Of a stretch of 32,000 nt of DNA, positions 1-32,000 are shown one piece after another. Position numbers and translations under genes: made by a program. The stretch is from positions 30,001 through 62,000 of the forward strand of contig PRDJ01000042.1 of assembly GCA_003345555.1 (NCBI GenBank), in the 5' to 3' direction. The DNA comes from Candidatus Thorarchaeota archaeon. Its GTDB lineage: Archaea > Asgardarchaeota > Thorarchaeia > Thorarchaeales > Thorarchaeaceae. Position 1 is the first letter of the stretch, and each line of letters opens with the position of its first letter. The notes under the pieces were generated by a model that saw only the letters and a list, made by a program, of their open reading frames with translations, was not told where the DNA came from and searched no databases.

Positions 1-108
1 GTCCTACGGTCGTCGCCACCGAGTGTTACCTTTTTATGACAAAGACCGGACTAGAACTCTGCATTTGCATGTCCGCGGCCAGAGAGCCATTTGTACAAGA
101 GGGGTCTC

Positions 109-1404
109 ATGCTCGAAAGAATTCTCACCGATGAATTTAGGAATCAATTGAAAGCCACCTTCATGGACATACGTGAAACTCAGGAAAAGAAAGATGAGAA
201 CGAACTGGCGAAAGACGAGGAAAGACTGAGGCACAAGCTCATTGACAGTATTGAACCATATCGGTCCGATGTTGTGTTCGACACGGATTATATGGTCTCT
301 GCAGTCGACGGGTCCGGCTCAAGCGAACTCGCAACTCTCAACGATGTGAGGGTTCACCTACTGAGCACATCCACCATCGTGCTTGGCACAAATACGAAGA
401 ACGGTGCACCTTTCATGCCGATGGACAGAGTCACGCTGGAGGCCGCACTTGGTCGGGCACAACCGTATGTGAACTCCTATTGGCATTCAGGCGTGAGAGG
501 GGATGCCAGAGAAAAGATGGCAGAGACGCTCGAAGATATCTACCCGGTCAGTAAAATACCGGATCTGATCCTGCCCTTCTTCAGAGACACAACAAACGGG
601 CAGATACAGTCAATCGCGGACCTGTCGAACTCTCGGTATAGCGAGCACGCTGCAATGCTGCAAACCATGGAATCACTCATTTTCTATGGGCAGTTTCTTA
701 CAAATACCCACGTTCACGACGAACTCCGTAAGGCCTCCGAGTATGCCGCTGCTCGAGCCGTCATAACCAGTGACATCAGGCCGAAGTATGTGCTGCTTGA
801 CGGTGCCATGTCCATGTTCTTGCATCAGGTTGGCCAGTATCCTATAATGCCGACGGGCTTCATGCTAAGGGAGCTGTGTTCCGTTGCGCGTGACAAGCGC
901 GTCGTATTGTGTGCGGTAAGCAAGAGTCATACGATTCCGGGCGCGGATCGAATTGCAGAGTTGGCTGAAGAGGTGATCGGCAAGAGCAACAAGTGGTTTT
1001 GTTTCCTTCCCGGTCAAGACGACCCCGGCGGAGGTCTTCACATTCTGGAGAAGCGAACATATATTCCGCCACCCTTGGCCGTGCCCTACTTGTTCAGCTT
1101 TTCTCAGGACAACCGGCCATCGCGGATTGACTTCGACAGAGTATGGTGGCTTCAGGACATATTCGTGGCAGGTGACCCAAAGAAGACGAGGCAAAACGAA
1201 AAAGCGCTCTTTCGGGATATTGAGTTCATGTCAAGAGATGCTCGGTGGTATGGTTACCCCGTTGCTCTCGCGTTGGCACATGAGGAATGCAAGTTGAGCT
1301 ACGAAGACCTAAGACTTGCGAAGGAAATCGCTGATGATGTTCTTCAGGAATTGGGAATGGGTATTCGAAGAACTGTGGAACTGAGAGAAGACTACAATTT
1401 ATAG
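109..1404 (+). CDS. nurA: NurA 5'-3' nuclease (DNA double-strand break end resection)
   Basis: RNase H-like NurA motifs AVDGSG and VLLDGAM, plus a C-terminal GYPVALALAHEEC segment. First gene of a nurA-herA-mre11-rad50 run. The ORF opens at TTG 91; ATG 109 follows a GAGGGG SD-like sequence and is the preferred start. Confidence 0.85.
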   Translation: MLERILTDEFRNQLKATFMDIRETQEKKDENELAKDEERLRHKLIDSIEPYRSDVVFDTDYMVSAVDGSGSSELATLNDVRVHLLSTSTIVLGTNTKNGAPFMPMDRVTLEAALGRAQPYVNSYWHSGVRGDAREKMAETLEDIYPVSKIPDLILPFFRDTTNGQIQSIADLSNSRYSEHAAMLQTMESLIFYGQFLTNTHVHDELRKASEYAAARAVITSDIRPKYVLLDGAMSMFLHQVGQYPIMPTGFMLRELCSVARDKRVVLCAVSKSHTIPGADRIAELAEEVIGKSNKWFCFLPGQDDPGGGLHILEKRTYIPPPLAVPYLFSFSQDNRPSRIDFDRVWWLQDIFVAGDPKKTRQNEKALFRDIEFMSRDARWYGYPVALALAHEECKLSYEDLRLAKEIADDVLQELGMGIRRTVELREDYNL

Positions 1405-1423
1405 ATACTACGAGTGATGCGCT

Positions 1424-3187
1424 ATGACTCTGGATGTGAAAACCCTCGGCGACTTGTACGGCAAGGTAGCAATAGGGAATCAGGCCATGCTTGGGATTAT
1501 GGGAAACAACCGTGATATCAGCGTCGGTGAGATATTCATGGTGTATTCCCAGAGAGACGGACACGAGCGAGTGTTCTTCTTCCGTGTCTCAGCCCTCCAA
1601 AACTACCTGCGTCATGTGGACGACATGGCGCGCGTAGCTGGCACATTGATGATTGAAGGGGACGCGTATCTCTCAGGCATCAAGAGAGACATGCTACTCG
1701 AAGTCGAAGGAAAGATGCTTGGGTACGCAGAAATGGAGAACGGGAAATACGCCTTCAAATCGCCGCGCCGTCTTCCTGACCATCTTGCTGATGTGTACCG
1801 ACCAGTCCCCGGTGTCTCCGACAAGACCGTAAGGGAAATGCTGTCTAGTCAAACAGGCGGCGAAGTGCTCATCGGAGACCTACAAGTTGGCGAGGCCACG
1901 CTAGATGTCCCGGTGGGCATACCTGCGAAGTTCCTTCCAATGCACATGGGAATCTATGGGTCCACAGGTTCTGGAAAAAGCAACCTGATGATGGTGATGA
2001 TCAAATCCATTTTGGATTCAAATCTCGAGGGAATTCGCAGTCCGAATGAGCCTCGTACCCGTATCTCGGCCTTCTGCATAGACCCGCACGACGAGTTCGC
2101 CAAGGGTGTCACGAAGTTCGGAATCCAGAACGTAGTGGAGGCAATGGATCAGGACACTAGGTCGGCGGTCATAGGTGACTTCTACTACCTTACAACGCAT
2201 CTCAAGGCCACTCCTCGGGAAATCCAGCGATATGGCAGGGAGATACGTATCCTATGGGAAGAGATCCTGCCGCACGATCTCTATACCATCATGGACTTCA
2301 CTCCACAAATGGTATCCTTCATTGATGCTCAGTATGCCATTAACAAAGAGAACTGGATATCGGCAATACTTGACCTGACGGAAGACCCCGACATGGTACA
2401 AAAGGGAACTCTGAATGCTGTCCAGCGACGCCTTCGATTCATTGAACGTTCGCCAATCTTCGTCCGTAGCGGTTCGTCTATACTAGATGATGTATTCGTG
2501 GCCATGGAGACGGGGCGCGTGCTCGTAGTCAACACCAGCCTGATGAGTGATACGGAGCAGTTTCTCCTTACGACAGTAGTCGCACGTTCGATATCCGATC
2601 TCAGAAGGGCCGCGAAAAGCAGCGGAACGCTGGGGGACTTCGAGACTCAGGGCCAGCTTAGGCTTCCCGCCCCATTCTTCGGCCGCATCAAGACCAAGGC
2701 AAGATCCTTCTACACGAAAGGTGGAAAGAGCGATGATTCTGGGGTACGCGATCCACGCGAAATGCCTGTGATTCTCGTGACCGTTGAAGAAGCCCCTTCA
2801 ATTCTCAATCCCCAACTGATGCAGGGGCAGTCGGTGTTCAAGGACATCTCTCGTCAAGGGCGGAAGTTCAACATAGGCCTCGTCGTGATAAGTCAGCAGG
2901 TCAGCGTTCTGGATAATGTGATACTGAGCCAGATGAACACCCAGGTCAATCTTCGACTCGGTAACGAGCATGAGATTCAAGCATGTGTCGATAATGCAAG
3001 CATCAACATATCGGGCATGGAGAACGAGTTCCGTGTCATGGTCAAAGGAGACGCGATACTCACAGCATCATATCGTGAGCTTCCTTTGCCTGTCCATGTA
3101 CCTCTCTTCGATACATTGTTCGAACGTGACAAGGGAAAGTACAAACCATCAAAGACCGCACGGTCAAGCGAGAAACACACACTCTGA
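1424..3187 (+). CDS. herA: HerA bipolar helicase / FtsK-HerA ATPase
   Basis: N-terminal HAS-barrel-like region, Walker A GSTGSGKS, IDPHDEF, Walker B region VTVEEAP, and SRQGRKFNIGLVVISQ. Lies between nurA and mre11. Confidence 0.9.
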   Translation: MTLDVKTLGDLYGKVAIGNQAMLGIMGNNRDISVGEIFMVYSQRDGHERVFFFRVSALQNYLRHVDDMARVAGTLMIEGDAYLSGIKRDMLLEVEGKMLGYAEMENGKYAFKSPRRLPDHLADVYRPVPGVSDKTVREMLSSQTGGEVLIGDLQVGEATLDVPVGIPAKFLPMHMGIYGSTGSGKSNLMMVMIKSILDSNLEGIRSPNEPRTRISAFCIDPHDEFAKGVTKFGIQNVVEAMDQDTRSAVIGDFYYLTTHLKATPREIQRYGREIRILWEEILPHDLYTIMDFTPQMVSFIDAQYAINKENWISAILDLTEDPDMVQKGTLNAVQRRLRFIERSPIFVRSGSSILDDVFVAMETGRVLVVNTSLMSDTEQFLLTTVVARSISDLRRAAKSSGTLGDFETQGQLRLPAPFFGRIKTKARSFYTKGGKSDDSGVRDPREMPVILVTVEEAPSILNPQLMQGQSVFKDISRQGRKFNIGLVVISQQVSVLDNVILSQMNTQVNLRLGNEHEIQACVDNASINISGMENEFRVMVKGDAILTASYRELPLPVHVPLFDTLFERDKGKYKPSKTARSSEKHTL

Positions 3188-3195
3188 GGCGCATC

Positions 3196-4509
3196 TTGAT
3201 GACTGCACGCATTGCGCACATATCGGACACCCATCTGGGCACGAGGCCTAGAGACGGGGTCAGGTCCGATGTCTGGGCAGTCGAGATGCGTACACGAGTC
3301 ATCGAGAATGATTTCTATGAGCGCTTCGCAGAGATCTTTGACAGGATTGCCTCACTTGATCCTCCAGTCGACCTAGTCATACACTCCGGTGATCTCTATG
3401 ACTCACCGTCGGAAGAGAACCCCTCGCAGCCGCCGGTGGTAGCTCAGGAGACTGCGCTGTCAGTTCTGAAGAGCTTCACCGAGAAGACTGGAATTCCTGT
3501 TCTGATAATAGAGGGAAATCACGGGCTCTATAGATCAATGGATGTGTCATTGCTTGATTCTCTAAGAATGTCAATCTCTGGTCTCAATGTTGCCACGCAT
3601 GTTGACCTCAAACAAGCATTCAACAAGAAAGAACCGCTGAAGTACTCTTACGACAAACTGGACGTCTTCTGTTTCCCATACATGAGCGCGAGTCTGTTGG
3701 AATCATCCGGCTTGGTAAACGAATTCAGTGACTGGATAATGACGAATCAGTCTCCTAGCAGCCGGAAGGCATCTGTTGCAGTAGTTCATGGAATGGATAG
3801 TGATCGAACACTTCCTCCATCTATCCTTAGTATGGGTTATAGCTACATTGCTCTTGGACACGATCACAAGCAGCACAAGCATTCTGAGAATGCTTGGTAC
3901 GCGGGATCGACTGAAAGATGGAGGTTCGATGAGGCAGGACAAAAGAAGGGCTTTCTCGTAGTCGAGATAGCGGCAAACGAACGCCCGTCTGTGACCCCTG
4001 AATACATTCATTTCGCGCGTCCAGTCTTCAACCGAAGAATGACCACTGAGGATATTGGAAGCACCGAATCTCTGACTCAGAAAATCGATGCTTGGTTTTC
4101 TGAAAAGGGTATCAGGGGACCTTGGGATTCGTCAACTGCCGCTAGAATCAGGTTCGATTTTCGAGGGTCTTCTCGTATTGGTAATCTCGAAATCATGAAT
4201 GCAATGGAAGCCTACAGAACGAAGGTCCTGCAATCGGGGTCTGATTACAACATAGCCCAGCTGACTTGGCATACTCGCCCGCCTGAAACCGAACCGAGTC
4301 TCACCGCATTTCCTGAAATCGAGTCCGAGTACCTTATCGAGAACCCCGAAGAGGATTTTCGCGCATACTTGGACACGATCAAAGGGCTTGACACACAGTT
4401 TGACCCCGCTCTCTTGACGAAAGTGGCTGTGCGAGCACTCAAGATGTCCGTAAAGAAAGGTGAAGACAAGCTTACACTCGAAACACTGTCGGAGGACGAG
4501 GGCAGATGA
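3196..4509 (+). CDS. mre11: Mre11 (SbcD-like) metallophosphoesterase nuclease
   Basis: Phosphoesterase motifs HISDTHLG, HSGDLYD, GNHG, VVHG and ALGHDH, plus YAGSTER. Its stop overlaps the rad50 start (ATGA overlap at 4506-4509). Confidence 0.92.
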   Translation: MMTARIAHISDTHLGTRPRDGVRSDVWAVEMRTRVIENDFYERFAEIFDRIASLDPPVDLVIHSGDLYDSPSEENPSQPPVVAQETALSVLKSFTEKTGIPVLIIEGNHGLYRSMDVSLLDSLRMSISGLNVATHVDLKQAFNKKEPLKYSYDKLDVFCFPYMSASLLESSGLVNEFSDWIMTNQSPSSRKASVAVVHGMDSDRTLPPSILSMGYSYIALGHDHKQHKHSENAWYAGSTERWRFDEAGQKKGFLVVEIAANERPSVTPEYIHFARPVFNRRMTTEDIGSTESLTQKIDAWFSEKGIRGPWDSSTAARIRFDFRGSSRIGNLEIMNAMEAYRTKVLQSGSDYNIAQLTWHTRPPETEPSLTAFPEIESEYLIENPEEDFRAYLDTIKGLDTQFDPALLTKVAVRALKMSVKKGEDKLTLETLSEDEGR

Positions 4510-6596
4510 AGGTGCTGAGCATCAAACTCAGGAGCTTCAAGCCCTTCCGTAGTCTTCTCCTACCTGACGATGAAGGCGATCTTCCAGAAGGCTTGATACT
4601 GGTTCGAGGACCGAATTCCACAGGCAAGTCCTCGCTCTTCGAAGCAATACTGTGGGGTCTCTGGGGAGCAGACGCAGTGAAGCTCAACAACGATGAGCTT
4701 GTTAGCTTCGGTGCGGCGTCATGTGAAGTTACCATAATCTTTGAGATTGAGAAAAAGCAGTACAAGATTGTCAGGTCGTACGGTTTGGATAAGCGTCTGT
4801 CTGTCACGCTCTACGCGAAGGCAAACGGCAACTGGAAACCCATAGCTGACAAGAGCAGTTCCGTGGCTACGAAGCTAGAAGAGATACTCAACCTCCAGCT
4901 GAACCAAGCTCTAAACACGCTTCTTGTCCGACAAGGGGAAGTCGCCACCATTGCCAGTGCTACTCCCTCTGAGCTGAGAGAGCTTCTTGTAAAGGTTTAC
5001 AACATTGAGCTATTGGATAAGATGGAAACACATCTGGAGAGTCTTGAGTCAGATGTTGCATCCAAGGTCAAGACGCTGAAAGACAACTATGAGGCGCCTG
5101 AACTAATCGAGGAGAGAATCAGACAATCGGAATCCCGAATTCGCAAACAAGAAGAAGGGCTTGAGGCAAGAACCAACCAACAGGCTGTCTTGCTCTCTCA
5201 GGTAGAGTCTCTTCCCAATCCGGCCATCCTTTCAGAAGTTCTCAAGCTCGATTCTGACGTAGAAGGAAAAGAACGCGAGTACGAGTATGCCATAAGCAAC
5301 AGAGACAGAGAGCTTGCCGATGCTGGACTAGTCGACTCGACAGATATAGTGGTCCGGGCCCGCCAAGAGGAACTTGCCAAGGAGTTCGAGCGACTAACTG
5401 AACAGCGCGCCAGAATCGAGTCGGATATCACAGATGCTGATCAAGAAATCGGTGGGCTGGCTAAGGTTGACAAAGACCTGCTCAAGCAAGTCGAGACGCT
5501 TCAAGGAGCTGCCGAGTCTGTGGGACAAGGAATGAAATGTCCCACCTGTGGGAAGGCTCTATCAGTGAAAGAGCGCGACGAGTTGGTAGGGCAATACAGA
5601 GCCACACTCAACAAGGACGCTTCGCGACGAGACGACCTATCCAAGCTGAAGACCAAGCTGGCCGCGAACAAGAGGATTACGGACGAGAGACTCAATACCA
5701 TTCCTTCCGCTATTGAGGCATTGAAACGGCTTTCTGAGCGGCAAGCAGCAGTTGACGAAACAAAGGGGCGGGTGGAGGAGTCTAAGGGATTGCTGAAATC
5801 CTTCCTCAAGGAACATGATATGCCTCCTCTACACGATCTCCTTAGCCAGTTTAACGCCAATGACTTGGCTGAGCTGCAACGCATCGTAGACGCAAGAAGC
5901 ATTCAGCTCGAGTCGCTGAATCGAGAGATTGAATCAGCAAAAGCGGAGCTAGACGATAGGCGCAGGGAGAAAGATGAACTCGAAGCCAGGGCTACCCGAA
6001 TGAAAGAGATTGGCGCTGAGATTTCAGACATGGAGACACTTGTTGAGCATACGAAGTATGTGAGAAGGAATCTTGTGAAGGGATTCATCTCCGACTATGT
6101 TGTTCAGAAACGATTGATTGGCATAATCAGGGCGGCCACTAATCAATACGTTCAGTCGTTTACGAATGGTCAGTACACTCGTATTGACTTGGTGCCGACT
6201 CCGGCAATGGCAAAGTCCGGTGCTGGGTTAATGCTCAAAGTTCATGACGATCGCGACAATCAGGAAAAGAAGGCCAGCCAGCTTAGCTACGGGGACCGGA
6301 CTGCGGTGAGTCTTGCGCTGAGACTCGGAATCAGTCGAACCATGAGTAGAATCCGACCTTTGAAGGACAGTCCCGCGTATTCTCCTCGGGTCCAATGCGT
6401 TCTTCTGGATGAGCCTCTAGGCGGTCTCGATAGAGAACGGAGGGCATCGGTCGTCAGGAATCTAACAAGCGATCAAAGCTTCAAACAGATATTCCTGATT
6501 ACGCATACCGATGTCCAAGGATTGGAGGGTGTCTCCGTCATCGATGTCGCAAAAAGCGGCTCGGGAAGTACAGCTACGCTCATCGCCACATCATAG
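4506..6596 (+). CDS. rad50: Rad50 (SbcC-like) SMC-family ATPase
   Basis: Walker A GPNSTGKSS, Q-loop VRQGE, central zinc hook CPTC at residues 345-348, coiled coils, signature-position LSYGD, Walker B/D-loop LLDEPLGGLD, H-loop LITH. Confidence 0.93.
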   Translation: MKVLSIKLRSFKPFRSLLLPDDEGDLPEGLILVRGPNSTGKSSLFEAILWGLWGADAVKLNNDELVSFGAASCEVTIIFEIEKKQYKIVRSYGLDKRLSVTLYAKANGNWKPIADKSSSVATKLEEILNLQLNQALNTLLVRQGEVATIASATPSELRELLVKVYNIELLDKMETHLESLESDVASKVKTLKDNYEAPELIEERIRQSESRIRKQEEGLEARTNQQAVLLSQVESLPNPAILSEVLKLDSDVEGKEREYEYAISNRDRELADAGLVDSTDIVVRARQEELAKEFERLTEQRARIESDITDADQEIGGLAKVDKDLLKQVETLQGAAESVGQGMKCPTCGKALSVKERDELVGQYRATLNKDASRRDDLSKLKTKLAANKRITDERLNTIPSAIEALKRLSERQAAVDETKGRVEESKGLLKSFLKEHDMPPLHDLLSQFNANDLAELQRIVDARSIQLESLNREIESAKAELDDRRREKDELEARATRMKEIGAEISDMETLVEHTKYVRRNLVKGFISDYVVQKRLIGIIRAATNQYVQSFTNGQYTRIDLVPTPAMAKSGAGLMLKVHDDRDNQEKKASQLSYGDRTAVSLALRLGISRTMSRIRPLKDSPAYSPRVQCVLLDEPLGGLDRERRASVVRNLTSDQSFKQIFLITHTDVQGLEGVSVIDVAKSGSGSTATLIATS

Positions 6597-6653
6597 TCGT
6601 AAGGCAGGCGATGGAGAACAAGTATATCAGACAGCTTAGATGACCGCATATCT

Positions 6654-8477
6654 ATGCGCTTGGCCAAGCTGGCACCGCGTCTTGTGAATGGGCTTCTTGT
6701 TCAAGTCTCTGTGCTTGTCGTTCTTTATGTCACAGCCGTGGTCTGGGTGCTGGTTTCTGGCGGCGTCGTACAGGCTTACGTTCCCCAATTGATTATTCTT
6801 TACGCTGCGTTCGCCATATTGACTGTGGTCTTCAGGCGCTCTGTTGTCGAGTACTTGCCGCTGCTGCTAGTGCTGCAATTCGGCATGTTGGTATGGACTT
6901 CGGTTTTCAATGCTGCAGTGGCAGACTACCTTTCCGGCGGAGTGTGGAACAGCAGAGGAGTTTGGCTGGGTAATAGACCGATCGACTTCTTCGGTTACAC
7001 AATTCAACTTCGTTTGGAGGGTTATACCGACTACAGCTTCTTCTACGTTCATTGGGGACACAACATGTTGAATGGAGTGATGCCATACAGTGACGCATTC
7101 GGTTACCTCGTAATGAACGGAATCACAAACAGAAATGGACTGTACATATTTCCTCCGTTCTACGCGTATCTCTATGCGGCTGGCATAGCCCTTCCTGTTG
7201 ATGATTGGGGCATAGGACTACTGATTGCCTGTTTTGGATACCTGACTGTTCTGCCCGTGTACGGTCTTGGACGCGAGCTGTCAGCGAATAGGCATGTTGG
7301 GGAAGTTGCAGCTCTGACTTACCTGCTAAGCCCGAGTGTCCTCTATCATACTGATTTCGTATGGTTGAATCCCTCACCCTTCATCTTCTTCTTCTTTGCG
7401 GGGTTCTACATGCTGGTCCGAGGCAATCGACATACCGGCACGATCCTCATTTTGGTCTCGGCATTGTTCAAGCAGACGGCTTGGTTCTTGGGAATCCCCC
7501 TCGTTGTGTACCTTCTCATGAAGCCTCGGGTCGCCTCGCGGGCAAATCCTCCGGGCAACAGAAGTATTCTGGGTTCTGTTCGTGAGATACTAAGAGGAAT
7601 TTCCAATGCACTCGATATACGAGGCTTCATGTTCAGTGTAGTGCTAGTAGTCATATTCGTCGGAGCGGTGATGTTTCCGTTCCTCTTGGCTCAACCGTAT
7701 GTGCTGCTATTCATGAGCCTGGCCTCTGGAGGCTTTAGGCTCGAGTCATTCACTGAGCTTCCTTCATACGGAAGTCCAGCGCGGCTTCAAGTACTTCCTC
7801 TAGTTGCCTACCTTTCGATACCTGAGTCTAATCGGTCTGAACCTCTTGGTGTTTTTCTTCTATGGTTAACCCAGACTCTTGATAACCTTGTCTTCAATGA
7901 TTTCCTTCTGATCCTGGGGGTTGTGATATTCAGCGGTGTGATGCTGATTGAACCTAGGCGCGTTGGACGCGAGAAGCAGTACATGAGGCGTCTGCTTTTC
8001 CTCACGATGATAATGATGCTTTGGGTCAATCTGACAGGACCGAGGGGTGTCTACAAATACTATTTCACATTGTTCGCGCCATTTTTCTCACTTTTCTCAT
8101 CTGCCCGAATCGTTGAGAGCAAGGAAGAGCATGTGCCATTTTCTTGGTCAATGCTCTGGCTTCCAGTCTCGATGAGTGCCATGATTCTTATTCCAAGTCG
8201 CTATGTATACTTATTCGGAGTTCTTTTAATTATGATTGCATACTTGCTTGTTCATAGCGTAGGCACTTTCTGGTATATACTGACAACCCCGACTCGGTAC
8301 ATGTCAGATAGACTCAAGGGACACATGCATCATACGGCTTTTCTAGCGTCCGTCTTGGCGAGCAAAGTGAGAGGACTCAACAGAGAAACAAGCCCATTGT
8401 CCGAAACCCTGCCTGATTCGGAAGCCATGCGTGAATCCGAAGGCAGAGGAGGCATGTCTAATGTTGGAAAGCCTTAA
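6654..8477 (+). CDS. Polytopic membrane glycosyltransferase, GT-C fold (GT87/DUF2029/PIG-M-like), paralog 1
   Basis: Many hydrophobic helices. First loop has GYTDYSFFY..W...MLNG..PY, followed by FPPFY, YLLSP, WLNP and FKQ, a pattern typical of lipid-linked-sugar GT-C enzymes. Confidence 0.65.
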   Translation: MRLAKLAPRLVNGLLVQVSVLVVLYVTAVVWVLVSGGVVQAYVPQLIILYAAFAILTVVFRRSVVEYLPLLLVLQFGMLVWTSVFNAAVADYLSGGVWNSRGVWLGNRPIDFFGYTIQLRLEGYTDYSFFYVHWGHNMLNGVMPYSDAFGYLVMNGITNRNGLYIFPPFYAYLYAAGIALPVDDWGIGLLIACFGYLTVLPVYGLGRELSANRHVGEVAALTYLLSPSVLYHTDFVWLNPSPFIFFFFAGFYMLVRGNRHTGTILILVSALFKQTAWFLGIPLVVYLLMKPRVASRANPPGNRSILGSVREILRGISNALDIRGFMFSVVLVVIFVGAVMFPFLLAQPYVLLFMSLASGGFRLESFTELPSYGSPARLQVLPLVAYLSIPESNRSEPLGVFLLWLTQTLDNLVFNDFLLILGVVIFSGVMLIEPRRVGREKQYMRRLLFLTMIMMLWVNLTGPRGVYKYYFTLFAPFFSLFSSARIVESKEEHVPFSWSMLWLPVSMSAMILIPSRYVYLFGVLLIMIAYLLVHSVGTFWYILTTPTRYMSDRLKGHMHHTAFLASVLASKVRGLNRETSPLSETLPDSEAMRESEGRGGMSNVGKP

Positions 8478-9981
8478 TCGCGCTCTTCGTAGGATTGTCC
8501 TAATCCTGTTCAAATACAGGATACTCCTTGTGATACTCATATCGGCCTGTCTTGTTTGGGCGTGGATATTCAATCTGGCCGCGGCGGATTTCATTGAAGG
8601 TGGGTCGAGGCCTTTCAGAGCGGCCTGGAACGGATATGGCGCAATCAACGTCGCGGGATTGACGATTCCGCTGAACCTTGAGGGTTGGGCTGACTACGAC
8701 TACTACTACATCAGTTGGGCAGACCAGTTTCTAAGAGGCGTTCAGCCTTACACAACCGAATTCGATTATCAAACGATTGGTGGCACAGTATACAACATTC
8801 CGTATTTCTTTCCCCCTCTGTTCTTGTATCTGTGCGCATTCGGGAGGGTGCTGCCGATTCAACCGTTTGGAATCGGATTGGTCATTACAGTGTTTGGCTA
8901 TCTCACGGCTTTGCCGATATACGGGGTCGGAAAGTATCTCTCCGACAACCCGCATGTGGGAGAAATCGCAGCTGCAACGTATCTCTTCAATCCAATTGTG
9001 CTTTATCACACAGTGGTTGATTGGCTAAATCCAGCTCCGTTTGTCTTCTTTGTCATGCTTTCCATCTATCTGATAGTCTCTGGCCACAGGGTCTCCGGTG
9101 TCCTTGCAATGGCGACCGCGGCAATGTTCAAGCAGACGGCGTTCGTGCTAGCCATACCTCTAGTCTGCTTCTTCCTGAGAAGACCTCCTCAGAAAGATGT
9201 GGCTCCCGAAACCGAGGCTCTTCAGGAGGGAAAGAGGTCCCTTCCGAGCGACAAGCTCGACTTGCGAAGTTTCTCAAAGATCGTTCTGGTTGTTCTATTG
9301 TATGCGGTCGCCCTTTCTGTTCCATACTTGTTAGACCCGCTGAACTATGGATACTTCATCTTTCAGCGTGCAGGTGCCTTTCTATTGACCGATTTAGCGA
9401 CACCTCCCGGCGACGGGCTGCCTATGACCTTGGCTGTCATTCTCATTGTGATGCATGCACCGGAGTGGTTAATCCAAGGTGTGAATCTAATGACGTATTA
9501 CTCGGTCGGTCTCATCCTCGGGCTTTTGCCCATCCTCGTACAGATGCTTATCGAAATGAAGGATGACCGCAATCTGACCGGATATTGGCGAAGGATGCTC
9601 TATCTCACATTATTGCTCCTACTCTGGATTCACCTCTTCTCGCCACGGGGAATCTACAAGTACTACCTAGTCGCGCTTGTACCCTTCTTCTCGATCTTGT
9701 CGTCAACGACTATGTGCTCCAAAGAGTCTGGCGAATTTCGTCCGTCACTCCCGATGGTCGTTAACCCATTTGTGATCAGTATACTGATTATTGTGCCCGA
9801 CAGAACCATCTACATGCTATACTTGATACTAATCCTTCTATCATATGTCTTCTACAGACAGCTTGGCTTGGCATACAGACTTCTTGGCCGGACCTTCAGG
9901 CGAGGTATGAACGGCCTTCGCCACCTACGAGGGCATTCGGAGCCTCCAAGTTCGTCGAGTACTCTTGCGGAAGGAAGATGA
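8461..9981 (+). CDS. Polytopic membrane glycosyltransferase, GT-C fold (GT87/DUF2029/PIG-M-like), paralog 2
   Basis: Shares GWADYDYYY..W...LRG..PY, FPPLF, YLFNP, WLNP, FKQTA and PRG.YKYY with the upstream paralog. The ORF opens at GTG 8431; ATG 8461 is preferred. Confidence 0.65.
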   Translation: MLESLNRALRRIVLILFKYRILLVILISACLVWAWIFNLAAADFIEGGSRPFRAAWNGYGAINVAGLTIPLNLEGWADYDYYYISWADQFLRGVQPYTTEFDYQTIGGTVYNIPYFFPPLFLYLCAFGRVLPIQPFGIGLVITVFGYLTALPIYGVGKYLSDNPHVGEIAAATYLFNPIVLYHTVVDWLNPAPFVFFVMLSIYLIVSGHRVSGVLAMATAAMFKQTAFVLAIPLVCFFLRRPPQKDVAPETEALQEGKRSLPSDKLDLRSFSKIVLVVLLYAVALSVPYLLDPLNYGYFIFQRAGAFLLTDLATPPGDGLPMTLAVILIVMHAPEWLIQGVNLMTYYSVGLILGLLPILVQMLIEMKDDRNLTGYWRRMLYLTLLLLLWIHLFSPRGIYKYYLVALVPFFSILSSTTMCSKESGEFRPSLPMVVNPFVISILIIVPDRTIYMLYLILILLSYVFYRQLGLAYRLLGRTFRRGMNGLRHLRGHSEPPSSSSTLAEGR

Positions 9982-11172
9982 TTAGGAGGCTTGCTTGTCA
10001 AATTCCTCTCTCTTCTCAGCAAGTCTCCTGTCTAGGCTAGCTAACCGTTCGTCCAGTTTTTCAACCTGCTCATCATAGCTCTCTCTTGTCATAGTGCCAG
10101 TGGAGAGTTTCTGTTCTATGTGATCTCGGAGCTGATGAACTGACTTGATTTCCTTCTCGATAGAATCGATGTCAGCTATTATCTCCTCGATTCTGTTCTC
10201 TTCCTCGGATTTGAATTGTTTCGCGGGCACCATGAGTCCGAACTGTTGTTGTGTCTTTTCCGCAAAGTCTTGGAATTGACCTCTGAGCCCTTCGATGCTC
10301 TTCTCGATTCTCCCCGTGTTCTCTGTGAGTCTCGCTATGTCTTTTTGTAAATCAATGACTGCATTGACAAGTCTGCGGAGTGTCTTGTCTATCTCGGCTT
10401 CGAAAGTGACCTGTGCGCCCTCACCAGCCGAGGGTCTTTCCTCTGCGGCCTTCGCTTGTGCCGCAACCACACGGCTAGGCCTTGTCAGTCGGTCTTCTCC
10501 TGTAAGCCATCTGAAACAGTTGAGTGCGAAGGTTGTGTTACCGTCGTTCTTCAAACCTCCCCCTCTTCGGAATATCTCATAGGTCCCGATGCAGATGACC
10601 CTCCCCCGCTCGAAGTCTGCGGCAGCTATGACAGGCTGATTTGGCGGATCCGCAGCCCCCGATGTTGCTGCTATGGCCATTGCCTTTCCCGAAAGCCTCA
10701 AGGTGCATGATGATGGCAGCAAGATATTGTTGATTCCTTCGGTTATTGAATGTTGGACGAAGCCTGATATCATGAGCAGAGTTGGAAGACCTGCGTTGTC
10801 TCTTTCATCCTTGACTGCCGTGTTGTCGAACTCGATACCAAAGTTCTTCGACAACAGGCTCATATTGGTCATGAGCCCCTTGTCGCCGCCAGAGAGCGAC
10901 AGCAACATCAATCCGCCGCCGTCCTGAACAAACTTCTTGATGGCATCAATTTCATTGGACCGAAGCTTGGAGCCATTCGGGCAGGCAAACACGAGAGCGT
11001 CAATTCCTTCCAGCTTCTTGGGCATTATCATATACTCTGTATATGCCTCGACGTCATAGTCATTGTCTTTGAGAAGCTGACCGAGCTGTGAATAAGTCGT
11101 GTCTAAGCGTCCTCTCTCGTTCTGAGTCTGGTCAAATGCAATTCGCTTTCTCCTCGCGCTCACGTTGCGCAC
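9982..11172 (-). CDS. GIFT (GldG/IFT52-like, DUF4350-type) domain protein with C-terminal coiled coil
   Basis: IAFDQTQNE..., DALVFACP, EIDAIKKFVQDGGGLMLL, NFGIEFDN, GRVICIGTYEIF and N...ALNCFRWL follow the class I GATase-like GIFT pattern. Residues ~260-396 are heptad-rich. The start may be GTG 11163. Confidence 0.6.
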   Translation of the reverse strand: MRNVSARRKRIAFDQTQNERGRLDTTYSQLGQLLKDNDYDVEAYTEYMIMPKKLEGIDALVFACPNGSKLRSNEIDAIKKFVQDGGGLMLLSLSGGDKGLMTNMSLLSKNFGIEFDNTAVKDERDNAGLPTLLMISGFVQHSITEGINNILLPSSCTLRLSGKAMAIAATSGAADPPNQPVIAAADFERGRVICIGTYEIFRRGGGLKNDGNTTFALNCFRWLTGEDRLTRPSRVVAAQAKAAEERPSAGEGAQVTFEAEIDKTLRRLVNAVIDLQKDIARLTENTGRIEKSIEGLRGQFQDFAEKTQQQFGLMVPAKQFKSEEENRIEEIIADIDSIEKEIKSVHQLRDHIEQKLSTGTMTRESYDEQVEKLDERLASLDRRLAEKREEFDKQAS

Positions 11173-11283
11173 CTCGGGCTGCCTGGCATACTGATTACGA
11201 TGGCCAGTGACTAATGAGACTTGTGCTGGTGAGTACTCTGGAGTGCGAACACTTTATCATCCGGTTTGGCAGATTCTGTCTGC

Positions 11284-11715
11284 ATGAGTAGTCCCGAGGA
11301 CTGTGTATTCTGCAGAATCGTCAAAGGTGAAGTCCCTGCATCAATCGTCTTCCAAGATGAGGTATGTCTGGCCTTCATGGACATATACCCTGTCACCAGA
11401 GGCCACTGTCTGCTGATTCCGAAGAAGCACTTCAACAACCTGCTCGATGTTGACTTGGACGTGCTCTCACATCTCGCCCGGCGCCTAGCTGAGTTGACTC
11501 GCAAGGTTCAGTCTGGCTTGAAGCCCGAGGGCGTATTGAATGCAGCCGCCAACGGACCTGGTGCCGGTCAGGATATCCCACACTTACATTTCCACATAAT
11601 CCCGCGCAACAGAGGCGATGAATTCGGTTTTCATTTTCCTAGGAATTACAGGGAAAAGATGGCAGATAAAGCGCAGCTGGACCGGATTGCCAAAACAATC
11701 CGGGAGGCCAAGTAA
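11284..11715 (+). CDS. HIT (histidine triad) family nucleotide hydrolase
   Basis: CVFCRIVKGE, GHCLLIPKKH and the triad HLHFHIIPR. ATG 11284 is preferred over 11266. Confidence 0.92.
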   Translation: MSSPEDCVFCRIVKGEVPASIVFQDEVCLAFMDIYPVTRGHCLLIPKKHFNNLLDVDLDVLSHLARRLAELTRKVQSGLKPEGVLNAAANGPGAGQDIPHLHFHIIPRNRGDEFGFHFPRNYREKMADKAQLDRIAKTIREAK

Positions 11716-11743
11716 GGCATCCACTACGTACTGCGATTTGTGT

Positions 11744-12175
11744 TCAGATATTCATCAGATTTAGACCGGTTGCACTGTCCTTCTCCTTGGTGATTTCTTC
11801 CGCTGCTTCGATGAAGAAGACTTCCATCGTGAGAGACACTTGGCATCCCTTACGTACATGCCCACCATGACAGCTTCCGCTCTCATCTGAGACACTCATA
11901 TGCAGGTGCGCCATGGGCTTGCCTTCGTTGATACATACGTTGCCGACACATGAAATGATTTCCACATCCTTGTCGATGCTAAGCTCCCTGTATGTACGAC
12001 TATCTCGGTCAAAGAATGCCAGTCTGGCCTTGGATAGTGCGCCGATACCGGTTAATGAAGCAGTTCGGATGCCTTGACTGACGGCTACCTTCTCAATGGT
12101 TTCAAGGACGTCCTCGCCCGGCTCAAGTCGCGCAACTATCATCCGTCGCGATTTGGTAGGCAACGATCGAACCAT
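11744..12175 (-). CDS. PPC domain / DUF296 protein
   Basis: ARLEPGEDV, GIGAL, EIISCVGNV and HLHMSVSD...GGHV. Start trimmed to ATG 12175 because the longer ORF runs into polB. Confidence 0.88.
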   Translation of the reverse strand: MVRSLPTKSRRMIVARLEPGEDVLETIEKVAVSQGIRTASLTGIGALSKARLAFFDRDSRTYRELSIDKDVEIISCVGNVCINEGKPMAHLHMSVSDESGSCHGGHVRKGCQVSLTMEVFFIEAAEEITKEKDSATGLNLMNI

Positions 12176-12286
12176 GCATTTACGGTAGTGTGTCCGTCTT
12201 TTGAAGGGCTCGCCACAGATAGTTGCGCCACTTTGAGAAGGGCTTATCAATGATGTATACTCAATCAGTGATGCGAGAGAACAAGG

Positions 12287-15124
12287 TTGGTCAAGGAAAA
12301 GAAGCCCGCACACGGGGATCAGTCCTCAGTAGAGGATTTCCTGGGCCCCGAACAGCGGCGCCGACGAACTGAAGATTCAAGCGTGGGGTCTTCGGATGTG
12401 GAGCATCGCGGCGCGCCTGACGATCCACCTGTTTCTCACAAGTCTACCTCCAGTCCGCCTCAGGCAGAAAATGATGTTGAATCTGAAGAAGAGAAGTATG
12501 CCGATGTAGTGGAGCAACCCGAAGTTGAGGTTGTAGAGGAAACAGAAGCTGTAGCAGAGATAAGAGCCGGCGATCGGGACACGCCTCGTAACCTTCCACC
12601 GTCTTTCCTGCTCTCAATAGACTATGCGGGCCAGCAAAAGAAAGCAGTCGCGCGCTTGTACGACACAACCACGAAGCGATTGCTATTTTGGTTCGACAAC
12701 AAGGGTCACCTGCCGTATTGTTACACTGACCTTCCTCGTCAGGCCGTGGAAAAGATAGACCGAGTCAGCAAGAGCCCCGGGTTTGTTAGGGCTGAAGCCG
12801 TCAAAATGCTTGACTTGCTTCAAGACCAGTCGAGAGACATGACCAAGGTAATTGCGGACGACCCACTCAGCATAGGTGGCCGAGCTGGCTCAATAAGAGA
12901 ACAACTTGTCAAAGACGGTGTGAGCCATGCTTGGGAGGCGAACATACGGTACCGCAACTGTTACACGTACGACACTCGCGTCGTGCCTGGACTCGTCTAC
13001 AAGATTGAGAATGGTGACTTGATTCCCTGCGCACCGAAGATAGATAGCAAGCTGATTGACGAGTTCAAAAGAGTCGTTCAGGATGAAGCAGGTCTTGATC
13101 AGGTACTCTCGGAGTACGCTCCGATGTTCTTCACCGAAGTTCCTGACATTCATCGTGTTGCGGTAGACATTGAAGTATTCACACCCGTCAAGAACCGGGT
13201 TCCCGATGCGGCAACTGCACGTTATGAAATCATAGCAATTGGTCTGTCAGACAACGAGGGATACAGCAAATGCTTCGTTCTAAGACGCAAAGATCACCCC
13301 GAAGGCACGAAGGACAAGGATTTCCCCGGAAAGCTGGATATTGTCTACTTCGATCGAGAAGTTGACATGCTTCTCGAAGCTTTCAAGGTGATTGACACTT
13401 ACCCCATAGTGCTGACATTTGTGGGGGATGCCTTTGACCTCAACTACATGTATCATCGAGCCGAACGTCTTGGTATTGACATGAAAAGACAATGTCCAAT
13501 AACGCTGGGCAAGGATGTGGCTTTGCTCAAGAAGGGCATTCATGTCGATCTCTATCGTTTTCTGAAGAACCCCTCAATCAGGCTGTACGCTCTGTCGGGA
13601 GCTTATGAGCAGAACAATCTCGACTCAGTTGCAAAGGGTCTGCTGGGAGTTGGAAAGCTTGGGATAAGCAGCGACATATCCAGCGTTCCGTACGTTGAGC
13701 TTGCTCACTATTGCTGGCAAGATGCAGATATCACGCTAAGGGTCACACAGTATGAAAACAACCTCTTGTTAAGACTCATTGTTCTACTGATGCGTATATC
13801 CCGTCTGTCTATGGAAGATGTGACTCGACAAGGAATATCATCGTGGATTCAATCGCTTTTCAGACAGGAACACCGGACTAGGGGATGTCTGATACCCCGT
13901 CAGGTTGACATTGAGCTAGCAAAGTCTTCCGAAGCGCAGACTGCCGCCGTTATCAAGGACAAGAGATTCAAGGGCGCGATTGTTATCGAACCAGTTGCAG
14001 GGGTACACTTCAATGCGGTAGTTCTGGATTTCGCAAGTCTGTATCCCACGATAATGAAGACCCACAACATCAGTTACGAGACCGTGGATTGCCCCCACGA
14101 GGAATGCAAGAATGCAACTGACAACAGAGTCCCGGAGACCAATCACTGGACATGCAAGAAACGCCGCGGAATGATTAGTCAGACGATAGGCTTCTTCCGA
14201 GATACCAGGGTGAAATGGTTCAAGGCTAGGAGCAAAGACAAGTCCCTTGATGAAAAAACGAGAAACTGGTATTCTGTGGTTGAAAAAGCTCTCAAGGTTT
14301 TCGTTAATGCATCGTATGGTGTGACAGGGGCTGAGCACTTTGAGCTGTTTTGCATGCCCGCCGCAGAAAGCGTTACTGCCTACGGTCGCGATGCAATAAT
14401 GAGGACTAAGGCGAAGGCGGAATCGATGGGCATCTCTGTGCTATACGGTGACACAGACTCTCTCTTCATGGACAACCCCACAAAGGAACAGCAGGAACAG
14501 CTAATCCAGTGGTCGCGCAAGGAGCTGGGCATCGATCTTGAAGTTGACAAGACATACAAGTATGTGGCTCTCTCTGGAAGAAAGAAGAACTACATCGGGG
14601 TCTACAAATCAGGCGCCGTCGAGGTGAAAGGTCTTACTGGCAAGAAACGCAACACTCCTGATTTTGCTCAGCACGCATTCAGGCATATGCTCGAAGTTCT
14701 GAGCCGCGTTGACAGTCCTGACGGTTTCGAGACTGCCAAGGCTCAGATTCGTGAGGTCGTCAATCAAGTCATCGACAGGCTGGAAGGTAGGGGTGAACCT
14801 TATACTCCCGACGATGTAGCCTTCAGAGTACAGATTACCAAGCCGCTTGAGCAATATGGGAAGACGAAACCACAACATGTGCGCGCTGCTCTCATGATGA
14901 GGAATGCGGGTTATGATGTCCCTGCAGGGACCATAGTGAGTTACATCAAGACAAAGGGCGAGGACGGAGTACTGCCGGTCGAGCTTGCTCAAGGAACGAG
15001 CTACTGGTTGGACAAGGACAAGTACATTGAGACACTGCACTCTGTGTTCGAACAGGTACTTGATTCCGTAGGGCTTGAGTTTGAAGAGCTCATGGGTTTC
15101 ACAACGCTTGATCAGTTCTTCTAG
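12287..15124 (+). CDS. polB1: Family B DNA polymerase, archaeal PolB1-like, with 3'-5' exonuclease
   Basis: ExoI VAVDIEV, ExoII FVGDAFDLNY, ExoIII YCWQDAD, motif A DFASLYPTIM, motif B KVFVNASYG, motif C YGDTDS. The N-terminal segment LYD...D.KGHLPY resembles crenarchaeal PolB1. Confidence 0.92.
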   Translation: MVKEKKPAHGDQSSVEDFLGPEQRRRRTEDSSVGSSDVEHRGAPDDPPVSHKSTSSPPQAENDVESEEEKYADVVEQPEVEVVEETEAVAEIRAGDRDTPRNLPPSFLLSIDYAGQQKKAVARLYDTTTKRLLFWFDNKGHLPYCYTDLPRQAVEKIDRVSKSPGFVRAEAVKMLDLLQDQSRDMTKVIADDPLSIGGRAGSIREQLVKDGVSHAWEANIRYRNCYTYDTRVVPGLVYKIENGDLIPCAPKIDSKLIDEFKRVVQDEAGLDQVLSEYAPMFFTEVPDIHRVAVDIEVFTPVKNRVPDAATARYEIIAIGLSDNEGYSKCFVLRRKDHPEGTKDKDFPGKLDIVYFDREVDMLLEAFKVIDTYPIVLTFVGDAFDLNYMYHRAERLGIDMKRQCPITLGKDVALLKKGIHVDLYRFLKNPSIRLYALSGAYEQNNLDSVAKGLLGVGKLGISSDISSVPYVELAHYCWQDADITLRVTQYENNLLLRLIVLLMRISRLSMEDVTRQGISSWIQSLFRQEHRTRGCLIPRQVDIELAKSSEAQTAAVIKDKRFKGAIVIEPVAGVHFNAVVLDFASLYPTIMKTHNISYETVDCPHEECKNATDNRVPETNHWTCKKRRGMISQTIGFFRDTRVKWFKARSKDKSLDEKTRNWYSVVEKALKVFVNASYGVTGAEHFELFCMPAAESVTAYGRDAIMRTKAKAESMGISVLYGDTDSLFMDNPTKEQQEQLIQWSRKELGIDLEVDKTYKYVALSGRKKNYIGVYKSGAVEVKGLTGKKRNTPDFAQHAFRHMLEVLSRVDSPDGFETAKAQIREVVNQVIDRLEGRGEPYTPDDVAFRVQITKPLEQYGKTKPQHVRAALMMRNAGYDVPAGTIVSYIKTKGEDGVLPVELAQGTSYWLDKDKYIETLHSVFEQVLDSVGLEFEELMGFTTLDQFF

Positions 15125-15365
15125 GTGTCCGCAGAGGGAAGTTGGCATCCTCAATAACCTAGAGTCAGTATTGTCGGTGATAATGATGATTTGCCGCGCG
15201 CGTCTTGATTCAGACATTGACGAGAATGGCCTTCTGTATGTGTCTGAGCCTTCTGCCAAAACCGATTGGCGCATGAAGTCCGACCAAGAAACTCTTAATA
15301 TGTCCGACAGGTCAAGAGCCAATGGACAGACATCAGTCAGACCACAAATGATGGGGCCGCATTAG

Positions 15366-16400
15366 ATGAAGCTGAACTACCGAGAGCTCTTCATGGAAAA
15401 AATGGGAATCCTTCTCCGACCAGATGACATTGAGGCGACTGCGCGAGACTTCCTTTCGAGCTATGCATCTTACATGAAGGAAGTTGGGATTGTTGCTAAG
15501 GATCCAAGTGGCAAGACACTCTACTCAAGTCGAACCGCTCCAGTTGATGACAAGTACACACAATTCTTCGAACAATGGGTGAGTCTGACACGTGCACTTG
15601 GAATCGATTCTGCTGTTGCGATGGACTTCTACACTGATGGATGGTTCGGCCGTGACCCCAAGTACCAGACAATTGGATTCAAGGGTCAAACATTGACACA
15701 TCAGATCTGTCCTAATCGGGAGGAGTTCTGGCAATACGGGGCCGAAATCATCAAGGAGCTAGGAGCTTATCCTATTGATGAGATTCTGCTATTTGGCGCC
15801 GGGTACGTTCGAGACGAGTTCTGTTTCTGTGAACGATGCAGGAAGGAATTCGCTCCGATGGTTGACCAGGAACCCAAACGTCTGACGTATCTCTACATTT
15901 CTGAGAACCCTGACCACCTGGCAAAGTGGTACAAATGGCGCACCGACAAGGTCAATCGAGGTCTCCAAGTCCTTCAAGACGCCGCTCGTGAGGTCGATAA
16001 GAAAGCAGGCCGATCAAAGCCCCTAACAATTGCTGTCGAAGTTCTGATTGACCCGGAGACCGGGCTGTCTGACGGCGCTATGAAGAGATGCGGTTATGAC
16101 TACACGAAGATAGGCGAGATAACCGGCAATATTCTCATCAATCTCTTTCCATGGTCTCCTCTGTTGCCAAAGAAGGGAACAAAGCAATACAACGACTTGA
16201 TTGAGTCTCTCTACTTCACGACTGAGTTCAAGCGACGCGGCGGCAGGGCCTCTCTCTTTCGATGGGGGGTGAAGACGCTTGACCAATTCAGGGAACTCAA
16301 GGCCTTCGGCAAGGACGCCGGAATAGACAGGTTTGTTGTCTCTCTCCACTACCCCAATGATTACTCAACTCGACGTGAGAGTGCCATAACCAGCTATTGA
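15366..16400 (+). CDS. Glycoside-hydrolase-like (GHL10/DUF187-like) TIM-barrel protein with a CxCxxC motif
   Basis: ICPNREE...IIKEL..YPIDEILL and FCFCERCRKEF resemble GHL10/GH42-type barrels. Function is not established. Confidence 0.45.
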   Translation: MKLNYRELFMEKMGILLRPDDIEATARDFLSSYASYMKEVGIVAKDPSGKTLYSSRTAPVDDKYTQFFEQWVSLTRALGIDSAVAMDFYTDGWFGRDPKYQTIGFKGQTLTHQICPNREEFWQYGAEIIKELGAYPIDEILLFGAGYVRDEFCFCERCRKEFAPMVDQEPKRLTYLYISENPDHLAKWYKWRTDKVNRGLQVLQDAAREVDKKAGRSKPLTIAVEVLIDPETGLSDGAMKRCGYDYTKIGEITGNILINLFPWSPLLPKKGTKQYNDLIESLYFTTEFKRRGGRASLFRWGVKTLDQFRELKAFGKDAGIDRFVVSLHYPNDYSTRRESAITSY

Positions 16401-16413
16401 GACGCGGTTCGTT

Positions 16414-17343
16414 TCATCGCGAAGAACCACAATAAGGACAGACTCTTGTCCCTTCCCTTAGGCTTCTGCCGCATGAGAAGCAAAAGCTTCTCTTGGGTTC
16501 TTCAGTACGCTTGTCTTCGGCGAAGGGACTGAGTTCTCCCTGCGCAAACAAGCTGCCTAGGCCTTCAACTGAGTCTCCAGAACAGCTCCGACAAGCAGTA
16601 CTAGAGGATTTGTCGCGGGTAACGGGCCGACGCTGGTCACCACGATAGTCTTCTTCGCGATCGTCGTTGAAAGGACCGGCTGTCCTTCCTTCCGAGAACG
16701 GGCTCTCTTGCTGTTCCAATGAATACCCTTGTCCGGCTGACCATCGGTCTTGGCCTTGGGCTTGAACCGGGCTGGGTCGACTGGACTGCATGCTCCTATC
16801 TAGAGTTTCGAAGTCTCCTCGGTAGTCATCAGAACTGTAATCCCCCCCTGTCGAAGGTCGATTCGCACTTCTCTGACCTAGATCCTCCCTTGGCTCATAG
16901 TCTTCTTGGGATGAGAGTCCTCGCGAGGCATCGATGAAATGAGTGTGGGACTCTGCCTTGAGCCGCTGATAGTCATCTTGTGTTAAGCCAAGCATCTCAA
17001 GCGATCTGTCTCTGTCGGCGCATCTCTTTGAAAGGGGACAACAGTAGGCTAGGCTGCCATGACATAAGGATGCCATGGCTCTCTCTTGACGTGACTTGAA
17101 TATCGGCGTAATCCTCCGATTTCCGAAGATGAGCGAATCCCCGACGGCCTTCAGCTGAGTATAGCCGCTTTGCGCCATTGCCTCAACAATCTCTCTTGCG
17201 GGATAGGGCTTGCCCTCTATTATCACGTAGCCCTCAGTCTTTTCCAGTCTGATGGGCCTTTCAGCGCCCCTATCATCATAGCTCGAATCGTATCTCGTCT
17301 GAGCCCACCTCAGGTCGATGTCTATGTCAGGGATTGGGGTCAC
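16414..17343 (-). CDS. Hypothetical protein: methanogenesis-marker-9-like Cys module, disordered linker, C-terminal zinc ribbon
   Basis: CHGSLAYCCPLSKRCADRDRSLEMLGLTQDDYQRLK at residues 94-129, an S/D/R/Q-rich linker, and terminal CFSCG...CPYCG. Confidence 0.6.
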   Translation of the reverse strand: MTPIPDIDIDLRWAQTRYDSSYDDRGAERPIRLEKTEGYVIIEGKPYPAREIVEAMAQSGYTQLKAVGDSLIFGNRRITPIFKSRQERAMASLCHGSLAYCCPLSKRCADRDRSLEMLGLTQDDYQRLKAESHTHFIDASRGLSSQEDYEPREDLGQRSANRPSTGGDYSSDDYRGDFETLDRSMQSSRPSPVQAQGQDRWSAGQGYSLEQQESPFSEGRTAGPFNDDREEDYRGDQRRPVTRDKSSSTACRSCSGDSVEGLGSLFAQGELSPFAEDKRTEEPKRSFCFSCGRSLREGTRVCPYCGSSR

Positions 17344-17539
17344 AACAATAGAACGGTGAGTATTACAGGGATAACTCTAATCCGTGTGCCGCATACTGCC
17401 GGGTCTTGTTATATAGAAGGACAGACTCCGTTTCACTGCTTATCGGAAAGTATATTATCTCAGGGAAGGCCCCTTGTTGACGGTAGAGGACCGAACGGCC
17501 CGCTATGCGTCGGTCGTCTTGTACTAGGATGGAGATACT

Positions 17540-17908
17540 ATGGGTTGTAAGGCAGAAGGAGCTGCCCAGGGCTATACCGTTCTTGGTGGAATAGTGCTGT
17601 TGATTTTCGCCATCAACGACCTGCGCAACGGAATAGGTCAGGCTCTGGAAGGTAGCTTCGAAGGCACCATCACTGTAGTCTTGGCAATAGTGTTGATTCT
17701 GCTGGTGGTTCTGTCTTTTGATGCATGCGGATTTACGCACTTCAAATTGCGGCGCAGCGGGCTCTTGCTGGCAGTCTTCGGGTTCATAGCGATCGTCATA
17801 ATCGGACGAGGCCTGAGCTTCGACATTTTGGGCTGGCTTATGAACCTGGGAACGCTGGCAGGTCTGATGATACTGATAGCAGGCATTTTGATAATGGTGA
17901 ACAAGTAA
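17540..17908 (+). CDS. Small hypothetical membrane protein (about 4 TM)
   Basis: Four hydrophobic segments; GGAG SD-like sequence before the ATG; similar layout to the downstream ORF. Confidence 0.7.
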   Translation: MGCKAEGAAQGYTVLGGIVLLIFAINDLRNGIGQALEGSFEGTITVVLAIVLILLVVLSFDACGFTHFKLRRSGLLLAVFGFIAIVIIGRGLSFDILGWLMNLGTLAGLMILIAGILIMVNK

Positions 17909-17928
17909 GTTGAGGTGAAAGAGAGAAA

Positions 17929-18270
17929 ATGCCAAAGAACACTCAAGCAAACAAGATTGGTCAACTCCTCGTCCTCTTGGGTGGAATAATAGGACTTCTG
18001 TTCGGGATAATGGATGTACTCCTGATTGCCAACCCGTTGCATGCATACTTCCCGACACTCGAGTTTGGAATCGGAGCCGTGATTGTAGGGGCAATCCTCA
18101 TTATCTTGTCATTGGCCGTACTCGCGACCAGTGGTGCAGTCAAGATCAAGTTCCTGACATTCGACAACAACTGGATTGTTCTTCTGATTCTCGGCATACT
18201 GATGTACATATTCGCCGGAGGCATCGGAGCAATCCTAGTAATCCTAGGCGCAATCCTGATGCTTCTGTAG
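17929..18270 (+). CDS. Small hypothetical membrane protein (about 4 TM), likely paralog of the upstream gene
   Basis: Hydrophobic segments with a shared VLxGGI motif and a Gly-rich C-terminal hairpin; GAGGTGA SD upstream. Confidence 0.7.
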   Translation: MPKNTQANKIGQLLVLLGGIIGLLFGIMDVLLIANPLHAYFPTLEFGIGAVIVGAILIILSLAVLATSGAVKIKFLTFDNNWIVLLILGILMYIFAGGIGAILVILGAILMLL

Positions 18271-18306
18271 AGGGCAACTGGTCCAGAGAGAGGTTAGTGT
18301 AACAGT

Positions 18307-18347
18307 CGGCAGGCATGTTCTCACAGCCTGCCGGTCTCACCCTTTTT
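18307..18347 (+). terminator. Putative terminator hairpin after the membrane gene pair
   Basis: CGGCAGGC (18307-18314) pairs perfectly with GCCTGCCG (18326-18333), followed by TTTTT at 18343-18347. Confidence 0.5.
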
Positions 18348-18476
18348 CTGGGTTTTCGCAATCGCCCCAAAGAAGTCGGGTTCAGTGGGGATTAGGCTGA
18401 CTCGCACGGCATGCATCGCAAATTAGATAACGGCTTAGTGTCTGGGCCAGCTTGCCCGAACCGGGGAGGCGTTATC

Positions 18477-19829
18477 ATGGACGATAAGCACATCCAGATT
18501 CTTAAGGACTTGGGCTTTGGCGACATCAGCTCAAAGACAATGAGTAATGAGTACTGGAAGAATAGGGCGGCAGAAGCCCTTGCCATCACGACTCAAGAAA
18601 GAGATGTCTTTGGCTGTCTTGACCACACTCGCGGAGATGGCGTGAGGATCTATGACATTGAAGGCACAGAGTATCTTGACGTGACTGGCGGGGTCGCAGT
18701 ACGTGCCTTCGGGCTAAGATACAAACCGTTCTTAGACTTCGAAGCGAGCATCAGCGACGTCGTAAGCGAGTTACCGGGGATGGACTTCGACGCTATTCCA
18801 CAGACACTGCTTGCAGAGAGGGTAGCTAAGATTACTCCGGGCACCTTCAAGAAGCGGGTCGTCTTTACAACTTCAGGAGCACGCGCTGTCGAGGGCTGCA
18901 TGAAATCAGCAATGGATCTCTCTAGTAGGCGCAGATTCGTCGCGTTTAGACCGGCATTTCATGGTCGGACCGGCTATGCACTGGCATTGACTGCCTCGAA
19001 TGCAATGCACAAGTCAGGTTTTCCTCAAGGAGTTGATGTCATCAGGGTTCCTTACCCATACTGCTACCGTTGTCCCTATGGTCAGGAGGTTGAGAGCTGC
19101 AACCTCGAGTGCGTCGAAGGTCTTGTGTATGCTCTCCAAGTTGAGGGAAACGACATTGTGATGACCGTGATGGAGCCAATCTGCGGTGAGGGTGGACTGA
19201 TTGTGCCTCCGGCCAAGGCCGTGAAAGGCATGTACGATGTCACAAAAGAAGTCGGTGCCTATTTCATGTCTGATGAAGTGCAGGCGGGGATGGGTCGCAC
19301 TGGTAAGTGGTGTGCCATCGAGAATCATGGTGTTGTTCCCGATTTCGTTTCAATCGCGAAGGCGCTCGGCGGGGGTTACCCGATGGGCGCGTCGATAGGG
19401 CCTGCCCCAATGTTCACAGGACCATCTCGGCACTCGGAGACATTCTCCGCTGAGCCGAAGCTCTCATTGCTTGCACTCTGGATAATCAAGCATATGGAGG
19501 ATGGCGGGTTCCTTAAGAAGAACGCAGAAAATGGTGCCTACCTCATGAAGCGTCTGAACGAACTGAAGGACAAGTATGAAGTAGTTGGCGACGTACGCGG
19601 AATAGGTCTGATGGTCGGTGTCGAGTTCGTGAAGAGCAAGAAGACTAAAGAAAAGGCAAGGGACCTCAGATACCGTATTGTCAAGAATGCGGTGCAGAAG
19701 CAGAAGCTCTGGATGATAGGTGCAGGCCAGAACTGCGTGAGATTCACTCCGAGTTACATCATAACGAAAGCCAATATCGATGATGCCGTCGATAGATTCG
19801 ACAAGGCCATAGCCCAAAGCCTCAGCTAG
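18477..19829 (+). CDS. Class III PLP-dependent aminotransferase (4-aminobutyrate/ornithine aminotransferase-like)
   Basis: YLDVTGG, TSGARAVEG, AFHGRT, MEPICGEGG, DEVQAGMGRTG and the PLP lysine in SIAKALGGG. ATG 18477 follows a GGGAGG SD. Confidence 0.88.
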   Translation: MDDKHIQILKDLGFGDISSKTMSNEYWKNRAAEALAITTQERDVFGCLDHTRGDGVRIYDIEGTEYLDVTGGVAVRAFGLRYKPFLDFEASISDVVSELPGMDFDAIPQTLLAERVAKITPGTFKKRVVFTTSGARAVEGCMKSAMDLSSRRRFVAFRPAFHGRTGYALALTASNAMHKSGFPQGVDVIRVPYPYCYRCPYGQEVESCNLECVEGLVYALQVEGNDIVMTVMEPICGEGGLIVPPAKAVKGMYDVTKEVGAYFMSDEVQAGMGRTGKWCAIENHGVVPDFVSIAKALGGGYPMGASIGPAPMFTGPSRHSETFSAEPKLSLLALWIIKHMEDGGFLKKNAENGAYLMKRLNELKDKYEVVGDVRGIGLMVGVEFVKSKKTKEKARDLRYRIVKNAVQKQKLWMIGAGQNCVRFTPSYIITKANIDDAVDRFDKAIAQSLS

Positions 19830-19981
19830 TGCGGTAGGAATCCGCAAGACAGCAGTCAATCCAGTTCTTTGAAGGACCCCGTTCTTCTTGCTGACGTAGA
19901 CAGGATTCCTTTTGGCGATGCTCGAGGAGCCAAGCTTACTAATCCTGTTCCTAGCATAGATGTCTCGTCCATAGATTGCTA

Positions 19982-21244
19982 CTAAGGTCTTCTCAGTATG
20001 ACCAGATTCTCCGTAGCTGTTCTCCTGTCTTCGATCTTGGTTGCCGGATTCACATGATAGGAAAAGACTCTCCGAGCGACTATCGTGTCAATCAGTGTCT
20101 TTTCGTGAATCCAGCCCATCTGAGTGAAGTGCTCTGCGAAGATCGTGTCTATCGGAATCGGGCGTCCCCTGAGACTAGACCTTCCTACGAAGAAAAACAA
20201 ACGCGACGTTATCTTGTCCTGCAGGCGACTGAGTGCTCCTAGGATGCCGTGAAAATAGCGGTCGTAGATCTTCTTTATGTGCTCTTCCTCGATATCATCG
20301 CGAATGACTGAGAATGTGGGCGAGTTCACCGGCCTCGGAGGCAGGTTCCTGTAGGGAATCTCAAGTCTACTGAGATTCTTAATCTCCATTTCAGAGTGTC
20401 CCAACCAGAAGAGATCCATCTTGGCTTGGCGTATGTATTCTTGGGACTGTAGGTAAGGCGGAGAGGTTATGAGAATGTCCTTCTCCTCGTCGAGATTAGT
20501 AGACAGCGTATCAACTCCGCCTCTGACCACGGCCTTTGTCATCTTGGGCGCAAGACTCTGATATTCACTGAGTCTCTGAAGGACATTCTCAGTTTCACGT
20601 CTCACCGTTTCATAGAACCGCTTCTTCCAGTCTCCGGCAATTAGCTGCATAATCCTCTCTTTTGACTTCGGCGACTTAGACAACTTCATCCTTCCCATAT
20701 CATCGAAGGAGAAGTTCCTGCTTGCCTTGAGGAGCGGTATCGTAAGGAGCAGTCTTGCATGCTCATCATCGAGTGAATGGTAGAATCCCCAGGCTCTGGT
20801 CAGAATAGGCACGAATTCAGGAGGAAACCAATAATCGAACTTGGACCAGTCGGGCATGAATTCCTCCTCTGAAGAAACCATCTTGTCTATCAGTTCTCTT
20901 GTGCGAATCTCTCGTGGCTCCAGCATAGTGATACGGTGAAGGACTTCTATGATTGGATTCAAATCCCACAGCTCGTAATCACAATCGTATAATCGAGACA
21001 CGACGCCCACCGTGCCATAACCGGCGAAGGGGTCGAATACCTTCGCTCTGGAGTGTGCGTAGTTTTTCAGAACGTATGCTATGACGTGAGGGATGAACTT
21101 TGCCGGGTACCTGTAGATACCAAAAGCAGCATAGGTCGTGGAAGGGAAGTCAATCAAGTCCCTGAATGCAACTTGTTCTTCTGGCCCCAAGGTTTGTTCT
21201 TCTCGCGTGATTACGTCTGTGACATCTGGGTTGGTCGCCCACAT
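19982..21244 (-). CDS. DNA amino-methyltransferase, probably N4-cytosine, alpha-type motif order
   Basis: YPAKFIP, SAM-binding motif I DPFAGYGT near the N-terminus, and catalytic motif IV TSPPY after a variable region. Confidence 0.8.
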   Translation of the reverse strand: MWATNPDVTDVITREEQTLGPEEQVAFRDLIDFPSTTYAAFGIYRYPAKFIPHVIAYVLKNYAHSRAKVFDPFAGYGTVGVVSRLYDCDYELWDLNPIIEVLHRITMLEPREIRTRELIDKMVSSEEEFMPDWSKFDYWFPPEFVPILTRAWGFYHSLDDEHARLLLTIPLLKASRNFSFDDMGRMKLSKSPKSKERIMQLIAGDWKKRFYETVRRETENVLQRLSEYQSLAPKMTKAVVRGGVDTLSTNLDEEKDILITSPPYLQSQEYIRQAKMDLFWLGHSEMEIKNLSRLEIPYRNLPPRPVNSPTFSVIRDDIEEEHIKKIYDRYFHGILGALSRLQDKITSRLFFFVGRSSLRGRPIPIDTIFAEHFTQMGWIHEKTLIDTIVARRVFSYHVNPATKIEDRRTATENLVILRRP

Positions 21245-21427
21245 TTCAAGTATTGCTATAACAAAGACAATACGTCCAGATGGCGGGAGTGGGACTCTCG
21301 TTCGTTTGCAGATGGCAGTTCCAGAGACCTACTTGACCGTGCCGCGAACGTGACCTCGTGATGCCAACGCTTATCAGTTGAATGTGTTTCTTTTGAGCCA
21401 GAACTACGAAGGAGGTAGTCAGGCAGA

Positions 21428-21686
21428 ATGGCAATAACCCAATGGGGGAATCGCGTTTGCGCGCCAGTCGATACTAGCTCTGCCTCCCTCTGCGAAGTTC
21501 GTCTACGTGCTTCTTAAGAGCCGGCACCAATTGTCCCGGCAGGATTTAATCTCGGCGACCTACATGCCCCCAAGAACAGTGAACTATGGGATTAGTCGCT
21601 TAAAGGCATTAGGTCTGATTCAGGAAGAGAAGCATGGCGGCGATGCGCGGGAGAAGGTATACGTGCTGGTTTCGGCGCCGGTGTGA
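21428..21686 (+). pseudogene. MarR-like winged helix-turn-helix regulator with no in-frame canonical start (possible frameshift in a G5 run); absent from the ORF track
   Basis: Frame 21438-21686 translates to ...QSILALPPSAKFVYVLLKSRHQLSRQDLISATYMPPRTVNYGISRLKALGLIQEEKHGGDAREKVYVLVSAPV*, an archaeal wHTH pattern (LPPSAK, RTV, DAR..Y). Upstream ATGs at 21428 and 21442 are out of frame. Confidence 0.6.
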
Positions 21687-21724
21687 TTCCCGCTTAGGAA
21701 TTCCGTATCGACTTAGCATCCCAT

Positions 21725-21760
21725 AGGTACTGCAGGCAACTGCAGTATCTCCCTTTCTTT
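21725..21760 (+). terminator. GNRA-tetraloop hairpin plus pyrimidine tract
   Basis: AGGTACTGCAG-GCAA-CTGCAGTATCT (11-bp stem with one G.T pair), followed by CCCTTTCTTT. Confidence 0.55.
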
Positions 21761-21853
21761 CGGTTCATCCAAAAGCCTCATAATCGAGACGCGGGAACCT
21801 CGGATTGGCCAACTCTCAACATGGTGTAGTTGCACATGGCCAGTTGATGAGCG

Positions 21854-23242
21854 ATGAGCGATCGAGTAAGAGACGAAGGTAACTCAGACTTCTACGCAAG
21901 GCTCGGCGTAGAACCGATGGGCAAAGAAGGGCGCACGCATTTCAGTAATGAACTGACACCGGAGATAGCCGGAAAGGATGTCGTGCTAGTCGGATGGGTT
22001 CACATACTCCGTGACAAGGGAAAGCTCAAGTTCCTCATTCTCAGAGATGAACACGGCACTGCTCAGGTCACAATATCGCAGGACAAGGTTCCACCAGACG
22101 TCTTTACTGTTTCCGGACAGCTGAAACCTGAGTCGGTTGTCGCTGTCAAGGGGCGGGTTGTGAAGGCCGGCCAAGTCGAGAGGGGCGTTGAGGTTGTACC
22201 CACCAGGATTCGTCTGATAAACACTGCAGAACGGCTCCCAATAGACGTTGTTGAGGGAAAGGTCGACATTGACCTAGAGACTCGTCTCAACAATCGTATT
22301 CTCGACTTACGCAAGCCAAGAGTGAATGCCATTTTCCATGTGCAGCATTGTCTTGTGAAATGGGCACGAGAGTATCTGGTCAAGAATGCATTCATCGAGA
22401 TTCATACCCCCAAGCTCGTGGCTGAGGCCACGGAAGGGGGTGCAAACCTCTTTGAGGTCAAGTACTTCGAGAGAAAGGCGTACCTCGCGCAAAGCCCTCA
22501 GTTCTACAAGCAGCTTATGCTTCTGGCAGGATTCGGAAGAGTCTATGAGGTCGGGCCCGTATTTCGAGCCGAAAAGCACAACACTCGTCGTCATGTCAAC
22601 GAATACACATCATTCGATTTTGAAATGGCATGGATAAGTGGCGTCGAGGATGTCATGAACATGGAGGAGAGAATGCTAGAGTACGCATTCAAACAGACAA
22701 TCAAGGAAGCATCTGCTGAGCTCGAGTTGGTAGGAGTAAAACTCCAGACGCCGAAGGTCCCGTTCAAGAGAATCAAACATGCGGAAGCTATTGACCTAGT
22801 GAACGAGACGGGCATGCATCTGTCGTATGAGGACGACCTTGACCCGGAGTGCGAACGCATTCTCGGTGAGATCTTCCCGGAGAAGTACGGCACTGACATG
22901 GTGTTCATAACGCACTATCCACTTGGGCTGAGACCGGCATACACGATGCCAAGTCTAACTGATGAGGGAAAGACTGAGAGCTTCGACCTCACGTACAAGG
23001 GCATGGAGATCACAACTGGCGGTCAACGGATACATCTCTATGATCTTCTTGTTGAACGATTCAAAGCAAAGGGATTTGACCCAGCGCATTTCGCTTTCTA
23101 TCTTGACCCCTTCAAGTATGGGGCGCCTCCACACGGGGGACTCGGTCTTGGAGTAGAACGTCTGACTATGCAGACACTTGGAATTGAGAACGTAAGAGAA
23201 GCCACTCTGCTCCCCAGGGACCGCGACAGACTGACTCCCTAA
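21854..23242 (+). CDS. aspS: Archaeal-type aspartyl-tRNA synthetase, possibly non-discriminating
   Basis: OB-fold GWVH.LRD.G, motif 1 IHTPKL, AYLAQSPQFYKQ, motif 2 FRAE, motif 3 GAPPHGGLGLGVERL. Confidence 0.93.
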   Translation: MSDRVRDEGNSDFYARLGVEPMGKEGRTHFSNELTPEIAGKDVVLVGWVHILRDKGKLKFLILRDEHGTAQVTISQDKVPPDVFTVSGQLKPESVVAVKGRVVKAGQVERGVEVVPTRIRLINTAERLPIDVVEGKVDIDLETRLNNRILDLRKPRVNAIFHVQHCLVKWAREYLVKNAFIEIHTPKLVAEATEGGANLFEVKYFERKAYLAQSPQFYKQLMLLAGFGRVYEVGPVFRAEKHNTRRHVNEYTSFDFEMAWISGVEDVMNMEERMLEYAFKQTIKEASAELELVGVKLQTPKVPFKRIKHAEAIDLVNETGMHLSYEDDLDPECERILGEIFPEKYGTDMVFITHYPLGLRPAYTMPSLTDEGKTESFDLTYKGMEITTGGQRIHLYDLLVERFKAKGFDPAHFAFYLDPFKYGAPPHGGLGLGVERLTMQTLGIENVREATLLPRDRDRLTP

Positions 23243-23258
23243 TGCTCACTCTATAATG

Positions 23259-23281
23259 CTCTCTCAAAGCACGAGCCGCGG
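23259..23281 (+). repeat. Direct repeat copy 1 (23 bp)
   Basis: CTCTCTCAAAGCACGAGCCGCGG; 21/23 identical to 23644-23666. Confidence 0.85.
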
Positions 23282-23444
23282 GATTCAACGGACAGTATCA
23301 GCACACGCGAGTTTCTACAGGACATCTCGTAGTTAAACTAACTTCATCCCGGCGGCGTAGGTTTTCCTTGTTTAACTTCTTTCTTTACCTTTGGTCGTCT
23401 AATGCTCTTTCCTTTCTTTCCCATTTTTCATCTCTTCTTTCTAA

Positions 23445-23458
23445 TAGAACCGGTTCTA
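23445..23458. repeat. Perfect 14-bp palindrome
   Basis: TAGAACCGGTTCTA is its own reverse complement. Confidence 0.85.
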
Positions 23459-23643
23459 CAAACCTCAAACGCAACATACAACTATAAAACAGCACGGATA
23501 TGAGACCTTGGGGAACTTATAAGGAAATATTCCTTAGAGTATTCTGTTGGCACGAGTGATATAGGAGGGGGAATAACAAGACCCCCTATCTTGTGATTTC
23601 TAATTCCTTTCCTCTGAAGAATTCCAAGAGGCTCAATAATACT

Positions 23644-23666
23644 CTCTCTTAAAGCACGAGCCGTGG
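23644..23666 (+). repeat. Direct repeat copy 2 (23 bp)
   Basis: CTCTCTTAAAGCACGAGCCGTGG; both copies have ATAAT a few bases upstream. Confidence 0.85.
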
Positions 23667-23720
23667 CAACGTGTAATGGCCCAGCGACACTCATATCAAC
23701 TCAAGAAGAGGTCCTAGGTA

Positions 23721-24458
23721 ATGGACGAACCACTGCAATCCGCGCTCTACGCATCAATCGCTACACTGGACCAGCTCAAGAAAATGTACGACATGGGCGT
23801 TGTTGATGTCAGGTCGTATGAAAGGGAGTCTGAAGCGCTAATAACAGAGGTTCGGAATTGCATCGAACAGATGCGGAGAACCGGTCTTGACGTTGGGAAC
23901 TTCGTGGGTCAGGCCCGGATATCGGAGTCGTTTCCCGAAGCGTCGAACATGCTGGGGCTGTACGGACGAGACACGCGGCAGCCAGGTATAGGGATGACAA
24001 CTGATCAGTACTTCGACTACATCGGACTTGCCGTCTTAGATGTGGCTACCGCGAATTCCTCGAAAGGGCTGATGGGACTTGCGGAACTCATTGTCGAGGT
24101 CGTGCGCCTGCTGCCAGAGCTCAAGTCTGTCAGCTACAATGACGTGATCGAGGCAGTGAACCGCGTGTCTCAACATGGATTGATACCGGGCATTCGGACG
24201 CTTAGGGGCGGAGTCAAAGTTGTGGAACTGCGTCCGTTAGAGCTGCGTCGTGACCAAGCAGATGTAATCAATGCTGCCGCCACCAAGGGGTACGTTTCCA
24301 TTGAAGAGCTCATGATGCAGCTCAAGTGGTCAGAGGACCATGCACGTCAAGTTCTCTCCAGTCTGGTCGATGCTGGCATGGCAGTGGCAGACATACGGTT
24401 CTCGACGGGTGGCCGCTATTACTTCCCGGGTTTAAGACCTAGAGATAGTACAGTGTAG
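23721..24458 (+). CDS. ESCRT-II Vps22/Vps36-like (EAP30) tandem winged-helix protein with an N-terminal Vps28-like module
   Basis: Residues ~95-240 track Vps22/SNF8 (ELRRDQADVINAAATKGYVS.EEL...LKWSED.ARQVL..L...G.A..D......YYFPGL). Residues ~5-80 resemble the Vps28 N-terminal helical region. Confidence 0.8.
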   Translation: MDEPLQSALYASIATLDQLKKMYDMGVVDVRSYERESEALITEVRNCIEQMRRTGLDVGNFVGQARISESFPEASNMLGLYGRDTRQPGIGMTTDQYFDYIGLAVLDVATANSSKGLMGLAELIVEVVRLLPELKSVSYNDVIEAVNRVSQHGLIPGIRTLRGGVKVVELRPLELRRDQADVINAAATKGYVSIEELMMQLKWSEDHARQVLSSLVDAGMAVADIRFSTGGRYYFPGLRPRDSTV

Positions 24459-24506
24459 AGGACTGTATTCGCTGTTGGCATTCGGGCTATGACAGGTCAC
24501 ATTGGA

Positions 24507-25220
24507 TCAGACCACTGCTAGTATTGCGCCTTTCTTCGAGTCAACCCATTTTGCCAATCCTTTGTCAACCATTATCTGCATGATTCGATGCAAGTCTCTT
24601 TCAGGGAGCTTCGAGAAGTCTTGGCCGGATTCCTGCACGACAATTGACTGCACATCTAGGCGCAGTTTTCCTGTCTTTATTGCCCAACGGTATATGATGT
24701 CACCCCATTCCTCGAGGGGTCGCCAGTAGACTCGAAGCTGTCTTTTCTTCTCGTCGAGCCATTCTCCAACGTCCTTCTTGACCAATGATTCACCTATGAA
24801 TCTGAAGGCGTCGACCTTTCCAAGGATGTCACTGAACGGTTTCTCCTTCACGAAGGTTGACACTGAAAGAACATGTATGCTTTTGAACTCGGTCCAAATC
24901 ATAAGATAGTCTGACCACTCTTCCGCCCACATTTCTATGTCTTTTTCTGCAGGTGGAATATGATACATCCATTCAGCTTGGTTTACGTTTCCCCACTGCG
25001 GGGCCGGGAGCTCTAGGACCTGTGAGGGCGCAGACTCAGGGACGATTTCAGTCTGAATCGACTCGAGCTCCTGAGTCTGCGAATCCTCTTCAGCTTCAGT
25101 TTCGGTAACATCGACAAGAGTGTCGGTCTTAGGTGTCTCTTTGCCAACAGAAGCATCAGACGTTGGTTTGGGGGTTGGCTTCTGTCGCTCCTTTTCTTTC
25201 CGGCGTTCCTTCACTTCCAA
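24507..25220 (-). CDS. vps25: ESCRT-II Vps25-like protein with acidic N-terminal extension
   Basis: WMYHIPP (cf. eukaryotic WQYRFPP), WSDYL, and RVYWRPLEEWGDIIYRWA (cf. WRRPEEWGKLIYQW). TTG start. Confidence 0.85.
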   Translation of the reverse strand: MEVKERRKEKERQKPTPKPTSDASVGKETPKTDTLVDVTETEAEEDSQTQELESIQTEIVPESAPSQVLELPAPQWGNVNQAEWMYHIPPAEKDIEMWAEEWSDYLMIWTEFKSIHVLSVSTFVKEKPFSDILGKVDAFRFIGESLVKKDVGEWLDEKKRQLRVYWRPLEEWGDIIYRWAIKTGKLRLDVQSIVVQESGQDFSKLPERDLHRIMQIMVDKGLAKWVDSKKGAILAVV

Positions 25221-25223
25221 TCC

Positions 25224-26453
25224 CTAAGACGCCTCCCCCCATTCGATATACTTCCTTACGTCTTCTGGAGTTGTACCGGGTCCAATGTTCTCAATAGCCC
25301 GCAGAAAGTCGTCCCGTGAGACGGGCCGTAGTTCGAGTCGTGCGCGGTCGCTATCGAGCTTTCCCACGCGCTGTAGGTCTCTTATTGGTTCCATCGCGGC
25401 TTCCCGACATACCACACTAATATCCCGGCCACTATAACCGTCGGTCAAATCAGCAAGTTCTCCGAAGTCGACTTCCGGGGACAGTTCAATGTCTTCCATG
25501 TGAATCTCGAATATCTTTCTCCGTGAGGTTTTCCTTGGCAAGGGGATGTGAATCTTCTTCTCAAATCTTGATCGAAGAGCGAAGTCCAGTTCCCATGGAA
25601 GATTGGTAGCACCGATTACAGTAACCCTATCATCGGGATGAGTCGCCAATCCCTGCAGCTCAGTCAATAGCTGAGTCTTGAGTCGTCTCTCCCCGCCAAC
25701 ATCATGTCCCGTTCTTGAGATTCCAACAGAATCAAGCTCATCCATGAAGATAACGGAGGGCTGACTCCTCCTCGCCATTTCAAAGAGGGTCATGACGAGC
25801 TTCTCTGACTCGCCGAGCCACTTGCTGACGATATTTGCGGCTGAGACATTGAAGAACGTTGCATGCACTTCAGAGGCCACAGCCTTTGCTATGAGAGTCT
25901 TACCACATCCTGATGGTCCATAGAACAGAATGCCCTTCCAGGGCTGCCTCGATTTTCCCTTGAAGAGTTCAGGATGTTTCATTGGAGACACAATGGCTTC
26001 TTGAATTACCTGCTTTGCATCGTCCAATCCTGCAACCTCGGACATTTTCAAATCCGGTCGTTCAGTAAGAATCGTGTCAGCAATCATATCCTGAAGGTGT
26101 CTCATGTCTTCGTTGTCGTCGCCTGTTTCCGAAGTCCTTCCGGATGGCAGTGATGGCTCTCCCCTGTCTATAGAAAATGTGGCGGGAATACTTGGAATCG
26201 TCGGTCGTTCCGCTTGCCTTGTCTTAAGGCCTGAGATGTATCTTACCCGATCTACACACTCTTGGGCCCTGCTCAGGTAGTGCTTCTGCAAAGATGGAAG
26301 GGATGAGGAATTCGAGAGCTTGATGAGTATCATGCTTGCCTTTAGATAGTCACTACAAGCCTCTTTCTGGAGTCCTCTCCTGTCCAAATCTATTGCCTTT
26401 TCGAGCAAAGCCTTGACTCCAAGGTCGAGGCGGTCAGCGTCTGTTCCTGACAT
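25224..26453 (-). CDS. vps4: Vps4-like AAA+ ATPase with N-terminal MIT domain
   Basis: MIT helices (KAIDLDRRG...Y), Walker A GPSGCGKT, pore loop KWLGESEKLV, Walker B FMDELD, GATNLPWELD, RFEKKIHIPLP. Adjacent to ESCRT-II and ESCRT-III genes. Confidence 0.92.
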   Translation of the reverse strand: MSGTDADRLDLGVKALLEKAIDLDRRGLQKEACSDYLKASMILIKLSNSSSLPSLQKHYLSRAQECVDRVRYISGLKTRQAERPTIPSIPATFSIDRGEPSLPSGRTSETGDDNEDMRHLQDMIADTILTERPDLKMSEVAGLDDAKQVIQEAIVSPMKHPELFKGKSRQPWKGILFYGPSGCGKTLIAKAVASEVHATFFNVSAANIVSKWLGESEKLVMTLFEMARRSQPSVIFMDELDSVGISRTGHDVGGERRLKTQLLTELQGLATHPDDRVTVIGATNLPWELDFALRSRFEKKIHIPLPRKTSRRKIFEIHMEDIELSPEVDFGELADLTDGYSGRDISVVCREAAMEPIRDLQRVGKLDSDRARLELRPVSRDDFLRAIENIGPGTTPEDVRKYIEWGEAS

Positions 26454-26609
26454 TCAAGGTCGCCAGTCAAGTGCGCTTGAATGGTTAAGAGTTTCTGTGT
26501 TTCGTAGCGCGATACTCCTTCAGTTGTCCTGCCCGCCAGAAAGGCACGTTTGTTACGAAGGCTTAAAGGCGGAGGTCTCGCACAACCCACAGAAGTTCAT
26601 CATCAGGAC

Positions 26610-27236
26610 ATGGTGAGGTCGTTGGGTACATTCAGGAAGGCTATGACTTGGGGTCGCAAGAAGCCGGACGTTGCAGAGGTAACCAGTCAGCTTAGAATCC
26701 TAGGCAAAGAGCTCGAGCGAGAGAGAAACAGGCTCGAGAAGGAAGAGACTGAGACCAAGGCTCGAGCGGTGCGGGCTCGGAAAGAGGGCCATGTCGACGC
26801 CTACAAGACCTACGCAGTAGAGATGATCCGGTTCAGGAAGTATGCTTTGTCTGTCGACAAATCGCGGCTTCACCTACTGAGGGTACTCGGCCATATCGTT
26901 CATGCTCAGTCGGCCGCTAAGACGAGCTTGGCAGTAGAAAAGGTCGCCAAGATTCTCGGGATACTAGGTGATGCAAAAGACCCAACAAAGGTTGTTCGGA
27001 GTCTTGATGAGATTACTCGAAGACTGGACGCAATGGAAATCGAAAGCGGGATTTCTGACGAAGCCTTTGACTCTATGAAAGACAGCAAGGTGACGTCAGA
27101 AGAGCTGGCCGCAGCACTGCAGGAGATTGATGCCGAGGCTGGGGCTGCAAAGGTCGTCTCGCGGGCCGGTCCAGCTACAGAGGCTGAGAAACTCGAAGAA
27201 GAGATCAAGTTGCTAGAGAAGGAACTTGGTGTCTAG
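26610..27236 (+). CDS. ESCRT-III subunit, Vps2/24/46 (CHMP1-3) class
   Basis: N-terminal FRKAMTWGRKK helix; ELERERNRLEKEE...ARKEGHVDA resembles CHMP2A ELDRERQKLE...AKQGQMDA; C-terminal MIM1-like LEEEIKLLEKEL. Start uncertain (ATG 26610 or TTG 26622). Confidence 0.88.
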   Translation: MVRSLGTFRKAMTWGRKKPDVAEVTSQLRILGKELERERNRLEKEETETKARAVRARKEGHVDAYKTYAVEMIRFRKYALSVDKSRLHLLRVLGHIVHAQSAAKTSLAVEKVAKILGILGDAKDPTKVVRSLDEITRRLDAMEIESGISDEAFDSMKDSKVTSEELAAALQEIDAEAGAAKVVSRAGPATEAEKLEEEIKLLEKELGV

Positions 27237-27237
27237 A

Positions 27238-28878
27238 CTAGCGCCCAAAGACCTGACGATTCCCAGAAGCCGTTTCTAGTCTTTTTCTCGTTTCAAATGA
27301 ATCTCGCATGAGTCCCTTGTATCTCCTGATGAAATCCTCTGGGACCAGCTGACCGTTCCTCAATAGACGAACCGTTTCTCTAGCGGCATCCTCAATCGTT
27401 ATCGCGTCTCTTCTGAGTCCCATTGTTTCTGCAGAGTCGGGAACCGGAGAAGGCATGCCACCTGCACCGAACAAGCCGCCGAGGTCTCGGCCGAGTCTGT
27501 CGTGATACTGCAAAGGAGCTGTGCGGGCTCCGTTGTCAGATGCGTTTCCGAATGGATAGTACGAAGCCGATCGCCGGTCGTATGGTCCGTATCCAGCAGA
27601 TGCTTGTGTCCCGATGTCAGCTTTTCCACCTGAACACATGAGCGAGTAGGCGAGTTCTTCTACCTTGAGCCTGACATCGCTAATGCTCACGTCGGTCTGT
27701 CCGAGCTTTCTCGTTCGCTGAAGGTCTGACTGCATATACTTGTCGAATTTTCTGGCGATTTCTACATAATCTGGCAGAACACTCTCTGTCTGATCGCTGC
27801 AAGTTATCTTGATATCGCCCTGCTTCATTCTCAGGACTGTTCTCTTTCTCAGCCTGCCATCCTCTTCTAAACCCTTCATGTAAGCAAGGGGTATATCGAA
27901 GACTATGTCGGTTTTCTTTCGGAGTCTTCCGGTTTCAGCAATAAAGACGAGCCTCTTGTTGGTTATGTACAAGGTGCCAGTGGCCTTGTCATTCTTCACG
28001 AAGTCACTGCCTGCGATTCTGATGTCGGGTAACGCACAGACTGGCAGTTCGTTTACAGACAGTTCTGCAGTCTCATAGAACCCCGCGAATTGCTTCCTAT
28101 AGTAGTCCAGTCCGTCCAGCTGCTGTTCGATATCTACTAATGTCAGCCTCGCCTCTTCGATTGCGTCATCAATATTCTTCCGGTATTGACCCACAAGATG
28201 GGTGACACGATTCGTTACTCCGCCTACAAAGGGGAACTGATCGGCAGACCATGCGCTGGAATCGAGGAGCCCCTTGGTCTCAGCAGCCATTTGCCTCGAG
28301 ACTATCTCCGCTTGGCTTGTCACTCTGTTCTTGATGGCAGGGATCTCCATCTCGATGTTCTCAATCTTCTCTTCCAGCCAGCGATAGTGAAGGAAATTCG
28401 CCATCCTGAGAGAAACAAGAAGCCTCTTGGCTGACATCAGCTGGTTGGTGAAATCGCGCAGGCGTGTGTATCCATAGTGGAGTGTGATTATGGCATGACG
28501 CAGGTCTTGAGCCAGCACCTTTCTTTTGTCCTCTACAGACACCGTGTGTGTGGAATGGCACCTGGGACAGATTTCTTCGATTCGCTTCCCAGCACTCAGC
28601 TCTCGAGAGCCGCATTCCGGGCATTTCTCGAACTTCTGCCCTGGGGCGGGAGTGCCAAGGCCGTGGTGGCAATTACTGCATACAATGTGCTCGCTTGACT
28701 TGGTCTCAAGGCATTCCAAGCACAATACCTCTCCGCAATCCTCACAAAGATGCGTGGCTCTATTGCTCTTGCAGACTTTACAGAGCTGGGTAGAGGATTC
28801 GTTACTCAACTGGGTGCCTCCGAACATCTGGGCTTGCATATTGTACTGAGGAGTCATGGATAATTGGCTATGTATCAC
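27238..28878 (-). CDS. Multidomain protein: Zn fingers (six CxxC pairs), helical region, PH/GRAM(GLUE)-like domain, steadiness box (Vps23/TSG101-like ESCRT-I core)
   Basis: 12 Cys in residues 33-107; GTLYITNKRLVF at 301-312; C-terminal IEDAARETVRLLRNGQLVPEDFIRRYKGLMRDSFETR resembles TSG101 IEDTIFYLGEALRRGVIDLDVFLKHVRLLSRKQFQLR. Confidence 0.7.
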   Translation of the reverse strand: MIHSQLSMTPQYNMQAQMFGGTQLSNESSTQLCKVCKSNRATHLCEDCGEVLCLECLETKSSEHIVCSNCHHGLGTPAPGQKFEKCPECGSRELSAGKRIEEICPRCHSTHTVSVEDKRKVLAQDLRHAIITLHYGYTRLRDFTNQLMSAKRLLVSLRMANFLHYRWLEEKIENIEMEIPAIKNRVTSQAEIVSRQMAAETKGLLDSSAWSADQFPFVGGVTNRVTHLVGQYRKNIDDAIEEARLTLVDIEQQLDGLDYYRKQFAGFYETAELSVNELPVCALPDIRIAGSDFVKNDKATGTLYITNKRLVFIAETGRLRKKTDIVFDIPLAYMKGLEEDGRLRKRTVLRMKQGDIKITCSDQTESVLPDYVEIARKFDKYMQSDLQRTRKLGQTDVSISDVRLKVEELAYSLMCSGGKADIGTQASAGYGPYDRRSASYYPFGNASDNGARTAPLQYHDRLGRDLGGLFGAGGMPSPVPDSAETMGLRRDAITIEDAARETVRLLRNGQLVPEDFIRRYKGLMRDSFETRKRLETASGNRQVFGR

Positions 28879-29004
28879 ACTGGTATTAGTCGATGCATGC
28901 TGGTGTTTGGCTAGCTAGTGCACTTGGTACTCTCCAAATGGATTGTCCCGTCCGGATTGGTTATATTACGGGAAGCAAGTTTCGGAACACAAGGCGAATC
29001 ACGC

Positions 29005-30390
29005 ATGAAGACTCTCGCGCAGGCTGCAATTGAAGCCGCTCTCAAGACCGGAGCTGCTTTTGCAGACATCAGGATAGAAAACACAGTTACAACAATCATT
29101 GAAATCGATGATGGAGTCACAAAGAGGTCGATGGCCGCCCAGTTGAAGGGGGCGGGAATAAGAGCATTCTTCGACGGAGCTTGGGCATTCGGTCAAACCA
29201 CGGACCTAACTCCTTCTGCAATGCGAAGTACTGCGGCATCTGTTGCCAAGATGGCTATTGCCACGCACGGCAGAGTCGCAGAGAAGTTCAGCATTGACGG
29301 ACCTGCCTTCGAAGACAATGTCCGTCTCAAGGTGAAACGCCCACTCCAAGATGTGGGTGCGGCGGAGAAGGTTGCATTGGTCAAGATGATAGATGAGCAG
29401 GCTCGAGGTTATGACAAGAGGATAGCAAATGCCCGGACTACGTATGGAGACCTGTGGACCGAGCTGTACGTAGCCAATTCATTGGGTACGAGTGTTTACA
29501 TCGAGAATTCGCTGCCGCGCATTGTCAGTATGGTAACAGCCAAGGACGGAGCCAACAGACAGCGGGCGTTCAAGTCAGCGGGGGCAAGGGGTGGTTTCGA
29601 TGAGATGCAGACCGAACACGCTCAAACAATCGGCGAAGAGTCTTCCAAGTTGGCTGTTGAACTCCTGTCTTCTGTCGCTGCAAAGGGTGGAGTCTATGAT
29701 GTCATCATGGATCCAGTTTTCAATGGAGTAATGGTGCATGAAGCGTTTGGTCATGCTTGCGAGGCAGACAACTGGCCAGCTCATACCACGGTACTAGAAG
29801 ACAAGGTGGAGAAGGTTGTGGGGCCTGAACACCTGAATTTGAGTGATGATCCTACCCTTGAGGGGATGCGTGGTTCGTTTCCTTACGACTGGGAAGGGAC
29901 TAAGACCCGAAAGAGACATCTTGTCAGACGCGGCGTACTTACGGATCTACTGCATGGCCTTGAGTCTTCCAGTCGGCTAAACATGGAACCAAACGGTGCG
30001 GCAAGGGCCCAATCGTTCATGAGTGAGCCGATTCCTCGGATGAGCAACACGTTCATGGAGCCCGGCGACTGGCGTGTTGATGAGCTGATTTCAGACACGC
30101 GCCAAGGAATCCTGCTTTGCGACTTCAACTATGGCTACACGGAGCCATCAAAGGGTCAGTTCATGTTTCAGGCGAGCTATGGATATATGATTGAAGGTGG
30201 AGAAGTTGGCCAGATTGTGCGCGATGTATCAGTTGCAGGACAGATTCTTGATGTACTTCCCAAGATAGATGCCGTGGCGAACGACTTCAGATTGGAAGCA
30301 GGGAGTTGCGGCAAGAACGCTCAGCTGGTTCCGGATATGAGTGGCGGACCTCACGCTCGGGTACGGTCAGTTCCGGTAGGAGGAATGTAA
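29005..30390 (+). CDS. tldD: TldD family metalloprotease
   Basis: AFADIRIE, GIRAF..GAWAF, metal-binding HEAFGHACEAD, PIPRMSNT, and C-terminal CGK. ATG 29005 is preferred. Confidence 0.92.
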   Translation: MKTLAQAAIEAALKTGAAFADIRIENTVTTIIEIDDGVTKRSMAAQLKGAGIRAFFDGAWAFGQTTDLTPSAMRSTAASVAKMAIATHGRVAEKFSIDGPAFEDNVRLKVKRPLQDVGAAEKVALVKMIDEQARGYDKRIANARTTYGDLWTELYVANSLGTSVYIENSLPRIVSMVTAKDGANRQRAFKSAGARGGFDEMQTEHAQTIGEESSKLAVELLSSVAAKGGVYDVIMDPVFNGVMVHEAFGHACEADNWPAHTTVLEDKVEKVVGPEHLNLSDDPTLEGMRGSFPYDWEGTKTRKRHLVRRGVLTDLLHGLESSSRLNMEPNGAARAQSFMSEPIPRMSNTFMEPGDWRVDELISDTRQGILLCDFNYGYTEPSKGQFMFQASYGYMIEGGEVGQIVRDVSVAGQILDVLPKIDAVANDFRLEAGSCGKNAQLVPDMSGGPHARVRSVPVGGM

Positions 30391-30391
30391 G

Positions 30392-31741
30392 ATGACGAAG
30401 CAGCTCACGGACCTAGCAGAGAAGACAGTCAAAGTCGCAGAACGATTGGGCGCTGAGCAGGCGGAGGTCTACATCGGTTCCACACGGTCTTTCTCGATTG
30501 ATGTTGAGAACAATGCTATCAAGAGCGCCGCCGAAAGAAGAGACGCTGGGTGCGGCATTCGATGCGTGTTTGGAAAGAAGATAGGCTTCGCATACGTAAC
30601 CACACTAAACGGTGATGACATCGAAAATGCCTTGCGCAGGTCCATTTCTTTGGCAAAGGCATCAGTCGCTGATCCCGACTTCGTGAGTCTGCCCGGTCCT
30701 GAGTCACGCTACCCCGTTGTGAAGGACTTGTTTGACAAGGGCGTAGAAGGCTTGACTGCTGATGAAGCTGCTGACCTTATCGCAGGATGTCTAGATGCTG
30801 CCAAGGAGCCTCTGCATGGAAGGAAGTATGCCATTCAGGCAGACTTGAGCACTTCTTCGGGTAGCAGAGCAATCGCCAACTCTCTCGGAGTGTCACAGTC
30901 TGCAGAATCGACTTCTATAACAATGTACAGCGAGGTGACAATCAAAGAACAGGCGGACCAAACGTCAAGTTACGAGTATCTGGTGTCGCGTGCACTGAGG
31001 GAGATTAATCCTGAGTGGATCGGCAGGACCGCTTCGGAGAATGCATTGCGCAATCTCGGAGCGAAGACTATCGAAGGCGGCGACATGTCAGTAATCATGA
31101 CACCTCTGGCCGTAAGCATGGTTGTCGGATCAGGTTTTGCAGATGCCGTCAACGCAGAAGAGGTTCAACAGGGACGTTCCTACATCTCAGATGCAATTGG
31201 CTCGGAAGTTGCATCGGATGAATTACATATCGTGGATGATGGTTTGCTCAAGGGCGGAGTAGGGTCACGAGCATTTGATGCAGAAGGTGCCCTTTCTCAA
31301 CGGACTCAGGTGCTGAAACGCGGTGTGTTGCGGAGTCTGCTCCATAGCTCTTACACCGCTAACAAGGATCGGGTTCCCAATACCGGGAATGCTTCTCGGC
31401 CTTCCTACGCTGGCATACCAATGATTGCCACTACCAACTTCGTGATTGAGCCTGGGCGCGGCATGCTTGAAGATCTCGTCTCAGAAGTGAAGAAGGGCGT
31501 CCTCTGCATGAATACATTCGATCGACCGAACATGACCACGGGCGATCTGAGCGCAATGGTGAGCGAAGGTTTCTACATAGAGGACGGCGAACTCAGACAA
31601 GGAGTCAAGAGTACTCTCATAGGCATCAACATGCGTGACCTTCTCAAGAGGGTCATTCGTGTCGGTGCAGACACGAGAGCAACAGGCCGCATGGTGACCC
31701 CTTCCATCGTGATTGATTCTGCCAAGATAACCTCCGGATGA
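30392..31741 (+). CDS. tldE: TldE/PmbA family protein
   Basis: AEQAEVY, G.RC..GKKIGFAY, FDAEG, TGNASR. Lacks the HExxH motif and sits 1 bp after tldD. Confidence 0.9.
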   Translation: MTKQLTDLAEKTVKVAERLGAEQAEVYIGSTRSFSIDVENNAIKSAAERRDAGCGIRCVFGKKIGFAYVTTLNGDDIENALRRSISLAKASVADPDFVSLPGPESRYPVVKDLFDKGVEGLTADEAADLIAGCLDAAKEPLHGRKYAIQADLSTSSGSRAIANSLGVSQSAESTSITMYSEVTIKEQADQTSSYEYLVSRALREINPEWIGRTASENALRNLGAKTIEGGDMSVIMTPLAVSMVVGSGFADAVNAEEVQQGRSYISDAIGSEVASDELHIVDDGLLKGGVGSRAFDAEGALSQRTQVLKRGVLRSLLHSSYTANKDRVPNTGNASRPSYAGIPMIATTNFVIEPGRGMLEDLVSEVKKGVLCMNTFDRPNMTTGDLSAMVSEGFYIEDGELRQGVKSTLIGINMRDLLKRVIRVGADTRATGRMVTPSIVIDSAKITSG

Positions 31742-31742
31742 A

Positions 31743-32000
31743 TCACATGCGTTCGACAGCTTGAATACCGAGTATTCTCAGACAGTTTGCCATAGTTGTT
31801 CTAAATGCTTTCACGAGTTCGAGCCGCGCTGTCGCTATGGCAGGCTCTGCCTTGAGTACGGGGCATGAGTCATAGAACTTGCTGAAGAGGTTCGCAAGAC
31901 CATAACCATAGGAGGAAATCTTGTTCGAGTAGAAGCTCGTCCCCCACATAGTTTTCTTCAGACTTCTCACGGTCTCAAGAATCTCTTCCGGGAACATCGC
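31743..32000 (-). CDS. argS: Arginyl-tRNA synthetase, C-terminal DALR anticodon-binding domain (partial; 5' part is outside the window)
   Basis: FPE......Y.Y.LANLFSKFYDSCPVL.AE...ARLELV......L.ILGI...ERM*. The frame stays open to the window edge. Confidence 0.85.
   Translation of the reverse strand, partial: AMFPEEILETVRSLKKTMWGTSFYSNKISSYGYGLANLFSKFYDSCPVLKAEPAIATARLELVKAFRTTMANCLRILGIQAVERM

Follow-up and report, generated by a model that had tools for sequence, protein, structure and literature searches.

The stretch of DNA analysed here (the window) comprises 32,000 nucleotides of a Candidatus Thorarchaeota genome, from contig 42 of a 2.28-Mb assembly of 93% completeness. It contains a compact ESCRT locus, in which a gene for a chimeric Vps28-N/Vps22 protein, P0001, adjoins genes for Vps25-like, Vps4, ESCRT-III (Snf7) and steadiness-box proteins. 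The P0001 gene (23721–24458, + strand) is followed by that of a 237-residue Vps25-like ESCRT-II subunit (24507–25220, − strand; Pfam PF05871, E = 5e-11, residues 98–186), which carries at its N terminus an acidic stretch of some 95 residues. Next to this lie a Vps4 AAA ATPase with MIT, AAA and Vps4_C domains (25224–26453, − strand; Pfam AAA, 9e-39; Vps4_C, 8.5e-5; MIT, weak) and an ESCRT-III subunit of the Snf7 family (26550–27236, + strand; PF03357, E = 5e-13). The last member, P0271 (27238–28878, − strand), is composed of a Zn-ribbon, a coiled coil, a PH (GRAM-like) domain and a steadiness box, as judged from its translation and from weak Pfam matches to GRAM/PH and Zn-ribbon profiles. It is read here as 546 residues from a GTG start; a 533-residue form is on record. 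Its Vps23-type steadiness-box hairpin (residues ~486–535; 27274–27423, − strand) is delineated by conservation in 29 homologues, across which E514, F516, I517, R518, R519, Y520, L523 and R525 are invariant. The same arrangement with vps25, vps4 and ESCRT-III genes recurs in the sister-family genome (G112).

The open reading frame of P0001 encodes 245 residues from an ATG start that is common to 19 of 21 aligned Thorarchaeota sequences. Translation confirmed both the reading frame and the N-terminal sequence quoted in the first-pass annotation, which had described the product as a fusion of the Vps28 N-terminal region with a Vps22/EAP30 tandem winged helix. The AlphaFold2 (AF2) model of the full-length protein has a mean pLDDT of 83.7. 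Its N-terminal domain (residues 5–85; 23733–23975, + strand), delimited by hhalign, phmmer, Foldseek, the AF2 model and invariant alignment columns, folds into a helical hairpin (H3–24 and H30–54) with short helices behind it (residues 58–78), and the motif A-S-I-A-T-L-D at residues 11–17 is invariant in the alignment of orthologues. A junction (residues 86–94; 23976–24002, + strand) separates the point at which the likeness to Vps28 stops, residue 85, from that at which the likeness to Vps22 begins, residue 95. It falls in a flexible linker of about 10 residues, modelled with low confidence over approximately residues 82–93, with pLDDT below 50 at residues 82–88, and the linker differs in length between orthologues.

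Beyond the junction, two winged helices make up the remainder of the chain. Winged helix 1 (residues 94–170; 24000–24230, + strand) is built of H94–111, E117–119, H120–130, H139–151, E157–160 and E166–169, and aligns with human SNF8 (from residue 95) and with canonical Asgard Vps22. Winged helix 2 (residues 177–234; 24249–24422, + strand) is built of H177–186, E191–193, H194–201, H205–217, E222–224 and E232–234. The Pfam EAP30 profile (PF04157) matches residues 92–224 with 49.6 bits, above its cut-off of 26.8 (E = 5e-13), but covers only profile positions 83–218 of 219, its end falling in winged helix 2. In a phmmer search of PDB sequences, residues 95–238 aligned with residues 95–239 of SNF8 (E = 2e-14), and yeast Vps22 was also matched. 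The best Foldseek matches of the full model are the Vps22 chains 2zme_A (2.8e-10), 3cuq_A and 1u5t_A. A profile of the Thorarchaeota proteins aligned residues 95–243 with residues 98–247 of canonical Asgard Vps22 (hhalign probability 99.96%, E = 4e-39), with 36% identity over 148 columns. Residues 95–243 of P0001 are thus the Vps22 tandem winged helix, as the first-pass annotation had it.

The identity of the N-terminal domain could not be settled by Pfam alone, and profile–profile comparison, a wide phmmer search and structure were used as well. The Vps28 profile, PF03997, aligns its positions 2–62 with residues 7–65 and scores 18.0 bits on the whole protein and 20.1 bits on residues 1–90, below its gathering cut-off of 24.5; it matches 10 of 21 orthologues at E < 0.1. 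The phmmer search against 1.84 billion representatives returned two archaeal proteins aligned through residues 5–84 of P0001 only (E = 2e-5 and 5e-5), both of which are full-length Vps28 according to Pfam (63.5 and 58 bits, profile positions 3–188). Their alignments with P0001 run ungapped over about 80 residues and have the invariant I-A-T-L, G26 and F61 in common with it. A profile of the Thorarchaeota N-termini compared with one of Asgard Vps28 (n = 7) gave an alignment of 81 ungapped columns (hhalign, 99.2%, E = 7.4e-20), placing residues 5–85 of P0001 on residues 10–90 of Vps28. Searched against PDB sequences, the same N-terminal profile had the yeast Vps28-N chains 2f6m_B, 2p22_B, 2f66_B and 2caz_B as its best natural matches (E = 0.008–0.014).

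Structural comparison points to the same family. The AF2 model of residues 1–92 (pLDDT 80.5) contains the hairpin followed by short helices, and each of its top nine Foldseek matches is a Vps28-N chain from an ESCRT-I headpiece of known structure (6vme, 2f6m or 2caz), with 2p22 and 2f66 also within the top 20. Superposition on Vps28-N gave TM-scores of up to 0.73, with an r.m.s.d. of 2.7 Å over 81 columns. The accompanying E-values are weak (0.3–0.9, all above 0.1), a consequence of the small size and helical nature of the domain, and this evidence was weighed by ranking, TM-scores and accord with the sequence evidence. Chains of the Vps23 steadiness box align with the hairpin only, over 52–55 columns and at lower TM-scores, and Vps22 and Vps36 chains are absent from the top 50 matches.

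Two other readings of the N-terminal domain bear on these results. Residues 1–90 might be the ordinary N-terminal helices of Vps22 or Vps36, the likeness to Vps28 being an artefact of coiled-coil composition. The segment is as long as its counterpart in human SNF8, where residue 95 aligns with residue 95, and both the sub-threshold Pfam score and the weak E-values of the small-domain structural search count in its favour. The first-pass annotation had itself named the lack of a Vps28 match, or a match to ordinary Vps22 helices, as evidence against its assignment. Vps28 was matched by profile and by structure, however, and comparison of the Thorarchaeota N-termini with canonical Asgard Vps22 (n = 9) revealed no similarity (hhalign, 0.3%, about the level at which canonical Asgard Vps22 compares with Vps28, 0.4%). 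Canonical Asgard Vps22 proteins cover the whole of the EAP30 profile (positions 1–219), whereas the match in P0001 begins at position 83, and the canonical N-terminal helical domain (profile positions 1–82) was not found in P0001. The ungapped alignment with Vps28, with its shared I-A-T-L, G and F, moreover extends past the hairpin into the short helices, and no other family appears among the nine best structural matches. Residues 1–90 are therefore almost certainly not ordinary Vps22 helices. According to the second reading, the hairpin would be a generic one of steadiness-box or CdvA type without a specific relation to Vps28. The hairpins of Vps23, Vps37, Vps28 and CdvA are considered related by Makarova et al. 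(2024), whose Table S3 also gives PF18822 (CdvA) a value of 85% in this region. The specific retrieval of Vps28 proteins by sequence searches, and a match that takes in the helices behind the hairpin where Vps23 chains cover the hairpin alone, make this reading very improbable.

Residues 5–85 of P0001 are accordingly homologous to the N-terminal domain of Asgard Vps28, as the first-pass annotation had proposed, and the Vps28 part stands in place of the usual N-terminal helices of Vps22. Taken alone, the mosaic architecture of Vps28-N and Vps22 winged helices is as good as certain.

Orthologues of P0001 are 64–92% identical to it and 225–310 residues long, mostly 245–275; those that carry names are labelled Thorarchaeota or Promethearchaeota, with one exception (Lokiarchaeota). 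In a phyletic survey of 201 genomes sampled across the phylum, the 43 further genomes of the same family each contained a full-length match, as did the sister family's only genome, at 43% identity. The chimera is present in all 45 sampled genomes of its order, and none was seen outside that order among the 201 genomes. Proteins of other families match P0001 only from about residue 34 onward, and mostly from residue 92. Together with the end-to-end match of canonical Vps22 to the EAP30 profile, this identifies the Vps28-type N-terminus as a trait of the order and not of Asgard Vps22 in general.

Stand-alone Vps28 follows a complementary pattern. PF03997 scored above its cut-off in 134 of the 201 genomes, including nearly every other ESCRT-bearing family, and in 0 of 44 genomes of the P0001 family (the 43 sampled and the source genome), where the weak matches are the chimera itself. 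In the sister family a match just at the cut-off (24.6 bits) also sits in the chimera open reading frame. Within the source genome, the Asgard Vps28 profile matches the N-terminus of P0001 (E = 4.6e-16) through profile positions 12–101 only. The C-terminal four-helix bundle of Vps28 was thus not found in P0001, in agreement with the first-pass annotation, and Vps28-C (profile positions 101–215) was absent from the source genome at E ≤ 1. UEV-Vps23 was likewise not found there: the Asgard query touched a single stretch of the genome, the steadiness box of P0271, weakly (E = 0.36) and through its own steadiness-box end. This agrees with a 2023 preprint in which Thorarchaeia are without UEV-Vps23. 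The absences of Vps28 and UEV-Vps23 are to be read as ‘not found’ in sampled, mostly incomplete genomes. Three further matches in the source genome were set aside: a 186-residue open reading frame on contig 67 and an internal hairpin of a 1003-residue membrane protein on contig 78, whose weak matches to PF03997 and the Vps28 profile are those of coiled-coil hairpins, and a weak EAP30 match on contig 30, which stems from the winged helix of an MCM with an intein.

Gene order in other lineages suggests how the chimera may have arisen. Inspection of five other Asgard genomes showed the order vps23(UEV)–vps28–vps22, the genes being co-directional and abutting or close, overlapping by 4 bp at one extreme and lying about 330 bp apart at the other; judged from match coordinates, vps28 lies directly upstream of vps22 in most other Asgard families sampled. 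This adjacency suggests an in-frame deletion across the vps28–vps22 pair. A deletion from approximately codon 90 of vps28 to approximately codon 95 of vps22 would yield exactly the architecture of P0001. This origin is deduced from gene order, and the chances for and against it are put as about equal. The lineage restriction and the vps28–vps22 adjacency would together give the chimera a simple and checkable origin.

The history of the chimera may also include a duplication, since the source genome encodes another paralogue, in which the Vps22 module is canonical. This protein of 798 residues is encoded on contig 39. Its last ~230 residues align with the whole of canonical Vps22, N-terminal helices included (hhalign, 99.8%, 211 columns), and match residues 30–240 of SNF8 (E = 3.4e-10). 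An atlas search with its N-terminal 600 residues returned only its own Thorarchaeota cluster. Other genomes of the order likewise encode comparable proteins, of about 690–860 residues. The layout, with a long N-terminal region ahead of a Vps22-like core, recalls that of Vps36.

A candidate partner for the Vps28-N domain is encoded within the locus. Of 61 genomes of the order, 59 have a steadiness-box protein of the P0271 type, its gene usually lying 3–5 kb from that of the chimera. P0271 fits the Znr_PH_CC_SB architecture of Makarova et al. (2024), and its orthologue was entered as ThorAB25_08990|SB by Hatano et al. (2022). The complex of P0271 residues 470–546 with P0001 residues 1–92 was modelled alongside three controls. 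It reached an ipSAE of 0.76, against 0.01 for the best control. Of 80 solved complexes 58 attain this mark, and of 110 mismatched pairs 2 do, counts that apply only roughly here because our own alignments served as input. The runs had 95% or more of their contacts in common, and the partner pLDDT was at least 79. In the modelled interface, residues 3–40 of P0001, including the invariant A-S-I-A-T-L-D, face residues 503–532 of P0271, including the invariant F-I-R-R-Y. The model supports binding of the P0271 steadiness box by the Vps28-N domain of P0001. Since similar Vps23-C:Vps28-N complexes have been solved (2f6m, 2caz and 6vme), the high score may reflect likeness to these structures and not the affinity of this particular pair. 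Docking of the Vps28-N hairpin on the P0271 steadiness box seems somewhat better than an even prospect.

In the eukaryotic ESCRT-I headpiece, which comprises three hairpins, Vps28-N packs against Vps23. By analogy, the Vps28-N hairpin of P0001 would pack on the Vps23-type steadiness box at the C terminus of P0271. The Vps22 winged helices of P0001 would bind Vps25, which would in turn recruit ESCRT-III and Vps4, both encoded next door. The link joining ESCRT-I with ESCRT-II would then be covalent in P0001, replacing the non-covalent contact of Vps28-C with Vps36 and rendering Vps28-C dispensable. That this link is hard-wired in one polypeptide, as the first-pass annotation had suggested, is plausible and is backed by the complex model, which scores far above its controls; stand-alone Vps28 was not found in the sampled genomes of the order. 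Mosaic architecture, docking role and origin by deletion, taken together as one explanation, are considered fairly probable.

The Vps28-N hairpin could instead serve mainly in the self-assembly of ESCRT-II, as a homodimer or with the 798-residue paralogue, and not in docking to ESCRT-I. The canonical N-terminal helices that pack Vps22 on Vps36 in eukaryotic ESCRT-II are missing from P0001, steadiness-box hairpins bundle together by nature, and Thorarchaeota Vps22 interacts with itself in a yeast two-hybrid assay (Hatano et al. 2022). This self-association could equally be provided by the winged helices, however, and in the complex model, whose score greatly exceeds those of the controls, the invariant motif of the hairpin is part of the interface with P0271, the steadiness-box protein being moreover conserved and linked to the chimera gene across the order. 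Self-assembly is thus unlikely to be the main role of the hairpin. The two roles are nevertheless compatible. Two hairpins (P0001 and P0271) have been identified for the headpiece-like complex here, as against three in the eukaryotic headpiece, and a headpiece of three hairpins would result from two Vps28-N hairpins and a single steadiness box.

Docking of P0271 through Vps28-N also forms part of a wider proposal, in which ESCRT-I and ESCRT-II would have collapsed into a single ubiquitin-independent scaffold. In this scheme an in-frame deletion in an ancestral vps28–vps22 pair would have removed Vps28-C and the N-terminal helices of Vps22, P0271, as a membrane-binding protein, would dock directly on ESCRT-II via the covalently attached Vps28-N, and the 798-residue paralogue would take the role of Vps36 in a heteromeric ESCRT-II. 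Thorarchaeota seemingly lack ubiquitin (Hatano et al. 2022). The proposal is put forward tentatively, its chances being somewhat below even; if true, it would represent a natural experiment in which the bridge from Vps28-C to Vps36 is dispensable.

The first-pass annotation had left to a literature check whether the fusion was already described for Asgard lineages, and it is. The main text of Makarova et al. (2024, mBio) reports Asgard Vps22 proteins fused to a steadiness box, and their Table S3 matches residues 1–70 of a Thorarchaeota Vps22 (KXH75178.1) to PF03997.15 with an HHpred probability of 99, as ‘VPS28 N-terminal domain, steadiness box’. P0001 fits this type, which consists of Vps28-N (steadiness box) followed by two winged helices in about 245–260 residues and comes from Thorarchaeota. 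The Thorarchaeota Vps22 of that study (KXH75178.1; cog.002769) has the same architecture and lineage as P0001, and is taken as its orthologue because Thorarchaeota Vps22 proteins are uniform in architecture. An orthologue, ThorAB25_09030, was also used as ‘Vps22’ by Hatano et al. (2022, Nat Commun), and its sequence in their supplement has the N-terminal motif and length of P0001. The text of that paper on the Thorarchaeota steadiness-box interaction names Vps28, although no Thorarchaeota Vps28 stands in the protein list as far as it is shown (SB, Vps22 and Vps25, three of its six Thor entries), and for this reason the text is not used as support here. The Vps28-N/Vps22 fusion is therefore already published for Thorarchaeota, and P0001 is a rediscovery. 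Replacement of the canonical N-terminal helices, restriction to the order, lack of stand-alone Vps28 and the modelled steadiness-box contact are not stated in either paper. These points, together with the likely origin of the chimera, are the modest additions made here.

Asgard ESCRT systems offer the best view currently available of the assembly, from modules, of the eukaryotic ubiquitin–ESCRT pathway. P0001 indicates that the N-terminal domain of Vps28 is movable as a unit and that the bridge connecting ESCRT-I to ESCRT-II can be covalent, which, being already in the literature, leaves the overall picture unchanged. Eukaryotic and Asgard Vps28 (PF03997; 2f6m, 2caz, 2p22 and 6vme) have their fold, and detectable sequence homology, in common with the N-terminal domain of P0001, but possess a C-terminal four-helix bundle that contacts ESCRT-II, in place of which P0001 has the winged helices of Vps22. 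Canonical Vps22/SNF8/EAP30 (3cuq_A, 2zme_A and 1u5t_A) has the same tandem winged helices but retains N-terminal helices of its own (profile positions 1–82), which are replaced in P0001; the P0001 gene is linked to vps25, vps4 and ESCRT-III genes. A further parallel is the UEV-Vps23–Vps28 fusion of Heimdallarchaeota (Hatano et al. 2022), in which, as in P0001, ESCRT-I contacts made non-covalently in eukaryotes are united within one Asgard polypeptide. The Heimdallarchaeota protein joins subunits of ESCRT-I and retains Vps28-C, the part that links it non-covalently to ESCRT-II, whereas P0001 joins half of an ESCRT-I subunit to a subunit of ESCRT-II.

The genome that carries the chimera (the 245-residue Vps28-N/Vps22 fusion protein) encodes a second, much longer Vps22 paralogue of 798 residues, on the forward strand of contig 39 (63251–65647; 1252–3648 in extract L015 and 9252–11648 in extract L018). 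The last ~230 residues of this protein form a complete canonical Vps22 module, composed of the N-terminal helices and two winged helices, which was matched to canonical Vps22 by hhalign (99.8%) and which also matches SNF8 (E = 3.4e-10); ~570 residues precede it. Counterparts are present in further genomes of the order Thorarchaeales, and the 798-residue protein is possibly a Vps36 analogue.

Divergent from this gene, on the reverse strand, lies a trafficking-type gene block (L018, 5933–9228). The block encodes a 166-residue multi-cysteine Zn-ribbon protein, a 372-residue protein without a Pfam match, a 290-residue Arf/Ras-family GTPase (Pfam Arf, 5.5e-20) and a 214-residue protein consisting of a coiled coil, a Pro-Ala linker and a C-terminal hairpin. 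The hairpin is CdvA- or steadiness-box-like (PF18822, 23 bits, below threshold), and the 214-residue protein could supply a further hairpin of the ESCRT-I headpiece. A weak EAP30 match on contig 30 of the same genome proved false, originating from the C-terminal winged helix of an intein-containing MCM helicase (3065–6475, reverse strand, extract L016); the intein carries a LAGLIDADG endonuclease.

In the window, the Vps25-like gene (24507–25220, reverse strand) encodes a Pfam ESCRT-II domain at residues 98–186, ahead of which lies an acidic, low-complexity N-terminal extension of ~95 residues; additional N-terminal subdomains have been described in Asgard Vps25 (Makarova 2024). The start of the steadiness-box protein gene (27238–28878, reverse strand) is ambiguous, with 546 residues when the reading frame is taken from a GTG codon versus 533 in the protein on record. 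Annotated N termini vary widely among its homologues, several of which begin past the first Zn ribbons.

The chimera orthologue in G152, a sampled genome of the same genus, aligns as three segments that lie in different reading frames and include one stop (contig 13, 104460–105196; 83–93% identity), a pattern explained either by disruption of the gene or by errors in the assembly. Across the phylum survey, proteins of ~790–820 residues in which Vps28 is represented by its C-terminal domain alone (PF03997 positions 87–182) were found in family f9 and others; one large Asgard family has many of them, beside ordinary Vps28. These agree with an earlier description of multidomain proteins containing Vps28-C (Makarova 2024).

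Follow-up and report, generated by a model that had tools for sequence, protein, structure and literature searches.

The locus examined here raises the question of how an archaeal protein that joins a TSG101-like hairpin to zinc and PH modules, and not to a ubiquitin-binding UEV domain, could serve the ESCRT machinery encoded beside it, and whether ubiquitin would have any part in this. The window analysed is a 32,000-nucleotide stretch of a Candidatus Thorarchaeota contig, in which the gene of interest is the longest ORF at 27238..28878 on the minus strand (546 amino acids from a GTG; 165 homologues found). Translation probably does not begin at the GTG at 28878, because a 533-residue database protein (P0002) that is 99% identical to the product begins at M14, and because conservation in the family alignment starts near residue 23; judging from the sequence, ATG 28839 (M14) or 28857 (M8) is the likely start codon. 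From N- to C-terminus the protein comprises six CxxC pairs, a stalk of three helices, a PH domain, a linker that is disordered and, last, a helical hairpin; the translation, AF2 models and profiles located all these features at the positions given in a first-pass annotation. With the single sequence as query, Pfam gave only weak GRAM and zinc-finger matches, with no Vps23_core, UEV or UQ_con match and no EAP30 domain.

The protein represents, in Thorarchaeota, a family confined to Asgard archaea, Znr_CC_PH_SB (asCOG cog.011556). This family (also written Znr_PH_CC_SB) was named by Makarova et al. 2024 (mBio, PMC10936438), who described three zinc modules, a helical region, a PH domain and a C-terminal steadiness box, reported an Asgard-only distribution and proposed an ESCRT-I-like, membrane-associated role. 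The orthologue from Thor AB25, ThorAB25_08990, had served as the 'SB' protein in the study of Hatano et al. 2022 (PMC9192718). Homology places our protein in the published family by an indirect route. P0134, a family member (E 3.4e-29 to our protein), has the locus context L35Ae / X / MetE that is listed for the Lokiarchaeum GC14_75 member in the supplement of PMC10936438, and the printed sequence of ThorAB25_08990 (PMC9192718) matched, in a by-eye comparison, P0063 and P0036, which are 57-58% identical to our protein. No substantive difference from Znr_CC_PH_SB could be observed in architecture, ESCRT neighbourhood or proposed role. It should be noted that the family is already known, its architecture, its role and the absence of ubiquitin from Thorarchaeota all having been published (PMC10936438, PMC9192718).

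The feature that connects this protein with ESCRT-I is a Vps23-type steadiness-box hairpin (residues 483-538; 27265..27432, minus strand), supported by profile comparison with the PDB, Pfam and co-folding and modelled at pLDDT ~94. A profile of 31 family hairpins matched the yeast Vps23 ESCRT-I core along the full hairpin (E 2.5e-8 to 3.2e-7), with individual matches to 2p22_A (E 2.5e-8), 2f66_A (6.6e-8), TSG101 (0.0036) and VPS37B (0.012). Pfam Vps23_core was found in 23 of these 31 hairpins (best 3.1e-7) and Pfam CdvA in two. The Thorarchaeota hairpin has diverged so far that our protein's copy had no Vps23_core match by itself, and in a genome-wide scan with PF09454 it reached 11.6 bits (E 0.6), no better than matches in bacterial control genomes; the assignment therefore rests on the family profile, and at that level the TSG101-like steadiness box recognized by the first-pass annotation holds.

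A predicted partner for this hairpin is encoded in the same window by SB-Vps22 (23721..24458, plus strand), which combines a Vps28-type N-terminal hairpin (residues ~3-60) with EAP30/Vps22 winged helices. Pfam matched EAP30 (5.3e-13) and VPS28 (positions 2-61; 0.0026), and the profile of the SB-Vps22 hairpin matched the yeast Vps28 N-terminus at E ~0.1. No GLUE or PH domain was detected in SB-Vps22 by Pfam, as the annotation had stated for GLUE. Its proposal of a Vps28-Vps22 fusion was right as to the Vps28-type N-terminal hairpin and wrong in so far as it implied a complete Vps28: neither a Vps28 C-terminal domain nor a separate Vps28 was found in the genome, where PF03997 matched N-terminal hairpin positions only. 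Co-folding of residues 478-546 with residues 1-90 of Vps22, the outcome on which the annotation had staked its assignment, gave an ipSAE of 0.76 (0.72-0.77 in three runs) against 0.00 for the best control, with at least 98% of contacts in common among the runs and a partner pLDDT of at least 79. The predicted contact surface on our protein comprises residues 503-532, and the contact helices of Vps22 lie at residues 6-40. Among solved complexes the ipSAE mark applied was attained by 58 of 80, among mismatched pairs by 2 of 110, counts that are rough (own alignments were used). The ESCRT-I headpiece is itself a solved complex, and the success of the co-fold may reflect likeness to it. In eukaryotes this headpiece contains three hairpins, whereas only two could be assigned here, the steadiness box and the Vps22 N-terminal hairpin, which hhalign aligned in register (E 1.1e-4, 56% probability). 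The N-terminal extension of Vps25 was considered as a third hairpin and rejected: it is acidic and of low complexity, looks disordered from its sequence and matched neither hairpin profile. A Y2H contact of a Loki SB protein with Vps22 has been published (PMC9192718).

The N-terminal zinc module (residues 33-107; 28558..28782, minus strand) contains six CxxC pairs (Cys 33/36, 45/48, 53/56, 67/70, 86/89 and 104/107), sufficient for three Zn sites, and all 12 cysteines were invariant among 32 diverse family members. When Pfam was applied to each member, zf-B_box was identified in 30 of 32 (best 1.1e-6), DZR in 24 and the ANCHR-like B-box in 23; the zf-B_box score of our protein's own copy was 0.025. 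On this basis the module resembles a B-box with a zinc ribbon after it, and the NZF fingers suggested by the annotation could not be upheld. The signature of the NZF motif includes Trp and Asn, both of which were missing on inspection from the third and fourth Cys pairs (CxxC-x10-CxxC spacing), and zf-RanBP was absent among the 25 families listed for the module. Three long helices (residues 115-264; 28087..28536, minus strand), placed by AF2 at 115-159, 166-201 and 212-264, form a predicted stalk or bundle linking the zinc module to the PH domain, and the AF2 model of the whole head (residues 28-420) had a pLDDT of 91.4 and a pTM of 0.80. A correspondence to TRIM/RBCC proteins, in which a B-box is followed by a dimerising coiled coil, is putative.

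The PH domain (residues 279-381; 27736..28044, minus strand) is modelled as a seven-strand beta sandwich with a C-terminal helix, includes GTLYITNKRLVF and was classed as GRAM/GLUE-type from structure comparison, Foldseek and Pfam searches of each member. The best structural matches comprised the GRAM-PH domain of MTMR2 (Z 12.6, rmsd 2.7, 107 aligned) and Lam6 (Z 11.8) as well as the GLUE domains of EAP45 (Z 10.3) and Vps36 (Z 9.5). Among the 32 members Pfam identified bPH_3 in 19 and gave weak matches to GRAM in nine and to Vps36_ESCRT-II (PF11605, the Vps36 GLUE domain) also in nine, the last with matches below the cut-off (best 0.0012) and lower scores than GRAM. The top match of the PH profile among PDB sequences was the Vps36 GLUE domain (2cay_A), which at E 0.086 was not significant. 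By structure, the modelled domain appears closer to GRAM than to GLUE. Because of this, the module 'swap' with Vps36 suggested by the annotation is an analogy rather than demonstrated descent. Lipid binding is putative, as suggested by the fold and by conserved basic residues in loops b1-b2, b3-b4 and b5-b6 (K298, R320/K322 and R342/R344/K345/R346); the ligands of many GRAM and PH domains are proteins rather than lipids. Two conserved helices seen in the alignment and the AF2 model (residues 386-418; 27625..27723, minus strand) follow the PH domain and lead into the disordered G/S/P/Y-rich linker (residues 419-482; 27433..27624, minus strand; pLDDT <50 at ~418-479), which varies in length and sequence within the family. 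Family proteins range from 480 to 1171 residues, and those of Thor (~500-530) are shorter than those of Loki (~650-730) because their linker is shorter.

The gene sits in a standard Thorarchaeota cluster together with SB-Vps22, Vps25 (24507..25220, minus strand; Pfam ESCRT-II 5.3e-11), Vps4 (25224..26453, minus strand; MIT, AAA and Vps4_C by Pfam) and an ESCRT-III gene of the Snf7 family (26550..27236, plus strand; Pfam Snf7 5.3e-13). The ESCRT-III gene, whose orthologue ThorAB25_09000 was called ESCRT3A in PMC9192718, is convergent with the Znr_CC_PH_SB gene, their stop codons lying 1 nt apart. According to locus tags, the family gene and Vps22 are four genes apart in Thorarchaeota assemblies, and the five-gene order was identical at locus L031. 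A convergent ESCRT-III gene was located within 2 kb of the family gene at 19 of the 21 informative loci, drawn from at least eight GTDB families, which is a modest addition to published work. The linkage to ESCRT genes on which the first-pass annotation had made its reading depend is thus found in related genomes. Vps4 and Vps25 adjoin the family gene in two families only. Outside Thorarchaeota, most lineages have ESCRT-III as the nearest conserved neighbour in place of Vps22 or Vps25, so that docking on ESCRT-II is perhaps not the sole or chief link.

With regard to ubiquitin, no match to PF00240 (ubiquitin), PF05743 (UEV) or PF00179 (E2) was detected in this genome (93.5% complete), and neither ubiquitin (0/27) nor UEV (0/27) was found in the sampled genomes of its own family, the searches having positive controls in other parts of the phylum. 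This agrees with the statement of Hatano et al. 2022 that Thorarchaeota are without ubiquitin (PMC9192718), and the possibly ubiquitin-independent assembly envisaged by the annotation fits such gene content. Across the sampled Asgard genomes, ubiquitin was present in 87 of 121 and UEV in 39 of 121, and nearly all other sampled families have ubiquitin. The Znr_CC_PH_SB family was identified in 244 of 301 sampled Asgard genomes (77 of 90 high-quality genomes; 73 of 76 in its own GTDB family). Most other Asgard lineages have both the family and ubiquitin, and the family is therefore not a ubiquitin-free device in itself.

Considering these data, we regard it as quite probable that the protein is an ESCRT-I-like, Vps23-type adaptor without UEV that is placed on the membrane by its PH domain and docks on ESCRT-II through Vps22. 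The compact head, composed of the three-zinc module, the three-helix stalk and the GRAM/GLUE-type PH domain, is tethered by the ~60-residue linker to the hairpin, whose pairing with the Vps28-type hairpin at the Vps22 N-terminus, as predicted in silico, would let the adaptor dock straight on ESCRT-II with no free-standing Vps28 in between. Conserved basic loops of the PH domain may set the complex on the membrane, while cargo or a further partner might be bound by the zinc module and stalk, or these might self-associate. Vps22/Vps25 would then nucleate ESCRT-III, and Vps4 would remodel it. In the Thorarchaeota lineage such recruitment would not use ubiquitin, because ubiquitin, E2 and UEV are not detectable there.

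The likeness to Vps23/TSG101 includes a steadiness-box hairpin homologous at profile level, a helical region upstream of it and the predicted Vps28-type pairing. However, Vps23/TSG101 has a UEV domain and a proline-rich region, both of which are replaced here by the zinc module and PH domain. Compared with ESCRT-I, moreover, the chain that carries the partner hairpin continues into Vps22 and not into a Vps28 C-terminal domain, and no equivalents of Vps37 or Mvb12 were assigned. With the GLUE domain of Vps36/EAP45 and the GRAM domains of MTMR2 and Lam6 the protein shares a PH-like beta sandwich (Z 9.5-12.6), and like yeast Vps36 it carries zinc fingers in the same chain. On the other hand, its PH domain is neither inserted in nor followed by Vps36 winged helices, and its zinc fingers are N-terminal and B-box/ribbon-like, whereas those of Vps36 are NZF inserts.

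A different reading, which we consider possible but unlikely, is that the PH-bound protein itself recruits or regulates ESCRT-III, for example in cell division, in the manner of CdvA, with ESCRT-II docking secondary or absent. CdvA of TACK archaea binds the membrane and acts as an adaptor upstream of ESCRT-III/Vps4 with no need for ubiquitin; it has a hairpin related to the steadiness box, a relationship described in published work. This reading would fit the finding that, across Asgard families, no neighbour is as conserved as the convergent ESCRT-III gene, with Vps4/Vps25 adjacency so restricted, and it would fit the two hairpins matching Pfam CdvA. However, genes in convergent orientation do not share a transcript, Vps23 is a far better match than CdvA for the hairpin (23 versus 2 members), and the co-fold with the Vps22 hairpin is a confident one. 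CdvA differs from our protein in possessing a PRC-barrel and, as a ligand of the CdvB winged helix, an E3B peptide, and in lacking any PH domain, zinc module or link to Vps22/Vps25. Such a role is compatible with the ESCRT-I-like model. Because the convergent pair is conserved across Asgard families, it could even be suggested that the primary, ancestral job of the family was CdvA-like, that of a membrane adaptor independent of ubiquitin and directly coupled to ESCRT-III, that the link to SB-Vps22 came later and that Thorarchaeota, being without ubiquitin and UEV, keep or have regained a pre-ubiquitin mode of recruiting ESCRT, a scenario to which we give rather little weight.

Two further readings start from the head of the protein. 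If the zinc module were RING/B-box-like, it might be an E3-like or ubiquitin-binding element that replaces UEV; its profile matched RING and B-box chains such as RNF4 (3.3e-6) and TRIM2 (3.2e-5), scores that are inflated by cysteine bias, and Hatano et al. call it a RING (PMC9192718). The coexistence of the family with ubiquitin in most Asgard families would agree with this idea. However, the protein is kept with all its cysteines in a genome lacking detectable ubiquitin, UEV and E2, and the first two were not found in the 27 sampled relatives of its family either; a part in a ubiquitin system is thus very improbable in general and, for this Thorarchaeota copy, nearly excluded. The long helices leading into a PH domain also recall DH-PH exchange factors, which could act on the many Asgard small GTPases. 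Structural searches did list such tandems, including Vav1 (Foldseek, E 3.9e-5), FGD proteins and Dbs (Z 11.1, rmsd 4.8, 176 residues aligned), but most tandem alignments were at rmsd 8 to 30 A, and a Z below ~13 may mean a mere common arrangement for long-helix bundles. Moreover, a stalk of three helices spanning ~150 residues does not resemble a DH domain, and no match to Pfam RhoGEF (PF00621) was found. We judged the resemblance to be one of shared topology, and there is scarcely any chance that the protein is an exchange factor.

Taken as an ESCRT-I-like adaptor, the family bears on the origin of ESCRT-I and on how Asgard archaea direct the ESCRT machinery to membranes. Our analysis adds to published work another orthologue, an in silico pairing of the steadiness box with Vps22, a near-universal Asgard distribution and a conserved convergent ESCRT-III neighbour. 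In Thorarchaeota, the targeting of ESCRT to membranes apparently works without ubiquitin.

The Znr_CC_PH_SB gene occupies an ORF of 546 aa with a GTG start (27238–28878, minus strand). Its true start is probably internal to this ORF, because the 99% identical database protein P0002 (533 aa) begins at M14 (ATG 28839) and conservation among 31 Thorarchaeota homologues sets in only near residue 23. The neighbouring genes form the standard Thorarchaeota ESCRT cluster: a convergent Snf7/ESCRT-III gene (26550–27236), whose stop codon lies 1 nt from that of the Znr_CC_PH_SB gene, Vps4 (25224–26453), Vps25 (24507–25220, minus strand) and a Vps22 protein of 245 aa (23721–24458), in which residues 7–64 weakly matched the VPS28 N-terminal hairpin and residues 92–224 matched EAP30/Vps22. 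According to locus tags, the gene is four genes away from Vps22 in Thorarchaeota assemblies. The cluster is flanked by an aspartyl-tRNA synthetase gene and a divergent TldD/PmbA metallopeptidase gene pair (28918–31741, plus strand); the spacer to this pair (39–90 nt, depending on the true start) appears ordinary. The first ~75 residues of Vps25 are an acidic, E/T/K/P-rich low-complexity extension. An SB-like subdomain has been reported at this N-terminal position in some Asgard Vps25 proteins.

This protein family is already known. Makarova et al. (2024, PMC10936438) described it as 'Znr_CC_PH_SB' (asCOG cog.011556); they regard it as probably an ancestral ESCRT-I component of Asgard archaea and expect its PH domain to associate with membranes. 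It was also listed as a steadiness-box (SB) family by Lu et al. (preprint 10.1101/2023.07.25.550441). The supplement of Makarova et al. places a Lokiarchaeum member in an L35Ae/MetE context, the same as that of the database homologue P0134, a family member (E 3.4e-29) encoded between L35Ae and MetE. Hatano et al. (2022, PMC9192718) reported ThorAB25_08990 as an 'SB' protein, with ESCRT3A, Vps25 and Vps22 beside it, and the key to one of their supplementary figures includes RING, CC and PH in the set of domains depicted for ESCRT-I proteins of Asgard archaea. In an exhaustive search, the Zn-stalk-PH region was common to 95 cluster representatives (480–1171 aa); its profile had hits in 244 of the 301 Asgard genomes that were sampled (usually one copy), 77 of 90 high-quality Asgard genomes and 73 of 76 genomes in the window's own family.

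The domain order read by the first-pass annotation (zinc module, helices, PH, linker and SB) was confirmed by AF2, per-member Pfam searches and a hairpin profile. With a Thorarchaeota alignment, AF2 delimited a zinc-rich beta module (residues 33–114), a stalk of three long helices (115–264), a PH-like sandwich (279–381), two helices (386–418), a disordered stretch (418–479) and a helical hairpin (483–538, pLDDT about 94). Because residues 28–420 reached pLDDT 91.4 and pTM 0.80 with a phylum-wide alignment, the zinc module, stalk and PH domain are modelled as one compact head. All 12 cysteines were invariant in 32 diverse members. The zinc module matched zf-B_box in 30/32, DZR in 24/32 and ANCHR-like B-box in 23/32 members, and looks like a B-box plus ribbon, not like NZF fingers. 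The PH domain matched bPH_3 in 19/32, GRAM in 9/32 and Vps36_ESCRT-II in 9/32 members. Its closest structural likeness was MTMR2 GRAM-PH (Z 12.6, rmsd 2.7, 107 aligned), followed by Lam6 (Z 11.8), EAP45 GLUE (Z 10.3) and Vps36 GLUE (Z 9.5), and Foldseek agreed. Thus, the PH fold of the suggested PH/GLUE-like domain holds, but it is nearer to GRAM than to GLUE, and the module 'swap' with Vps36 is better taken as an analogy. The linker is variable and disordered except for a motif of approximately [FY]-[RK]-D-x-L-[ED]-R-x-[IL] (aa 459–468; 27475–27504, minus strand), kept among Thorarchaeota copies and modelled as a low-confidence helix, which may be a partner docking motif.

On its own, the C-terminal hairpin of the window's copy fell below the Pfam threshold for Vps23_core, which was matched by 23 of 31 members (best 3.1e-7). 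A profile built from 31 hairpins across the family matched yeast Vps23 along the full hairpin in three structures of the ESCRT-I core (E 2.5e-8 to 3.2e-7), and also matched TSG101 (E 0.0036) and VPS37B (E 0.012). Many distant representatives carry a Thor-like hairpin at the extreme C-terminus. Judged from these profiles, the SB assignment is sound at the family level. Among 20,614 ORFs of the window's genome, the sole other significant match to the SB profile (E 3.7e-5) was the C-terminal hairpin of a free-standing protein of about 107–112 aa (contig C57:3026–3442, plus strand; locus L011:3107–3445), which could be the missing third, Vps37-like headpiece hairpin. This protein weakly matches Pfam GvpG, and its gene lies away from ESCRT genes, with a membrane transporter gene on one side and on the other a ZnuA/ABC zinc-uptake operon. 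Its 'G-x-I...EY' type of hairpin also occurs at the C-terminus of a protein of 186 aa whose N-terminal half is disordered (contig C67:49794–50357, minus strand; locus L004:1477–2037), which gave weak matches to the VPS28 N-terminus (E 0.08), the SB profile (E 0.044) and GvpG (1.6e-4).

PF00240, PF05743 and PF00179 had no match in the window's genome (93.5% complete). Because standard control genomes are uninformative for such families, the ubiquitin and UEV searches were rerun across the Asgard phylum. Ubiquitin was found in 87 of 121 sampled genomes, covering nearly every family except the window's (0/27), and UEV in 39 of 121 (0/27 in the window's family). Given these absent matches, the ESCRT cluster of this lineage appears to work without ubiquitin; Thorarchaeota were also noted to seem devoid of it (Hatano et al., 2022). 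In most other Asgard lineages, the Znr_CC_PH_SB family occurs alongside ubiquitin. One large Asgard family (25 genomes) has a long form of the protein (650–730 aa), with ubiquitin in 24/25 and UEV (PF05743, E <= 0.001) in 0/25 genomes, the latter in agreement with the remark that UEV-Vps23 is missing from Loki- and Thorarchaeia (Lu et al., preprint).

As to the partner of the SB protein, a direct link to ESCRT-III in the manner of CdvA would be the principal alternative, as the conserved convergent gene pair suggests. Of 24 fetched loci, two represented the same place and two were cut by contig ends; in 19 of the 21 informative loci (at least eight GTDB families), a convergent ESCRT-III gene lay <2 kb from the 3' end, a count to be read as a pattern and not a statistic because related genomes are not independent samples. 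Adjacency to Vps4 and Vps25 was limited to two families. The tail-to-tail arrangement was seen in the window (26550–27240) and in loci L007, L016, L020–L027 and L030. Where two ESCRT-III genes stand in a row, the adjacent one resembles the second copy of the window's genome (contig C39:21361–22053) and the next one the window's copy, the ESCRT-IIIA of Hatano et al. (2022); in Thorarchaeota, the adjacent-type gene has moved elsewhere.

Binding of the SB hairpin to the N-terminal hairpin of Vps22 is supported by modelling. The two hairpins aligned in register (hhalign E 1.1e-4, 56% probability), and that of Vps22 weakly matched the N-terminus of yeast Vps28 (E about 0.1). Co-folding of residues 478–546 with Vps22 1–90 gave an ipSAE of 0.76 (runs 0.72–0.77; best control 0.00), with at least 98% of contacts in common between runs and partner pLDDT of at least 79. 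Among solved complexes, 58 of 80 attained this mark, as against 2 of 110 mismatched pairs, a calibration that is approximate here as our own alignments were used. Because ESCRT-I headpieces have already been solved, such a pass reflects likeness; it supports binding but falls short of proof. A Loki SB protein contacts Vps22 by Y2H (Hatano et al., 2022), and Asgard Vps22 (cog.002769) was described as fused to a steadiness box (Makarova et al., 2024). The proposed Vps28-Vps22 fusion stands for the hairpin alone, as the Vps28 C-terminal domain was not found in the searched genome. Subject to four corrections, the overall interpretation of an ESCRT-I-like SB adaptor is supported; if the pairing with Vps22 is real, this adaptor would dock directly on ESCRT-II.
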